Source: Candidatus Woesebacteria bacterium RIFCSPLOWO2_01_FULL_39_61 (lineage in GTDB: Bacteria > Patescibacteriota > Microgenomatia > UBA8517). Taken from it: a stretch of DNA of 64,000 bases. A model generated the notes under the pieces. That model was not told where the DNA came from, did not search any database, and worked only from the letters and a program-made list of their open reading frames with translations. Position 1 is the stretch's first letter. Every line of letters starts with the position of its first letter. Location: contig MGHI01000039.1 in assembly GCA_001793155.1 (NCBI GenBank), positions 1,119-65,118 on the forward strand, in the 5' to 3' direction. Made by a program: the position numbers and the translations under genes. Shown one piece after another: positions 1 to 64,000 of this stretch.

Positions 1-22
1 GAGAGCACGAGTAAAAATTATA

Positions 23-553
23 ATGACAGAAGTAGAAAATCAATTCGAAAAAATAAATTCAGTAAAAGTAATTATTGAGAACAAGGAGGGAAAGATTTTG
101 CTTATTCAGGAATCCGCCGATGATGCTTGGATGCCTTTGCATTGGGGGCTTCCCGGCGGACGTCCGCAGGTTAAGGAATCTCTTTACAATACCTTGAAAA
201 GAAAAGTTCAGGAAGAGGTAGGGATAGAAATAGAACCCCTGGGATTTTATAAAATTGAAGAAGTACTGCACGATGATAAGACGGTAATGATGTATATAGC
301 AATAGCCCGTATGATTTTTGGACAGGAGGTAAAGGGTAAAATTAATGCTTATAAATGGGTAGGGATAGAGGATGTCGAGAATATGTACACTTCGGAGTTT
401 ACTGCCTTTTATGCAAAGAAACTTATTCTGGATTACCTTTCCGGTAACCGTGAATTTTTACCTTTCGATATCGTCGAAACTCAGCAGTATTACGATTTAG
501 ATCAAGATCCCGAATTTCAAAAGTGGTTGGAATCTGGAAAGAAGAAAAGTTAA
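23..553 (+). CDS. NUDIX hydrolase
   Basis: ORF of 176 aa with a visible Nudix box (GLPGGRPQVKESLYNTLKRKVQEEVGIE); ATG start. Confidence 0.8.
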   Translation: MTEVENQFEKINSVKVIIENKEGKILLIQESADDAWMPLHWGLPGGRPQVKESLYNTLKRKVQEEVGIEIEPLGFYKIEEVLHDDKTVMMYIAIARMIFGQEVKGKINAYKWVGIEDVENMYTSEFTAFYAKKLILDYLSGNREFLPFDIVETQQYYDLDQDPEFQKWLESGKKKS

Positions 554-590
554 TTAAGTGATTAATAGATTAAATTATTAAGTTCTGTTG

Positions 591-830
591 ATGGAAAATT
601 TTGATATTCAGGAACAACTTAAGTTAATACAGCTGTTCGGACATTTTGGTCTCTGGGGATATGTTTTAATAATCTTGGGCACAATTCTCTTGGCGATTTA
701 CAAAAAAAGAAAGGGAGGAAATTACAAACTGGTAATTATTCTTGGGGTAGGTTTGTTTTTCTTATATGGATTAATTTCAGGTTTTGTCGCAGTTTACTTA
801 ATCAGTCCGATTTATAACTTGGGGAATTAG
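591..830 (+). CDS. small membrane protein (2 predicted TM), unknown function
   Basis: ORF track 588..830 trimmed to the ATG; hydrophobic segments. Confidence 0.4.
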   Translation: MENFDIQEQLKLIQLFGHFGLWGYVLIILGTILLAIYKKRKGGNYKLVIILGVGLFFLYGLISGFVAVYLISPIYNLGN

Positions 831-912
831 AATTTTCTACCCAAAACTGATAGGCGAAATGCAAAGTTCAAAATTACAACCAAAAATTGTAAGGTGGATC
901 TGATGAAAATTT

Positions 913-1215
913 ATGAATAAGCTGATTTTACTGTTACTAGCTTTAGTTCTAACATTAATACCTTTAGAAATTTTCTATCAATTAGTATCGACTAAGCCGA
1001 TTTTACCCTTTTTCCAGATTATTACACTTTTTCTATTTGGAGTAATTACTTTTTTAGCGGTGTATGTTTTTTTAAATAAGATTTCAAACTACGTCCAGCT
1101 AAAAAAAGACACTCTAATTGTAAAGTTACTTAAGACAGTCTTTATTATTTTTGGCGTGCTTGTACTTTATTTTATGTTTGTTGGATTTCTAGGAGTTATG
1201 CTCCCAGCAGGTTGA
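913..1215 (+). CDS. small polytopic membrane protein, unknown function
   Basis: 100-aa ORF, strongly hydrophobic. Confidence 0.4.
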   Translation: MNKLILLLLALVLTLIPLEIFYQLVSTKPILPFFQIITLFLFGVITFLAVYVFLNKISNYVQLKKDTLIVKLLKTVFIIFGVLVLYFMFVGFLGVMLPAG

Positions 1216-1237
1216 TATGAAATAATCATTTTTAGTA

Positions 1238-1385
1238 ATGTTAAATCCGAAAGCAAAATTATCAGAAAAGATATTTTCGAAAGATATTGAGCAAATTCCC
1301 ACCAGAATTGGTTATAGAGAGGGGTTGGTGGAGGCTGGGAAGAAAGATGAGCGAGTTGTTGTACTCTCCGCAAATTTGATAAATT
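1238..1385 (+). pseudogene. diverged duplicate of the first ~45 codons of the transketolase C-subunit gene
   Basis: Translation MLNPKAKLSEKIFSKDIEQIPTRIGYREGLVEAGKKDERVVVLSANL aligns with the start of the 2521 ORF (MLNLQAKLSSKVFKEDIEQVPTRNGYGEGLIDAGEKDERVVVLSADL). The frame then runs into the DUF3800 ORF. The same TAATGTTAAAT junction occurs at both copies. Confidence 0.6.
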
Positions 1386-2015
1386 ATGACCGTTGCTTAT
1401 ATCGATGAGTCTGGGAACTTAGCTGACAAAAACCCATTTTTTATCGTTGCTATAGTTCCGATTGAAGATGAAAGACTTCCAAATCGAATTATTAAGAGAG
1501 TCCGTAGAATTTTGGGGAGGAGAAAAGGTAAAGTTGGTAAGGAATTAAAATTTACTAGTAGCTCTTCTAGATTAAGAGAATACTTAGTAAAACGCTTAGA
1601 ATCGGAGAATCTGTATTGTTATGTTTTTGTGGTAGATAAAATTGAGAGAAAAATTTCAGATACACCCGAAAATTATGGAGCAGTTCTGAATTGGGTCCTC
1701 AAGGAAGGATTTTCAGTGCATAATTGGGATAAAGTTGTAATAGATAGAAAATTTGATAAAGAACGGGATCAAAAAGAACTAGTTGAAATTCTAGCGAAAG
1801 AAAACATTCGTATTACTAAGGTAAAGTTTGCAGATAGTGTTTCGGAAGATGGTATAAAATTGGCAGATTTTGTAGCGGGTTTTTATGGACAGTTTTACAA
1901 TAAGAAAGCACCTTTACCTAAGCCGTTAAGGAGTATAGTAAGCGAAGAAAGGTTATCCTGGGCTTTAATAAAGCAAAAAGCAGTGGCACCCAAGGGATCC
2001 GACGGTCCCGATTAA
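1386..2015 (+). CDS. DUF3800-like protein
   Basis: N-terminal motif AYIDESG characteristic of DUF3800; 209 aa; the stop codon sits in the loop of a GC hairpin. Confidence 0.5.
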   Translation: MTVAYIDESGNLADKNPFFIVAIVPIEDERLPNRIIKRVRRILGRRKGKVGKELKFTSSSSRLREYLVKRLESENLYCYVFVVDKIERKISDTPENYGAVLNWVLKEGFSVHNWDKVVIDRKFDKERDQKELVEILAKENIRITKVKFADSVSEDGIKLADFVAGFYGQFYNKKAPLPKPLRSIVSEERLSWALIKQKAVAPKGSDGPD

Positions 2016-2254
2016 ATCGGGACTCCGGTTGGTCCTTCATTCCGAAGGACCGATCACACTTGGACTTACGCCAACTGCTTTTCGCAAAATTATAATAGCA
2101 AATTTTGACTAAAAATGCAACCTAAAGTAGAACAAAGTTCATTTCTGATTAGCCACGTACCGAACTTTGTTCTGGTACTGTGGTAAAGTTTAAAATTACT
2201 AGTAACTGTTCAGATTTACTGACACGAATTACTAATTAAAGTTGTATATAAAGT

Positions 2255-2521
2255 ATGTATACGATTCTAACTTACGGTTACGGTAAAGAACCAACATTTG
2301 TCGAGTACGCGTTTAAATATTTCTCCAAAAGAGGTACTTGGATTATTCCTCTAGGTATTTTTTTAGCCTTGTTGGGAGTCGCTGTTTATCGGATTCTTAA
2401 AAAAAAGAAAATTTCGCAATTGTCGAAACTTTTGCTGTTCTTGACTTTTTTTGTAACGGTCGCATGGCCTTTCTATGTATTAGGAAGTTATAACGAACCT
2501 AAGTTTAATTTGCTGGACTAA
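2255..2521 (+). CDS. small membrane protein; stop overlaps the tkt start (TAATG)
   Basis: 88-aa ORF with two hydrophobic helices; translationally coupled to the 2521 ORF. Confidence 0.45.
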   Translation: MYTILTYGYGKEPTFVEYAFKYFSKRGTWIIPLGIFLALLGVAVYRILKKKKISQLSKLLLFLTFFVTVAWPFYVLGSYNEPKFNLLD

Positions 2522-3516
2522 TGTTAAATTTACAAGCTAAATTATCAAGCAAAGTTTTTAAAGAAGATATTGAACAAGTTCCGACCAGAAATGGGTATGG
2601 CGAGGGACTAATCGATGCGGGGGAGAAAGACGAAAGGGTAGTTGTTTTGTCAGCTGATTTGAAAGAATCGACAAGATCGCAGATGTTTGAGGATGCGTTT
2701 CCTGAAAGGTTTATCGAGGTCGGAGTTGCCGAGCAGGGAATGGCGACAATTGCGGCAGGAATGGCAAACTACGGGAAGATTCCTTTCATTGCATCCTACG
2801 CTACTTTTTCTCCCGGACGTAATTGGGAACAGATAAGAACGACAATTGCTCTGAATAATGTACCTGTCAAAATTGCTGGTCACCATGCAGGGATTTCGGT
2901 CGGACCTGACGGGGCAACACACCAAGCACTTGAGGATATTGCACTGATGCGGGTTATGCCGAATATGATTGTGATTGCGCCTTGTGATGCAATTGAGGCG
3001 AAAAAGGCTACCTATGAAGCTGCTTTTAACGCTAAGCCTACCTACATGCGATTCGCCAGAGAAAAAACACCGGTTTTTACGACCGAGGATACTCCATTCA
3101 AAATCGGCCGAGCTGAAATTTTTTGGGAGTCTAAGAATCCCGAGGTTGCAATTATCGGCTACGGTCCACTGGTTTACGAGGTATTAATTGCAGCCAGAGA
3201 GCTTGCAAGGACGGACCTTGAAAGCATGGTTATTAATTGTCATACGATTAAACCCATCGATGAAGATACAATTATTTCTGCTGCTAGAAAATGTGGCGCG
3301 GTCGTAACAGTTGAGGAGCATCAAATTACAGGCGGATTGGGGGGGGCCGTTGCTGAAGTTTTAGCGAAAAATTATCCGGTTCCGATGGAATTTATAGGTA
3401 TGCCAAACCACTTCGGCGAGTCGGGTAGTCCTGATGAGCTATTAGAAAAATGGGGAATGAAAGCAAAAAACATCGTCGAAGCGGTTAAAAAGGTCATCAA
3501 AAGGAAAACTTCTTAA
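2521..3516 (+). CDS. transketolase, C-terminal subunit (pyrimidine-binding plus C-terminal domains)
   Basis: 331 aa; split-transketolase C-subunit pattern (GIAEQGM-like region, C-terminal domain); no N-subunit gene adjacent. Confidence 0.85.
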   Translation: MLNLQAKLSSKVFKEDIEQVPTRNGYGEGLIDAGEKDERVVVLSADLKESTRSQMFEDAFPERFIEVGVAEQGMATIAAGMANYGKIPFIASYATFSPGRNWEQIRTTIALNNVPVKIAGHHAGISVGPDGATHQALEDIALMRVMPNMIVIAPCDAIEAKKATYEAAFNAKPTYMRFAREKTPVFTTEDTPFKIGRAEIFWESKNPEVAIIGYGPLVYEVLIAARELARTDLESMVINCHTIKPIDEDTIISAARKCGAVVTVEEHQITGGLGGAVAEVLAKNYPVPMEFIGMPNHFGESGSPDELLEKWGMKAKNIVEAVKKVIKRKTS

Positions 3517-3973
3517 CACACTTCCCACCTGCGTCAGGAAAGTTTCCGTCTGATTTACAAGTATATCCTTCGGGGCAGGCAATTCCTGCAATTCCACCGC
3601 AGAATGCTCCTTCATCCGGATTTTGGGCACCTGAATTTGAAAGACAACTGGTAAGTTCTTCTGTTTGGCTCCAGCCACATTTTCCGTTGACTTGTCTTTC
3701 ACAAACTGCATTTTTATAACAAGCCGACTTGGGATCGAAAATACATATAGACACGCGTTCTTCTTGGGATGAATCAGAGCATAATTCACTGTTACAACCT
3801 CCAATAGTACATTTCCCGTCTCTATTGGTCTGTTTCATATTGCCAGTTTGATATGCAATAAATGCCGAAGTGCCAAATAAAAAGAACATTAAAACCAGGG
3901 TTAGAAATATCGGAAAAAACTTGGATGAATATAATGATGCTTTATTGAAACTTTTGTTGGTGTTATTAGTCAT
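3497..3973 (-). CDS. N-terminally anchored or secreted cysteine-rich protein (16 Cys), unknown function
   Basis: Signal/TM segment followed by a Cys-rich domain (CTIGGCNSELC...CGGIAGIACPEGYTCK); its 3' end overlaps the tkt stop convergently by 20 nt. Confidence 0.45.
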   Translation of the reverse strand: MTNNTNKSFNKASLYSSKFFPIFLTLVLMFFLFGTSAFIAYQTGNMKQTNRDGKCTIGGCNSELCSDSSQEERVSICIFDPKSACYKNAVCERQVNGKCGWSQTEELTSCLSNSGAQNPDEGAFCGGIAGIACPEGYTCKSDGNFPDAGGKCVKKFSF

Positions 3974-3983
3974 TTATCTTATC

Positions 3984-5180
3984 TTAATACATAAGTAAAT
4001 ATCTGATAATAAGGAAAGAATTAATCATAAAAAGGAAAAATATGCTCGTAAGTATAAATGCTAGGTTCACTTGTTTCATTAGTTTCTCGATAAAGTAGGC
4101 GAGACCAAAGGTAATTATTGGGTAAGTCGTTATCAGCATCCGAATACTATATGATCCTCCCTGATAATAGTCTCGCCACGAAGCGATTAGATAAAGTTGT
4201 ATTAAAAAATAGAAAATCCCCATAAAACTTATCAATTTTTGCTTTTTCCAAAATAAAAATAATCCAAATAGACCCAGAGCAATCGTAGGAGTTAGTATAA
4301 AAAGCCCGTTCTGGATGTTAAAAAGTACATAACTTATATGGGGTGAAAGAAATGTGAACCCATAACCCCAACCGTAAGGCGGAAAATAAAAGTCAAAAAA
4401 TATTTTCCAAAGATAGATTTGAGGAAGAAAGCCGAGGAGGATACCAGTAACAAGTAACAAGTAACAAGTAACAAGAATTTTTAGATGCTTTCTGAACTTA
4501 AAAAATATCGCGATAGCGGGAATTGTAAAAATAATAATATCCTGCGTTCTTATAGTTCCAGCAAGTCCCGAAAGAATCCCAAGTATAAAAACGTCGCCGA
4601 GCGTGAGGTTTTCTAGTTTAGTTGACAAATAATAGACCACAAGTGAAGAGATAAAAAAAGACACAGCGTGGGAATTTATTGGTTCGACGGCGATATAGAA
4701 TAGGAGATTTGTGGTTGCAAAGAGAATAAATGCTGCAAATAAGCTGCTTTGGTTTTTAAAATATTTTTTCAAAGTATGGTAGACAAAAAATAGACCTAGC
4801 ACACCGAGAATGATGTTTATTAACCCGACGGCAAATTGATAAGTGAGCTCCAGTCCTGTTCTTTGCAAAGTTATCAATCTAACGAGGTTATCGGTTAGCA
4901 AATACGGAAAATACCATAAAATGGCAGACCCTGGAGCAAAGGTGTTTATCGCCAGACCTCGCGAGTTAACTGATGGTTTTATACCCAAAAGTTCGAAATC
5001 GTTTACTAAATTTATATCGCGATCAAAAACCCAGGATCTTACGTAGGCATAATAAAATTTACCGTCGCCAAAAACTGCGTTTTTGGTAAAGATGGTATGA
5101 CCAATAAAGATTACTATCGAAAAAATAAATATATATGTAAAAAATTTTATTGTGGCAATTTGCTTAATAGCTTTTTCCAT
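3984..5180 (-). CDS. polytopic membrane protein, possible GT-C-fold glycosyltransferase (ArnT/PMT-like)
   Basis: 398 aa with about 11-12 hydrophobic helices; contains the in-frame (GTAACAA)x4 tract. Confidence 0.4.
   Translation of the reverse strand: MEKAIKQIATIKFFTYIFIFSIVIFIGHTIFTKNAVFGDGKFYYAYVRSWVFDRDINLVNDFELLGIKPSVNSRGLAINTFAPGSAILWYFPYLLTDNLVRLITLQRTGLELTYQFAVGLINIILGVLGLFFVYHTLKKYFKNQSSLFAAFILFATTNLLFYIAVEPINSHAVSFFISSLVVYYLSTKLENLTLGDVFILGILSGLAGTIRTQDIIIFTIPAIAIFFKFRKHLKILVTCYLLLVTGILLGFLPQIYLWKIFFDFYFPPYGWGYGFTFLSPHISYVLFNIQNGLFILTPTIALGLFGLFLFWKKQKLISFMGIFYFLIQLYLIASWRDYYQGGSYSIRMLITTYPIITFGLAYFIEKLMKQVNLAFILTSIFFLFMINSFLIIRYLLMY
4447..4475. repeat. heptanucleotide tandem tract (GTAACAA)x4 inside a CDS
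   Basis: Direct reading: gtaacaagtaacaagtaacaagtaacaag. Confidence 0.8.
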
Positions 5181-5300
5181 TTTTTAAAAAGATTTTTCTA
5201 AGAATTCTTTTTCCCAATATAAGCATATAAGTTTGTATTTAACAACTTAAGGGGTGTTGTCCTTTAAGACTAAGCGTGTTAAATTGGAATTTAGTTAATT

Positions 5301-6323
5301 ATGAACAAAGGGGTTTTAGAATCCACCGCGGAATTGCTCGTTAGTCCTGGAAAGGGGATTTTAGCAACAGATGCAACCGAAGGGACGATGGATAAAAGGA
5401 TGCAGGCTGTAGAAGTTGCCCCATCTCCAGAGCTTCGAAGGAAATTTAGAGAACTTCTTTTAACAACAAAAGACGCTTCCGAATTTATTAGCGGGGTGAT
5501 TTTAAATGACGAAATTATCAGACAAAAGACCTCTGGCGGCATTGATTTTGCAAAGTTGGTTGAAAATCAAGGGATGATTCCGGGAATTAAGGTTGACAAA
5601 AAGGCGAATGATATGGCCAATTTTCCTGGAGAAAAGATTGCAGAGGGACTCGATGGGCTGCGCGATAGATTTATCGAGTATAAAAATATGGGAGCGAGAT
5701 TTGCTAAATGGCGAGCAGTAATAACCATCGGTGAAGGGATACCGACAGATGTCTGTATTGAATCAAACGCTGAAAGTTTGGCGCGTTATGCAGCTTTAGC
5801 ACAAGAGGCAGATATCGTACCGATTGTTGAGCCCGAAGTTTTAATGGAAGGGAATCATGGGATCGGCCGATGCGAAGAAGTAACAAAGAAAGTGCTTAAA
5901 AGTGTTTTTAAGAAGCTTACGGACCACAGAATAGTCCTGGCTGGTATGCTTCTTAAACCTAACGTTGTTCATCCCGGAAAAGATAGTCAGGAAAAGGCGG
6001 ATAACGAAGTTGTGGCCGAAAAAACATTGAAAGTCTTGCACGAAACCGTACCCGAAGAAGTTCCAGGAATTCTGTTTCTTTCCGGAGGAGATTCCGCGCC
6101 GGAAATGACCCAACACCTTGATCTTATGAACGAAAAAGGATCCCATCCTTGGGAACTCGCATTTTCATTTGAACGCGCACTGGAGGGACCATCGCTTGAG
6201 ATTTGGAAAGGGAATGATGCCAATTGGGAAGCTGCGCAGAAAGAATTTTACAAAAGAGCAAGGTTAAATTCTTTAGCTCGGACGGGAGCTTATACAAAGG
6301 AGATGGAGGCTGAAAATGGATGA
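5301..6323 (+). CDS. fructose-bisphosphate aldolase, class I (eukaryotic type)
   Basis: Strong collinear match to muscle-type aldolase (GILATDAT.GT..KR, IVPIVEPEV, LLKPNVV). Confidence 0.9.
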   Translation: MNKGVLESTAELLVSPGKGILATDATEGTMDKRMQAVEVAPSPELRRKFRELLLTTKDASEFISGVILNDEIIRQKTSGGIDFAKLVENQGMIPGIKVDKKANDMANFPGEKIAEGLDGLRDRFIEYKNMGARFAKWRAVITIGEGIPTDVCIESNAESLARYAALAQEADIVPIVEPEVLMEGNHGIGRCEEVTKKVLKSVFKKLTDHRIVLAGMLLKPNVVHPGKDSQEKADNEVVAEKTLKVLHETVPEEVPGILFLSGGDSAPEMTQHLDLMNEKGSHPWELAFSFERALEGPSLEIWKGNDANWEAAQKEFYKRARLNSLARTGAYTKEMEAENG

Positions 6324-7314
6324 TAATTTAGAGTTACTCTCAATAGGTGACGTTTCCTGGGATGTATTTTTAACCCCGACAGAATCCGAGTCACTTTGTA
6401 CACTGGACAATAAAGAGTGCCTCATTTGTTTTTCGTATGGGGAAAAAATTCCTGTCAAGAATCTTGAATATTCTCTCGGAGGCAATGCCGCAAATAATTC
6501 AGTCGGGTCAAAAAGACTCGGTATAAAAGTAGGGCTTGTAACCACCTTGGGAGGGGATAGTACCGGGAATCAAATTGTGGAGAAGTTTGAAAAGGAGGGG
6601 GTAGATATGAGCTTTGTTATTCAGCAACCGACAGCAGGCACAAACTACTCGACAGTCATCAACTATCAAGGAGAACGAACTATTTTCACCTATCACGCCC
6701 CCCGTTCCTACGAATTTCCGGTTCAATTACCGGTTACGGATTGGGTGTATCTAACCTCAATGGGGGAGAGTTTTCAGCCTTTTTATAATCATTTTGTTGA
6801 TTTTTTGCGGAAGAATACCGGTATAAAACTGGCTTTTAATCCGGGGAGTTGGCAGATGCGGGCTGGTATTGATTCTTTAAAACCGATATTAGAAATGACG
6901 CATATGATTTATGTTAATCGAGAGGAAACGGAAAAGCTTACCGGAATGGAAGACTCTCACAATAAGGAGAAAGAACTGGTTAGCCGACTTCTAGCACTAG
7001 GCCCTAAAATCTGTGTTGTTACCGACGGATCAAGCGGGGCATTTTTATATGACGGTAAAGAGTTTTTGCACGCCGGAGTTTTACCGGTTGACGCCTATGA
7101 AAGAACGGGGGCAGGAGATGCTTTCGGAGTAGGGTGTATTTCCGCACTAATCAAAGGTAAAAGTTACGAAGAAGCACTTTTGTGGGGTACTGTAAATTCT
7201 GCTTCGGTTATCGGCTATACCGGGTCCCAGAGAGGACTTTTGCAGGAATCCGAGATGCCTGAATGGATAGAACGTGCAAAATCAAGCGGTGTGAAGGTGG
7301 ATAAAATATACTGA
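6316..7314 (+). CDS. PfkB-family carbohydrate kinase
   Basis: GGNAANN N-terminal motif and the GAGDAF anion-hole motif. Confidence 0.75.
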   Translation: MDDNLELLSIGDVSWDVFLTPTESESLCTLDNKECLICFSYGEKIPVKNLEYSLGGNAANNSVGSKRLGIKVGLVTTLGGDSTGNQIVEKFEKEGVDMSFVIQQPTAGTNYSTVINYQGERTIFTYHAPRSYEFPVQLPVTDWVYLTSMGESFQPFYNHFVDFLRKNTGIKLAFNPGSWQMRAGIDSLKPILEMTHMIYVNREETEKLTGMEDSHNKEKELVSRLLALGPKICVVTDGSSGAFLYDGKEFLHAGVLPVDAYERTGAGDAFGVGCISALIKGKSYEEALLWGTVNSASVIGYTGSQRGLLQESEMPEWIERAKSSGVKVDKIY

Positions 7315-7358
7315 TCTAGAAATTTTACTGCCAATAATGTAGCTTAAATTAAGGAACA

Positions 7359-8345
7359 ATGAAAATATTTGTAACCAGGGAAATTCCGGGTACGGCACTG
7401 GATAAACTGAGGTCTTCGGGAAACGAAGTTAATGTATTTGATAACGACAGGCCAATGACTCCCGAGGAACTTTTGGAAAAAGCTTCGGGAATGGATGCAA
7501 TTTTGACTCTTCTTACGGATAAAATTGACGGAAAAGTTATCGATGCTATCGGTTCCCAACTGAAAGTTATTTCAAATTATGCTGTCGGTTTTGACAATAT
7601 TAAGGTTGAAGATGCCACAGAAAGAGGAGTCGTGGTTGCTAATACCCCAAGTGATGAAGTTAATGAAGCCGTGGCTGAACATTCGTGGGCGCTGATGTTA
7701 GCACTAGCCAGGCGAATTGTCGAGGCAGACGAGGCAACACGAAGAGGAGCTTACAAAGGTTGGGAGCCGGGAATATTTTTAGGAATAAATATGGTGGGGA
7801 AAACCCTGGGAATAATAGGCCTTGGGAATATCGGTTTAATGACCGCCAGGCGTGCTAAAGGGTGGAATATGAGAGTTTTATATAACAAGCGCTCACGCGA
7901 TGAAAAAGCGGAAAAAGAGTTAGGAGTTGAGTTTGCCAATTTAGACCGCCTTTACGCCGAGAGCGACTTCATTTCTTTGCATGTTCCCTTAACGGACGAG
8001 ACGCACCACATGATCAACAAGGACGCTTTTGCCAAGATGAAAAAGGGGGTAATTCTGGTTAATACCGCCAGAGGCCCTATTGTTAACGAAGCGGAGCTAG
8101 TCGAAGCGCTTCGGGACGGAAAATTACGAGGAGCGGGTTTGGATGTCTACGACAATGAACCGAACATTAATCCCGAGCTAGTTGCAATGGAGAATGTTGT
8201 TACCACCCCCCACATTGCCAGTGCTACCTGGGAGGCAAGAGAAAAAATGGGACAGCAGGCGGTTGACGCTATTTTAAAAACTTTTGCAGGCGAAAAACCC
8301 GAAAATATCGTTAACGGCGAAGTTTGGGATAAACGGATTAAATAG
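7359..8345 (+). CDS. D-isomer-specific 2-hydroxyacid dehydrogenase (glycerate dehydrogenase / hydroxypyruvate reductase-like)
   Basis: GLGNIG NAD-binding loop and a catalytic R/E/H arrangement typical of the family. Confidence 0.8.
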   Translation: MKIFVTREIPGTALDKLRSSGNEVNVFDNDRPMTPEELLEKASGMDAILTLLTDKIDGKVIDAIGSQLKVISNYAVGFDNIKVEDATERGVVVANTPSDEVNEAVAEHSWALMLALARRIVEADEATRRGAYKGWEPGIFLGINMVGKTLGIIGLGNIGLMTARRAKGWNMRVLYNKRSRDEKAEKELGVEFANLDRLYAESDFISLHVPLTDETHHMINKDAFAKMKKGVILVNTARGPIVNEAELVEALRDGKLRGAGLDVYDNEPNINPELVAMENVVTTPHIASATWEAREKMGQQAVDAILKTFAGEKPENIVNGEVWDKRIK

Positions 8346-8542
8346 TAATTATAGAACAAAATTACACCTCATTATAATTTAGAGATATTTTAATTGTAGA
8401 CCCCATTTATTAACACAGTCCGGAGCACCAATTTGCGTCTAAAAAATCTATCCGCAGCTTTGAAAGTCTTCTTTGAGGCGCTATCTTTATAGAGATCATT
8501 TAGAGAATATAAATTAAATCGTGATTGGTATAAAATTCAACC

Positions 8543-9619
8543 ATGGCACTTTTTAGTAAGAAAAATAAAGAAGATGAATATGAGGATGAAGAGGAGTTGG
8601 TCCCAAGGAGAAAATCTTTGAGAAACAGGGATTTTAAAGATTTAAAACCCGAAAACCGCAAGAAGAGAAAAGAACCTCCGAAACCGTGGGGAAAAACCGA
8701 AAGATTATTGGTGCTACTAGTTTTAATATTAACAGCCGGAACGTCTTCCTTTTTAGCCTTGCAAAGTAGGGGCTGGAAGCTGCCGGGACTTCCCAGGCTT
8801 AAGATTCCATCCATATCTATTCCCTTTTTAGGAGAAAAAACAATTATTATCGAGGGTGACAAAAAAAATCAGGGGATGAAAGAAAAAGCAACCGTTGCCT
8901 TTAAAAGTATGACAAAGGAACTTTCGGGAGTATATGGCCTTTACGTATTGAGGTTAGACGATGGATCAAATTATGGTGTTAACGAAAATGAGATTTTCCA
9001 AGCAGCCTCGCTTATCAAACTACCGGTAATATTTGCCATGTATAAGGAGGCGGAAGGAGGAAATATAGACCTGGATAACAAATACCGATTGAAAAGAACC
9101 GATAAGGTAGCGGGTTCGGGGAGCTTATATCAAAAATCCGAAGGGTATCTTATCACCTATAGAGAAATGGTGAGGCTAATGGGTAAACAGTCCGATAACA
9201 CAGCCTTTAATATTCTGGTAAAGCTTTTAGGTAAGGACAAAATTGAAAGTGTAATCAAAGAACTGGGAATGATCCAGACATCCTTAGATAAAAACGAGAC
9301 AACTCCGGAAGATGTTGGTATCTTTTTTGACAGACTCTATAACGGAAATCTGATTTCAGACGCTTCTACAAATGAAATCTTAGAAGATTTAACGGATACA
9401 ATATATGAGGATTGGCTTGTGGCGGGAATCCCAGGGGTGATCAGAGTTGCACACAAATACGGTCGTGAACTTCATATTGTTAATGACGCCGGAATTATTT
9501 TAAGCGATAAGCCATTTGTATTAGTAATTATGAGTAAGGGGATTGTTGAAAAAGAAGCAGATGAAATTTTCCCAGTAATTACACGAGCTGTTTACGAAAT
9601 TGAGACCGGCGGATTTTAA
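8543..9619 (+). CDS. membrane-anchored class A beta-lactamase/PBP-like serine hydrolase
   Basis: Charged N-terminus plus TM; SxxK (ASLIK), SDN (QSDNT) and KYG motifs. Confidence 0.55.
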   Translation: MALFSKKNKEDEYEDEEELVPRRKSLRNRDFKDLKPENRKKRKEPPKPWGKTERLLVLLVLILTAGTSSFLALQSRGWKLPGLPRLKIPSISIPFLGEKTIIIEGDKKNQGMKEKATVAFKSMTKELSGVYGLYVLRLDDGSNYGVNENEIFQAASLIKLPVIFAMYKEAEGGNIDLDNKYRLKRTDKVAGSGSLYQKSEGYLITYREMVRLMGKQSDNTAFNILVKLLGKDKIESVIKELGMIQTSLDKNETTPEDVGIFFDRLYNGNLISDASTNEILEDLTDTIYEDWLVAGIPGVIRVAHKYGRELHIVNDAGIILSDKPFVLVIMSKGIVEKEADEIFPVITRAVYEIETGGF

Positions 9620-12375
9620 TTGTCAAACAAAAACTTCCTCTTTTTGGGTTTTGGCTGGTCAAAAAAATGATACTGGATTTCCGGTTGATTATTTTTAACT
9701 TCTTCAGTAGGTTTGTTTTCTTCATCTTTTTTAAACCATTCAGGTGAACAAGCTTTTTGAGGAGCGTTTTCTTTGAGAAACCATTCGAGTCTGGTTGGGC
9801 ATCCATTACAAGAAAGAGTTCCCGTAATTGTGCAAATGGGAACTTGAACCAAATCTTCAGGAACGGTCCAGTCGTGATTTTCTTCAGTTTGTAATAAAGA
9901 ACTCATGATTTTATTAAATATCGGGGAAGCCCCTGTCACTCCAGATGCTATCCGGGCCATTTCTGAGTTATCGTTATTTCCGACCCAGGTAGCAACCAGG
10001 TATGTTTGGTTATATCCCAGTGTTAAATTGTCTCTAAGATTATTGCTTGTACCGGTTTTGACTGCAACTTCTTTATGATTCGGTATTACCAGGAGCGAGT
10101 TTGTTCCGAAGGCTGGCGTTCGAGCATTATTATCCTTAAGGATGTCCGTAATAATGTACGCGACCCTGGGATCGATAACCTTATTCCCGTCACACTTACT
10201 CGTTTCCTCAGAATTTGTACTTCCAGACGATGACGCATACGTTATGGCGATAATAGAAGCTTCACCTCTCCCGCAGAAATTTTCTTCTAAAACTTTGCCT
10301 TTATTATTTGTTATTTTAAGGATGTATTTTTCTTCCGGCTTTTTTCCGTAGTTAGCGATGGTTGCGTAAGCATAAGCCAAATCCAGCAGTTTCACTTCAC
10401 CGCCACCCAGAGTTAATGACAAACCGTAATTATCCGGATTATTCCAGGTTGTAATACCCATTTTTTGCCCCATTTCAATCATATTTTTTACACCGTATGA
10501 ATTTAATACTTTTACTGCAGGGACGTTTCTGGACTCTGCAAATGCGCTTCGCAGTGTCAAATTTCCCCGAAAACCTCCTTCATAATTTTTGGGAGTATAG
10601 GGAGGAAGACCGGGTATAAGGAAGGTAACGGGAGTATCCGGGATAATTGTTGCGGCGGTGTAACCATTTGAGAGTGCGTATGCATAGTTAACTATCTTAA
10701 TCGAGGACCCCGGTTGCCTTAAGGAAGTTGTTACGTTTACGTTACCGTCATTTTGAGTATCAAAATAATCTTTGGAACCTACCATTGCCAGAACTTCACC
10801 TGTTGCTGGAGAGATTACCACTGCTGCGCCGTTTCTAACATTTAATTTTGCGAGTTTATCAACTTCTTCTTTGACAACGGTTTCAGCGAGAATTTGAATG
10901 TTATAATCGAGTGTTGTAACTACATTTAATCCTCCTTTTTCAACCAACTCCTTGCCGTATGTTTCTTCCAGAAGTTCTCGGACAAACATTACAAAATGGG
11001 AAGCTTTAATGTCGGTTTTATTTTCGGCAAAAATAGGAACTTCCTTTTGGGTTTCTTCTTTCTGACTTTGTGTAATGAAACCGTTTGTATGCATGAGGTT
11101 TAAGACCTCATTTTTTCTGTCGATTGCGGCTTGAGGATTTGGCCCGAAGGGTGAATACTGGGTCGGACTTTTTGGAAGTCCTGCAAGTATCGCCGCTTCG
11201 TTAAGAGTCAGAGAACCTACATCTTTATTGAAATACGTTCTTGCCGCCTCCTCGATTCCGTACGCCGTACCGCCGTAAGAAACCTCGTTTAGGTACATTT
11301 CTAATATTTCATTTTTTGAATAAGTCATTTCAACAATTACGGCCAACGTAATCTCTCTTAATTTTCTGATCAGAGTTTTTTCAGAAGAGAGGAGCGCGTT
11401 TTTTACCAGTTGTTGGGTAATTGTTGAGCCTCCGGTGAGTTCTCCTTGGCGCCAATTTTTAAGAGCGGCCCGGGTAATTCCCCGTATGGAAAAACCGGGG
11501 TGCGAGTAAAACTCTGCGTCTTCAATAGCTAAAGTGGCCAGTCTTACATGAAGCGGTATGGAATTAAGTTCTACCGGCGTTCTATTCTTATCATCGTATA
11601 TAGTGTAAAGAAGTATGCCGTTTCTGTCATATATTTTGGTAGAGACGTCAACATTTCTTTTAGTAAGCTCTTGCGCAGTGGGTAAATCTCTGAGTATAAA
11701 CCTCCAGAATAAAAATCCCGACAAAATAGTTAAAAGAACTGTTATTAGAAAACTAAAAAGGATTATTTTAAGAAGAGCTAATTTTGTTATTCTTACCTTA
11801 ACTTTAGTCTTTGGTTTGGTTAAAAAGATAGGAATTAATCGCAGGCGGACTTTTAAAAGGTTTATAGACTTTTCTGTATATAGGTAAGAGCGTTTAGAAA
11901 GATTTGCCGTCTGTTTAATTAAGACAAAAACTTTGGTAGTTTTTAATAAAAGCCTTTGGCCGAAATTCTTTGAGCTTATTGATACTTTTAAAAGAAAACC
12001 TTTAAGTAGAGTAATTAATTGCGGGGAAGCTTTAAAGATATCGCCTTGTTTTTTGAGTGATAATTTTTTTTCAAAAAAGAATCTGGTTTTTTTTAAGCTC
12101 GAATATATTCGCGCCAAATATTTTTTATATGAAGATATTTTCTTAGATGCTGAATTAAAAAAAGAATTAAATATAAAGGTTACGGTGCCGAACAGTCTCT
12201 TGATGAAGTATCCTGTAGCATGTAAGCCGAGAATTACGGCAAGAAATATATAAGTTAAGACGGTAAAAAAAGGCTTTCCAATAAGAGCAAGCAGCCTGAG
12301 AGCGAATTTTAGGCTGTTTTTTACTTTCGTTGGGGCAAGGTTAACATCTGGTTTTTGATTTGGTAGTTTAACCAC
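9616..12375 (-). CDS. class A penicillin-binding protein (PBP1A-type transglycosylase/transpeptidase) with a lysine-rich N-terminal extension
   Basis: GT51 motifs (EDAEFYSHPGF, GGSTITQQLVKN, RKLRE) and TPase motifs (SSIK, SRN, KTGTSN). Confidence 0.85.
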   Translation of the reverse strand: MVKLPNQKPDVNLAPTKVKNSLKFALRLLALIGKPFFTVLTYIFLAVILGLHATGYFIKRLFGTVTFIFNSFFNSASKKISSYKKYLARIYSSLKKTRFFFEKKLSLKKQGDIFKASPQLITLLKGFLLKVSISSKNFGQRLLLKTTKVFVLIKQTANLSKRSYLYTEKSINLLKVRLRLIPIFLTKPKTKVKVRITKLALLKIILFSFLITVLLTILSGFLFWRFILRDLPTAQELTKRNVDVSTKIYDRNGILLYTIYDDKNRTPVELNSIPLHVRLATLAIEDAEFYSHPGFSIRGITRAALKNWRQGELTGGSTITQQLVKNALLSSEKTLIRKLREITLAVIVEMTYSKNEILEMYLNEVSYGGTAYGIEEAARTYFNKDVGSLTLNEAAILAGLPKSPTQYSPFGPNPQAAIDRKNEVLNLMHTNGFITQSQKEETQKEVPIFAENKTDIKASHFVMFVRELLEETYGKELVEKGGLNVVTTLDYNIQILAETVVKEEVDKLAKLNVRNGAAVVISPATGEVLAMVGSKDYFDTQNDGNVNVTTSLRQPGSSIKIVNYAYALSNGYTAATIIPDTPVTFLIPGLPPYTPKNYEGGFRGNLTLRSAFAESRNVPAVKVLNSYGVKNMIEMGQKMGITTWNNPDNYGLSLTLGGGEVKLLDLAYAYATIANYGKKPEEKYILKITNNKGKVLEENFCGRGEASIIAITYASSSGSTNSEETSKCDGNKVIDPRVAYIITDILKDNNARTPAFGTNSLLVIPNHKEVAVKTGTSNNLRDNLTLGYNQTYLVATWVGNNDNSEMARIASGVTGASPIFNKIMSSLLQTEENHDWTVPEDLVQVPICTITGTLSCNGCPTRLEWFLKENAPQKACSPEWFKKDEENKPTEEVKNNQPEIQYHFFDQPKPKKRKFLFDN

Positions 12376-12523
12376 TCCTTAGCCTACAGATGTCAGCTTC
12401 GCTGACAAATGCTACATAAATTGCACTTATACCCTATATTTATACTGCAAATTATCTATATTTTAGCAGAGGAAGCAACAGTTGAGTATCGGCAGTTAAG
12501 ACTGATTTAGATAATTTTCTAGC

Positions 12524-12934
12524 TCAAGGATTAAGCAAATCCTTGTAACTAAGAAGTATCCCGAGAAGAATTATCGCAATAACGCTGAAAAGGAGTGTAA
12601 AGACAAGAATTTTTTCTTCGGATTCCCTGGTCATTTTGTATTTAAGGGGTCGTTGGGCGGTTTTATCTAATCTTGTTTGGCGGCGTTTAACCTGTAAATT
12701 TCCGGAAACAATTGTATTTACTTTTAATGGTTGCTTGACTGTCTGGTTAAAGCTCAAGCTTGGGGTTTTGCGACTGGGAGCCTGCATAACTTTGATCGGA
12801 ACCGGTGGCTGGACCGGTTCGACAGATTGGACAATTTTAGCTTTAGGAGAACGTTTAACTTGCTGTCTTATTAAATCGATTTTTTCAAGAAGCGCTTTTT
12901 TAAAAGAAGGGGCATAGATATGTTCGTCTTTCAT
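12524..12934 (-). CDS. hypothetical protein with a C-terminal TM
   Basis: 136-aa ORF co-oriented with the flanking PBP genes; the + strand alternative is W/C-rich and shadow-like. Confidence 0.4.
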   Translation of the reverse strand: MKDEHIYAPSFKKALLEKIDLIRQQVKRSPKAKIVQSVEPVQPPVPIKVMQAPSRKTPSLSFNQTVKQPLKVNTIVSGNLQVKRRQTRLDKTAQRPLKYKMTRESEEKILVFTLLFSVIAIILLGILLSYKDLLNP

Positions 12935-12972
12935 ACAATCATTGTACTCAAAAAGACTAGGGTTTTGGTAGT

Positions 12973-13623
12973 TTAGTCCATAAACTTAAAAGTGGAGAGG
13001 ATTTGGTCAATTTCGTTTTGGTATCCTCGATTGTTACGATCCTCATATCTGGTTAATATAAATAAATATTTTTGATTGTCCATAGGTAGGTATATGCAGT
13101 TTTGCTCTACAAGGAAAAAACAAGAGTAAGAATATCCGTTAGCTTTTCCCAGCGTAATTTTTTTTATATCGTCATAGTTTGGAGTTTCTCCTGCACCCTT
13201 TTTATCCGTGGTGTAAGTATCTCTTACTTGGTCTTGAAGAGTCGGTTTTTCTAATTCCAGGATTCTAAACTGCACTTCTGCAAAATCACGCGGGCCAGGA
13301 TAACCGCCGTCCGCTCCTTTGAAGTTAACCGATAAATTTTTTGCATTGCCTGCTAAATTGTAGGTAACTGGAACCACAAACTCAAATTTACCTAACAAAT
13401 TCGTTATTTTAATGTCGCCACTGGGAAGTTCGAAAGTTTGAAGATCGTCGGATGGTGGGATTAAGCTTGGTATGGTGGATGGTGTTCGTGATTCAGATGA
13501 GCTTTGTTGAGGAATAAATTTTATTTGTCTGTTTTTGTAGGCATAATATCCGATTCCGGTAATAGTAATTAAAGCAACTAGAATGAGAAGAAAGTCAACA
13601 ACCCCTTTTGAATTTTTATGCAC
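12973..13623 (-). CDS. hypothetical N-terminally anchored protein
   Basis: 216 aa; single N-terminal TM. Confidence 0.45.
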   Translation of the reverse strand: MHKNSKGVVDFLLILVALITITGIGYYAYKNRQIKFIPQQSSSESRTPSTIPSLIPPSDDLQTFELPSGDIKITNLLGKFEFVVPVTYNLAGNAKNLSVNFKGADGGYPGPRDFAEVQFRILELEKPTLQDQVRDTYTTDKKGAGETPNYDDIKKITLGKANGYSYSCFFLVEQNCIYLPMDNQKYLFILTRYEDRNNRGYQNEIDQILSTFKFMD

Positions 13624-13626
13624 AAT

Positions 13627-15969
13627 TTATTCTACTACCTGATTATTCGTCGGTTCAATAGAAAGAGGATGCTTTATTGTCGCCGAGTGCGACGAGGCGG
13701 CAATTGTGCAGTCTAGGCATACGAAAGTATCCAAAGGATCGTATAAAACATGCTGTTGCCTGACCTCAATATTTTCGGGCGGAGTGCTCTCATTTATAAA
13801 TCCGCCGGTAGTTCTGTCAAAATGAACATCCTGAACCCCTCCCTTAATAATTAGGGGAGTTGTATTTTCCAGGAAATAGTCAAAACGGGTTTGACAACCT
13901 ACTGGACCAGGGGCCGGGTTATCTTCCGGACCGGATGGTATTATGCCGGTATCTATACAAACATTTGCTCCGATAACGTCTTCTGGTTGTTTAGGCCAAG
14001 CATGTTCTTTATCTAACTCGCTATAACTTCCTATCTCCGCCTTATCTAAAACTTCCTTCATAATTGAATTCCAGATTGGTGATGCTCCGGAAACTCCGGA
14101 TACGGCGCGCGTCATCGGAGAATTATCATTATTTCCTACCCAGGTGACAACCAATGCCTGACTGGTATAGCCAATGGTCCAGTTGTCCCGAAGATCGTTG
14201 GTCGTACCGGTTTTTACTGATACCTCGGGATGGCCTTTAACGTTTAGAAATGAACTCGTTCCGAAAGCAGCAGACCTGGCATTGTTGTCGTGGAGGATAT
14301 GCGAGATTATAAAGGTGACAGCCGGGGAAAGAACCTTATCTCCTTTTAAATTAATTTCCTCGGGTTTAACTTCTTCAATAACCTTTCCCCTCCAGTCCTC
14401 GACCTTGAGAATAGAAATAAGCGGCTGTTTAATACCGGAATTTGCTAGAACACCAAAGCCAACCGCCATGTCAAAGGGTCTTACTTCACCGCCGCCAAGA
14501 GTTAAGGATAAACCGTAATCAGATGGATCCCTAAAAGTAGTAATCCCCATTTCTTTGGCAAAGTCGATAAAGTTTTCTATACCATTTAGCGCCAATACTC
14601 GAACAGCCGGAATATTGTATGAATTTCCAAGGGCAAATCTTACCTGTACCGATCCGTGGAAGTTCCCGTCGTAGTTTCTGGGACAATAATCAGCTTGTCC
14701 TGCTACTTTAAAACAGGTAGGTACATCAGCCAGGGGAGTTGATGCGGTTATTTTCTTGTCTCGCAAAGCGAGAGCATAATTTAAGGGCTTAATCGATGAG
14801 CCTGGTTGTCTTTGAGCAAAAATAATGTTTACTTTCCCATCCTCATCTTGGGCAAAATAATCCTTGGATCCGACCATTGCCAAAATCTCTCCCGATCCCG
14901 GCCGGGTTACGAGCGCAGCCCCGTTTCCCACCTTTTGTTTACTTAACTTTGCAACCTCCGTTGCAACCTTCTCTTCGGCGTAATCCTGCAGGTCCAAATC
15001 GAGTGTTGTAGTTACCCTTAGTCCTCCTTTTTCAACGACTGCATCCGAATATTTTTCCGCAAGTTGTTCCTTGACCCAAAGTGCAAAGTGGGGAGCCTTT
15101 AATTTTTCGGGTTCGGCATATTTTAATTCTTCCTCGCTGGCCTTATCGGCTTCTTCCTGTGAGATATATCCGTCAGTAACCATAAGTCTAAGCACCGTCT
15201 CTTGCCTTCCTTTTGCAAGTTCCGGGCGAGATCCGAAGGGAGAAAAACGTGAGGGTGCTGCCGGTAAACCTGCCAAAAGAGCCGCTTCTGCCAATGTTAA
15301 ATCACTAGCCTCCTTGCCAAAATAGGTTTCTGCCGCTGCACCGATTCCGTAGGCGGTCCCGCCATAGGGGATTTGATTTAAATAAAGTTCAAGTATTTTA
15401 TCTTTGGAATATATAGATTCGACCAAAAGAGTTAAAACAAATTCCCTTAACTTTCTTCGGACAGTCCGCTCGGGCGTTAAAAGTACATTTTTAACCAGTT
15501 GTTGGGTCAGGGTTGAACCTCCTTGGAGTTTACCCTTGAAAATAGTGTTATAGGCAGCACGTACGATTCCCGTATATGAGACGCCGTAATGCTTGTAAAA
15601 ATCTTTATCTTCAATCGAGATTGTTGCTTTTTTTACATAATCCGGTATTCCGTCTAACTTGATGGGGGTACTTTTTTTGTCCGCATAAATTTCATATATA
15701 ATTTTGCCGTTTCTGTCAAAAAGTTTTGTCGAGACGGGAACCTGGGACGTTGCAAGCTTGGTTGGTAGCGGAATTGCCCAAAAAAGCCACAGTCCGAAGC
15801 TAACCAGTATTCCGAAGAAAAATATTTTTTTCTTTCTCCTTTCACTCGCAAAAAAGTTTCTGATCTTCGAAAAAGCTCCGATTTTTACCACCCTCGTTTG
15901 CCTTTTTCTTTGGGGTTTAATAGCAGATTTTTTAACTCCCCTGGTTTTCTTTATGTTTTTCTTTATCAT
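13627..15969 (-). CDS. class A penicillin-binding protein (PBP1A-type), second paralog
   Basis: Same GT51 and TPase motif set (EDKDFYKHYGV, GGSTLTQQLVKN, SSIK, KTGTTN). Confidence 0.85.
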   Translation of the reverse strand: MIKKNIKKTRGVKKSAIKPQRKRQTRVVKIGAFSKIRNFFASERRKKKIFFFGILVSFGLWLFWAIPLPTKLATSQVPVSTKLFDRNGKIIYEIYADKKSTPIKLDGIPDYVKKATISIEDKDFYKHYGVSYTGIVRAAYNTIFKGKLQGGSTLTQQLVKNVLLTPERTVRRKLREFVLTLLVESIYSKDKILELYLNQIPYGGTAYGIGAAAETYFGKEASDLTLAEAALLAGLPAAPSRFSPFGSRPELAKGRQETVLRLMVTDGYISQEEADKASEEELKYAEPEKLKAPHFALWVKEQLAEKYSDAVVEKGGLRVTTTLDLDLQDYAEEKVATEVAKLSKQKVGNGAALVTRPGSGEILAMVGSKDYFAQDEDGKVNIIFAQRQPGSSIKPLNYALALRDKKITASTPLADVPTCFKVAGQADYCPRNYDGNFHGSVQVRFALGNSYNIPAVRVLALNGIENFIDFAKEMGITTFRDPSDYGLSLTLGGGEVRPFDMAVGFGVLANSGIKQPLISILKVEDWRGKVIEEVKPEEINLKGDKVLSPAVTFIISHILHDNNARSAAFGTSSFLNVKGHPEVSVKTGTTNDLRDNWTIGYTSQALVVTWVGNNDNSPMTRAVSGVSGASPIWNSIMKEVLDKAEIGSYSELDKEHAWPKQPEDVIGANVCIDTGIIPSGPEDNPAPGPVGCQTRFDYFLENTTPLIIKGGVQDVHFDRTTGGFINESTPPENIEVRQQHVLYDPLDTFVCLDCTIAASSHSATIKHPLSIEPTNNQVVE

Positions 15970-16032
15970 TCTCCTTAATTTTTTTAACGAATAATTATAC
16001 TAAGCTAGCCGGAAATTTGCTAAATTGGTTAC

Positions 16033-16512
16033 ATGACTTTCTTTAGGAATCTGAAAAGTAAAAAGACTCTTTTCTTTATAGCCACTTTTTTTATTATAAC
16101 CGCGATTTTTGTTTTTTCTCTGCCCAAGCGGTATAAAGAAAATCAAGATTCAAAGCCAAAACCCGATTTGCTTAATCAAAATGAGGTTGCTGAGGATATA
16201 AATGAAGGTGATCCCCTAAGCTCTATTCCTCAGGATTTTCCGGTATATAATAACGCCTCGGTAAGTGGGTCTTCAAAAAGCTCGGGCATTGAAGGAAGTG
16301 GTGTTTCGATTATATGGGAAAGTAGTGACGATTCCGAAAAGATTCATTCTTTTTACAGAGATGAACTTGACAAAAATGGATGGGAGATAGTGAAGGATGA
16401 GCGAGTTGGGAATTTTTATAGCCTATCTTTTAAAAAGGATTCAGCAAGTGGTTTTCTTGGTATAACTAAGTCTTTAAAAAAAACTATACTATCTGTTACT
16501 ATGAGGTATTAA
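16033..16512 (+). CDS. hypothetical secreted or anchored protein
   Basis: 159 aa; N-terminal TM/signal. Confidence 0.45.
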   Translation: MTFFRNLKSKKTLFFIATFFIITAIFVFSLPKRYKENQDSKPKPDLLNQNEVAEDINEGDPLSSIPQDFPVYNNASVSGSSKSSGIEGSGVSIIWESSDDSEKIHSFYRDELDKNGWEIVKDERVGNFYSLSFKKDSASGFLGITKSLKKTILSVTMRY

Positions 16513-16583
16513 CCTTGCAGACTACGCTTTCATAAACTCCTGAAGGAGGAGCATGCAAGTTCTTATAGTTATAACATAATTAT

Positions 16584-17078
16584 ATGAAAGCCGAAATATT
16601 AGAAAAAAGAATCTGGTGGAGCTACATTCACCAGGATTTACAGGAGTTGTTACGCGAGTCAGTTTTGCTTATTAGTACTTTTGGAAAGTGGAGCAAAAGG
16701 TTTCACGACTACGCCTTTATTGTTTTCCCTGCGGCTAAAGCCTATGAGGGTTTTCTGAAGACGTTGTTTCGTGACCTTGGTTTTATATCTGACGAAACAT
16801 ATTTTGGAAAGCGTTTTAGAGTAGGGAAGGCATTGAATCCCGCTCTTGAAAATCATTATAGAGAGGAAAGTATATATGATATGCTGGAGAATTATTGCCA
16901 AGGAAAAGAATTGCCAGATGCTCTTTGGGAAACTTGGAAAAGAGGCAGAAACATGCTTTTTCATTGGTTTCCCAACGAAAGTAATGTAATAAGTTACGGG
17001 GATGCTAAACAAATAATTTTTGAAATTTTAGAAACTATGGATTTTGCTTTCAAGGAGTGTAAGATTAGTAGGACATAG
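16584..17078 (+). CDS. hypothetical protein, possible HEPN-like (Rx4-6H motif RNMLFH)
   Basis: 164 aa; the motif RGRNMLFHWFPNE near the C-terminal third. Assignment is tentative. Confidence 0.35.
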   Translation: MKAEILEKRIWWSYIHQDLQELLRESVLLISTFGKWSKRFHDYAFIVFPAAKAYEGFLKTLFRDLGFISDETYFGKRFRVGKALNPALENHYREESIYDMLENYCQGKELPDALWETWKRGRNMLFHWFPNESNVISYGDAKQIIFEILETMDFAFKECKISRT

Positions 17079-17169
17079 TACAGAGTGCAAAGGGCATAGC
17101 TAAAGAATATAATAAAAGAGTACAAACTCTACGCTACGTACTTTGTTCTTTGCCTTGTACAAAGCACCC

Positions 17170-17817
17170 ATGCCTAATAAAGAAACGGCCATTAAGCACA
17201 CAACCTTACTTGCTACCTTCCTCCTAATTGTTTGGGGTTTTTACAGAATGCTTTTTAAACTTCCGGTGGAAATCGAGGAACTTTTCGTGAAGCCCCTCAT
17301 TTGGCTTGTCCCTGTTTATTTTTTAGTCAAAAAGGAAAAAGGAAATCTTGGATCACTCGGAGTAACTACAAAAAATCTTTTCCCTTCTTTATATCTTGCA
17401 CTCGCCTTAGGAGTTTTGTTTGCATTGGAGGCGGTTATCATTAACTTCGTAAAATACGAAAGCATAGACTTTTCGGCTAATCTTGGGCAGGATCCATTTT
17501 TAATTGCACTAGGGCTTTCTTTCGCAACGGCCGTTTCTGAGGAAATAGCATTTAGAGGTTATCTTTTTAACAGGGTGTGGCGTGTTCTGGGGGATGAGTG
17601 GCGAGCTAATCTTATAACAAGCACTATTTGGGCCTTAATCCACGTTCCAATCGCTATCTTTTGGTGGGAACTAAATCCTACTAATACGGTTCTTTATTTA
17701 TTTTTGACAACCCTATTCGGGATCGGATCCGCCTGGGTCTTTGCCAGAACAAAAAATGTCGCTTCATCTATCCTTCTTCATGTACTTTGGGAGTGGCCGA
17801 TTATACTTTTTAGGTAA
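17170..17817 (+). CDS. CPBP-family intramembrane metalloprotease (CAAX protease/Abi family)
   Basis: EEIAFRGY and HxxxN/ALIHV motifs in a polytopic membrane protein; ORF track 17143.. trimmed to the ATG. Confidence 0.7.
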   Translation: MPNKETAIKHTTLLATFLLIVWGFYRMLFKLPVEIEELFVKPLIWLVPVYFLVKKEKGNLGSLGVTTKNLFPSLYLALALGVLFALEAVIINFVKYESIDFSANLGQDPFLIALGLSFATAVSEEIAFRGYLFNRVWRVLGDEWRANLITSTIWALIHVPIAIFWWELNPTNTVLYLFLTTLFGIGSAWVFARTKNVASSILLHVLWEWPIILFR

Positions 17818-17981
17818 ATCGAAAAAGTGATTGGTCATTTTATCATTTTCCATTTTATTTTTTTTAATTTCCTATTCTCAAATGGAGAAATATTTGAATT
17901 AAATGGCAGATATATAATCAGAAAATGCAAAATAATTTGTTGATTTCTTCAACAAATTGAACTACCATACTTATACTTTAC

Positions 17982-18611
17982 ATGTTTCGCAAAATTAGTG
18001 TATATTCTGGCCTTTTAATTATTGCCTTCGGAATCTTATTGGTATCTATCTTACGGACGGCTTCGGTTAAATACGATTTTACCAGTGAAACGGTGGAAAA
18101 AGTTCAGGTTTTGGGAGACACAAACATTACAAAAGTTAACTACGATTTACCTTACCAGGGTAGAATCATGCCCGATAGCCCTCTTTGGCCGCTAAAGGCG
18201 CTCAGGGATAAAATTTGGCTTTTTATTACGACTAATTCGTCAAGACGGGCTGAGCTTGATCTTCTTTTTGCTGATAAAAGACTGGCTTCGGCCAAAATTC
18301 TTTTTGAGAAGGATAAACCGGAGTTAGCTTTTACTACCTTAAGTAAGGCTGAAAAATATTTAGAGGAAGCCATGCTTCAGGAAAACGAGAATCGGAAAAA
18401 GGGAATGGATACATCCCAGTTTCTGGAAAGACTGGCACGGGCTTCACTTAAGCATTTTGAGGTAATGGAGGGGATAATGACAATTGCTCCCGAAGATGCG
18501 AAACCCAAGATTGTAGAAGCACAATCATATGCTAAAAAAGTATTCGAATCCAGTCGTGACGCATTAAATGAAAAAGGTATAACTCCACCGGAAAATCCCT
18601 TCGCTTGGTAA
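17982..18611 (+). CDS. hypothetical N-anchored protein
   Basis: 209 aa; single N-terminal TM. Confidence 0.45.
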   Translation: MFRKISVYSGLLIIAFGILLVSILRTASVKYDFTSETVEKVQVLGDTNITKVNYDLPYQGRIMPDSPLWPLKALRDKIWLFITTNSSRRAELDLLFADKRLASAKILFEKDKPELAFTTLSKAEKYLEEAMLQENENRKKGMDTSQFLERLARASLKHFEVMEGIMTIAPEDAKPKIVEAQSYAKKVFESSRDALNEKGITPPENPFAW

Positions 18612-18802
18612 ATTTATTGGTTTGTGAATACTTTCTTTTGGCGGCGAAAGGGTTAAAGAGTTAATTTAGAGTAATTTTTTTATCTTCTTTTTTATTTCTC
18701 CGAAACTTAACTTATTAAAACTTTTAACTACCCCAAAATTACCAGCCTTGTCGTGAAGCTGCGATGATCTTTTCTGATGTAGTAATTGATAGTTGACATA
18801 GG

Positions 18803-18831
18803 CAGATGTAGTGTTTAATTATTGTTACTGT
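18803..18831 (+). promoter_or_regulatory. candidate sigma70-like promoter (TTGACA-N17-TAATTA) upstream of nrdR
   Basis: Read directly; about 100 nt upstream of the nrdR ATG. Confidence 0.25.
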
Positions 18832-18891
18832 CACTACCAGTAGCGATTTTCTTTTACACTCGTGAAATTAGTTTTAGTTCGTTTTCTTTAC

Positions 18892-18920
18892 CTAACTTTC
18901 TTTTCGGAAAAGAAAGTTAG
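18892..18920. promoter_or_regulatory. perfect 14-bp inverted repeat (ctaactttcttttc g gaaaagaaagttag) 8 nt upstream of the nrdR start
   Basis: Read directly; candidate operator or translational hairpin. Confidence 0.35.
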
Positions 18921-18928
18921 ATTAAGTT

Positions 18929-19369
18929 ATGAAATGTCCTTTTTGTGCAAGCAGCGATACTCAGGTTTTGGAGTCGAGGGCGGTTGAGGAAGGTAGGGCT
19001 GTAAGAAGAAGGCGTGAATGCGGGAAGTGCGGGAAAAGATATACGACTTACGAGAGGGTGAAAAGTACAGTACTCTGGGTTATTAAAAAAGATGGCCGTC
19101 GTGAACCTTTTGAACGCGAGAAGGTTAAAAGAGGAATACTAAGGGCAGTAGAGAAACGTCCAATATCACTAGACCTAGTAGACGACGTAGTCAACCAGAT
19201 TGAACGCGAGATGCTCAAAAAAGAAAAAGAAGAGGTTTCGTCAAAAGCGATAGGCCATGCGGTTTTGAAAAGACTTAAAAAGATAGATAAAGTGGCCTGG
19301 CTCAGATTCGCCAGCGTCTATCTGCAGTTTGAAGATCTGGAAGATTTTGCTAGGGCAATAAAGACTTGA
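18929..19369 (+). CDS. nrdR: transcriptional repressor NrdR
   Basis: N-terminal zinc ribbon (CPFCAS...CGKCGKRY) plus an ATP-cone. Confidence 0.9.
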   Translation: MKCPFCASSDTQVLESRAVEEGRAVRRRRECGKCGKRYTTYERVKSTVLWVIKKDGRREPFEREKVKRGILRAVEKRPISLDLVDDVVNQIEREMLKKEKEEVSSKAIGHAVLKRLKKIDKVAWLRFASVYLQFEDLEDFARAIKT

Positions 19370-19394
19370 GGTCTTTCATTAGGAATGTAAAAAC

Positions 19395-22088
19395 ATGATA
19401 AAAGCAAAAAGCAAAAACAAGAAAAAAAACGGAAGCAAAAATCTTAGTCTTGAGAGTTTGCAATTTCCTTCATACGAAGAAATAAAGAAAGATATTTTCA
19501 CGAAGATCGGCGAAAAACCTAGCTTACCCGATGATCTTCCCGCCGGAGTATGGACAGAACAATCTCTCAAGGTTTTAACGGAGAGATATTTAAAAAAAGA
19601 CGATCTTGGGAATATTATTGAGACCCCGGAGGAGATGTGTTGGCGTGTAGCATGGGATATCGCATCAGCCGAAGTTCGTTGGGGAAAAGGTAAGACCGAA
19701 ATTACAAAGATTGCAAGAGAGTTTTATCAACTTTTAGTCTCTCACGATTTTTTGCCTAATTCGCCCACCTTAATGAATGCCGGTACTGATAATGGGCTTC
19801 AATACTCTGCTTGTTTTGTGTTACCGGTGGAAGACTCTCTTGTCGGAATTTTTGACGCTATAAAATACCAGGCGCTTATCCACCAAACTGGAGGGGGAAC
19901 AGGGTTTGCCTTCAGTCGTTTAAGACCTCAAGGGTCGGTGGTCCGCTCGAGTCGCGGAACCGCGTCGGGTCCTGTTTCTTTTATGCGCATATTTGATGCG
20001 GCGACCAATGAAATTAAGCAGGGAGGTAAACGTCGCGGTGCCAATATGGGAATATTGAGAGTTGACCACCCCGATATTATGGAATTTATCCATTGTAAAG
20101 AAGAAGGTGGGATAACCAACTTTAACATTTCCGTTGCAGTAACAGATGTGTTTATGGAAGCGTATAAGAGAGGTTCGGACTACGACCTAATTGATCCCCA
20201 TAACGGGAAAGTGGTGGGAAAACTGAATGCCCGAAGCGTTTTTGATGAAATAGCCGACGGAGCTTGGAAAACAGGAGACCCAGGATTGGTATTTATCGAT
20301 AGAGTTAATGCGGGTAGTGCAAATCCGGTCCCATCCCTAGGTCCGGTGGAATCCACAAACCCCTGCGGCGAACAACCGCTTTACCCTTATGATTCCTGCA
20401 ATTTGGGAAGTATATTTCTAACATATTTTGTAAAAGCTACGGACGGTAAGAAAGAAGTTGATTGGGAAAAATTGAGGAAAGCAACCCGATTAAGTACCAG
20501 ATTTTTGGATAATGTCATCGAAATGAATCCATATCCGTTGGAGTCGATAAGAAAGATTTCACTGGCAATACGAAGGATCGGACTCGGGGTTGGCGGCTGG
20601 GCAGATATGCTAATTGAACTTGGTATTCCTTACGACAGTCGGGAAGCGTTAAAGCTCGGAGAAAAAATAATGAAAGTAATCCAGGAAGAGGCCGTTGATG
20701 CCTCGAAAAATCTGGCGAAAGAAAGAGGTCCTTTCCCAATGTGGCCGGTAAGTACATATAAAAACCAAGAACCCCGTAGAAATTCTACAGTAACAACTAT
20801 TGCTCCAACGGGTACAATTTCGATTATCGCCGGCGCATCAAGCGGAATTGAGCCTATTTTTGCTTTAGCCTATCAGCATATTGTCAAGGATAAGCATCTT
20901 GATCGGACACTTTCTTTTATTAATCCGAAATTTGAGGAAGTTGCAAAGCAAAGAGGTTTTTGGTCAGAGGGAATAAAGGATAAGGTCGTAGAACACGGAG
21001 TCATAAGAGGCATTAATGAAGTTCCTGAAGATGTTAGGCAAGTATTTGGAACAGCCCATGAGATTCATCACGACTGGCATATAAAACACCAGGCTGTCTT
21101 TCAGAAATATACAGAGAATGCCGTGAGTAAAACTATAAATATGGCAAATAGCATTAAGGTGAATGACATTAAGAAAGCCTACTTACTTGCCTGGGAAACG
21201 GACTGCAAGGGCATAACGGTTTTCAGAGACGGTTGTAAAGAGACCCAGGTTCTTAATTTGGGGGTAAAGGATAAGGAAAAAGATGTTTTTCAGGAAGCAA
21301 AAGACCCGACACTTATTCGGCCTTTTGTAGTTCGGGGATCGACGTACCGCCTGGAGACTCCCGTAGGCAGAGCATTTGTTACCATTAATCAGGACGAAAG
21401 CGGAGAGCCTTTGGAAGTCTTTATCAACGTCGGAAAGGCGGGAAGTGATGTTACGGCTATGGCTGAGGCATTGGGTCGAACCATTTCCACCTCTTTAAGG
21501 TTCAGAGGACACCTCGCTCCCAGAGAAAAAGCTAAAGAGATTGCCTTACAGCTTTCGGGAATCGGTGGAAGGCGGTCGGTTGGGTTTGGTTCGAGAAAAA
21601 TTCTATCTTTGCCAGATGCCGTTGCCGCAGCAATCTCGACACATTTCGGTTTTAAGATAAACGGCTATCAAGCCGGGTTTGCGGGTGATTCAAGTTTTCT
21701 AAATCTTAAAAAGGCAATCGACGGTAGTGGGAAAATTTTAACTGTTGAGGCCCAGTCAGATTCGGCTGGAGCTGTTATGTCGGCACAAATTTCCGGCGTG
21801 ATGCCGGATACCTCCCCCCTGGGGAGTGATGACCACACAATGGCTTCGGCTGAGTCTCACTTGGCCTCAACCCAGTCAGACTCGACCTCAACCGAGTTGG
21901 ATTCTTCAACGGCCTTGTTTGAATCGACTCCGACAAACGGTAACGGATTAGAAGAATCCTTTACCACCCAGCTTTCATTGACTAGTCCAAAAGTATCTGG
22001 CGATATTTGTCCCTCCTGCGGCGCTTCAGCGCTTGTAAATGAGGAAGGCTGCTCCAAGTGCCACGTTTGTGGCTATTCTGAATGCTAA
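19395..22088 (+). CDS. nrdJ: class II (adenosylcobalamin-dependent) ribonucleotide reductase with an S/T-rich linker and C-terminal zinc ribbon
   Basis: NPCGEQPL active-site region, large RNR barrel, C-terminal CPSCG...CSKCHVCG. Confidence 0.85.
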   Translation: MIKAKSKNKKKNGSKNLSLESLQFPSYEEIKKDIFTKIGEKPSLPDDLPAGVWTEQSLKVLTERYLKKDDLGNIIETPEEMCWRVAWDIASAEVRWGKGKTEITKIAREFYQLLVSHDFLPNSPTLMNAGTDNGLQYSACFVLPVEDSLVGIFDAIKYQALIHQTGGGTGFAFSRLRPQGSVVRSSRGTASGPVSFMRIFDAATNEIKQGGKRRGANMGILRVDHPDIMEFIHCKEEGGITNFNISVAVTDVFMEAYKRGSDYDLIDPHNGKVVGKLNARSVFDEIADGAWKTGDPGLVFIDRVNAGSANPVPSLGPVESTNPCGEQPLYPYDSCNLGSIFLTYFVKATDGKKEVDWEKLRKATRLSTRFLDNVIEMNPYPLESIRKISLAIRRIGLGVGGWADMLIELGIPYDSREALKLGEKIMKVIQEEAVDASKNLAKERGPFPMWPVSTYKNQEPRRNSTVTTIAPTGTISIIAGASSGIEPIFALAYQHIVKDKHLDRTLSFINPKFEEVAKQRGFWSEGIKDKVVEHGVIRGINEVPEDVRQVFGTAHEIHHDWHIKHQAVFQKYTENAVSKTINMANSIKVNDIKKAYLLAWETDCKGITVFRDGCKETQVLNLGVKDKEKDVFQEAKDPTLIRPFVVRGSTYRLETPVGRAFVTINQDESGEPLEVFINVGKAGSDVTAMAEALGRTISTSLRFRGHLAPREKAKEIALQLSGIGGRRSVGFGSRKILSLPDAVAAAISTHFGFKINGYQAGFAGDSSFLNLKKAIDGSGKILTVEAQSDSAGAVMSAQISGVMPDTSPLGSDDHTMASAESHLASTQSDSTSTELDSSTALFESTPTNGNGLEESFTTQLSLTSPKVSGDICPSCGASALVNEEGCSKCHVCGYSEC

Positions 22089-22093
22089 TCGTA

Positions 22094-24231
22094 TGTTAGT
22101 TAAGAAAGTTCTTAAATTAAGTGGTACAAAAGAAGATTTCTCCTCGTTAAAAATATCCCAAAGTATTTGGCAAGCTGCACAAAAAGTCGGAGGAAATGAT
22201 AAAAATCTTTCCTATCAGTTGGGTACCGAAGTAGTAACCACGCTGACTAAAAAATATCCCAATGGTGAAATTATTAAAACAAGTGAAATAGGTGAGTTAG
22301 TTGAAAAAGTTTTAATAGAACACGGTCATGCAAAAACCGCCAAGGAATTTATCCGCTACAGAGAAAACAAAAAACACGCTCTTCAGGATAAAGAAAGCCT
22401 GGGAATTAATGATGATATCGGTCTTTCTTATAACACTCTTTATATATTAAAGGAGCGTTATCTTCGTCGAGACCAAAAGGGGAAAATTACAGAAACACCC
22501 AAAGAAATGATCGAAAGAGTAGCCCGCTTTTTGGCAAAATCCGAAAAAACAAAAAAACTTCAGAAAAAGTGGTATCAGGAGTTTTACAAAATTATGATCA
22601 GTTTTGAGTTTCTTCCGGGCACCCGAACCTTGGCTAATGCTGGTAAAGATTCTCCCCAGCTGGCTAACTGTTTTGTCTGGCCAATGGATGATGATATAGA
22701 CAGAATTTTTGAAATTCTTCACAAATCAACGCTTATCAAGAAAAATGGGGGCGGTTGCGGTTATAACTTTTCAAATATTCGTCCGGAGGGAGACGTTGTC
22801 GGAGGCATTCCCGAACTTGCGGCAGGACCTGTTAAAATGATTGAGATGTTTAATTTGATGACTTCTCTTTTCCGGCAAGAAGGCAAGTACGAGTCAGGCA
22901 ATATGGCAATACTAAATGCCGATCATGCCGATATTTTTAATTTCGTCACTGCCAAACAAAATGACGGATATCTGTCTAAGACCAACATATCTGTAGGCAT
23001 AACGGATGAGTTTATGCAAACTGCTCTCAAAGGGAAGGATTGGGATTTGGTAAATCCCAGAACGGGAGAAGTGGTTAACACCGTCAAAGCAAAGTCGATA
23101 CTCGAGCTTATGGCGACAATGGCTTGGCAGACCGGAGATCCCGGGATAATTAATCTCTCCGCAATTAATAAAGGCACACAATTAGCTAATCCGCTTCTGA
23201 AAAAACGCGGTCCAATTACGGCAACCAATCCCTGCGGCGAGGAACCGTTATTCCCGTTCGAATCCTGCAATTTGGGTTATGTAAATTTTGTGAAGTTTAT
23301 TGAAAACGGTAAGTTTAATTTTAAAAAACTGGCTAGTGTTATGAAGATTGCAGTAAGGCTAATGGATGATGTTATCGACGCCTCAAGATTTCCTGTTAAA
23401 GAAGTAACGGATGCGGTCAGAAACCACAGAAGAATAGGAATTGGAGGAGTTGGTTGGGCGGAAGTTCTTGCAATCTTGGGTATAGCCTACGATAGCGATG
23501 AAGCACTGCTTCTTGCTGAAAAAGTTGCCAAGACAATGTATGAATCGGCATTTGACGCATCCTGTACGGTAGCTAAAGAGAAAGGAGCTTTTCCGCTCGT
23601 ATCCGATTCTATCTGGGCCAATAAAAAGAAAAAGCCGAGAAACGTCGCTTTGATGACCTTTCCGCCTTCATCAGGAAATGCGGTAATTTGCGAAACTTCA
23701 TTCGGGATTGAACCTTATTTCGCCCTCGCCTATGAACAAAACGTTCTTGACGGGATGCGTCTCAGAACTGTTATTCCTTTATTCGTCGAAAAACTTAAAG
23801 AGAGGGGAATTTATTCGGATGAGCTTATCCAAAAAATAATTGATAACCACGGTAGTATCCAGGAAATAAAAGAAATTCCGGCTGATTTAAAGTGTGTATT
23901 TAAGGTAGCCCACGACATCGACTGGAGGGATCATATTAAGATGCAGGCAGCTTTCCAAAAATGGACTGATAATGCGATAACAAAAACCATTAACATGCCA
24001 TCGACAGCCACACCTAACGATATCGAGGAAGCGTATGTGCTGGCCTGGAAGCTGGGATGCAAAGGTTTAACAGTTTACAGGGACAGGACCAAAAAAGACC
24101 AGGTCTTTGAGTTCGGAGGGAACTCGACGGAGGAAAAAATAAAAATGTGTCCGACTTGCGATTTACCCTTAAAGAAAGACAAGAAATGCTACAAATGTTC
24201 CCGATGCGGATTTTCAACCTGTGAATTGTAA
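22094..24231 (+). CDS. class II ribonucleotide reductase paralog with a C-terminal zinc ribbon
   Basis: NPCGEEPLFPFESCNLG, collinear with the upstream NrdJ; ORF track 22039.. trimmed to the ATG at about 22094. Confidence 0.8.
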
Positions 24232-24289
24232 CTTTTAAGAATATAAACTTACTTCTTTGCTCTTTCTCTGCTAGTGATAAAATTGCCAT

Positions 24290-24856
24290 ATGGTTATCTA
24301 CACAAAAAAGGGGGATAAGGGGGAGACGGGGTTATATAGCACATCGCCGCAAAAAATAAGGGTTTCAAAAAACTCTTACCGGATTCATGCCGTGGGAGCG
24401 GTGGACGAGCTTAATTCCTACTTGGGAGTTGTTATTTCGTATTCCGAAGATAGGAAACTAAACAAGATACTTTTGGACATACAAAGAAATTTATTGACGA
24501 TTGGATCAATCTTGGGTGGCTCCAAGTTAAGATTTATTACGGGTAAAGCCAGAAAGTTTGAGAAAATAATCGACGAGTTGGAGGGAAGCCTTCCGCCTTT
24601 AAAAAATTTTATTTTACCCGGAGGAAGCCAAGTAACGGCCCATCTTCATTATGCTCGCTCGGTAGCAAGAAGAATGGAACGGGTTATCGTCAGGTTGGAC
24701 GAGAAAAATCGTATTAAACCGCAAATACTTGTTTATGTAAACCGACTCTCGGATTTTTTGTTTATGCTAGCAAGGCAACAAAGTTTTAAGGAAGGGGTTA
24801 AAGAAGAAATTTGGATCGGAAAAAAGATTAAAGTAACAAGGGATAACAAAAAATAG
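24290..24856 (+). CDS. PduO-type ATP:cob(I)alamin adenosyltransferase
   Basis: N-terminal IYTKKGDKGETGL signature. Confidence 0.8.
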   Translation: MVIYTKKGDKGETGLYSTSPQKIRVSKNSYRIHAVGAVDELNSYLGVVISYSEDRKLNKILLDIQRNLLTIGSILGGSKLRFITGKARKFEKIIDELEGSLPPLKNFILPGGSQVTAHLHYARSVARRMERVIVRLDEKNRIKPQILVYVNRLSDFLFMLARQQSFKEGVKEEIWIGKKIKVTRDNKK

Positions 24857-24926
24857 CCTCGCGTACTATTTACGCCTTAATTCACTTTAAGATTAATCGG
24901 GATTGGTGTTACAATTATTTTGATAT

Positions 24927-25289
24927 ATGGCTACAAATCCAGAAAGACCATCGGAAGGCCAAAGACCACCCGTTACGGAGAGTGTGGTTAAGGAGATTCC
25001 CGAAACCCCCGAGACAACACCCTCTTTACAGGAAGCTGGTGTAACGCCAGTTCCCACGCAAATTACCGCTCAGGTCACGGACGATAAGACTGGGAAACCC
25101 TTAATGCAGTCTCCGTCCACCCAGACAATAACAATTACCATTCCCGCTAGTCCAACTCAGCTGACCGACTGGTCAAAAGGTTCTCCTTCGGACTCACTTA
25201 CCTGGCTTGCAACATTTTGGTTAAGGATAATTAAAAAGGCATTTCATTTTGGCTGGAGGGTACTCGCACAGGGGGGAGGAGCTACCTAA
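24927..25289 (+). CDS. Pro/Thr-rich hypothetical protein
   Basis: 120 aa; low-complexity P/T/S-rich; the stop is immediately before the next gene's ATG. Confidence 0.4.
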   Translation: MATNPERPSEGQRPPVTESVVKEIPETPETTPSLQEAGVTPVPTQITAQVTDDKTGKPLMQSPSTQTITITIPASPTQLTDWSKGSPSDSLTWLATFWLRIIKKAFHFGWRVLAQGGGAT

Positions 25290-25290
25290 T

Positions 25291-27630
25291 ATGTTTAGTG
25301 TAGGATCAATAGATTTTACTTATGTATTTCTAACCCTTCTTTTTTTCGGTTTATTTTTTCTCCTTATTATTGCCGGTGCGGTCATAGGTTTCACAATCTA
25401 TAGATTTAGGGGTCGTGAGGAAAGATCAATTGACTCCGTTTTATTGCAGGTTGCCGTTACAAAAGGTAATGAAATAAAAATTGATGCCATGGAACAACTT
25501 TTTGCTAGTCTTTACTCAATTAAAAAAGGAGGTTGGCAGCAAAAATACACATCCACCCAACCGGCAATTTCTTTCGAATTGGTGGCCCGTCAAGAAGATA
25601 TCCGTTTTTATGTTTGGGTACCGAAAGCTTTTCAAGATCTGATAGAAAAGCAAATACACGGCTCATACTCGGATGCAGAAATTATCGAAGTGCCCGAATA
25701 CAATATTTTTACAGAAGGCTATAAAGTGGCCTATAAATCGCTCCAATTGAAGAAAGAAAATTATTATCCGCTAAAGACGTTTAAGGATTTACCAACCGAC
25801 CCGCTTGCAACTATAACTTCAGCTCTGGCAAAGATGGGGAAAGACGAAGGGGCAGCAATTCAGATACTTATTTCACCTTCCGATAGCGAGTGGCAAAAGA
25901 CCGGGAGTAATTATATTTCGCAAATTAAAAAGCAGGAATCCGATCCGGAAAAAGCAAAATTCTCGATTCCCGCCAAAACTTTAGAGGCGATTGAAAATAA
26001 AGTTTCCAAACCCGGTTTTGAGACAAGCATTCGAATTGTCTGTGTATCCGAAAATGAGTCTTCCGCTAATGCGCACCTAACCAATATTGTGAGTGCTTTC
26101 GAATCGTTTGCGGGGGATATGAACTCGCTTGGAGCCAGAAAAATAAGAAGGAAGGGAACTTTTGTGGAGGATTTCCTATACAGATACCACCCCATGTTTC
26201 ATTTTCTGGGAAACCGTGCAACAATTCTTAATTCTGAAGAATTGGCAACGATATTTCATTTCCCCAATAAGTTAATCACTACCCCACACATATATTGGCT
26301 TTATTCAAAACGTGCTCCGGCGCCGGCTGAGGTTCCGACCGAAGGCCTTTATCTTGGAAAAAGTCAATACAGAGGTATGGAAAAACTGGTTCATATTTCA
26401 GAACCCGATAGAATGCGCCACGTCTATATTATCGGGGCGACAGGAACAGGAAAGTCAGAACTTTTGAAAGATATGATCCTTCAGGATATTAAAGCCGGTC
26501 AGGGTGTTTGCTTTATGGATCCTCACGGCGATGCGGTCGAGGATTTACTTCAGATGATCCCTCCGGAGCGTGCCGAGGATGTTATTTATTTCAGGCCTTC
26601 GGATACAGAACGTCCTATGGGACTTAACTTACTCGAAGCAAATACAGAGGACCAAAAACATTTCGCAGCCACGGCTGTTATTAACATGATGTACAAGCTT
26701 TTTGATCCCTATAAAACCGGAATTGTAGGTCCTAGGTTTGAGCATTCAGTAAGAAACGCCATGCTGACCGCTATGAGCGATGAGGGCAGCACTTTTGTTG
26801 AGGTGATGAGAATATTGACAGACTCGAAATTTGTTCAGGAATTACTTCCCAAAGTTACGGATCCTATTGTCAGACGATTTTGGACGGACCAAATCGCTCA
26901 AACTTCCGACTTCCACAAATCAGAAGTACTGGATTATATAACCTCAAAATTCGGAAGATTCGTCACCAACAAAATGATCAGAAACATAATTGGTCAATCT
27001 AAATCTTCATTCTCGTTCCGAGAAGTAATGGATAACGGCAAAATTCTTTTTGTCAATCTTTCAAAAGGGGAGCTGGGTGAGGAGAACTCTAGTTTCCTCG
27101 GATTGATCTTGGTTCCCAGAATCCTAATGGCGGCAATGAGTAGAGCCGATACTTCCGAGCCCCAGCGTCGGGATTTTTACCTATATGTTGACGAGTTTCA
27201 AAATTTTGCTACACCGGATTTTGCACAAATACTTTCCGAAGCAAGAAAATTTCATTTAGCCCTTTGTGTTGCCAATCAATTCATTGGACAGGTTGACGAA
27301 GAAGTAAAAAATGCGGTATTCGGAAACGTCGGAACGAAAATTGCATTCAGGGTTGGTGTAACGGATGCTAATTATTTAGCCCGCGAGTACACCCCCGTTT
27401 TTAACGAAGAGGATTTGCTAAATATCGAAAGATACCACGCTTACGTAAAAACGATAGTGAATAATGAGCCTGTTCCTCCTTTTTCCATGAGTTTACTCAA
27501 AGACATGAATAAGCAAAGGGAGACAATGAATCCCAAAGTTGCAGAGATAATTAAAGAAATGAGCAGGCTAAAGTACGGGCGCGATGTGAGATTGGTTGAT
27601 TCGGAAATTGCAAGACGTGCCAAGTTATAG
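25291..27630 (+). CDS. type IV coupling-protein-like ATPase (VirD4/TraG/TraD-like, DUF87-type)
   Basis: N-terminal TM; Walker A (GATGTGKSE), a DPHGD box and a Walker B (LYVDEFQNF) in the T4CP arrangement. Confidence 0.55.
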   Translation: MFSVGSIDFTYVFLTLLFFGLFFLLIIAGAVIGFTIYRFRGREERSIDSVLLQVAVTKGNEIKIDAMEQLFASLYSIKKGGWQQKYTSTQPAISFELVARQEDIRFYVWVPKAFQDLIEKQIHGSYSDAEIIEVPEYNIFTEGYKVAYKSLQLKKENYYPLKTFKDLPTDPLATITSALAKMGKDEGAAIQILISPSDSEWQKTGSNYISQIKKQESDPEKAKFSIPAKTLEAIENKVSKPGFETSIRIVCVSENESSANAHLTNIVSAFESFAGDMNSLGARKIRRKGTFVEDFLYRYHPMFHFLGNRATILNSEELATIFHFPNKLITTPHIYWLYSKRAPAPAEVPTEGLYLGKSQYRGMEKLVHISEPDRMRHVYIIGATGTGKSELLKDMILQDIKAGQGVCFMDPHGDAVEDLLQMIPPERAEDVIYFRPSDTERPMGLNLLEANTEDQKHFAATAVINMMYKLFDPYKTGIVGPRFEHSVRNAMLTAMSDEGSTFVEVMRILTDSKFVQELLPKVTDPIVRRFWTDQIAQTSDFHKSEVLDYITSKFGRFVTNKMIRNIIGQSKSSFSFREVMDNGKILFVNLSKGELGEENSSFLGLILVPRILMAAMSRADTSEPQRRDFYLYVDEFQNFATPDFAQILSEARKFHLALCVANQFIGQVDEEVKNAVFGNVGTKIAFRVGVTDANYLAREYTPVFNEEDLLNIERYHAYVKTIVNNEPVPPFSMSLLKDMNKQRETMNPKVAEIIKEMSRLKYGRDVRLVDSEIARRAKL

Positions 27631-27645
27631 CAGCATTCGATAAAA

Positions 27646-27665
27646 CCCCGCCCTTCAAAGCGGGG
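27646..27665 (+). terminator. GC hairpin (ccccgc-N8-gcgggg) after the T4CP-like gene
   Basis: Read directly; no strong T-run, so weak. Confidence 0.3.
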
Positions 27666-27786
27666 AGGATGTCATAAGAAATCTTGCGATTTCTTGGCAC
27701 TTGGCAAAAGCCAATTGTAGAAAAATCTTGCAATTTTTGTAGCACCTGGTTTTTTGAAACTAGTTGTAATAAACTCCATAAGGATT

Positions 27787-28647
27787 ATGGCAAAAATCGG
27801 AGTCATTGGCTGGGGTTATGTCGGGGCAGCTACCGGTAAAGGATTTTTGAAGAATAAAAAAAACAAGGTTTATTGGTACGATAAATACAAAAAAAGCCCT
27901 TATACCTTCGAGGAAGTATTAAATAGTTCCGAGTTCATTTTTGTTTGTCTTCCGACTCCGATGCTGCGTGACTATTCGGGCATGGATATGAGTGTTGTAA
28001 AAGAGGTTGTCCACAAAATTGCCAAAGGACTGGAACATTCAAATAAGGTAGTAATTATTAAATCTACCGTTTTGCCGGGAACTACTCTGAGTTTTTCAAA
28101 AAAATTTCCAAGAGTACACTTTGCAATGAATCCTGAATTTCTAACCCAGGAGCATGCCAACGAAGACTTTTTAAATCCCTCAAGGACGATAATTGGAGTA
28201 AATGATAAGAGGGTAGGTGAACGAATAAAAAAGCTTTATAAGAGTATTTTACCGGGTGGTCGGAAATATTTTATTACTGATTTCACATCCGCAGAGCTTG
28301 CAAAATATATGAGCAATTTGGTTTTAGCTTCCAAAGTCCTTCTAGCTAACGAATTTTATTTTTTAGCCAAAAAAATCGGAGCCAGATACGACCAAGTTAG
28401 ACAAATGGTTGAAGCTGACCACCGGATTGGTACACATCTGAAAACACCAGGTCCAGATGGGGATTTTGGGTTCGGAGGAGCTTGTTTTCCAAAAGACATG
28501 CTCGGACTTTTAGCATTTGCTAAGAAAAAAGGAGTTGATGTGTCAGCTCTTGATGCTATTTGGAAAAAGAATTTAAAGATAAGAAAGCAGCGGGATTGGG
28601 AAAAAATGGACAATGCCTTTGGCCGTGGAGCTTCAAAAAAGAATTAG
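27787..28647 (+). CDS. UDP-glucose/GDP-mannose dehydrogenase family protein (apparently lacks the C-terminal UDP-binding domain)
   Basis: N-terminal Rossmann loop (IGVIGWGYVG) and catalytic GFGGACFPKD motif; only 287 aa. Confidence 0.55.
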   Translation: MAKIGVIGWGYVGAATGKGFLKNKKNKVYWYDKYKKSPYTFEEVLNSSEFIFVCLPTPMLRDYSGMDMSVVKEVVHKIAKGLEHSNKVVIIKSTVLPGTTLSFSKKFPRVHFAMNPEFLTQEHANEDFLNPSRTIIGVNDKRVGERIKKLYKSILPGGRKYFITDFTSAELAKYMSNLVLASKVLLANEFYFLAKKIGARYDQVRQMVEADHRIGTHLKTPGPDGDFGFGGACFPKDMLGLLAFAKKKGVDVSALDAIWKKNLKIRKQRDWEKMDNAFGRGASKKN

Positions 28648-28703
28648 TTCAGCTTTCAATCTTAGTATTTTAGCTTCATGTTCTGATATAATAAATCCAC
28701 TTT

Positions 28704-28776
28704 GGATGCGTAGCTCAATGGTTAGAGCACCAACCTTATAAGTTGGGGGTTCCTGGTTCGAGCCCAGGCGCATCCA
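28704..28776 (+). tRNA. tRNA-Ile with anticodon TAT (UAU)
   Basis: Hand-folded cloverleaf: 7-bp acceptor GGATGCG/CGCATCC, D-arm TAGCTCAATGGTTAGAGC (Ile-like), anticodon stem CCAAC/GTTGG, loop CTTATAA, T-loop TTCGAGC, discriminator A. Confidence 0.75.
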
Positions 28777-28794
28777 CTTTACTTTCAATCTTAA

Positions 28795-29517
28795 ATGAAG
28801 AAACTCCTAGACATATCAAAACTTACACCCAAAAAACTTCACTTACTGGGCAGTAACGCCAGAGAAAAAGATAATCACCTAGGTGCGTTACAATACTTAG
28901 ACCACGCCATTATCGGTTATCAGAGAGAGAATAATTATGAGGGGATAGTAGATGCTTTAAAGGACAGAACCCTAACCTGGAAACGTTTCTTTTTGTTGAC
29001 GCAGGACAGGGTATTCGCAATTTTGGCCAGGAAGGATGCTGAAACAATGCTTGAAATCACAAAAGAAAAAGATTTAAAAAATAAGTACTCAACGTCATAT
29101 TTTAGATTGGGAGAAGTGAGTATGCTTTTTGAAAATTATCAGGATGCTATAAAAAACTATAAAAAGGCTTTAGAAGTTTACGAAGGGAGTTTGGCTGAGA
29201 AAGGGGACTTTCGCTATCATTTGGGAGAAGCAGTTTACCGCAATGGCAAAAAGAAACAAGGTAAAGAAGTTATGCTTGAGGGATTAAATGAGATAAGAAA
29301 GGGCGCTAAAAAAGTTCCTAACTTTCTTATTCATGTTTGGGAATCTGGGTGTCATTTGAGGCTTGCCCGGCTTTTAAGAGTAGACGAACCTAAGGAAGCT
29401 CAAAAATATTTAGAGTTAGCCAAGAAAATAATAAACGATGATGAGAAGTTAGTTATTAGGAAAAGACAATTAAATGAGGTGGAGAAGTCCTTTTTGGAAA
29501 GTAAAAAGAGTTTTTAA
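28795..29517 (+). CDS. hypothetical helical-repeat (TPR-like) protein
   Basis: 240 aa. Confidence 0.4.
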   Translation: MKKLLDISKLTPKKLHLLGSNAREKDNHLGALQYLDHAIIGYQRENNYEGIVDALKDRTLTWKRFFLLTQDRVFAILARKDAETMLEITKEKDLKNKYSTSYFRLGEVSMLFENYQDAIKNYKKALEVYEGSLAEKGDFRYHLGEAVYRNGKKKQGKEVMLEGLNEIRKGAKKVPNFLIHVWESGCHLRLARLLRVDEPKEAQKYLELAKKIINDDEKLVIRKRQLNEVEKSFLESKKSF

Positions 29518-30377
29518 AGCTCTGCAAGAATCTGTTTTTTGCCAGGTTCTTTGACTTCGGCGAGTTCCAAATACCGTTCGGTTGTCGAAAGTCTTTTATG
29601 TCCGACAACCTGAGATAGAAGTACCAGATCAATTCCGCTTTTAAGATTTTCAACAATAAAGGTGGTTCTTAAATCGTTTACAGAATAAGCGGAAATTTCA
29701 GATTTATGCATATAGCGGTCGATTGCCGCACGAATATTCCTTACTGCCAAGGGCTTTCCGTTTTTACTTACAAAAATGTAAGGAGAATCTGTTTCAGGTC
29801 TGAGCTTTAGGTATTCATCGAGGGCTTCTTTGGCGGGTTTATTAAGTGGAATTGTGCGTTCGGGTTGTGTTGCGTAAGACTGAATCTTGACCTCTGTGTC
29901 TTTCAGATCCTCTTGCTTCAGATTCGCCACTTCGGAGATTCGTAATCCTGTTTGTAAGATGAGTTCAATTACCGCAGCAATTCTTAAATCGTCCCGGACA
30001 ACGTCACGAAGTGCCCTGTATTCCATGGGAGAGAGGAATTTCGGCATGGCAGCAGTAATTTTGGGATGAGCGACGTCTTCCGACGGATTAGATGAGAGTA
30101 TTTTCTCGGTTATAAGATAGCGGAAGAATGTTTTTACGGCATTTAGCTTCCTGGAAACTGATTTAGCCGTGTATTTTTGGCTGAGCAGGGTGTCGCGAAA
30201 AGCTTCAATATCCTCCTGTAAGATTTGATCAGCTGTTGCCTTGTTTCTTTTAACCAAAAACTCCAACAGTTGTTCGAGATCGGCTCGATAAGCAAGAATT
30301 GTTGATGGTGATCGACCCTTTGTTTCTAAATGTCCGATAAATTTAGGCAGTAAGTCTTTCAGAACTTCTTGTGTCAT
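29514..30377 (-). CDS. tyrosine recombinase (XerC/XerD family)
   Basis: C-terminal R..H..R..Y catalytic region (LRTTFI...LLSQVVGHKRLSTTERY) and an N-terminal core-binding domain. Confidence 0.75.
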   Translation of the reverse strand: MTQEVLKDLLPKFIGHLETKGRSPSTILAYRADLEQLLEFLVKRNKATADQILQEDIEAFRDTLLSQKYTAKSVSRKLNAVKTFFRYLITEKILSSNPSEDVAHPKITAAMPKFLSPMEYRALRDVVRDDLRIAAVIELILQTGLRISEVANLKQEDLKDTEVKIQSYATQPERTIPLNKPAKEALDEYLKLRPETDSPYIFVSKNGKPLAVRNIRAAIDRYMHKSEISAYSVNDLRTTFIVENLKSGIDLVLLSQVVGHKRLSTTERYLELAEVKEPGKKQILAEL

Positions 30378-30541
30378 AATGTATGCTTGAATTATACGAT
30401 ATAAAAATTTAAACCTGTTTTTCAGAGGTAGAAGACTCTACTTCTTAAGGCTAATGATGATATGATAACATAGTTTTTTAAAAAAGGTCAACACTTTTGT
30501 TATACATAGGTATATTTTGATACGTTATTGAGATAATTTAA

Positions 30542-30931
30542 ATGCGAAATCTTTTGGTAAAAGTTCTGCACAAATTCATAAGGCTCAAATCTCTATTAAT
30601 AATCTTTCCGGCTATTTTGCTAATGATATCTCTGACAAAAAGCATAGAAAAAGTCAGGCAAGCGAATTTACAGGTTAAGGAGAAAGAGGAAATGCTAAAT
30701 AAAGTTGTTGATGAGAATAAGGTACTTGAGGCGAGATTAAGAGAGGCAAGGGATGATATTTATATAGAAAAACAATTGAGGGATAAATTAGGGTATGCCA
30801 AAGAAGGAGAAATTGTTGTTATCCTGCCCGAGGATGATGTCTTAAGGAAACTTGCACCGGAAGAAAAGAAAGAAGAAGAGACTCTTCCCGATCCTAATTG
30901 GAAAAAGTGGATGAAAGTATTTGATTTGTAA
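30542..30931 (+). CDS. FtsB/DivIC-like septum formation initiator
   Basis: N-terminal TM, coiled coil, conserved IEKQLRDKLGYAKEGEIV segment. Confidence 0.6.
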   Translation: MRNLLVKVLHKFIRLKSLLIIFPAILLMISLTKSIEKVRQANLQVKEKEEMLNKVVDENKVLEARLREARDDIYIEKQLRDKLGYAKEGEIVVILPEDDVLRKLAPEEKKEEETLPDPNWKKWMKVFDL

Positions 30932-30984
30932 TATAATACCTTCATTGCCTATTCCTAAGTAAAAATAGGAAATGTTTATAGCTT

Positions 30985-31014
30985 AAATCTGCCTTTGGGC
31001 AGATTTCTTGGTTT
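30985..31014 (+). terminator. rho-independent terminator (aaatctgcc-tttg-ggcagattt followed by a T-rich tail)
   Basis: 9-bp stem, 4-nt loop, followed by cttggttt. Confidence 0.55.
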
Positions 31015-31102
31015 AAGAAAAGTAAGCCAATTTTTGCGGCATACTAAACTTTAGCCAAGGATCGAGCACCTTAACAAATTCAGGAAAAAGAAAGGGAAAA
31101 AG

Positions 31103-31270
31103 TATGGCAGAGAAATGCAGCGAGTGTGGCAAAAAGACCCAAAAGAAGTGCGATCATTGTGGTAAACCATGTTGCAGCGATCATGGTATCAGAGTTTATC
31201 TAGGGAATACCCACTTCTGGGTTCACAGAGACTGTTGTAAAGAGGCGATGGATGTCCTGAAAGAGAACTA
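31103..31270 (+). CDS. 55-aa zinc-ribbon mini-protein (8 Cys)
   Basis: Not in the ORF track because it is under 60 aa. Translation MAEKCSECGKKTQKKCDHCGKPCCSDHGIRVYLGNTHFWVHRDCCKEAMDVLKEN. Purine-rich stretch before the ATG. Confidence 0.45.
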
Positions 31271-31301
31271 AGATTCTTAAAAAGAAGAAAGGAAGGTCGA
31301 A

Positions 31302-32321
31302 GTGGATACGCCTTGGTATGACGATCCAGGAAAGATTATGAAAACTATTGTGGAAGGAGGTTTGAAAGGCCTAAACGAAGTTGCTCATGCACGTCATGAG
31401 GCTCACTACGATCGGGGCGAAAGGCTCAATGACTACATTATTGAGGGATCCTGGTATACAGACTCTTGCGGTAACTGGGGAAAGCTCCAGTGGCCAAAAG
31501 GTCGTCCAGACCTTGCTTTTATGCTTGTTCTGACACCAGCAGGGTATAACGAATTTTGCGTTGTAACAGGACTACCGACTAATTGGTCTGCTTCAATGGC
31601 TTGGGAACTTCCTCCAGATGGGATGGTTTGCGACCTCTGTCTCGAGCCCTGGATGATTCAGGATGCACATACAGCTGTTGTAAACCGAACCTATGAAGAC
31701 ATTCCGCTTGAGCGGTTTGCTGGTAAATCACTTCGTGAAGTTGAGAAGCTTATAGGCGCAGAACTTTCTGCGACAGTGTTTCTTCAACCGGAATTGATGA
31801 TCCAGAACCCAGCTTATGTTGGACATGCCAACCACCCTGTTTTCGAGGATGTTGTTGTGCGCGATGAAGGGGAGCGCGGTTGGGTCTACAAGGCTAATAA
31901 GGACACATATCTGGTCCAGCCAGGCGATTCTGGGTATTTCAATGTCTGGACCTATCGGCATCCACTTTGCCAGGAAAATCGGCTCAGAAAACTTGAGACA
32001 AACTACTTCGAAGAAATTTTCACCAAATCTGGTTACAAACAGGTTGTTTTAAACGCTATTCCCAACGAATATTGCGGGGATCCTACTTGTTGCGGACCAT
32101 GGTTTTTGGTTCGGACGGAAGTAGGTAACTTCAAAGTCGGTTGGCGGAAACGCGTTATTAATCTTGAATGGGCCGGCAAGGGGGTTGGTCCCGAGCGTGA
32201 TTTAACCCACCTCTTTAAAGGTGAGTCGACGACTCTTGAGAGAGACTACGTCCATGCCCATGGTCGCGAAAAGCTCATCGATTATTTGCGACGTATTCGC
32301 AATTACCAACTTACACTCTAA
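31302..32321 (+). CDS. hypothetical Trp/Cys-rich 339-aa protein, no recognisable family
   Basis: GTG start; locally higher GC (about 47-50%) than the surroundings; conserved-looking Cys/His clusters. Confidence 0.5.
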   Translation: MDTPWYDDPGKIMKTIVEGGLKGLNEVAHARHEAHYDRGERLNDYIIEGSWYTDSCGNWGKLQWPKGRPDLAFMLVLTPAGYNEFCVVTGLPTNWSASMAWELPPDGMVCDLCLEPWMIQDAHTAVVNRTYEDIPLERFAGKSLREVEKLIGAELSATVFLQPELMIQNPAYVGHANHPVFEDVVVRDEGERGWVYKANKDTYLVQPGDSGYFNVWTYRHPLCQENRLRKLETNYFEEIFTKSGYKQVVLNAIPNEYCGDPTCCGPWFLVRTEVGNFKVGWRKRVINLEWAGKGVGPERDLTHLFKGESTTLERDYVHAHGREKLIDYLRRIRNYQLTL

Positions 32322-32456
32322 AAAATTTCTTGAATTTGACCACCCCCAGCATTGGGTATATGCAAGCTACATATATGCATAAACTTAATTCTGGGGGTTT
32401 TTTATTTACGCAGTCTGATAGCTTTAATATGATATAATTCAACCTGAACGTTTATA

Positions 32457-32526
32457 TGCGGGGTAGTGTACGGCTGCACGGAAGGCTCATAATCTTCCAG
32501 GCCGGGTCCGACTCCCGGCCCCGCAA
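32457..32526 (+). tRNA. atypical tRNA-like gene with a CAT anticodon (possible tRNA-Met/Ile2 or a pseudo-tRNA)
   Basis: Hand fold: acceptor starting U1:A72, 4-bp D-stem with a 6-nt loop containing GG, canonical anticodon loop CTCATAA, T-arm CCGGG/CCCGG with loop TCCGACT (C at position 55), discriminator A. Confidence 0.4.
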
Positions 32527-32531
32527 CACGA

Positions 32532-32603
32532 GCCAGCGTAGCTCAGCGGTAGAGCAGAGATTTCATAAGTCTAAGGTCACTGGTTCGATCCCAGTCGCTG
32601 GCA
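32532..32603 (+). tRNA. tRNA with anticodon CAT (elongator Met or Ile2)
   Basis: Acceptor GCCAGCG/CGCTGGC, D-arm GCTCAGCGGTAGAGC, anticodon loop TTCATAA, T-loop TTCGATC; lacks initiator features. Confidence 0.75.
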
Positions 32604-32671
32604 CTTATTTTATTAAACGTGCCCCATAATGTTCACTTTATCTTTAACTTGAGTTAAAATCTCCCTAATCC

Positions 32672-33049
32672 ATGACTCCGGAAAGATTTTCGAGTCTGAA
32701 AAGACTATTTTACGAGATAGCTTTGGTGCGTGGCAGGACAAGAGAAGATATGGTTAAAAACGCACTCGATTACCTAGTTAATGAAGGTAAATTAGATGGT
32801 TATGACGTCTCCGATGACTTGGATAGAAAAAAGCGGATTGATTTTTACCCCTTTTCGGGTTCAAAAAGGTATAAAATCCAAGTCAAAAGTTCTCCGCGCG
32901 GAGTTGAAGAAGCTTTAAGAAAGCACCCGTCAGATATTAAAGATAAAATTTTTATCGTACCTGATCTTGGTGAAACTCCCCAGGATTTAGCCGACAGGAT
33001 AATGAGTGAAATAAAAGCCGTTGAGGAAAGATTTAAACAAGGCGATTAA
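32672..33049 (+). CDS. hypothetical protein
   Basis: 125-aa ORF. Confidence 0.4.
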   Translation: MTPERFSSLKRLFYEIALVRGRTREDMVKNALDYLVNEGKLDGYDVSDDLDRKKRIDFYPFSGSKRYKIQVKSSPRGVEEALRKHPSDIKDKIFIVPDLGETPQDLADRIMSEIKAVEERFKQGD

Positions 33050-33080
33050 GTTTCAAAGATTAATTTGGTAAACTATTGAT

Positions 33081-34070
33081 ATGGTAAAAAAGAGAGTTTT
33101 GCAGGGAATGCGGCCTACAGGCCATCTTCACTTGGGTAATTACCTTGGCACAGCTAAAGGGATGCTTGCATTGCAAGAAGATCCCAACTATGAGACTTTT
33201 TATATGGTTGCAGATTTACACGGAATGACGACTCCATTTGATCCTAAAAAAATCATGCTTGAATCCAGAGAAGTTATCCTTGACTATTTATCTTGCGGCC
33301 TTGATCCCAAAAAATCTGCCTTATTTCTTCAATCTAGTCTAGCGGACTTACACGTTCAATTGGCTTATTATTTTTCAACCGTTGTAACTGTGGCAAGAAT
33401 GCAACACCTTCCAACTTATAAGGAGAAAGTAAAACAGTATCCTGAGAATGTGACCATGGCTCTTCTTAACTACCCTATTTTAATGGCGGCTGATATTTTG
33501 ATATACAAAGCAAGCATGGTACCGGTTGGAATGGACCAAGAGCCGCACATGGAGGTAACCAGAGAAATTGCAAGAAAGATGAATTTGCTCTACGGCTTGG
33601 GTTTCCCGGAACCTAGGAGCCTTGAGACAAAAAGTAGATACATACCTTCCTTAACTGGGGAAGGGAAGATGAGCAAATCCGTAGAGGGGAGTTATATCAA
33701 CTTAACGGATAATTTAGAAACGATAAAAGAACGCTTAGCAAAGGTACCAACAGATTCCGGCAAGGGTAATAAAATACCCGAAGGCGGTGGAGTTTATACT
33801 TTATTAACAATAGTGGAGCTATTTCAGGGATTAGAAAAAAGGACAAAATATGAGAAAGAGTATAAGCGATCGGGCATAAAGTATCAGGATCTGAAAAACG
33901 AATTAGCAGAAGCAATATTTAAAGACTTAGAACCTATCCAGAAGAAGAGACGAGAATTAGAAAAAGATAGGGCCTATATAGATAATGCACTTAAAGACGG
34001 AACCGAGAGAGCTAGAGCTGTAGCAAGTAAAACCGTAAAAGAAGTTAAGGAAAAAATGGGGTTAATTTAA
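33081..34070 (+). CDS. trpS: tryptophanyl-tRNA synthetase
   Basis: HIGH-type motif (GHLHLGNYLG) and KMSKS. Confidence 0.9.
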   Translation: MVKKRVLQGMRPTGHLHLGNYLGTAKGMLALQEDPNYETFYMVADLHGMTTPFDPKKIMLESREVILDYLSCGLDPKKSALFLQSSLADLHVQLAYYFSTVVTVARMQHLPTYKEKVKQYPENVTMALLNYPILMAADILIYKASMVPVGMDQEPHMEVTREIARKMNLLYGLGFPEPRSLETKSRYIPSLTGEGKMSKSVEGSYINLTDNLETIKERLAKVPTDSGKGNKIPEGGGVYTLLTIVELFQGLEKRTKYEKEYKRSGIKYQDLKNELAEAIFKDLEPIQKKRRELEKDRAYIDNALKDGTERARAVASKTVKEVKEKMGLI

Positions 34071-34080
34071 TTATTTATCT

Positions 34081-34416
34081 ATGATAACCATCGATGACTT
34101 TAAAAAACTCGATATAAGAATAGGAAAAGTTTTAGAGGCTTCGGAAGTGGTGGGGAGCGAGAAACTAATTCGCTGCGTGGTTGACTTCGGAGAGTTGGGT
34201 ACGAGGGTTATTTTTTCGGGAATTAAAAAATGGTATTCACCTTCCGATTTAGTCGGAAAACTTTTACCCTATATAGTAAATCTTGAACCAAGACGTATGT
34301 TCGGGGAGGAATCCCAAGGAATGCTCGTAGCAGCGGCGCCTTCCGTAGACGGGGAAGAAAAAGCAGCTCTTTTAATTCCGGATGAGAAGCTTGAGCCCGG
34401 CACAAGGATTATTTGA
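34081..34416 (+). CDS. tRNA-binding protein (CsaA / EMAP-like OB domain)
   Basis: DIRIGKVLEA...VDFGE pattern. Confidence 0.8.
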   Translation: MITIDDFKKLDIRIGKVLEASEVVGSEKLIRCVVDFGELGTRVIFSGIKKWYSPSDLVGKLLPYIVNLEPRRMFGEESQGMLVAAAPSVDGEEKAALLIPDEKLEPGTRII

Positions 34417-34429
34417 GCTGGCAACCGAC

Positions 34430-34615
34430 GCATCTATCTGCTAGACTTACAGCTGATTTCAAAATCAGCGAGTCCCGACGAACATCGGGACGAGCAAATG
34501 TTTTGACCGAGTCTAACTCGGGTTATTCACTCAGATGCTACAAACCGCAAAGCTTCAAGACCGAAGCCGACCAGGCGAGGTTTTGAAACGGTTTCTAGCT
34601 TCGTCAAATAATTTT
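34430..34615 (+). ncRNA. GC-rich structured intergenic element (candidate small RNA, leader or compound terminator)
   Basis: About 54% GC in a roughly 40% GC genome; tandem hairpins gctgat-N6-atcagc and gtcccga-N6-tcgggac, plus further stems. Confidence 0.3.
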
Positions 34616-34620
34616 AAGCT

Positions 34621-36510
34621 ATGGATCCTATTAAAAGTTTAAAGAAATTATCACAAAAGAAACCTCAAAAATCCAAGAATCGTTTTGAATTTCGCCTTAA
34701 AATAAATCTTTGGAAGGTATTAATTGCCTTCTTTTTGGTAATCTTTTTTTTGCCCTTCTTAGTGTCTTTGCTTCAAATCCAGTCAACCGAAAGTAAGGTG
34801 GATACTTCCCAAGCACTTCTTGATGTTAAAGAAGGTAGGGTTGAGGAAATTATGATCCAAGACGAGAAGCTGATTTTAAATTATAAGGACGGATCCACGA
34901 AATTAGCCACTAAAGAATCGGGCGAGAGCTTTGCAGATCTTCTGGATAAATCCGGAGTTAATCCTACAGACGTTAAGTATACAGTTGTTGACCAATCACT
35001 TACACGGGTTATTGGAGAGGTCGCAAGCGTGGTCTTACCTCTGGCTCTTATGGCTTTATTTTTCTTTTTTATTCTCCGTGCTCAAACAAAGGGCGCGCAG
35101 GACATTTTTTCATTTGGTCGGTCCCGTGCCAGGCTTTTTGCCAAGGGTAAGCAGGACGTTACTTTCAATGATGTTGCCGGGGTTGATGATGCCAAAAAAG
35201 AGTTGGAGGAAATTGTTGATTTTTTGAAAAATCCGGCAAAATACAGAAAAATTGGAGCAAGAACACCCAAAGGAGTCATCCTTTTCGGCCCCGCCGGAGT
35301 CGGGAAAACGCTTCTTGCGCGGGCTGTTGCTGGGCAAGCCGGTGTACCCTTTTTTTCAATGGCAGGAAGTGAGTTTATGGAAATGTTGGTTGGAGTCGGG
35401 GCTTCAAGAGTCAGGGATCTTTTTCAAAACGCAAAAACTTCAGCGCCCTCAATTATTTTTATTGACGAGATAGATGCGATAGGGAGGCAAAGAGGACGTG
35501 GTTTTGTCGGAGGACACGACGAAAGAGAACAAACTCTAAATCAGATTTTGGTTGAGATGGATGGGTTTACTCCGAACGATAATGTGGTGGTTATTGCTGC
35601 AACCAATAGAGGAGATCTGCTCGACCCCGCGCTTTTAAGACCCGGGCGCTTTGACAGAAGAGTTCTTTTAGACATGCCGGACAAGGAAGGCAGGATTGCG
35701 ATATTAAAAATTCACGCGAGGGGTAAGAAATTTGGCAAAGGCATCGATTGGGAGAGAGTTGCGGATAGGACGGTCGGATTTTCAGGGGCTGACATTGAAA
35801 ACATGCTAAATGAAGCTGCAATTTATGCCGCAAGGCAGGATAAATCAGAAATTAATATGAGTGACGTAGAAGAGGCGGCAACAAAAGTTAAGCTCGGTCC
35901 CGCCAAAAGAAAACTTCAGAGCAAAGAGGACAAGAAACTTACAGCCTATCACGAAGCCGGACATGCAGTAGTTACACACTCCTTGCCAATGATGGATCCT
36001 GTTCATAGAATTTCAATTGTTGCCAGAGGTATGAGTCTCGGGCACACACTTATTCCTCCTGCTGCTGATAGGACCCATGAAACCAGAACTAGGATGCTTC
36101 AGCAAGTTACGGCAATGCTGGGTGGGCGCGCTGCCGAAAAAATAGTATTTGACGAGATGACTTCAGGTGCTTCAAATGATATTGAAATGGCGACTCGCTT
36201 GGCGCGCGCAATGGTGGTTGACTTTGGGATGAGTTCGCTCGGGCCGGTTAACTTGGGACCACAATACGACGTTGACGAAATGGGTAAAGCACAATGGTAT
36301 GAACCGGCACAGATATCCTCAAATACTCAGGAGAAGGTAGATAAAGAGATTGGTCTAATCATTGAAAATTGTTATAAGGAAGCTCTAGAGATAGTTAAGG
36401 AAAAGAAAAAAATACTTGAAAAAATAGTTGATCGGCTTTTAGAAAAAGAAACGCTAGACAGAGATGAGTTTGAGAAAATAGTTGGGAAGAAAAACAATGG
36501 TAGCAAGTAG
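34621..36510 (+). CDS. ftsH: ATP-dependent zinc metalloprotease FtsH
   Basis: AAA Walker A (GPAGVGKT), SRH, HEAGH zinc motif. Confidence 0.95.
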
Positions 36511-36589
36511 CTTGTAACAAGAAGTATGCAGCTGACTTCCCGTTCTACACTCTACATACTTCACGCTACAAATTTAGTAAAATAACCTC

Positions 36590-37492
36590 ATGTCCAAACT
36601 AGTCCTCATCGATGGTAACGCAATACTTCATCGTGCCTATCACGCTTTGCCACCTCTAACTACAAAGAGAGGAGAGCCGATTAACGCCGTATATGGGCTC
36701 GTCAGCATGCTTCTTAGAATAATACAGGAGCTTAAACCCACCCATATAGCAGTTGCCTTTGATCGGAAAGAGCCAACGTTCAGACAGAAAGAGTTTGCAG
36801 GCTATCAGGCTCAACGGCCTCCGATGGAGGATAATCTCTCGAGCCAATTCGAAAAAGCAAAAGCCACACTTAATGCCTTTGGGATTCCGGTTTACGAGCT
36901 AGCCGGTTATGAAGCCGACGACATTATCGGTACACTTTCCAATAAAGTTTTAAGTTCAGGAATTCAAAATGTGATTATAGTTACGGGCGACCGCGATATT
37001 CTCCAACTCGTTAACGGTAACGTCAAAGTCTATCTTCCAGTAAAAGGATTAAGCGAGGGAAAAGTATTTGGTATTGAAGAAGTAGTTGAAAAAATGGGAG
37101 TTAAACCATCCCAAATCCCTGATTACAAGGCTCTCGTTGGGGATCAGTCGGATAACTACAAAGGTGTTTCTGGAATTGGACCGAAGACAGCGATGAAGCT
37201 CATAGAAGAATATGGTAGTTTTGAAGCAATTTACAGAAACTTAAATTCACTTCCAAAACAAACAAAAGAAAGACTAGAGAGCGGCAAAAGCGGGGGAGAA
37301 ATGTCTCTGAAACTTGCAGAAATAGTCAGAGACATTCCGATAGAAGCAGATTTTGAAAAAATGAATAAATGGAGTGTCGATAGCAAACAAGTTTTAGACC
37401 TTTTTACCCAATTTGGCTTTAAAACTTTAACAAACAGGGTAAAAGAAGTTGGGAAAATGATTGTAAGCGAAAATCAGATGAAGTTAATATAA
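36590..37492 (+). CDS. 5'-3' exonuclease (FEN/Pol I N-terminal domain type, standalone)
   Basis: LVLIDGNAILHRAYHA, GYEADD and H3TH regions. Confidence 0.85.
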   Translation: MSKLVLIDGNAILHRAYHALPPLTTKRGEPINAVYGLVSMLLRIIQELKPTHIAVAFDRKEPTFRQKEFAGYQAQRPPMEDNLSSQFEKAKATLNAFGIPVYELAGYEADDIIGTLSNKVLSSGIQNVIIVTGDRDILQLVNGNVKVYLPVKGLSEGKVFGIEEVVEKMGVKPSQIPDYKALVGDQSDNYKGVSGIGPKTAMKLIEEYGSFEAIYRNLNSLPKQTKERLESGKSGGEMSLKLAEIVRDIPIEADFEKMNKWSVDSKQVLDLFTQFGFKTLTNRVKEVGKMIVSENQMKLI

Positions 37493-37496
37493 TACA

Positions 37497-37575
37497 TGCC
37501 CGCCGTATCTTCGCACCCGGCTTTTCAGGACTATTCGTTCACGTCTCGCGCTAAGATTGGTCGGCGGGTCTTCGC
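37497..37575 (+). terminator. GC-rich compound hairpin after the exonuclease gene
   Basis: gcccgccg ... cggcgggt long-range stem with internal repeats of tcttcgcac, then a T-rich stretch. Confidence 0.3.
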
Positions 37576-37622
37576 ACTATTTTAGATTTAGAATAAAATG
37601 TGCTCGAGAGGAGGTGATAAAA

Positions 37623-38012
37623 ATGATAAAAGGTATTGATGCAGTTACACTTTTTAGCGAAAACGCAGAAAAACTTGCTAAATTTTACAAAGAAAAAGTT
37701 GGCTTAAAACCAACTGGTGAATTTGTAATGGGTGAGGGAAAAGATGAGGCTAATGTATATATGTACGAATATAAAAAAGGTGGCGATTTTGCGATAATTG
37801 ACCACTCAAAAGTGAAAGGAAAGAATAAGAATCCGGAAAGATACCTCGTTAACTTCGAAGTTGATGATATAAAGAAAGAAGTTGCCAAGCTTAAAAAGAA
37901 TAAGGTTAAGGTTATTGCCGATACTTACCATGTAGAAGGGTACGGTTGGGTTGCAACTTTTCAGGATATTGATGGAAACTACTTTCAGCTGGTACAAGTT
38001 AGACCGAGTTAG
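37623..38012 (+). CDS. VOC/glyoxalase-family protein
   Basis: Small beta-alpha-beta-beta-beta modules; ORF track 37557.. trimmed to the ATG. Confidence 0.5.
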   Translation: MIKGIDAVTLFSENAEKLAKFYKEKVGLKPTGEFVMGEGKDEANVYMYEYKKGGDFAIIDHSKVKGKNKNPERYLVNFEVDDIKKEVAKLKKNKVKVIADTYHVEGYGWVATFQDIDGNYFQLVQVRPS

Positions 38013-38036
38013 TAGATAGCAAATAGTAGATAGAAG
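38009..38036. repeat. left inverted-repeat arm (agtagat agcaaat units) flanking the four-helix-bundle gene
   Basis: ttagtagatagcaaatagtagatagaag; its reverse complement recurs at 38439..38485. Confidence 0.8.
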
Positions 38037-38061
38037 ATGGGAAAAAAGATAAACTGTCTTA

Positions 38062-38424
38062 GTGGCTAAAATCGAAAGATTTACAGATCTTAAAGCATGG
38101 CAAGAAGGGCACCAATTAGTCCTTATGATCTACGGAGTTGTCAAGACTTTCCCAAAAGAAGAAAACTTCATCCTTACTACTCAAATACTCCGAGCTGTAA
38201 TATCTGTTACTAATAATCTGGCTGAGGGGTTTGGTAGAAGATATTATAAAGAAAAAATTCAGTTTTATTCGATGGCCAGAGCTTCATTGGTTGAAGTTTG
38301 CAATCAACTTATGATAGCCAGAGATGTTGGTTATTTGAACAGAAAAGACTTTGACTTTGTATGGGAACAAACTGACAAAGTAGGTAGATTAATTACAGGA
38401 TTAATAAAAAGTATTAAAAAATAA
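38062..38424 (+). CDS. four-helix-bundle protein (TIGR02436-type, the '23S rRNA intervening sequence protein' family)
   Basis: LKAWQ...FPKEE...LTTQILRAV.S...NLAEGFGRR motif series typical of the family. Confidence 0.85.
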   Translation: MAKIERFTDLKAWQEGHQLVLMIYGVVKTFPKEENFILTTQILRAVISVTNNLAEGFGRRYYKEKIQFYSMARASLVEVCNQLMIARDVGYLNRKDFDFVWEQTDKVGRLITGLIKSIKK

Positions 38425-38438
38425 GACTTAGTCCTATA

Positions 38439-38485
38439 ATTGCTATTTGCAATCTACTATTTGCTATCTACTATTTGCTATCTAC
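38439..38485. repeat. right inverted-repeat arm (atttgct atctact units, three copies)
   Basis: attgctatttgcaatctactatttgctatctactatttgctatctac. Confidence 0.8.
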
Positions 38486-38489
38486 CAAA

Positions 38490-39611
38490 ATGAAAGTAGC
38501 ATTGGTCCATGACTACATAAAAGAGTATGGGGGTGCCGAGAGGGTTTTGGAAGCTCTCCACGAAATTTGGCCGAACGCAGACGTTTATACATTGGTTTAT
38601 CTGCCGAAATTTCTGGGACCCCACAGGGAGAGATTTAAAAACTGGAATATTAAACCTTCAATTCTACAATACGTACCCCTAAAGGGAAAGCTTATTAGTA
38701 TGTTTCGGTTGATTGATCCATTGGTTTTTAAAATGATGGATTTATCGGATTATGACCTAATTATTGTTTCGGCTGCTGGTACGTATACAGGGGTAAATTC
38801 ATTCAAAAAGAGTAAAAAATCACTTCATATCTGCTATTGCCATACACCCCCAAGATACTTATACGGTTATGCCACAGCCAATAAGTGGACGACAAATTCA
38901 CTGAGAAGATTTTTATTAATTTTGGGGCAAATTCCGATACACTTTATAAGACTTTATAATTTTATCGATTCCCAAAAACCTGATTATTTTATTGCAAACT
39001 CAAAAGAAATTGTTGCAAGAATAAATAAATTCTATAGAAGAGATGCAACTGTAATTCATCCGCCGATTGATATTCCAAAAATTCTCAAAAGTACTCCAAT
39101 AAAGGACAGAAAATATTATTTGACCGGAGGAAGATTAGCTAGGGCTAAGAGATTTGACTTGGCAGTCGAAGCCTGTACAAGACTTAATTTACCCTTGAAA
39201 GTCTTTGGCCGTGAATTTGCTGGCTACGGTAAAGAATTAAAAAGTTTAGCTGGTCCGACAGTTGAGTTTTTAGGTGAAGTCTCCCAGGAGAAAAAATGGA
39301 GTCTTATCAAGAATGCAAAAGCCTATATTTCTCCTTCCTTACAGGAAGATTTCGGCATGCTCAATTTGGAAGTTAATGCTGGTGGGACTCCCGTTATTGC
39401 CTATAAATCAGGGGGTGTTTTGGAAACCATAATTGATGGCAAAACAGGAATTTTTTTCGATGAACCAAGTGTAGAGTCTGTCATTGCCGCAATAAAACAG
39501 TTTAACAGGATAAAGTGGGACAAAAAGAAACTTCAAGAAAACGCTAGGAAATTTTCAAAAGAACGGTTTGAAGACGAAATAAAAGAGTTTGTAAAAGCTA
39601 GAGTTCAATGA
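38490..39611 (+). CDS. GT4-family glycosyltransferase
   Basis: C-terminal EX7E-like region (NLEVNAGGTPVIAYKSGGVLETIIDGKTG). Confidence 0.8.
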   Translation: MKVALVHDYIKEYGGAERVLEALHEIWPNADVYTLVYLPKFLGPHRERFKNWNIKPSILQYVPLKGKLISMFRLIDPLVFKMMDLSDYDLIIVSAAGTYTGVNSFKKSKKSLHICYCHTPPRYLYGYATANKWTTNSLRRFLLILGQIPIHFIRLYNFIDSQKPDYFIANSKEIVARINKFYRRDATVIHPPIDIPKILKSTPIKDRKYYLTGGRLARAKRFDLAVEACTRLNLPLKVFGREFAGYGKELKSLAGPTVEFLGEVSQEKKWSLIKNAKAYISPSLQEDFGMLNLEVNAGGTPVIAYKSGGVLETIIDGKTGIFFDEPSVESVIAAIKQFNRIKWDKKKLQENARKFSKERFEDEIKEFVKARVQ

Positions 39612-40291
39612 GATAGTCTCTCAAATACCTGCCCAATTTCATCAAAGTGCCAATTCATTCTGTCAGAGTCGGGGGGAGTTATGTGTGTGACCCTAGCAGA
39701 ACTATCAAAGTAAGCTGCATCTACGTTGCCATCTTCGTTTATCTTTGACCTTCCGACTTTGATATTCACGCTATTACTTCTAATTGTAAATTCGATCACT
39801 TCTTCGGTTACCTTTTTGGGGTCGTCTCTGCGGTGGATATACAGAGTTTTTGACGTCTTATATCTATCGTCTATTTGGTATCCTGGGAAACTTTCTTTTA
39901 TCCTTGGTTGCAGGTCTTGCTCAATAAACTTCTGCCCTTCCTCATACTCTTCTTGTAGATCTTTAAGAGTTGACAACACCGCATGAGTCCAATTACCTTC
40001 AGGACCAAGCTCTTCTTGTAATCTTTCAAAGATTTGGTCATATCCGCCCTCTCTGAGAGCGCTCTTTATAAAATCTCCGCGGTCGTTTCTTGCTGCACCA
40101 ACGTCGTTCAGGAGTTCTGAAACCAGAATTTCGGGTAATGGTTGTTGCCATTCTTCACTTTTATTAAGTCTTGCCGCGAAAGTATATCTTTCATTCTGAT
40201 ATTTTTTTTCGCCCTCTGGCGGGTTATAGTACACAGTATCAGCTATAAAAACTATTTCTCCTTCTCCTTCTGGTTTGATGAATTTTCTCAA
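39605..40291 (-). CDS. hypothetical protein
   Basis: 228-aa acidic ORF. Confidence 0.45.
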   Translation of the reverse strand: MRKFIKPEGEGEIVFIADTVYYNPPEGEKKYQNERYTFAARLNKSEEWQQPLPEILVSELLNDVGAARNDRGDFIKSALREGGYDQIFERLQEELGPEGNWTHAVLSTLKDLQEEYEEGQKFIEQDLQPRIKESFPGYQIDDRYKTSKTLYIHRRDDPKKVTEEVIEFTIRSNSVNIKVGRSKINEDGNVDAAYFDSSARVTHITPPDSDRMNWHFDEIGQVFERLSH

Positions 40292-40535
40292 TGTACCCCA
40301 ACTTGTTTCAGGATCATAAATAAACCCAAGTCTTTCGGCTAACCCCCTTGCACCCGTGATTTTAAAGGTTTTCGTTCGTCTGGCTGCAAAAATTCATTCA
40401 TGGTATCTAATTATATAATTGCCTTGCTAAATTTTGCACATCCGAAGCTAATACTTCCTATTTTCTTATTAGGCTCTTAAGGAATAAAATAGTCTCAGGC
40501 AAACTCCGATTTCATCGGAGGAGTGCACAAATTTT

Positions 40536-41471
40536 ATGCTCGAGAAAGTTCTGGAAGTCAACAATTTAAGCAAAAGCTTTGGCAAGACAAAAGCCGTCAA
40601 AAATATTTCCTTCCATATTAACGAGGGTGAGATTGTTGGACTTTTGGGACCCAATGGCGCCGGAAAGACTACAACTATTCAAATGCTTTTGGGTACTTTG
40701 ACTCCCACATCGGGGGATGCTTGGTATTTCGGAAAAAGTTTTAAAGATCACAGGGAAGAAATCTTACAAAAAGTTAACTTTTGTTCGAGTTACATAAGGC
40801 TTCCCTGGAGACTGACAGTATATGAGAATTTAGATGTTATCGCGAGGCTTTACGGAGTAAAAAATCGCAAAAGGCGAATCAAGAAACTTTTGGATGCCTT
40901 TGATATTTCCGAATTCGAAAAACGGCCGTTCGCCTCGCTCTCGGCAGGTCAGATAATGAGGGTAGTACTTGCAAAATCTTTTATAAATTACCCGAAAGTA
41001 ATTTTGTTGGATGAACCAACTGCAAGTTTGGATCCGGATATTGCCAAAAAAGTTCGTGACTTTCTGATACGAGAGCAAAAAGAGTTCCAGGTTTCAATGC
41101 TTTATACCTCACATAATATGGCGGAGGTAGAGAGATTGTGTGATAGAGTAATATTTTTAAATAAAGGAAAAATCCTCGCTGAAGATACACCGTTGGGTCT
41201 GGCAAATAAAATTGACATTTCAAGAGTCGACTTACTCATTAATAGAGATATCACCAAAGCCCAAGGAATTTGTGTGGAAAATAAGTGGAAGGCGAACATA
41301 TCGGATAACTTTTTAAAAGTAGAGTTGAAAGAAAAAGATATATCAAAATTACTTTCAACATTAGCAAAGTCAGGTATCGACTACAGCGAAATTAGTATAG
41401 ATAAACCGACTCTGGAGGACTTTTTCTTACAAGTTTCAAGTAAAGGCAAGTTGCCTCAAAAGGAGAAATAA
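40536..41471 (+). CDS. ABC transporter ATP-binding protein (ABC-2 exporter type, with a C-terminal extension)
   Basis: Walker A GPNGAGKTT, signature LSAGQ, Walker B ILLDEPT. Confidence 0.85.
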   Translation: MLEKVLEVNNLSKSFGKTKAVKNISFHINEGEIVGLLGPNGAGKTTTIQMLLGTLTPTSGDAWYFGKSFKDHREEILQKVNFCSSYIRLPWRLTVYENLDVIARLYGVKNRKRRIKKLLDAFDISEFEKRPFASLSAGQIMRVVLAKSFINYPKVILLDEPTASLDPDIAKKVRDFLIREQKEFQVSMLYTSHNMAEVERLCDRVIFLNKGKILAEDTPLGLANKIDISRVDLLINRDITKAQGICVENKWKANISDNFLKVELKEKDISKLLSTLAKSGIDYSEISIDKPTLEDFFLQVSSKGKLPQKEK

Positions 41472-41472
41472 C

Positions 41473-42258
41473 ATGAACTGGAACGCCGTCAACGGTATAA
41501 TTTTTAGGCATTTATACAATTTTAAGCACAGCTGGGATAGACTGGCAGACTCCTTTTATTGGCCGGCAATGGATATTTTCCTTTGGGGTTTTACCAGCGT
41601 TTATATAGCCAAGCAGGCAGGCAGTATTCCCCAAATAATAGTGGTCTTGCTGTCTGGCCTAATTCTTTGGCAGGTTGTTTGGCGTGCGCAATATGAAATT
41701 TCGGTTAATCTTTTAGAGGAAATGTGGAATCAAAATATAGTCAACCTTTTTGCATCCCCCTTAAGAGTCCGAGAGTGGGTTGTCGGTGCGTTTATTTTGG
41801 GCCTTATTAAAATGTTCTTTTCAATTTCCTTCGCCACAATCTTGGCTTACATTTTCTACAAAGCGAACATCTTCAGCCTGGGATTTTACCTTATCCCTTT
41901 CATTATAAGTCTCATGATTACAGGTTGGTCGATAGGTCTTATTGTCTCGGGATTAATAGTGAATTTCGGTATGCGAATCCAAACTATAGCTTGGGGCGGA
42001 ATATTCTTGCTAGCCCCATTTTCGGCCGTTTATTATCCGATTTCTACGCTACCTTCCTGGGCGCAAAAGGTCGCAGCCTTTATTCCGACAAGTTATATCT
42101 TTGAAGGCATGAGAACTATCATATTCACCGGCAAAATGTCTGAAGACTTACTTATTAAAAGTTTTCTATTAAATGGACTCTTTTTATGTTTTGGAATTGT
42201 TACTTTCATACTAATGTTTAAAAAAAGCAAAGAAAAAGGTCTTGCCCGCTTAGAGTAA
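41473..42258 (+). CDS. ABC-2 type transporter permease
   Basis: Six hydrophobic helices; paired with the upstream ATPase, 1-nt spacing. Confidence 0.75.
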   Translation: MNWNAVNGIIFRHLYNFKHSWDRLADSFYWPAMDIFLWGFTSVYIAKQAGSIPQIIVVLLSGLILWQVVWRAQYEISVNLLEEMWNQNIVNLFASPLRVREWVVGAFILGLIKMFFSISFATILAYIFYKANIFSLGFYLIPFIISLMITGWSIGLIVSGLIVNFGMRIQTIAWGGIFLLAPFSAVYYPISTLPSWAQKVAAFIPTSYIFEGMRTIIFTGKMSEDLLIKSFLLNGLFLCFGIVTFILMFKKSKEKGLARLE

Positions 42259-42259
42259 T

Positions 42260-43147
42260 ATGCCGGAATTACCCGAAGTCGAGTCGATTAAATTGCAGCT
42301 TAGTAAATATGTTGTTGGCCATAAGATCGAAGCCGTTGATGTTCGAAACCAAAAGATTTTTCAAGGTAAAACCAGCGATGTCGTTGGTGCAAAAATTAAG
42401 GAAATCAGAAGATTTGCAAAGGTGTTATCGATCGATCTTTCCAATGGCAATTCTTTGGTCATTCATATTAAGTTGACGGGCCAGCTAATTTATCGAGGTC
42501 CGAATTTGTCGGTCAAAGGCCGATCGTCTTCTGGACGAAAAACTGTTCCGCCCCTTTCTAAAAAGGTGATGGGAGGAGTTCCTGGGCCTCACACCCACGT
42601 TATTTTTGATCTTGATGGGGGTGGATTTCTTTACTACAACGACATAAGACGGTTCGGTTGGGTAAAAGTTATAAAAACCAAGGACGTAGAGAAAACCGGT
42701 TTTATAGGTAAGTTGGGTCCTGAGCCTTTCAAAGATTTAACTCTCCAATATTTCGAAAAAGTTCTTTCTAAGACCGCGAGAACGATAAAAGTTGTTTTGA
42801 TGGATCAAGCTAAAATTGGTGGAGTCGGTAATATTTATGCTAATGATGCCCTCTGGCTATCCAAAATTAATCCAAAGACACCTGCAAGCCAGTTGAGCGA
42901 TAACGAAGTTAAGGATCTATATGACTCTATCCATAAAGTTTTAAAGGCCGGGATGAAATATGGAGGTGCGTCGGAACTTGCTTTTGTTACGCCTGATGGG
43001 GCCGAGGGGGAGTATCAAAAACACACTTTAGCATATGGCCGGGATGGTGAGCCTTGCGAAAGATGCCACAAAGCCAAAATTCAGAAATATTTCCTCTCCG
43101 GCCGCGGTACGTATTTTTGTCCTATATGTCAGATATATTTGAGTTAA
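42260..43147 (+). CDS. mutM: formamidopyrimidine-DNA glycosylase (Fpg/MutM)
   Basis: N-terminal MPELPEVE, H2TH, C-terminal zinc finger C..C...C..C. Confidence 0.9.
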   Translation: MPELPEVESIKLQLSKYVVGHKIEAVDVRNQKIFQGKTSDVVGAKIKEIRRFAKVLSIDLSNGNSLVIHIKLTGQLIYRGPNLSVKGRSSSGRKTVPPLSKKVMGGVPGPHTHVIFDLDGGGFLYYNDIRRFGWVKVIKTKDVEKTGFIGKLGPEPFKDLTLQYFEKVLSKTARTIKVVLMDQAKIGGVGNIYANDALWLSKINPKTPASQLSDNEVKDLYDSIHKVLKAGMKYGGASELAFVTPDGAEGEYQKHTLAYGRDGEPCERCHKAKIQKYFLSGRGTYFCPICQIYLS

Positions 43148-43485
43148 AATCAATTCCATTTGAGAAAAATTGTTATGCGTGAATACAAAAAGTATCGTAC
43201 CTGTGGTAGCTACCTTTTTACCCCAAGTGCCAGGTCTAAAAATTGACAATAAAAGGAAAAAACCACTGTTCCAAAGGAACCTATTTCTAATGTTCTCTGG
43301 GGTGTTAACTTCTGCACGTCTGTCAGATGACGTTTTAACATTAGACCGCTATGTCGGATCTTCTCAACGCACAAAGACGGAAAGACCCTTTCCCAAATAA
43401 GTTGTTAAGCCTTAGTGTAAACAGATTTTTATAAACCTTAAGAGACTCGATATATGTCTGATTTTTCTTTTCTGGGACGACAGCT

Positions 43486-43869
43486 TTGTTTTGGATACCT
43501 TCGAGCCTACGCTATTGCAAGATTATACTCGTTGGTTATAAAATTTTAATATATATGACAGACGTTTCTGTACTTTTGAATTATGTCGAGGCATCAGGTA
43601 TTGAAGATATTAGTTCTATATTAAATCAAGCGACAGAAAGATTCTCAAACGGGGAAATTAACCTCAGACAATACAAGGAAATATTGATGAGTATTGCTAA
43701 AAGAACTGATAAATTAGCCAAGGAAATTTATCAAAAACAAGAAACTGATCAAAACACGAGATTAATTGATATAGAAGAGTACAGGACACTTCTAGATATT
43801 TCTAGGGAATGCAGAGATGGACTAAGGCAAATAGTATTGATTAGGGGCTACGACGACAAGATTAAATAA
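43486..43869 (+). CDS. hypothetical cytoplasmic protein
   Basis: 127-aa ORF; the likely real start is an internal Met around 43555. Confidence 0.4.
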   Translation: MFWIPSSLRYCKIILVGYKILIYMTDVSVLLNYVEASGIEDISSILNQATERFSNGEINLRQYKEILMSIAKRTDKLAKEIYQKQETDQNTRLIDIEEYRTLLDISRECRDGLRQIVLIRGYDDKIK

Positions 43870-43901
43870 AAAACAACTTTTATTATTAACCCTTTGGTCT
43901 A

Positions 43902-45725
43902 ATGGAAGAAAGTAAAGAAGAATCTCGAAATCTACGTCAAATCGAAGCTCAGAGAATTATTTCTCCAGAATTGTCTTTTCCTTGGCAGCTGCCAGATAGA
44001 ATTGGTATAGCAACACCCCAAGGATTAAAAGAAACTTCAATAGGGAGCATATCTGGAGAGGAAATGACCCATAAAACTTCAGAGATCGTAACGTACGAAC
44101 TCAAATTCGATACAGAGCCTGGTGACGAACTTGCTACAATTGAGTTTGTGTTGAAAGGAGTAAGTGAAAAAGATTACACGGTAATAACTTCTGGCTGGCA
44201 TACATGGTCTGGAAAAGAAACAAGAGGCAAACAAGTAGGAATTTCTTCGGTTTCTGGAAGAACCAAAGGAGGAAGGAGCAATTTTGTAGTAGAACCCGGT
44301 ATGGGGGGTATTACCCCGAAAGGTGAAGGAACAAGTTACGGCTGGCTTAACTTTAGAAAGAACGATGGGAGTGAAAATATTGCGGTAGGGGTTATTCCGA
44401 GCCTTGATACGATTGAAGACATTAAGTTTAAGCAAGTTGATGAAGACATGGTTGTTACACTTAGAAAAAGGCTAGAGGGAGTAACCCAATCTAAAAAGAG
44501 AGAGATTAAAGTTTTTATGGGTCGTGGGAATTACGCTGATTTGACTGAGAAATTTGCACAAGAGCTTGAAAAATTAGTTGGAGAAGTTAAACCAATGAGA
44601 GACAGAAAGATTTGGTTTACTTGGGCGGCCTACGGAAAGTGGATAACTCAAAAAGAAGTTGAAGGGGAGATTCCAGTCGCAAAGGAGGTTGGTGTAGATA
44701 CGATTATTATAGACGACGGCTGGCAAAACCTTTCGGGTGACTGGGACATTAAACCTCAAAAATTTCCAGATATGACCGGGTTTATGGAAAAAATGAAAAG
44801 GGAGGGTATCAGACCTGGAATCTGGGTTGCGCCTTTTATGGTTATGCCTAATTCTGAATTTCATCGAGAACACCCTGATTGGTTAATGAAAGATAAGAAA
44901 GGAAGAGAGTTAACGGTTTCAAATCCCCAGATGCAGCCAACAGGAGCCGCGCTGCCTTTAGCCCAAAGAGCTTTTGGACTTGATGTTTCAATTCCTGAAG
45001 CTAGAGAATTTATACAAGAAAAACTGGTTCGTCTTTCGAAAGTGGGGTTTGATAGTTTTAAGTTAGACTTCATATCAATTCCCTTTATGGGACCTTTAAA
45101 ATACAAGGATAAGACATCTGTTGAGTATTACCGTCAGTTTTTTTTAGAGCTAAGGGAAAAAATTCGCGAACAAGCCCATAAGGATATTGAGTTGATTGGT
45201 TGTGGTGCACCTATGATGGAAAGTATTGGCCTTTTTGAGGGGATTAGGGTATCTCCAGATAGCGCTTGGCCGAATCTAGAGAGGATGCAGCTTCCTTATC
45301 TTAATAAAACCCTGGGCTCACTCTTAGAAAAGAAGCCTAAGATTGCGGAAGTTTTTGATAAAATCTTAAGGCGAATTGAAAATACTACCTATAGGGACGC
45401 TGCGGCGGTTGCGTTTAGAAGAGCACTAATTTTTGGGAAAGCACACGGGCTCATTCTTGACGGGATACACCTTAATGACCCGAAGATACATATAGACCCC
45501 GAAAGGAAAAAACGTTTATCGCTGGCTCTTCCAGCCTTAAAAAAGTTGGGTGCGATTAGTAATCTTTTTGTTGGTGATAGTTTAATAAGAGCCGGAGAAG
45601 GTGGGAGGAAAGAATGGGGAGCATTCTTGGATAGGTTTTCGAGAGGAGAGGTTGGAAATATAACTGAACCAATATTAAAAGTGGAAAGTGCGGTGGCCAG
45701 TTCAACCTCAGACGGTCAAGTGTAG
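43902..45725 (+). CDS. glycoside hydrolase, alpha-galactosidase-like (GH36/GH27 clan) with an N-terminal domain of unknown function
   Basis: IIIDDGWQ and FPDMTGFMEKMKREGIRPGIWVAPF catalytic-region motifs. Confidence 0.55.
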   Translation: MEESKEESRNLRQIEAQRIISPELSFPWQLPDRIGIATPQGLKETSIGSISGEEMTHKTSEIVTYELKFDTEPGDELATIEFVLKGVSEKDYTVITSGWHTWSGKETRGKQVGISSVSGRTKGGRSNFVVEPGMGGITPKGEGTSYGWLNFRKNDGSENIAVGVIPSLDTIEDIKFKQVDEDMVVTLRKRLEGVTQSKKREIKVFMGRGNYADLTEKFAQELEKLVGEVKPMRDRKIWFTWAAYGKWITQKEVEGEIPVAKEVGVDTIIIDDGWQNLSGDWDIKPQKFPDMTGFMEKMKREGIRPGIWVAPFMVMPNSEFHREHPDWLMKDKKGRELTVSNPQMQPTGAALPLAQRAFGLDVSIPEAREFIQEKLVRLSKVGFDSFKLDFISIPFMGPLKYKDKTSVEYYRQFFLELREKIREQAHKDIELIGCGAPMMESIGLFEGIRVSPDSAWPNLERMQLPYLNKTLGSLLEKKPKIAEVFDKILRRIENTTYRDAAAVAFRRALIFGKAHGLILDGIHLNDPKIHIDPERKKRLSLALPALKKLGAISNLFVGDSLIRAGEGGRKEWGAFLDRFSRGEVGNITEPILKVESAVASSTSDGQV

Positions 45726-45771
45726 GTAGAGACTCTTGCTTTGAAATAAAAAATTACGAACTTGTGAGTAG

Positions 45772-45847
45772 TGTCACAAAGTCAAGATTCAAAAATACTC
45801 TCTCTCTGGTCGCGGAACCTACTTATGTCCCTTATGTCAGAAATAGA
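45772..45847 (+). pseudogene. diverged duplicate of the fpg 3' end (zinc-finger fragment)
   Basis: Frame translation CHKVKIQKYSLSGRGTYLCPLCQK* versus the Fpg C-terminus CHKAKIQKYFLSGRGTYFCPICQI; coordinates within about 1 nt. Confidence 0.6.
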
Positions 45848-46931
45848 GAAAGCAAGGAAAGCAACGATAGAAAGGTGTGTTGTTAATTTAAATCAAGAGA
45901 AAGTAAAAGTTGGGGATTTTATTTTAAATAAAAATTCAAAAGTAATTGTTGATGGGGAGATTAGAGATAGAGTGGTTTGGTCGGGGGATCTTTTTACTTC
46001 CGGTCCGGCAGCAGCTAAATACCTTAAAGATGGGCTTTTGTATTGGCGCAATTCACTTCTTCTTACTACCTCGAAAATTTACAAGAGCGGAAAACTCCCG
46101 GCCTGTGTTTCTCTAAAAGGAAAGTACAGATTTCTGTCTTACTTTTTTGACACTTACGGAATGTGGTGGATTATTTCTGCGGATGGTTATCTTAAAAGAA
46201 CAAAAGACAAGAAATTCAGGAAATTTTTCCGACAAATACTTTCTAGTGTGATTGGTTTTTATTTGAAGAATGTAGGAAAAAAACTTATTTATAAAACGGG
46301 AAGGATAAATTTCTATTCCAACTGGACAGTGTTTAGACCAAGAGAAAATGTTTTGACGAATGTTTTACTATTTAAGTGCCTGCAAATTTATGAAGACCAT
46401 GGTTTTCGATCACCCTTTAGTTTGAGCGACTATAAAAAGGCAATTAATCAAAGATTTTGGAACAGGAAAGAAAGTTTATATTTTGATAACGAGCAAAGAG
46501 GGCTGGCCTTTTTGGATGGAAATTCATTATGTCTTATGTTTAGTTTGGCTACGAAAAAAAGAAAAGTAAAGTTAATTGATTCTCTAAAAAAGTTTGACAC
46601 ACCTTTTGGGCCGAAAGCTTATATAGGTAATCCCAGGTCGATAACTTCATATCATAAAAATATTGTTTCACCCTTTATTGCATATGTTTATGCTCTTGCT
46701 CTAACGAGGGTCGGTCATCAAAAAAAGGCAAGGATAATAGTGCAAAAAACAATTCTATCCGGACTTAATTTATCAAAAAAGTTCGGACAAGTTACTATCC
46801 CAGAGTTTTGGAAAATCAACGGAGAATTAGGTGCAAGAGCGGTTACAAGCAATAGGTTTAAATATGGACGAAGTCTTTGTCATGCTTGGAGTACGTTTGG
46901 GGATTACATCATTTTTCCGAGTACAAGTTGA
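45825..46931 (+). CDS. hypothetical protein, possibly a six-hairpin (alpha/alpha)6 glycosidase-like fold
   Basis: ORF track 45771..46931; start uncertain because the 5' part overlaps the fpg fragment; C-terminal CHAWS resembles glycosidase barrels. Weak. Confidence 0.35.
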   Translation: MSLMSEIEKARKATIERCVVNLNQEKVKVGDFILNKNSKVIVDGEIRDRVVWSGDLFTSGPAAAKYLKDGLLYWRNSLLLTTSKIYKSGKLPACVSLKGKYRFLSYFFDTYGMWWIISADGYLKRTKDKKFRKFFRQILSSVIGFYLKNVGKKLIYKTGRINFYSNWTVFRPRENVLTNVLLFKCLQIYEDHGFRSPFSLSDYKKAINQRFWNRKESLYFDNEQRGLAFLDGNSLCLMFSLATKKRKVKLIDSLKKFDTPFGPKAYIGNPRSITSYHKNIVSPFIAYVYALALTRVGHQKKARIIVQKTILSGLNLSKKFGQVTIPEFWKINGELGARAVTSNRFKYGRSLCHAWSTFGDYIIFPSTS

Positions 46932-48009
46932 TTAGTCTTTCGGCGGTTTTATTGGTTGAGAAGTTTTGGGCGCTTTTGTAGGCATTCAAGGAAAGTTTAT
47001 AAAGGATTTTAGGATTTGAGAAAAGATATTCGATTTTATCTGCTATTAATTTGGGGTTTCCTTTTAATATAAATCCGGTTTTTCCGTCCTTAATTATTTC
47101 TTCCAGCCCCGAGTTTTTAAGTGCAATTACGGGTAATCCAGAACCCAGCGCTTCCAGTAAGGAAAGCGGCATAACTTCAGATTTCGATGCTGTTATAAAC
47201 AAATGTGCCGATTTATAAATATCGGGTAGAAGGTAACGATTTACTCCTCCTGTAAATAGAATATTTTCTGCAAGTCTGGATTTGTACGCCTTTTGATTAA
47301 GTGCGGCAAGTTGAGATCCCGAGCCTACGATAATGAACCTGAAATTAGGTAGGATCTTCTTTAGATCCTGCGTGACTTTTAAGAGAAATAGAGGATCTTT
47401 CTCCTTTTCAACCCTTCCTGTATAAACCAGAGTGGGTTGACTCAAGCTTTTTTTCTTGGGTTTTATTAAAAACTCCCGCTCGACGCCATTATACACAACC
47501 GTTGTATTAGGGATTCCATATTTTTTTAGACGAACTTCTGTCTTTTGGGAAGGGCATATGACCTTTTTGCAGCGTTTACCCAAGTTGATTAAATTTTTGA
47601 TAATTATTCTGGAAGTGAAGTCATAACCGTGGGGAAAATAGTAATTTAGATACTGCTCGTATTGGGTGTGGGCAGTAAAATATAAGGGGAGATTAAGTTT
47701 ATCTGCAAGCTGGGATGCATATTGGCCAATGATTAGTGGATGGTGAGTGTGAATTATATCGAGTTTTATTTTTTTAATTTTTGCGAAAAGTACTAAAGGG
47801 ATACCCAAAGGATAGCTTTTTACAAAGGGATTGGGAAGTGAGGGATAGCGAATAACATCTTTGTCGGTATCTTTATAACCGGGGAAAGTGGGGGCTAAAA
47901 TAAAAACCTTGTGACCCATTTTTCTTAAAGCCTTGGTGGTTGAGTTTATGTGATAGGTTACCCCATTTACAGTAGGTAAGTAGGTAGCTGTAACAAATAA
48001 GATTCTCAC
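46909..48009 (-). CDS. GT4-family glycosyltransferase
   Basis: LEALGSGLPVIALKNSGLEEIIKDGKTG. Confidence 0.8.
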   Translation of the reverse strand: MRILFVTATYLPTVNGVTYHINSTTKALRKMGHKVFILAPTFPGYKDTDKDVIRYPSLPNPFVKSYPLGIPLVLFAKIKKIKLDIIHTHHPLIIGQYASQLADKLNLPLYFTAHTQYEQYLNYYFPHGYDFTSRIIIKNLINLGKRCKKVICPSQKTEVRLKKYGIPNTTVVYNGVEREFLIKPKKKSLSQPTLVYTGRVEKEKDPLFLLKVTQDLKKILPNFRFIIVGSGSQLAALNQKAYKSRLAENILFTGGVNRYLLPDIYKSAHLFITASKSEVMPLSLLEALGSGLPVIALKNSGLEEIIKDGKTGFILKGNPKLIADKIEYLFSNPKILYKLSLNAYKSAQNFSTNKTAERLINLYSEK

Positions 48010-48034
48010 AAGGTGTATTATATACTTTTAACGG

Positions 48035-49132
48035 ATGCGTATTAATAAAATTAGACTTTCAAATTTCAGAAACTTTAAGGCCCAAATTCTGGAGTTTTCG
48101 GAAAAAATCATTGTTATTGTTGGTCCAAATGCATCAGGTAAAACAAATATTATAGAGGCGATATTTCTTCTTTCTACCGGTAAGTCATTCCACGCTCGAG
48201 TCGAGGAAGAGATGGTTCACTACGAAGAGGAAATTGGACGAGTAAAAGGTTCGGTGGTAGAAGCTGACAAAGAAAGAGTCGGTACAAATCTGGAGGTAAT
48301 CTTGACCCGCGGTGAAATTACAGTTGGTGTATCTCCCAAAAAAACCGAAAGGATTGCAAGGAAAAAATTGGTCGTTAATGGAGTTGCCCGGCGTCTGGTT
48401 GATTTTGCCGGGAGGTTCAAGGTGGTACTTTTTGGGCCTTGGGACATGAGTATCGTAACCGGACCCCCAACGCTTAGAAGGAATTTTTTGGACACAGTGC
48501 TATCGCAGGTTGACAGAGAGTATAGAAGGGCCTCCCTTTCCTATGAGAAAGGCCTAAGACAAAGAAACAGACTACTTTTCAGGATCAGAGAAGAAGGATT
48601 ATCGAGAAGCCAGCTTCTTTTTTGGGACCAACTTCTTATCAAAAACGGCAATTATCTAACCCAAAGGCGTGAAGATTTTATTGGTTTTGCAAATAAACGA
48701 CCATCTTTAAATAACCAAGTTTTTAATATTGAATACGACAAAAGTATCATCAGTCAGACCAGGCTGGAGCAGTATAAAGACGAGGAAGTTGCTGCCGCAA
48801 CTACACTGGTCGGACCCCACAGAGATGACTTCATCTTCAAAATCCAAAATCCAAATTCCAAATTCCAAAAAGAAAGAGAACTGAGCAGGTACGGGAGTAG
48901 GGGGGAACAGAGGATGGGTATCTTGTGGCTCAAAATAGCCGAGCTTTCTTTTATCGAGAGCGAATCCGAAGATAAACCGACTCTTTTATTGGACGATATT
49001 TTCTCTGAACTTGATCACGAACACAGAAAGATTGTTTTGGACGTTTCCAAAAACCAACAGACGATCATTACAACGGCTGATCCTCATTATATTGAAGAAT
49101 TTGAGAAAATTGAAATAATTAAGCTAAAGTGA
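48035..49132 (+). CDS. recF: DNA replication and repair protein RecF
   Basis: Walker A GPNASGKTN, signature and D-loop LLLDDIFSELD. Confidence 0.85.
   Translation: MRINKIRLSNFRNFKAQILEFSEKIIVIVGPNASGKTNIIEAIFLLSTGKSFHARVEEEMVHYEEEIGRVKGSVVEADKERVGTNLEVILTRGEITVGVSPKKTERIARKKLVVNGVARRLVDFAGRFKVVLFGPWDMSIVTGPPTLRRNFLDTVLSQVDREYRRASLSYEKGLRQRNRLLFRIREEGLSRSQLLFWDQLLIKNGNYLTQRREDFIGFANKRPSLNNQVFNIEYDKSIISQTRLEQYKDEEVAAATTLVGPHRDDFIFKIQNPNSKFQKERELSRYGSRGEQRMGILWLKIAELSFIESESEDKPTLLLDDIFSELDHEHRKIVLDVSKNQQTIITTADPHYIEEFEKIEIIKLK
48836..48870. repeat. heptanucleotide tract (TTCAAAA TCCAAAA TCCAAAT TCCAAAT TCCAAAA) inside recF
   Basis: Read directly; encodes an N/K/Q-rich loop (KIQNPNSKFQKE). Confidence 0.8.
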
Positions 49133-49146
49133 AATTATATGGAGCT

Positions 49147-49482
49147 TTATTCTTTGTCGTCTTTTTCTGCAAATTTGCTTAGGTTATAAGTGACCATCAC
49201 AGCCAGTGCAGTTACCAATATCGCATAAACCAGAAGAGAAACGAGTCCTGATCCCTCCCCGAAGTATGGCTTAACATAAATATTGACCACCTCCTTGATC
49301 AATTCGTTCCAGGCTAACGCCGCAACCAATCCAAAACCGCTTGTAACCAACTTTAAAGTTCTTTCCGCAAATTGCTTTTTGAATTTACTGGCCTCGTTTT
49401 TCAATTTTGACTGAAGAGCTTTGGTTTCCTCTTTTTGCTCTTTCAACTCTTTCTGGAGCTTAAGTTCTTTAAGGGTAGCCAT
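49147..49482 (-). CDS. hypothetical membrane protein
   Basis: ORF track 49147..49557 trimmed to Met (MATLKEL); C-terminal TM helices. Confidence 0.45.
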   Translation of the reverse strand: MATLKELKLQKELKEQKEETKALQSKLKNEASKFKKQFAERTLKLVTSGFGLVAALAWNELIKEVVNIYVKPYFGEGSGLVSLLVYAILVTALAVMVTYNLSKFAEKDDKE

Positions 49483-49507
49483 GGTTAGTGATAGTATATT
49501 GAGAGAA

Positions 49508-49583
49508 GTAATAAGTGACAAGTAACAAGCGACAAGATTTAGATATTGGAGGGACAACTTGTTACCTGTTACATGTTACTTAG
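49508..49583. repeat. solo inverted repeat of heptad units (GTGACAA/GTAACAA arms, 21-nt spacer)
   Basis: gtaataagtgacaagtaacaagcgacaag ... cttgttacctgttacatgttacttag. Confidence 0.75.
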
Positions 49584-50478
49584 AATTTTTGATAAGTCTG
49601 ATTTAATTAAACTCTACAAACCCCATCCAGAATCTTCAGGGGAAGATAATGGGCAGGTAACGATCGTCGGAGGATCCAAGCTTTTCCACGGAGCGCCGCT
49701 TTTATCTTTGACGACTGCTTCCAGAATTGTGGACATGGTCTTTTTTGCAACACCCGAGAAAAGCGTTGGGATGATCGCAGAAAAGTTAAAATCCAAATTA
49801 CTTTCGTTCATCTGGACACCTTGGGAGGATGTTGAATCCTATATCGAAAAGTCTGACGCCGTACTTATCGGACCCGGATTTATGCGTTTTGGAAGTGAGA
49901 GTACTTCCGAGGACGATCGTGATTTTTCAAACCACAATGAAGGGAAACAATCCAGGGGAATAACGGAAAGACTTTTAAAGAAGTTTCCCGACAAGCGCTG
50001 GGTAATTGATGCGGGGAGCTTGCAGACTATGGACGAAAGTTGGATTCCCAACGATTCTGTTCTCACCCCCAACGTTAAAGAGTTCGAATTGCTTTTCAAA
50101 ATGAAAAATCAAATATCAAATATTAAAGATTCAAATCAAAAATCAAAAATTGTTTTGGAAAAGGCCAAAGAACACAATTGTATTCTTGTTTTAAAGGGTC
50201 CTGAAACCGTCGTTTGTTCACCGGAAGAATGCGTTGTAGTTAGGGGAGGCAATCCGGGGATGTCAAAAGGAGGTACGGGTGATGTTTTGGCCGGATTAAC
50301 CGTTGCACTTTTAGCCAAAAACGAACCCTTTTTAGCGGCGTCCTGTGCAAGTTATATTGAAAAGGCTGCAGCTGATGAACTTTATAAAAAAGTCGGAACC
50401 AACTATAACGCCGATGATTTAACCAATAAAATTCCAGAAACCTTTTATAATTTACTAAATAATAAAGACCTACCCTGA
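49573..50478 (+). CDS. ADP/ATP-dependent NAD(P)H-hydrate dehydratase (YjeF C-terminal domain, Nnr2)
   Basis: GGS..F.GAPLL, DADAL-like, GGTGDVLAG motifs; ORF track 49546.. trimmed to the ATG. Confidence 0.8.
   Translation: MLLRIFDKSDLIKLYKPHPESSGEDNGQVTIVGGSKLFHGAPLLSLTTASRIVDMVFFATPEKSVGMIAEKLKSKLLSFIWTPWEDVESYIEKSDAVLIGPGFMRFGSESTSEDDRDFSNHNEGKQSRGITERLLKKFPDKRWVIDAGSLQTMDESWIPNDSVLTPNVKEFELLFKMKNQISNIKDSNQKSKIVLEKAKEHNCILVLKGPETVVCSPEECVVVRGGNPGMSKGGTGDVLAGLTVALLAKNEPFLAASCASYIEKAAADELYKKVGTNYNADDLTNKIPETFYNLLNNKDLP
50104..50152. repeat. A-rich heptad tract (7 units, AAATATC/CAAATCA-like) inside the nnr CDS
   Basis: Read directly; encodes NQISNIKDSNQKSKI. Confidence 0.7.
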
Positions 50479-50522
50479 GCGAAGCCGAAGGGTTGTTTTT
50501 TCCGCAGAATCTCCGTAAGATA

Positions 50523-50551
50523 GTAACAAGTGACAGGTAACAAGTAAAAAG
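50523..50551. repeat. left inverted-repeat arm (GTAACAA GTGACAG GTAACAA GTAAAAA) ending 3 nt before the four-helix-bundle gene ATG
   Basis: Read directly. Confidence 0.8.
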
Positions 50552-50553
50552 TT

Positions 50554-50925
50554 ATGGAAAAAGCTGGAATAAAACCTGTTGGATACGAGAAACTATTGGC
50601 CTGGCAGGTAGCAGATGAATTCGCGCGGGAAGTTTATTTGTTAACAGATTCTTTTCCTAAACATGAAGTGTATGGTTTGATATCACAATTAAGGCGTGCA
50701 GCACTATCAGTCCCGCTAAATATAGTTGAAGGTCATTCTAGATACAATAAAAACGAATTTCGTAATTTTTTGAGGATTGCTTTAGGATCTCTTGCAGAGA
50801 GTGATTATCTTCTTAAATTTGCTCTTAAAAGAAAGTATATTTCAGATAGTGATTACAAAAAAGTATCCATCTTGCGCGAGAAATGCGGCAAGTTACTTTG
50901 GAGCTTGATGAAATCGCAAAAATAA
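50554..50925 (+). CDS. four-helix-bundle protein (TIGR02436-type), second copy
   Basis: LLAWQ...FPKHE.YGLISQLRRAALS...NIVEG motif series. Confidence 0.85.
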   Translation: MEKAGIKPVGYEKLLAWQVADEFAREVYLLTDSFPKHEVYGLISQLRRAALSVPLNIVEGHSRYNKNEFRNFLRIALGSLAESDYLLKFALKRKYISDSDYKKVSILREKCGKLLWSLMKSQK

Positions 50926-50933
50926 TATTTAAA

Positions 50934-50960
50934 ACCTGTTACATGCTACTTGTTACTTAA
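50934..50960. repeat. right inverted-repeat arm (reverse complement of GTAACAA-type units)
   Basis: acctgttacatgctacttgttacttaa. Confidence 0.8.
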
Positions 50961-50967
50961 AACTGAG

Positions 50968-52029
50968 ATGTATTTTCCGAAGTTTACTATTACCAATAAA
51001 ACTCTGAAGAGTATAGGCCAAATCGAGGCAGCCAAAGAAGTAATAGAAAACGCACCCCTTGTTCCTTACTACGAAAAACAATTTCAGTCCGAGGCAATAG
51101 CTCGGATGGTTCACCACGGAACCCACATTGAAGGGAATGAACTCTCATTGGAACAAACCAGAAAAATTTTGGAAGGTGAAAACGTTGTAGCTTATGAAAG
51201 AGACATTCAAGAGGTAATAAATTATCGTAATGTCATGAACCTTTTGGAAGAACTCGTTCACAAAAGGGGAGGATACGATCTTCAAGGTTTAATCGACATC
51301 CATAAAGAAACTGTTAACAAAATTGTTCCTGATGAAAAAGTGGGGGTTTTAAGAAACACACAAGTTGTCATCAAGGAAGAAGGAAGCGGAGAGGTGATTT
51401 TACAGCCACCACCTTATATTGAAGTTCCGTATCTTATCGATGACTTTCTGGAATGGTTAAACGCAACAATCGCGAAAGAAATTCATCCGATAATCCGAGC
51501 TGGTATTGCACACTACATTTTGGTTGCCATTCATCCCTTTGTCGAAGGGAACGGGCGCACGATCAGAGCTTTCTCGAATTTGATTTTAATGCGCGAGGGC
51601 TATGACATAAAGCGTTTTTTTGCCTTGGAGGAGCACTTTGACGGAGATTTGAGCACTTACTATGAAGCTCTAGCCTTGGTCGATAGACAATCAAAAAATA
51701 TCGCTGCGAGGGATTTAACCAGCTGGCTTGAGTATTTTACCGGAGTCGTTGCTATAGAGCTATCCAAAATTAAAGAGAAGGTCAGGAAAATTTCCATAGA
51801 CACAAAGTTAAAAAGTAAAATTGGCGAACAGATTGCACTAACCGAAAGACAAATGAAACTGGTCGAATATCTTTCCGAAAATAATTCGGCCGGAATGCAG
51901 GAGTTGAGAAGGACGCTTCCAATGGTTTCCGAAGATACAATTTTAAGAGATGTTACAGATCTTATGGAAAAGAAAATCATCAAAAAGCAAGGAAAAACTA
52001 AAGCGTCGAGGTATATAATAAATAAATAA
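50968..52029 (+). CDS. Fic/DOC-family protein with a C-terminal winged-helix domain
   Basis: Fic motif HPFVEGNGRTIR. Confidence 0.8.
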   Translation: MYFPKFTITNKTLKSIGQIEAAKEVIENAPLVPYYEKQFQSEAIARMVHHGTHIEGNELSLEQTRKILEGENVVAYERDIQEVINYRNVMNLLEELVHKRGGYDLQGLIDIHKETVNKIVPDEKVGVLRNTQVVIKEEGSGEVILQPPPYIEVPYLIDDFLEWLNATIAKEIHPIIRAGIAHYILVAIHPFVEGNGRTIRAFSNLILMREGYDIKRFFALEEHFDGDLSTYYEALALVDRQSKNIAARDLTSWLEYFTGVVAIELSKIKEKVRKISIDTKLKSKIGEQIALTERQMKLVEYLSENNSAGMQELRRTLPMVSEDTILRDVTDLMEKKIIKKQGKTKASRYIINK

Positions 52030-52055
52030 ATTTAAAAAAATTAAGTACCAAAAAT

Positions 52056-52130
52056 AAAAATGTAATTTAAAATGTAAATTTTGGATTTTTATTTTTCATT
52101 TTGCGCTTTGCATTTTTGATTTTTGAATTA
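52056..52130. repeat. AT-rich intergenic block of heptad units (minus-strand reading TCAAAAA TCAAAAA TGCAAAG CGCAAAA TGAAAAA ... TCCAAAA)
   Basis: Read directly; same unit family as the recF and nnr tracts. Confidence 0.65.
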
Positions 52131-52136
52131 ATCACT

Positions 52137-52340
52137 ATGTCGCCTAACGACCCACAGTTTTTATATATGATTTTGATACTACCTTCTCTTTTTGGTTTGA
52201 CACTGGTTGGTGACGGTCTCAATAAGTTAATCCACGAAGAATCGGGTGGTCTTATAAGCATCGTCTTCGGTCTTATTTTTATCGCGGTTGTTATCTTTTC
52301 TTACCTTTTTTTCTCCACATACTTAACCCACCAGGTTTAA
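52137..52340 (+). CDS. small membrane protein
   Basis: ORF track 52101.. trimmed to the ATG; two hydrophobic helices. Confidence 0.4.
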   Translation: MSPNDPQFLYMILILPSLFGLTLVGDGLNKLIHEESGGLISIVFGLIFIAVVIFSYLFFSTYLTHQV

Positions 52341-52382
52341 AAAACTTCGGGATACAAGGTATAAAAGGTATAATAGGTTGTC

Positions 52383-54095
52383 ATGAAATTTGAAAAACTA
52401 TCAGTTTATTTGGACAAACTGGAAAAAACTTCCTCGAGAATTGAGATTACAAAAATTTTGGCTGATCTTTTTAAGGAAGCAAGGTATGAAGAGATCGATA
52501 AAATAGTCTATCTGCTTCTGGGAAGTCTGGCTCCAAGTTACGAAGGCGTTGTCTTTAATTTGGCCGAAAGAATGATGATGAGAATATTAGCCAAGGCCTT
52601 TGGAAAAGAAGTCGATTATGTTACCAGGCTTTATAAACAAAAAGGCGATTTGGGAGAAGTTGCACAAGAATTAGCAACAACAAAGGGGACAAATATATCC
52701 GTGAGCGAGATTTATGAAAAACTTTTAGCTATCGCCCAGGAGCATGGTGATGCGAGTCAGGAAAGAAAAATAAACGAAACAGCGAATGTTTTATCAATGC
52801 TTGATCCACTATCTGCACGGTTTGTAGCGAGAATTCCGGTAGGGCGGCTTCGTCTCGGATTTTCCGATAAAACAATACTTGATGCTTTATCCTGGATGGA
52901 AACCGGGGGAAAAAGCAAAAAGGCTGATTTGGAAAGCGCTTACAATATCCGTCCCGACGTTGGGCTATTAGCAAGGATGGTTAAAGAGAGGGGAATTGAA
53001 AAAGCTGCAAAGGAGATAGATCCCCACATTGGAGTTCCAATTATGCCAATGCTTGCTCAAAGGCTCAAAAGTCCGTCCGAAATGATTGAGAAGATGAAAC
53101 GGGTATATGTTGAGCCAAAATTTGACGGGCTTAGAATTCAAATTCACTATAAAAAAAGCGGATTTGATAACGGAAAGCGAGTAAAAGCCTTTACCAGAAA
53201 CCTAAATGAAACCTCATGGATGTTTCCCGAGTTGAATGAAATTGAAAAACAAATTGCCGCAGATGATGTAATTTTGGATTCCGAGGCGATCGGAGTTGAT
53301 GAGGAGAGGAAGACCCTGGCTAATTTTCAGACGACCATGACCCGAAGGCGAAAACACGATATTGAACAAATTGCCGCCAAAATGAAAATTAGATTTTATG
53401 TTTTTGATCTGATGCTGAAAAATCAGAAGAGTTTAATCAATGAGACTTATATCAAAAGGCGCGAAGAATTAGATAAAACGATAAAGAAAGGTAATGTATT
53501 GCAGGTTGTTAATTATGAAGTAACCGAAAGATCTGAAAGAATAAACGAGTTGATGCGCAAAGAACTAAAGGAAGGAATGGAGGGAATTATTGTTAAGCGT
53601 GCAGACAGCAGTTACATTGCTGGCAGGACAGGCTGGCGCTGGGTAAAAATGAAAGAGGAAGAAACCTCGTATGCCAAGCTTGCAGATACCATTGACTGTG
53701 TTGTAATGGGATATTCCGCGGGTCGGGGTAAAAGGGTTGGTTTTGGTCTGGGACAATTTCTAGTGGGAGTAAGAGACGGCGATGAAGTTAAAACGGTTAC
53801 TAAAGTAGGAACAGGGTTAACAGATGAGCAATTTAGAGAGCTTAAGAGGCGTTTAAAGGGATTGGAAGTCAAAGAAAAACCCAAAAATTATCTAGTAAAT
53901 AAACTTTTGGAACCGGACTATTGGGTTACGCCCGAGATCGTAGTCGAAATCGCAGCCGACGAAATTACCAAAAGCCCGACCCACACAGCCGGCCTAGCCC
54001 TAAGGTTTCCAAGATTAATTAAATTTAGAGACGATAAGAGTTATGAAGAAGCAACTACTGTTGGGGAATTAAAGAATCTTTTTAAATTACAATGA
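52383..54095 (+). CDS. ATP-dependent DNA ligase
   Basis: KxDG adenylation motif (KFDGLR), EGIIVK motif, OB domain. Confidence 0.85.
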   Translation: MKFEKLSVYLDKLEKTSSRIEITKILADLFKEARYEEIDKIVYLLLGSLAPSYEGVVFNLAERMMMRILAKAFGKEVDYVTRLYKQKGDLGEVAQELATTKGTNISVSEIYEKLLAIAQEHGDASQERKINETANVLSMLDPLSARFVARIPVGRLRLGFSDKTILDALSWMETGGKSKKADLESAYNIRPDVGLLARMVKERGIEKAAKEIDPHIGVPIMPMLAQRLKSPSEMIEKMKRVYVEPKFDGLRIQIHYKKSGFDNGKRVKAFTRNLNETSWMFPELNEIEKQIAADDVILDSEAIGVDEERKTLANFQTTMTRRRKHDIEQIAAKMKIRFYVFDLMLKNQKSLINETYIKRREELDKTIKKGNVLQVVNYEVTERSERINELMRKELKEGMEGIIVKRADSSYIAGRTGWRWVKMKEEETSYAKLADTIDCVVMGYSAGRGKRVGFGLGQFLVGVRDGDEVKTVTKVGTGLTDEQFRELKRRLKGLEVKEKPKNYLVNKLLEPDYWVTPEIVVEIAADEITKSPTHTAGLALRFPRLIKFRDDKSYEEATTVGELKNLFKLQ

Positions 54096-54517
54096 CATCG
54101 AAAATGCGAAAAGTACCAAAAATAGTTACACTCTTTATTTTGAATTCCGAAAATAAACTCCTCATAGTTAAAAGAAGTAAAAATAAATGGATTCTTGCGG
54201 ATAAGTGGGGATATCCGGGTGGAGTAATGGAAAAAGGTGAAACCACAGAGACCGCAGTTCATAGGGAAGTAGTACCTAAAGTAGGTTTCGATGTGACAAT
54301 AGCGAATATTGGAAAGAAACAAAGGATGATTTTGAGTAACAAAGAAGTTGATGTAATACCAGTTTTATGTAGGTCAGACTCATCAGAAGTTAAATTGAAT
54401 TATAAAAATAGTAAATACAAATGGATAGATCCGAAAGAACTATTGACCTACAACTTGGGTGTCAAAAAAGATTTTGTTATAAAAATGACAAAATCTGTAG
54501 GATTGATAATTCAGTGA
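54092..54517 (+). CDS. NUDIX hydrolase
   Basis: GYPGGVMEKGETTETAVHREV..KVG approximates a Nudix box. Confidence 0.6.
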   Translation: MTSKMRKVPKIVTLFILNSENKLLIVKRSKNKWILADKWGYPGGVMEKGETTETAVHREVVPKVGFDVTIANIGKKQRMILSNKEVDVIPVLCRSDSSEVKLNYKNSKYKWIDPKELLTYNLGVKKDFVIKMTKSVGLIIQ

Positions 54518-54659
54518 GTAAAATTGAAAACTTTTCAAGCACCAAAAATCTTAAAAATATCCAAGGTGTGAAGCAATATCACCTTAAAGTTGCATTGTTA
54601 AATTGTTACATGGCTATATTGTTTTGGGTTTAAAAACGAAACTCGTGTTAATATGAAAT

Positions 54660-57140
54660 ATGCCCGAGAATTATTCAGGCTTGCCTTCAAAAGAGGCTGA
54701 AAAGCGACAAAAGGAATATGGTAAAAATGTATTACCGGAAAAACCACCACCACCTTCTTTAAGCATATTTTTTTCCCAGTTTAGAAATCCGCTTGTCTAC
54801 GTTTTATTGGTTGCCGGGATTGTGACGTTTTTCCTGGGAGATTACTCAGATACGCTAATTATTTTTTTTGTTGTTTTGGTAAATTCGATTTTAGGCTATT
54901 TTCAAGAACAAAAAGCCAGTAAAGCTCTAGCCTCTTTAAAGGCCCTAGTTCATCCAACGGCTGATGTTATAAGAGACGGTAAGGAAGTAAGAATTGATGT
55001 AACCGAGGTGGTACCTGGTGATATTGTCGAATTAGAACTAGGCGATAAAATACCCGCTGATGGCAAGCTGGTAAGTGCAAATAGGTTATTTATCGAGGAA
55101 GCAATATTAACGGGCGAATCAATGCCTGTTGAAAAGACAGAAGGGAAGGAAGTTTTTATGGGAACGATAGTAGCATCCGGTGAAGGTTTGATGGAGGTTA
55201 GTGCAATCGCTGCCAGTACTGAGATGGGTAAAATTGCTGTTTCTGTTCAAAAACCCCACGAAGATACACCACTAACCATTCAGCTTAAAATTTTTAGCAG
55301 TCAACTTACGTTATTGGTGATAATTCTTACTGTATTTGTTTTTTCTATCGGATTTATTACAAGTAAGGATTTGGTCGAGATGTTTAAGACTTCGGTTGCA
55401 TTGGCAGTGTCATCAATTCCCGAAGGGCTTTTAATTGCTTTAACTGTTGTTTTGGCTGTTGGGATGCAAAGAATATTGAAAAAGAAAGGACTGGTGAGAA
55501 ATTTGGTATCAGCGGAAACCTTGGGAGGTGTAACCACAATTTGTGTCGACAAAACAGGAACGTTAACTTACGGGAAACTAGAGGTGGTCGAAGAGTACGG
55601 CGACAATGAAAATATCTGTCTTCAGCATTTTGCATCTCAAGAGGATCCAATAATGGTTGCAGCCAAAGAATGGCTGGAAAAACATTCAGAACACTTTAAT
55701 GAAATCGGAAGGACATTTAACAGAGAATGCAGGTTAATCGATTCGATTCCTTTTACCCCACAAAATAGGTTTTACGCCACACTTATCGAGCACGAGGATA
55801 ATAACAAAGAGATTTATGTTAATGGCGCACCCGAGCATTTATTAGAGTGGTCGACGTTAGCTGGCGATAGGCAAAAAGAAATAAGAGATAAGATAAAATC
55901 TCTCACAAAAGAGGGGCGGAGGGTAATAGGCATGGCCAAAAAAGACGTACCCGAAAGCACAGAGAAGGTCACAGAAGAAATGGTAAAAGAAAATATCGAA
56001 TGGGTTGGTCTTTTGGTTTTTACCGATCCTGTAAGAAAGGGAGTGGGGGATGCGTTTAAGCAAACAAAAGATGCTGGCATAAAGACAATTCTCATAACTG
56101 GAGATTATGCCGAGACGGCCCTTGCGGTAATGAGCGAGCTTAAGATTGAGGTGGGAAGCGGTAGAGTTATCAAGGGTGACGAGTTGGAGAAAATGTCCGA
56201 GGAAGAGGTCTCCGTCAAATTAAGGGATATGTACAAAGAAGACAAAGGAGCAGTTTTGTTTGCAAGAACTCGCCCTGAACAAAAGTTAAAGGTAATTAAT
56301 GCCTTAAAGAAAAACGGCGAGGTAGTAGCAATGATGGGCGACGGTGTTAATGACGCTCCCGCATTACACCGCGCCGATATCGGAATTGTCGTTGGGGACG
56401 CAACCGACGTTGCCAAAGAATCGGCGGATCTTGTTCTTCTTGATTCCAGTTTCGAGACGATTGTCGAAACTATAAAAGAAGGAAGAGGTATTTTTGATAA
56501 CATCAGAAAGATTATTCTTTATCTTTTGTGCGACTCTTTCGGGGAAATTATTGCTGTTGTTGGTACGCTAATTATGGGATTACCTCTTCCCGTAACCGCC
56601 GTGCAAATACTTTGGATTAATATTGTTTCTGACGGATTTCCCCATCTTTCTCTAACGGTTGACCCGAAAGCCAAGGGAATAATGCAGAGACCTCCAAGAA
56701 ACCCTTCCGTAAATATAGTTGCTAATTGGATGAAGATACTGATCTTCATGGTATCTGTTGCCGCGGGTGTTATAGCACTTTTTCTTTTTAACACGAATTT
56801 AAATGCAACTGGTAATGAAGTGCTGTCAAGAAGTATCGCGTTTGCTGCCCTTGGAGTAAATTCCTTAGTTTACGTTTTTTCAGTAAGAACGCTGACTGAA
56901 CCTTTTTGGAGCGAAAACCCTTTTGATAATAAATGGTTGAACCTTGCAGTTATCGTCGGCCTCTTTTTCCAAGTTTTGCCATTTTCAACCCCTTTGCTAC
57001 GGAACTTTTTTGAACTTGAAGTTTTAAGCTTCAGCCAATGGGTGGTGGTTTTCGGCGCGTCACTATTTATGTTTATAATAATAGAGATTTCAAAAGTTAT
57101 ATTTAGAAGTTATTTGAAAACGCACTCAGAAGCAACATGA
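54660..57140 (+). CDS. P-type cation-transporting ATPase (type IIA/IIB-like, Ca2+/Mg2+)
   Basis: DKTGTLT phosphorylation site, TGES, MMGDGVNDAPAL hinge. Confidence 0.9.
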   Translation: MPENYSGLPSKEAEKRQKEYGKNVLPEKPPPPSLSIFFSQFRNPLVYVLLVAGIVTFFLGDYSDTLIIFFVVLVNSILGYFQEQKASKALASLKALVHPTADVIRDGKEVRIDVTEVVPGDIVELELGDKIPADGKLVSANRLFIEEAILTGESMPVEKTEGKEVFMGTIVASGEGLMEVSAIAASTEMGKIAVSVQKPHEDTPLTIQLKIFSSQLTLLVIILTVFVFSIGFITSKDLVEMFKTSVALAVSSIPEGLLIALTVVLAVGMQRILKKKGLVRNLVSAETLGGVTTICVDKTGTLTYGKLEVVEEYGDNENICLQHFASQEDPIMVAAKEWLEKHSEHFNEIGRTFNRECRLIDSIPFTPQNRFYATLIEHEDNNKEIYVNGAPEHLLEWSTLAGDRQKEIRDKIKSLTKEGRRVIGMAKKDVPESTEKVTEEMVKENIEWVGLLVFTDPVRKGVGDAFKQTKDAGIKTILITGDYAETALAVMSELKIEVGSGRVIKGDELEKMSEEEVSVKLRDMYKEDKGAVLFARTRPEQKLKVINALKKNGEVVAMMGDGVNDAPALHRADIGIVVGDATDVAKESADLVLLDSSFETIVETIKEGRGIFDNIRKIILYLLCDSFGEIIAVVGTLIMGLPLPVTAVQILWINIVSDGFPHLSLTVDPKAKGIMQRPPRNPSVNIVANWMKILIFMVSVAAGVIALFLFNTNLNATGNEVLSRSIAFAALGVNSLVYVFSVRTLTEPFWSENPFDNKWLNLAVIVGLFFQVLPFSTPLLRNFFELEVLSFSQWVVVFGASLFMFIIIEISKVIFRSYLKTHSEAT

Positions 57141-58108
57141 TAGCTGGACTAATCTTACTAATTGTAATATTATCTTTGATTCTAATTAAATCCGCAGAAA
57201 TGGTTATTGTTGCTGTAAGGAGAATTGCTCGTAGCATCACTGTGGGTGTATTTGGCGTTTCGGCGGTAATACTGGCTCTCGGGACTTCACTACCAGAACT
57301 TTTTGTAGGCATAACTTCAGCACTTGAAGGTTCGCCAAATTTAGCGTTTGGTGTAATACTGGGATCAAATATCGCAAATACTGCCCTTGTTGGCGGTTTT
57401 GCTGCACTTTTTGTTGGGAAAGTCTTGGTTCACGGGGAATATCTTAAAAGAGACGTTGCGATCGCACTCCTCGCCGGAATCTCACCTATGTTTTTAGCTC
57501 TTGATAAGAGTATAAGTCGCGTTGATGGTTTGATTTTATTAATGGTTTATTTTGCTTATACGACTGGGTTTTTTAAGAGAAGGTATGAAGAAATCGGAAA
57601 AGAACAAGCTGAAGAAAGTTTCATTTACAGAGTTTTTAAACGCTTCAACCATGTTAATTCGGAAAGAAACAAAGAATTCGGTAGATTATTCTTGGGATTG
57701 GCGCTTTTAATTTTTTCGGCTGATATGATAGTAAAATTTTCAGTTAATTTAGCTGAACTTGCAAATATTCCCCTGTTCTTGGTGGGGTTATTCATTTTAG
57801 CTATCGGAACATCTCTGCCTGAACTGGCTTTTTCTATCAGATCTTTGGAAGATCATGAGCCATCAATGTTTTTCGGCAATATCTTGGGGTCGATAATTGC
57901 AAATTCCACTTTGATTGTTGGAGTAACAACTTTGATATCACCAGTAAATTTGATTGCCTTTGATGAGTACTTGGTAGCATCGATTTTTTTTCTAATAATA
58001 TTTTCTCTGTTTTGGTTTTTTATTCGCTCAAAACACAAGCTCGAGCGTTGGGAGGCGGGGCTTTTGATAATTCTTTATATTATCTTCGCGATAGTTGAGT
58101 TTGTTTGA
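57137..58108 (+). CDS. Ca2+/cation antiporter (CaCA family, YrbG-like)
   Basis: Two alpha-repeat GTSLPEL motifs. Confidence 0.8.
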   Translation: MIAGLILLIVILSLILIKSAEMVIVAVRRIARSITVGVFGVSAVILALGTSLPELFVGITSALEGSPNLAFGVILGSNIANTALVGGFAALFVGKVLVHGEYLKRDVAIALLAGISPMFLALDKSISRVDGLILLMVYFAYTTGFFKRRYEEIGKEQAEESFIYRVFKRFNHVNSERNKEFGRLFLGLALLIFSADMIVKFSVNLAELANIPLFLVGLFILAIGTSLPELAFSIRSLEDHEPSMFFGNILGSIIANSTLIVGVTTLISPVNLIAFDEYLVASIFFLIIFSLFWFFIRSKHKLERWEAGLLIILYIIFAIVEFV

Positions 58109-58140
58109 CTTCTTAAAACTAAAAAGTGATATTATACCCA

Positions 58141-59466
58141 ATGAATATCATTGCCGATTTGGAGGTTCACTCTAAGTACGCCCGGGCGGTTTCACCTTCA
58201 ATGAACGTTCCCACAATTGCCCTTTGGGCTGATAAAAAAGGAATTGATTTAGTGGGTAGCGGGGATTTTACTCACCCCATGTGGTTAAGGGAACTCGAAT
58301 CTCAACTGGAGGAGGATGGCGATGGGATTTATAAATTGAAAAATTCCGCAACAAAGTCTAGATTTTTACTGACCTCTGAAGTTTCTTGCATTTATACTCA
58401 CAACGGAAAAGGTAGACGAGTACACATCATGGTTTATTTACCAAGTTTTTCTTCTGTTAGAGCTTTTAATGAGGAATTGACAAAACGAGGCGCAAATTTA
58501 TTTTCTGACGGTCGGCCTATTATCGGTTTGACTCTTACCCAAGTAGCAGAAATTGCTTTGACGGTCGACAAAAGGGCTCTGATTATCCCAGCTCATGTTT
58601 GGACTCCCTGGTTTGGGTTTTACGGAAGTATGAGTGGATACGATAGTTTATCCGAAGCTTTTGGAAATCTGGAAAAATATATACCGGCGGTAGAAACAGG
58701 TCTTAGCAGCGACCCTGCAGCAAATTGGAGAATAGGAGAACTAGCTGGAAAAAGGATCGTTTCCTTCGGAGACGCGCACTCACCTCAAAAACTGGGTCGG
58801 GAAGCGACGGTGTTTCAAATTAAAAATTCAAAATTAAAAATTACTTACCAGGATGTTTATGACGCCATTTGGAATAAAACTGATGGTGGTTGGGAGATTG
58901 CGTATACAATAGAATTTTATCCGGAAGAAGGAAAGTATCACTATACGGGACACAGAAGCTGCAACATTGTCTATTCGCCGAATGAAGCCAGAAAATGGGG
59001 TATGACCTGTCCTACCTGCGGTAGGCAATTAACGATGGGGGTTATGAGTAGAGTAGAGGCACTTTCTTCGCAAGAAATTACAAATGACAAATTACAAATT
59101 ACAAATGATAAGTTGGGTGTAGCCTGGATTAGAGACGAGAAAGGAAAGTATCCTCCATACGTAATGCTTGTTCCGCTTTTGGAAATTCTTTCCGAAGCTC
59201 TGATTGCTGGAGTCGGCAGCCAGACGGTCATAAATGTTTATGAACAGTTAATACACAGTTTTGAAAGTGAATTCAATGTACTTCTTAAAACGGAAATAGC
59301 AGATATTGCAAAAATGGCGGGGCAGAAAATTTCTGAAGCAATTCAAAAAGTACGATCTGGTGATATTTTTATTAAACCCGGATATGATGGGGTTTTTGGT
59401 ACGGTAAAAATTTGGAAAGAGGAAGAAGAAAAAGAAATGGGTAACAATCAGGCAAGCTTGTTTTGA
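58141..59466 (+). CDS. endonuclease Q-like protein (PHP domain plus C-terminal zinc ribbon)
   Basis: N-terminal ADLEVHSKYARAVS...DLVGSGDFTHPMW pattern and C-terminal CPTCGRQLTMGV; resemblance to archaeal EndoQ is recalled from memory, not computed. Confidence 0.5.
   Translation: MNIIADLEVHSKYARAVSPSMNVPTIALWADKKGIDLVGSGDFTHPMWLRELESQLEEDGDGIYKLKNSATKSRFLLTSEVSCIYTHNGKGRRVHIMVYLPSFSSVRAFNEELTKRGANLFSDGRPIIGLTLTQVAEIALTVDKRALIIPAHVWTPWFGFYGSMSGYDSLSEAFGNLEKYIPAVETGLSSDPAANWRIGELAGKRIVSFGDAHSPQKLGREATVFQIKNSKLKITYQDVYDAIWNKTDGGWEIAYTIEFYPEEGKYHYTGHRSCNIVYSPNEARKWGMTCPTCGRQLTMGVMSRVEALSSQEITNDKLQITNDKLGVAWIRDEKGKYPPYVMLVPLLEILSEALIAGVGSQTVINVYEQLIHSFESEFNVLLKTEIADIAKMAGQKISEAIQKVRSGDIFIKPGYDGVFGTVKIWKEEEEKEMGNNQASLF
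58814..58845. repeat. heptad tract (TTCAAAT TAAAAAT TCAAAAT TAAAAAT) inside the EndoQ-like CDS
   Basis: Read directly. Confidence 0.7.
59077..59111. repeat. heptad tract (ATTACAA ATGACAA ATTACAA ATTACAA ATGATAA) inside the EndoQ-like CDS
   Basis: Encodes the duplicated peptide ITNDKLQITNDKL. Confidence 0.8.
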
Positions 59467-59545
59467 CTCCATTTAACCCCCATAGTTAACAGAAATTTGC
59501 TATACTCCTTTTTAAGCTCTTTGAAAATTAAAAAGATGGAAAATT

Positions 59546-60088
59546 TTGCCTATGAAGAAAGGAGAGATGAGTATGGCTCGAGGAAGTCAGAAGACTGACA
59601 AGGTCAAAAAACAAAATATTGATCTGTGGCCACTTACGAGGTTTCTAGTAGGGACTACCTCGCTTATTATAGGGGTAGTTTTTATCTTCACAACGGCGAG
59701 GACAATTGTTGGTAGAGAAATTACCCTGATTGAGATAACACAAGTTCCCGCTTCTTTTATCAGAGGGATGTTTAGCTCATGGCCTCGCTTTGTGGTAGGA
59801 TTTTGGCTTCTTCTTACCTTTGGAAGTAAGCTGGCAATGCTTTTCAATTCCCGACAGCCGGTTAGCTTGGTGTCGGCTTTCTGGTTTATCTGGTTTAGTG
59901 TGATCGGGAGAGTTACCTCCTCGAAATCCACTGTCTCCGGTTTGGTGATAGAGGAAAAAGTTATAGATGAGGTTGTCCGCTATTTCGGCATAGCCCTCTA
60001 CACACTTTTGTTAACGGATATACTTGATGCCTTTTATTGGATTTTTGGCAAGATCGAAGATTGGGCAGATAAGGAGAATAGGGAATGA
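59546..60088 (+). CDS. membrane protein, unknown function
   Basis: 180 aa; multiple TM. Confidence 0.45.
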   Translation: MPMKKGEMSMARGSQKTDKVKKQNIDLWPLTRFLVGTTSLIIGVVFIFTTARTIVGREITLIEITQVPASFIRGMFSSWPRFVVGFWLLLTFGSKLAMLFNSRQPVSLVSAFWFIWFSVIGRVTSSKSTVSGLVIEEKVIDEVVRYFGIALYTLLLTDILDAFYWIFGKIEDWADKENRE

Positions 60089-60306
60089 AAAGGTTTAAAG
60101 ATTGGTATTGGAGACCGTTAAGGATCTCCAGAAAGGTAATCATGATCCCGCAGGGGCCGATTGTTGTGATGGCGATTGGAGCAATTTCGGGGATAGTATA
60201 TAGCTATGTCCCATTGCACCCAGTTCTTCTGTGGTTTCTTCTGGGAGTAATAGCTCTTTCGGCATTAATTGTACTTTTACTACTACCCCCTAACTATAGG
60301 CGATAG
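60085..60306 (+). CDS. small membrane protein
   Basis: 73 aa; 2 TM; overlaps the upstream stop. Confidence 0.4.
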   Translation: MKRFKDWYWRPLRISRKVIMIPQGPIVVMAIGAISGIVYSYVPLHPVLLWFLLGVIALSALIVLLLLPPNYRR

Positions 60307-60329
60307 AATTCTGAAAGGAGATAAACGAA

Positions 60330-60530
60330 ATGTCTCAAAAGACCCTTGAATATTCTTATTTGGGAATCTTTATCCTCCTGACTTTGGGAGCATTTTGGAT
60401 TCTCGACTGGCTCTACGGCGGCATTATCGCTTTTGCGGTTTTTGTGCCATACGGTTTTTCCCTCGTCTGGGTAATGGGTAAACTTCGTAAGCCTTACTAC
60501 GAGATGATGCGCAAGCGTTTCAACAAGTGA
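60330..60530 (+). CDS. small membrane protein
   Basis: 66 aa; preceded by the gaaaggagataa RBS-like motif. Confidence 0.45.
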   Translation: MSQKTLEYSYLGIFILLTLGAFWILDWLYGGIIAFAVFVPYGFSLVWVMGKLRKPYYEMMRKRFNK

Positions 60531-60542
60531 AAGGAGATAAGA

Positions 60543-60992
60543 ATGTCTGATGTAACTCTTTATACAGATGAGGGTGCCGAGAGCACACAGGCGTTAGAGT
60601 TGTTGAAAGCACACAAAATTCCTTTTAATGAGATCCGGAAAGGCCGCGACGCCGAATTTGATTATGATTGGTACTTTCCGACAATTTCAGCTCCGGGAAC
60701 CCAAATTTTTCACCACAGCGGGTTATTTTGGATAAAGCAGGCGATTTTTCAGCTTACATCGTGTCCTATCCTTTACATTGATGCCTTGGAGGATAACCAG
60801 GATTTGCTTGATAAATTCGATGATCCAGAAGACCCCATCGTTGTATTTACTACCAGGGAATTGGCACGCGCAGACCCGATGGGTTATTGGACGGAGACTT
60901 ATGAATTTCCGGCCTTGATTCTTTACGCTATGGAAGGGGATCCGAAGATAATCACTGGACTTGAGGATATCGAATCCTGGCTAAATTCTTAG
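60543..60992 (+). CDS. hypothetical protein (possible degenerate glutaredoxin-like fold lacking CxxC)
   Basis: 149 aa; the same gaaaggagataa motif upstream. Confidence 0.4.
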   Translation: MSDVTLYTDEGAESTQALELLKAHKIPFNEIRKGRDAEFDYDWYFPTISAPGTQIFHHSGLFWIKQAIFQLTSCPILYIDALEDNQDLLDKFDDPEDPIVVFTTRELARADPMGYWTETYEFPALILYAMEGDPKIITGLEDIESWLNS

Positions 60993-61011
60993 TATTAGTA
61001 AATGTTAATAA

Positions 61012-61116
61012 GACAAACGAGGAAGAGGGCGTTAAGTTGCCTTTGGCATATTCACAAACACAATTGACTTTCATCAGAGCCCTCCCTTTCCCTTATTTTC
61101 TGGTTAGGAGATCCAA
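61012..61116 (+). repeat. structured leader-like repeat, copy 1 (core gaggaagagggcg ... attcaca ... complementary 3' arm)
   Basis: Shares a 13-nt identical core plus the attcaca and aacacaa blocks with copy 2. Confidence 0.55.
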
Positions 61117-61305
61117 ATGAAACCTATATTGAAGAAGGTGTTAAACCCGCCATGGTACGTGATAATTGCCGCGATCGTGCTTGGTATACTGCTAGCCGCA
61201 CTGGGCAACTTACCCGTAGCCCTCATCGGACTGGTGCTATTTCTGTATGGCCTTGCTGGTCCTGCACTGGAGATAATGTGGCGAAGGAACTCCAGGCAAA
61301 GATAA
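61117..61305 (+). CDS. small 2-TM membrane protein (paralog of the 61317 gene)
   Basis: 62 aa; the P..I.LG.LL.A...P.A..V..G.AG pattern is shared with the next ORF. Confidence 0.45.
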   Translation: MKPILKKVLNPPWYVIIAAIVLGILLAALGNLPVALIGLVLFLYGLAGPALEIMWRRNSRQR

Positions 61306-61316
61306 GGAGAGTAAAA

Positions 61317-61514
61317 ATGAATAAGATAGGAAAGTGGCTAAGAGGACCGGCAAAAATAAGTGGTTTTCCAAGATGGCTCATAATTCTTGGACTTCTAACC
61401 CTAAGCGCAGCCGCCATTTACAGGTTTGCGCCTCTTGCTGGAGATATCGCTTGGATAGTTTTTGGTATAGCAATAACCGGAGTCTTGGCTATTTTGATAG
61501 CTGCTTCAAAATGA
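61317..61514 (+). CDS. small 2-TM membrane protein (paralog)
   Basis: 66 aa; ATG with aaggagagtaaaa upstream; ORF track 61152.. is an alternative-start extension. Confidence 0.45.
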   Translation: MNKIGKWLRGPAKISGFPRWLIILGLLTLSAAAIYRFAPLAGDIAWIVFGIAITGVLAILIAASK

Positions 61515-61519
61515 TTTTT

Positions 61520-61650
61520 TGGTCTCGACAATGAGGAAGAGGGCGTGAGGCTACATTCACAGCTTTGTCGCTTCACGACAACACAAAATTTCCATCTTAA
61601 CCCTTCTCTTCCTCACTTTTCTGCTATTTACCCGAGGTGTGAATCTGATC
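61520..61650 (+). repeat. structured leader-like repeat, copy 2
   Basis: gaggaagagggcg at 61533..61545; the 3' arm ctcttcctc pairs with it. Confidence 0.55.
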
Positions 61651-61833
61651 CACTCCCGGAGTGTACTGAATTGACACATTGGGGCAGTTCTGGGATAGAT
61701 GGTAGAGAAGTGAAGAGAAGGGTAATTACAGAGCTAATCCCTGCAGATTGATTTATTGCAATCAAACTTGCAGGGATTTTTTGATGCTATACTAAAAAAG
61801 GAATGGTTTTTAACGGAAGGTGGTGAGGTAAGT

Positions 61834-62193
61834 ATGGCTACTCAGTCAGTTACAGGATTACCAAGAAACACAGCAGCGGCTCTTGCTGTTGTTTTGGCTC
61901 CGACCGTTGTAGGAACCATTGCTCTCATGCTTTTAGAAAAGGATTCGTTTGTACGTTTTTACGCAGTTCAAATTTTGGTAACCGGTGTTTCGATGGTTAC
62001 CCTCCAACAAGGTTTATTGCTAGTCAGTAGCATAGGATTTTTGTCCTATTTGTCCAAACTTGTCGGACTTTTTACAATTTTTGGTTTTATTATCTGGCTA
62101 ATGATGGTTTATAGAGCCTGGCAGGGAGACGAGTGGGAATTGCCCGTTTTAGGAAACGTGACGAAGGTTTTAATAACTAAACTTAAGTTGTAA
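61834..62193 (+). CDS. small membrane protein (DUF4870/Yip1-like?)
   Basis: ORF track 61756.. trimmed to the ATG with a GGAGG-like RBS; 3 TM. Confidence 0.4.
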   Translation: MATQSVTGLPRNTAAALAVVLAPTVVGTIALMLLEKDSFVRFYAVQILVTGVSMVTLQQGLLLVSSIGFLSYLSKLVGLFTIFGFIIWLMMVYRAWQGDEWELPVLGNVTKVLITKLKL

Positions 62194-62246
62194 ACTTAAA
62201 AACTGCCCGCGATACGTTTTTAAATATATAAGGTTTTTTTGCGGTC

Positions 62247-62885
62247 ATGAATATGAGAGACAAGCGGGAGCAAATGGTTTTTGATATTAAGCAAAGGTAC
62301 GGATTAAGCTCACCAGATGTGCTTTCGGCAATGCTTCAGGTTCCTCGTGAAGAATTCATTGACGATAAATATAAAGATATTGCTTATGACGATACCGCTA
62401 TTTCAATTGATTTCGGTCAAACGATCAGTCAGCCTTATACAGTTGCCTTTATGACGGATTTACTGGATCTTACAGGAGATGAAAAAGTTCTCGAAATTGG
62501 TACAGGTTCGGGATATCAGGCGGCTGTTCTTTCAAAATTAGCAAGTAAGGTGTATACGGTTGAAATTGTTCCCGAACTTGCGAAAAAAGCAAAAGAAAGA
62601 CTTACCCGCCTTGGTTATCATAACGTTTTTGTAAAATCAGCTTCAGGGGAATATGGGTGGAGAGAGGAGGCGCCATATGACGCTGTAATTATTACAGCCG
62701 CTCTTGAAAAAGAAATTCCGAAAGCTCTGGTAGAGCAGACTAAGGCGGGGGGTGTTATCGTTGCACCAATCGGGCCCAGAAGCTCGCAAACAATGACCAG
62801 ATTTACGAAAATGGAGGACGGAACGCTTAAAAAAGAAGAATTCCAAAAATACGTCTTCGTACCCTTTGTCGAAAAAGGAGATTAA
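62247..62885 (+). CDS. pcm: protein-L-isoaspartate O-methyltransferase
   Basis: PREEF...ISQPY..A and LEIGTGSGY SAM motif. Confidence 0.8.
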   Translation: MNMRDKREQMVFDIKQRYGLSSPDVLSAMLQVPREEFIDDKYKDIAYDDTAISIDFGQTISQPYTVAFMTDLLDLTGDEKVLEIGTGSGYQAAVLSKLASKVYTVEIVPELAKKAKERLTRLGYHNVFVKSASGEYGWREEAPYDAVIITAALEKEIPKALVEQTKAGGVIVAPIGPRSSQTMTRFTKMEDGTLKKEEFQKYVFVPFVEKGD

Positions 62886-62903
62886 AGGTACAATTGCTTC
62901 ATA

Positions 62904-63665
62904 ATGATCGAGGTTGCAAAAGAAGCAGCAATTGAGTCTGGGAAGATAACCCTTTCTTTGCAAGGGAAAAGACACACGTTTATAGGAAAAGAAAAACTGG
63001 GCGATTTTACTACCGAAGCGGATATTACTTCGGAAAAGAAGATTTTAAGTATACTTCAAACTAAATTTCCCGACCATAATTTTATATCTGAAGAGATTGG
63101 AAAGATCGATAACGGTTCTGACTATTGGTGGATTATCGATCCCTTGGACGGAACAATTCCTTACACGTCAGGTTTAAGGACATTTGGTGTTTCAATAGGG
63201 CTTTTAAAAGATAAAAAGCCGATTTTAGGAGTAGTAAACCTACCGGCAATGGAGAGTCTTTTTTGGGCAGAAGAAGGAAAAGGAGCTTTTTTGAACGGCC
63301 AAGAAGTGAAAGTTAAGGCTAATAACGATTTATCTGAGGCAATAGTGGCATTTGGACTAGGGCATCGCCAGGAGAGACAGAAGATGCTTAACGAGCTAGT
63401 TATGCCGATCGCAGACGAAGTACGCTATCCACCTGTGGTTGATTGTGCAGTGTTTGGGGGATCAATGGTGGCAGCTGGAATTTATGACGCCTTTGTGCAC
63501 TATGCCTATCCTTGGGATTTCGCAGCAGCGGCTGTATTGACAACGGAGGCGGGAGGTAAAGTTACTGATCTAAAAGGGAAGCCTATTGATTGGTTCCAAC
63601 CCAGAATAATGTATGTGGCCAGTAACGGATTATTACACGACGAGATTTTATCTTTGATAGAGTAA
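62904..63665 (+). CDS. inositol monophosphatase family protein
   Basis: WIIDPLDGT metal-binding motif. Confidence 0.8.
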   Translation: MIEVAKEAAIESGKITLSLQGKRHTFIGKEKLGDFTTEADITSEKKILSILQTKFPDHNFISEEIGKIDNGSDYWWIIDPLDGTIPYTSGLRTFGVSIGLLKDKKPILGVVNLPAMESLFWAEEGKGAFLNGQEVKVKANNDLSEAIVAFGLGHRQERQKMLNELVMPIADEVRYPPVVDCAVFGGSMVAAGIYDAFVHYAYPWDFAAAAVLTTEAGGKVTDLKGKPIDWFQPRIMYVASNGLLHDEILSLIE

Positions 63666-63676
63666 GCTAATAAAAT

Positions 63677-64000
63677 ATGAGATTAATAATTGGATTGGGA
63701 AATCCGAGTAATAAATACGAGAATACCAGACATAATGTTGGTTTTGTAGTTCTTGACGAACTAAAAAACAAAATTTTCAGTTTCTCTCCGAGCCAAAGGC
63801 TCTCAGGAGCCGGTGGTCAAATTCCAATGGTTCGGCGAGCTCGCCACCCCGAGCAGAGTCGAGGGGTTTACAATCAATTTTTAAACTCTGACTTTCAATT
63901 TGAAAAGAAATTTAATGCAGACATTTTAAAACTGGATAATTTAATGCTGGCAAAGCCGCAAACATTTATGAACAGTTCGGGGGCTTCTGTGAAGAAATTA
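63677..64000 (+). CDS. pth: peptidyl-tRNA hydrolase (5' partial, runs off the window) with an unusual GC-rich internal insertion
   Basis: MRLIIGLGNPSNKYENTRHNVGF N-terminus and AKPQTFMNSSG; about 30 extra codons relative to canonical Pth. Confidence 0.7.
   Translation, partial: MRLIIGLGNPSNKYENTRHNVGFVVLDELKNKIFSFSPSQRLSGAGGQIPMVRRARHPEQSRGVYNQFLNSDFQFEKKFNADILKLDNLMLAKPQTFMNSSGASVKKL

Follow-up and report, generated by a model that had tools for sequence, protein, structure and literature searches.

The locus around 50 kb raises the question of why a small four-helix-bundle (4HB) gene, enclosed by heptad repeats in inverted orientation, stands directly in front of a Fic gene, and whether these elements belong together. 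The window, by which we mean the whole stretch of DNA analysed, stems from a Candidatus Woesebacteria (CPR) genome of the Rifle aquifer, is 64,000 nucleotides long and has a GC content of 40%. With a probability of roughly 0.85, we consider positions 50522-50957 (~436 nt) to be an inserted cassette of the intervening-sequence (IVS) type that carries the 4HB gene. For the full mechanism proposed below by analogy, in which RNase III would excise the cassette at the RNA level, we see about even chances. The following features are involved, listed in the order of their coordinates.

49506..49581, no strand assigned: solo hairpin without an ORF, with 24-nt arms and a 28-nt loop, of the same heptad family as the 50-kb cassette
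49573-50478, + strand: nnr gene, the upstream neighbour
50493..50521, + strand: conserved promoter-like block of Fic, host-owned, marking the insertion point
50522..50552, + strand: 5' arm of the cassette, 4.4 tandem heptads AGTAACA / AGTGACA / GGTAACA / AGTAAAA, the purine-rich strand
50554..50925, + strand: 4HB ("S23p") gene, 123 aa, TIGR02436 / PF05635 23S_rRNA_IVP
50934..50957, + strand: 3' arm of the cassette, the reverse complement of the 5' arm, ACCTGTTAC ATGCTAC TTGTTACT
50968..52029, + strand: Fic-domain gene (winged-helix domain at the C-terminus), host to the cassette, which sits in its 5' leader

Judged by its sequence, the protein encoded at 50554-50925 is a clear member of TIGR02436/PF05635. 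It scores 110.3 bits against the TIGR02436 HMM (cut-off 24, E 5e-32), and PF05635 (23S_rRNA_IVP) is the precomputed Pfam family of this protein and of all its close homologs. The closest solved structures are 2gsc (XCC0516, E 6e-18), followed by 2rld, and these matches predict a four-helix-bundle fold. The PF05635 motif has been given as GxxRxxxSxxxNxxE (PMC3936711); the RxxxSxxxNxxE portion is present, with R48, S52, N56 and E59 invariant in the 4HB alignment, and the leading G is replaced by Q45 in the 50-kb protein. Between the window and the orthologous gene at locus L006 (L-numbers label the relatives' loci compared with the window), dN/dS is 0.12, which shows the 4HB gene to encode a protein under purifying selection. 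The databases contain identical 4HB proteins and contigs, GCA_001792515.1 being one example. Neither 4HB protein of the window was matched by any defence-system model in a PADLOC scan, and an Rfam scan of 49300-52300 at E<=1 returned zero matches. The Avd model is matched weakly by the 50-kb protein (26.6 bits against a cut-off of 80); on this score, and with DUF5654, nnr, Fic and ligase genes as neighbours, a diversity-generating retroelement was considered and rejected.

The arms of the cassette form a complementary pair. The period-7 array delimited by TRF, 50522-50552, begins directly after the -10 box of the Fic block. Its segment 50522-50545, AGTAACAAGTGACAGGTAACAAGT, is complementary to 50934-50957, ACCTGTTACATGCTACTTGTTACT, over 24 nt at 83% (20/24), and weaker pairing around the 3' arm spans 50926-50967. 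Only 4/2000 dinucleotide shuffles of the flanks matched the observed pairing score, and among 1709 segment pairs of flank-like spacing taken across the window, ranks 1 and 2 belong to the two 4HB genes. Folding of the cassette RNA gives the arm stem in the minimum free energy (MFE) structure and in the centroid alike. The fold of the whole cassette is unremarkable (z = -1.5), and we count this, as well as the imperfect 20/24 stem, against the main explanation. The HMM score and the pairing confirm the original prediction of a TIGR02436-type gene enclosed by inverted heptad arms of the GTAACAA type. The right arm had been placed 9 nt past the stop codon, in agreement with its start at 50934. 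The left arm does lie ahead of the ATG as claimed, and only the distance of 3 nt has to be corrected: the array ends 1 nt, and its strictly complementary part 8 nt, before the ATG.

A second cassette at 38 kb is organised in the same way, with its own set of features.

38007..38031, + strand: 5' arm of the second cassette, TTAGTAGATAGCAAATAGTAGATAG, overlapping the stop codon of the upstream glyoxalase-family gene
38062..38424, + strand: second 4HB gene, 120 aa, 32% identical to the 50-kb 4HB protein
38440..38485, + strand: 3' arm of the second cassette, CTATTTGCTATCTA x3.1

Here the unit of the arms is TAGTAGA/TAGCAAA, the arms match each other perfectly over 24-25 nt, and the observed score was matched by none of the flank shuffles (0/2000, dinucleotide), bearing out the view that this copy combines another unit sequence with the same architecture. 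The 3' arm ends 4 nt ahead of the ATG (38490) of a glycosyltransferase gene. At L169 and L172/173, the glyoxalase gene leads to the glycosyltransferase gene across a spacer of 50-85 nt that holds neither a 4HB gene nor heptads.

The association also recurs far outside the window. We fetched 80 homologous loci (48-90% protein identity) from one-genome-per-species contigs, picked by protein only, which cover Woesebacteria, Blackburnbacteria, Levybacteria, Omnitrophota, Planctomycetota, Nitrospirota, Elusimicrobia and others. An ungapped inverted-repeat score of at least 12 was reached at 43/77 loci, compared to 14/231 mismatched-locus controls, in which left and right flanks came from different loci. 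Using RNAduplex with shuffles, z<-2 was obtained at 36/57 loci and in 5/57 controls whose flanks had been moved by 700 nt; at z<-3, the numbers are 23 and 1. Averaged over 62 loci, self-similarity peaks at lags 7 and 8 in both flanks (with harmonics at 14, 16 and 21), and sequence ~1 kb off shows no 7/8 autocorrelation. The same 62 loci are rich in A in the upstream flank and in T in the downstream one. The near-perfect tandem arrays (57 loci) repeat every 7 or 8 nt, with a single exception of period 5 in a downstream flank. The arm units vary by clade (GTCACAA, AAGAGCAT, AAGGCACT, AAAACGT, GATAAGA and others). Cultured cyanobacteria are among the carriers: on pNe_5 of Nostoc edaphicum, (GTAGGGA/GTGGGGA)x8 stands opposite (TCCCTAC)x5 around the 4HB gene; pANA02 of Anabaena sp. 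90 has the order cas6-4HB-cas4, with (AGGTGAC)n opposite (CTGTCAC)x4; and Nostoc punctiforme pNPUN02 is a further example. The survey shows that arms around the 4HB gene are the usual setting of this gene family in CPR, Omnitrophota, Planctomycetota, Nitrospirota and cultured cyanobacteria. The proposal of a recurring design, a heptad stem around a small gene, holds on the inverted-repeat scores, on the duplex scores and on the 7/8 period in both flanks, and the first of these also speaks against its converse, that homologous cassettes lack the arms.

The position of the cassettes relative to their neighbours is similarly regular. At the 36 strong-stem loci, the 3' arm is followed by a co-directional ORF (90 aa or longer) that starts no more than 30 nt past it in 20 cases and no more than 60 nt past it in 28, and in 21/36 a co-directional ORF ends within 30 nt ahead of the 5' arm. 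On each side, the nearest neighbour is co-directional in 51/57 loci, a figure to be read with the high co-directionality of many genomes in mind. One cyanobacterial cassette (L177) lies antisense between two ribonucleotide reductase genes. As a rule, the cassettes occupy an operon junction or a leader and read in the same direction as the host genes, which fits a promoterless element using host transcription.

How the 50-kb cassette came to stand where it does can be read from related Fic loci. The block at 50493-50521 consists of a -35-like TTGTTT (50493-98), a 17-nt spacer with a CCGCAG...CCG element, and a -10-like TAAGAT (50516-21). From its conservation and position, we take it as the putative promoter of Fic; a consensus promoter scan did not list it because its -35 matches the consensus at 3/6 positions. 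A scan for relatives of Fic returned 80 metagenome loci with 53-78% identity, and the gene order DUF5654(-) / nnr / Fic / DNA ligase is kept around Fic. Searching these 80 loci with a profile built from 4HB proteins, we found 79 without a 4HB gene upstream of Fic, L087 being the sole carrier, and one locus (L134) with a 4HB gene downstream of Fic. More than 30 empty Fic loci carry the promoter-like block, with no cassette or arms at the junctions read. In empty loci the block, TTGTwTTTTCCGCAnnnnnTGCGgTAATAT, ends ~7-17 nt (usually 7-10) before the ATG, as in L144 ('...ccgtaagat tggatta ATG') and L108 ('...ccgtaagat tagggtatta ATG'). The junction in the window reads TAAGAT, cassette, TAAAACTGAG and Fic ATG, where empty sites have TAAGAT, 7-10 nt and ATG. 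This comparison shows the cassette to be an insertion in the Fic leader, exactly between the -10 box and the start codon. No target-site duplication is recognisable between filled and empty junctions. As foreseen, the Fic gene follows the cassette directly, its ATG at 50968 lying 10 nt past the 3' arm.

Orthologous filled sites occur at L006, L166, L087/L008 and L167/168, as well as at L010, whose Fic is the most divergent of the tree. In a neighbour-joining tree of Fic, filled loci lie in one subclade and are interleaved with empty ones, a pattern that reflects either one gain followed by precise losses or repeated gains. Presence of the cassette is accordingly polymorphic among relatives, both at the Fic site and at the 38-kb site, which answers the question of polymorphism raised by the original prediction. 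The spacing between block and ATG suggests a leaderless or very short-leader Fic mRNA, and this is probably its native state. Since the cassette lies downstream of the Fic promoter-like block and no terminator-like site is present in 50925-50968, between the 4HB stop and the Fic ATG, co-transcription is the simplest reading. We infer that 4HB and Fic are transcribed together from the Fic promoter, so that the suspected co-transcription finds support in the layout of the locus.

On this basis, we propose how such a cassette may be tolerated. Lacking a promoter of its own, it would rely on that of the host and form the leading cistron of an RNA that also covers Fic, in which the arms would pair to form a stem of ~24 bp. 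RNase III would cut this stem, as in the IVSs of rRNA, and free the cassette RNA. The remaining Fic mRNA would have a short leader and thus come near to its original state, which was probably leaderless. Excision from RNA would account for the tolerance of the element in settings as different as rRNA helices, 5' leaders and operon junctions. The 5' arm of several orthologs reaches into the first codons of the ORF (VTSNKLVGY), and neither 4HB gene of the window is preceded by a Shine-Dalgarno-like sequence; the stem would therefore occlude the 4HB initiation region and, by burying the translation start, would limit 4HB synthesis.

Support for such processing is indirect: the architecture matches that of the rRNA IVSs, and the orientation and placement of the cassettes agree with it. 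At the non-Watson-Crick positions of 53 stems, G.U (79) exceeds A.C (52; p = 0.023), a modest excess that hints at a function in RNA. Orthologs differ in how many heptad variants they have and in how these are arranged, so that arm positions are not homologous and column-wise covariation of the stem is unusable. Locus-specific compensatory change was not detected among GTNACAA-family orthologs, where a locus's own arms pair no better than those of other loci. Complementarity therefore comes from the inverted placement of one heptad family, and a DNA-level process could equally produce it. A six-frame translation of the 64-kb window contains no RNase III signature, a sample too small to inform on the genome.

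The explanation that best withstands these data, apart from RNA excision, sees in the arms the ends of a mobile element, working on DNA as terminal inverted repeats or as signals for recombination, and in the RNA stem a by-product. We regard it as unlikely. The arms might then possibly act as cruciforms or single-strand hairpins recognised by a trans factor or by 4HB itself, in the manner of the REP sequences that flank RAYT and spread as REPINs. Presence/absence polymorphism at two sites is in keeping with mobility of this kind, and so is an age of the cassette far below that of its flanks. Compared with L006, the window is 85-96% identical across 50494-50973 (cassette ~91%), whereas identity in the nnr and Fic flanks is ~50-80%, with a mean of ~68%. 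Synonymous divergence behaves likewise, with a dS of 0.36 for 4HB and a saturated dS for Fic. Relative to L166 and L087, the similarity of the cassette is no higher than that of the flanks, so that a generally slower rate of the cassette cannot explain the step seen with L006. The contrasts in identity and dS together show, under either explanation, that the cassette was exchanged long after the flanks diverged, having been transferred or converted between lineages. Homologous recombination via the conserved promoter block and the 5' end of Fic would be enough for the window-L006 event, and this ordinary route weakens the case for a dedicated DNA-level process; it fails, however, to account for de novo insertion at many other junctions.

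Hairpins of the same family without an ORF also favour the DNA-level explanation. The solo hairpin at 49506-49581 sits in the divergent DUF5654(-)/nnr(+) spacer and overlaps the nnr start (ATG 49573); the nnr gene and a solo copy of the inverted repeat are thus found just upstream, where they had been predicted. It folds strongly (z = -4.7) and shares 78-83% arm identity with the 50-kb cassette, and the consensus scan detected promoter-like hexamers in both of its arms. It occupies the same site in L087 and is absent in L089, L093, L096, L098, L099 and L115. At L109, an ORF-less repeat hairpin of ~75 nt stands at the exact Fic leader site. The lack of locus-specific compensatory change and the single antisense copy in L177 point in the same direction. 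Against it, transposase, integrase and nuclease domains are absent in the cassette and adjacent genes, filled and empty junctions show no target-site duplication, and there are the strong sense-orientation bias relative to neighbours and the G.U excess. Moreover, the arm sequences of the genome's two cassettes are unrelated, which makes a single end-recognising enzyme unlikely. With no transposase-like domain, differing arms and no duplication, the cassette lacks the traits that define a transposable element or MITE.

A further explanation, which we hold to be improbable, treats the heptad arrays as putative sites of an oligomeric 4HB ring, through which the protein would control its own translation or the folding or cleavage of the stem. 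Wrapping of the repeats by the ring would parallel TRAP and its GAG repeats, and the inversion would simply put sites on both sides. Arrays of 3-9 tandem units with a fixed period of 7-8, right at the start codon, suit such a role, as does purifying selection on the 4HB ORF; solved relatives of the protein are homopentameric toroids according to PMC4990558, which cites Lin 2006 on this point. The arm unit tracks the clade of the protein rather than the genome, two types being present in the genome of the window. Any cassette would be expected to pass on its arms and gene together, and so this correlation does not discriminate between the readings. ORF-less hairpins without an adjacent cognate gene, as at L109, and array copy numbers ranging well past five argue against binding as the purpose of the arrays. 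A DNA-level role and a 4HB-binding role of the arms are both compatible with RNA processing, and neither is exclusive.

A functional partnership of 4HB and Fic, in which the former would serve, for example, as antitoxin or regulator of a Fic toxin and the arms as a regulatory element common to both, appears highly improbable. The two genes are adjacent in the window, L006, L087/L008, L166, L167/168 and the distant L010, and PADLOC matches the Fic protein to the SoFic defence model. Nevertheless, 79/80 related Fic loci do without an upstream 4HB gene, Fic retains its own conserved promoter-like block, and elsewhere 4HB cassettes adjoin unrelated genes (the glycosyltransferase gene in the window, cas4, RNR and many others). 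The more specific notion of 4HB as the Fic antitoxin was ruled out by the empty sites, obligate co-occurrence with Fic not being observed. Fic and nnr are bystanders of the cassette, the host gene and its upstream neighbour, and not its partners. Lastly, chance complementarity of low-complexity AT-rich sequence, the reservation attached to the original prediction, can draw on a window of 40% GC with several other heptad arrays, and is practically dismissed by the shuffles (4/2000 and 0/2000), the top two of 1709 pairings and the recurrence in dozens of unrelated genomes.

Returning to the inserted, RNA-excised cassette, a wider reading joins several of these strands, and we put it forward as speculation that we hold to be improbable. 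TIGR02436 cassettes would form a widespread selfish class excised from RNA, with the IVSs of rRNA as its most visible landing site and the 4HB pentamer as its own factor. The protein would bind the heptad arrays, as RNA or DNA, and govern stem folding and RNase III cutting; alternatively, it would promote the copying of the cassette and of ORF-less hairpins into new transcribed junctions. It might do so with a reverse transcriptase, by analogy to its relative Avd. If this is true, part of the unexplained cyanobacterial STRR heptamers would become tied to a gene family.

Among known systems, the IVSs of rRNA come closest. They lie in helix 9, 25 or 45 of 23S rRNA or in 16S rRNA, and are excised by RNase III without re-ligation. 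They have been known since ~1990, and here the same package stands outside rRNA. The architecture is one already described for the IVS of Coxiella burnetii 23S rRNA, which lies in helix 45, is 428 nt long, and has a 28-bp terminal stem with an S23p ORF in the loop; its ATG is preceded by 3-4 tandem GACAGAT heptamers, variable in number between strains, and RNase III cleaves it at the first heptamer (PMC4990558). The IVSs of Leptospira, Salmonella and alphaproteobacteria are likewise cut by RNase III (PMC4990558), and for Leptospira an ORF-bearing IVS goes back to Ralph & McClelland 1993, as cited there. The 50-kb cassette shares with rRNA IVSs the S23p / PF05635 ORF, the length (428 vs ~436 nt), a terminal stem of ~24-28 bp, tandem heptamers directly ahead of the ATG, a poor or absent Shine-Dalgarno sequence, sense transcription from a host promoter (here predicted from the layout), and sporadic occurrence among relatives. 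Unlike rRNA IVSs, the cassettes of the window lie in the Fic leader and between two protein genes, with nnr and Fic rather than an rRNA gene flanking the 50-kb copy. Heptads build both arms here, and are described for the 5' side in Coxiella; the ORF is under purifying selection here, and is reported as decaying and untranslated in Coxiella (PMC4990558). RNase III cleavage has been shown for Coxiella and would be expected for the 50-kb cassette. The element is IVS-like, yet lacks the defining feature of an IVS, a place inside an rRNA gene.

Other hairpin and repeat systems share single traits with the cassettes. Correia/NEMIS elements of Neisseria are hairpin repeats cleaved by RNase III. These elements and the ORF-less IVSs of Salmonella, Yersinia and others resemble the solo and L109 hairpins, which are short, presumably co-transcribed inverted repeats at gene junctions and polymorphic in their presence; unlike either Correia/NEMIS or ORF-less IVSs, the solo and L109 hairpins are made of tandem heptads, and their ends are neither defined nor conserved. 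Diversity-generating retroelements have an accessory protein, Avd, a pentamer that binds RNA and reverse transcriptase. The 50-kb 4HB protein belongs to the same four-helix-bundle superfamily, to judge by its weak match, but neither a reverse transcriptase nor template/variable repeats are found in the cassette or its immediate neighbours. RAYTs are HUH transposases, and REPs are conserved palindromes. REP/REPIN-RAYT systems likewise place a small gene between inverted short repeats and have ORF-less hairpin copies in intergenic DNA; in contrast, 4HB has no known catalytic fold, the repeats here are tandem 7-8-mers, and each cassette has its own unit. The cyanobacterial STRR heptamers and TAACTGA of Beggiatoaceae are intergenic tandem heptanucleotide arrays, mostly forward, that end 1 to a few nt before a start codon (PMC4679880). 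Cyanobacterial 4HB genes are flanked by such arrays in our survey, whereas in the literature the arrays figure as direct repeats, unconnected to 4HB genes and lacking a stem-forming partner array (PMC4679880).

PF05635 genes inside cas operons were noted earlier without mention of flanking heptad stems (PMC3936711), and the same holds for those in CPR 16S/23S insertions. The Coxiella IVS paper (PMC4990558) was the sole literature match for a link between heptamer repeats and a PF05635-type family, and a general association of heptad stems with 4HB genes had no description in the searchable literature (subscription papers and database comments fall outside this scope). The comparison accounts for 'four helix bundle protein' genes annotated inside otherwise conserved operons, and identifies culturable carriers in which RNase III processing, binding of the protein to the repeats, and mobility can be tested. 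Set beside the known systems, the cassettes turn a curiosity of rRNA into a general, testable class of operon-junction elements.

The Fic gene that follows the four-helix-bundle (4HB) cassette (50968-52029) encodes a protein that hits the SoFic defence model of PADLOC with E 1.6e-44, and is nonetheless found in a conserved, core-like synteny of DUF5654, nnr, Fic and ligase genes in 80 related loci. In its promoter-like upstream block (50493-50521 in the window; homologous loci L088-L162), the -35-like hexamer and the -10-like one flank a palindrome, CCGCA-N5-TGCGG. In dozens of Woesebacteria-like genomes, the distance from the end of this block to the Fic ATG is about 7-17 nt, usually 7-10 nt. 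A palindrome-bearing block ending so close to the start codon suggests a leaderless Fic mRNA under the control of an operator. The window shares with L006, L087, L108, L144 and L146 the variant CCGCAGAwTyTCCGTAAGAT, whose palindrome is degenerate.

Heptad arrays, and hairpins devoid of an ORF, also occur outside the cassette:

Repeat features of the window outside the cassette.
4446-4475: perfect (AGTAACA)x4.3 array, inside the minus-strand CDS of a 398-aa membrane protein (3984-5180)
36512-36571: imperfect hairpin with 20-nt arms at 80% and a 20-nt loop
48835-48871, 50098-50150, 58817-58844 and 59075-59111: intragenic A-rich heptad arrays (CAAAATC, AAAATCA, AAATTAA and AAATTAC)
Minus-strand hexamer pair in the solo hairpin, preceding the DUF5654 gene: TTGTCA-17-TATACT
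Plus-strand hexamer pair in the solo hairpin, where nnr starts: TTGTTA-16-TAGAAT
52066-52129: (TGATTTT)n array, downstream of Fic

In the region 49493-49586, the solo hairpin of the DUF5654/nnr spacer contains outward-facing promoter-like hexamer pairs, one per arm. Since the -10 hexamer TATACT is kept in relatives that lack the hairpin, the heptads may supply the -35 elements. In the homologous locus L109, the same spacer contains only a direct GTGATAA/GTAATAA/GTGACAA array, the partner arm being missing. In the roughly 75 nt ahead of Fic (locus positions 2925-3000), this locus has an ORF-less hairpin of AAGTTTA-type repeats. It follows the -10 box of Fic and precedes the ATG, which is the exact position of the cassette in the window. 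Elsewhere in the window, the imperfect hairpin lies in the 79-nt spacer between an ftsH-like ORF (ending at 36510) and a 5'-3' exonuclease ORF (starting at 36590), with the motifs GTAGCAAGT/GTAACAAGA on its 5' side.

On a larger scale, the (AAAATCA)n array within nnr (50097-50150) is complementary to the post-Fic (TGATTTT)n array over 38 nt at 74%, with an 18-nt core at 94%, and everything from the 3' end of nnr through the cassette to Fic lies between the two arrays. The 52054-52113 bin of the pairwise profiles, in which the post-Fic array starts, has no aligned counterpart in either L006 or L087. This array is directly followed by a small ORF for a membrane protein (ATG at 52138). The nnr array codes for KMKNQISNIKDSNQKSKI, located in a loop whose length is hypervariable among relatives, and the other A-rich arrays lie in recF and in a large ORF near 59 kb. 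The array at 4446-4475 repeats the heptad of the cassette arms, encodes ...KILVTCYLLLVTG... within the membrane protein, and has no inverted partner nearby.

Several of the public MAG contigs compared here (L006, L008, L011, L012 and others) are titled 'uncultured Gammaproteobacteria bacterium'. Their gene content and nnr/4HB/Fic synteny are Woesebacteria-like, and judging from these sequences the labels look wrong.

4HB cassettes are also present on cyanobacterial plasmids. In Anabaena sp. 90 (pANA02, L178), cas6 and cas4 of a type I-D CRISPR-Cas operon are separated by a cassette whose flanks are complementary over about 100 nt. In Nostoc edaphicum (pNe_5, L177), a cassette whose stem measures about 40 bp lies antisense between the two ribonucleotide reductase genes.
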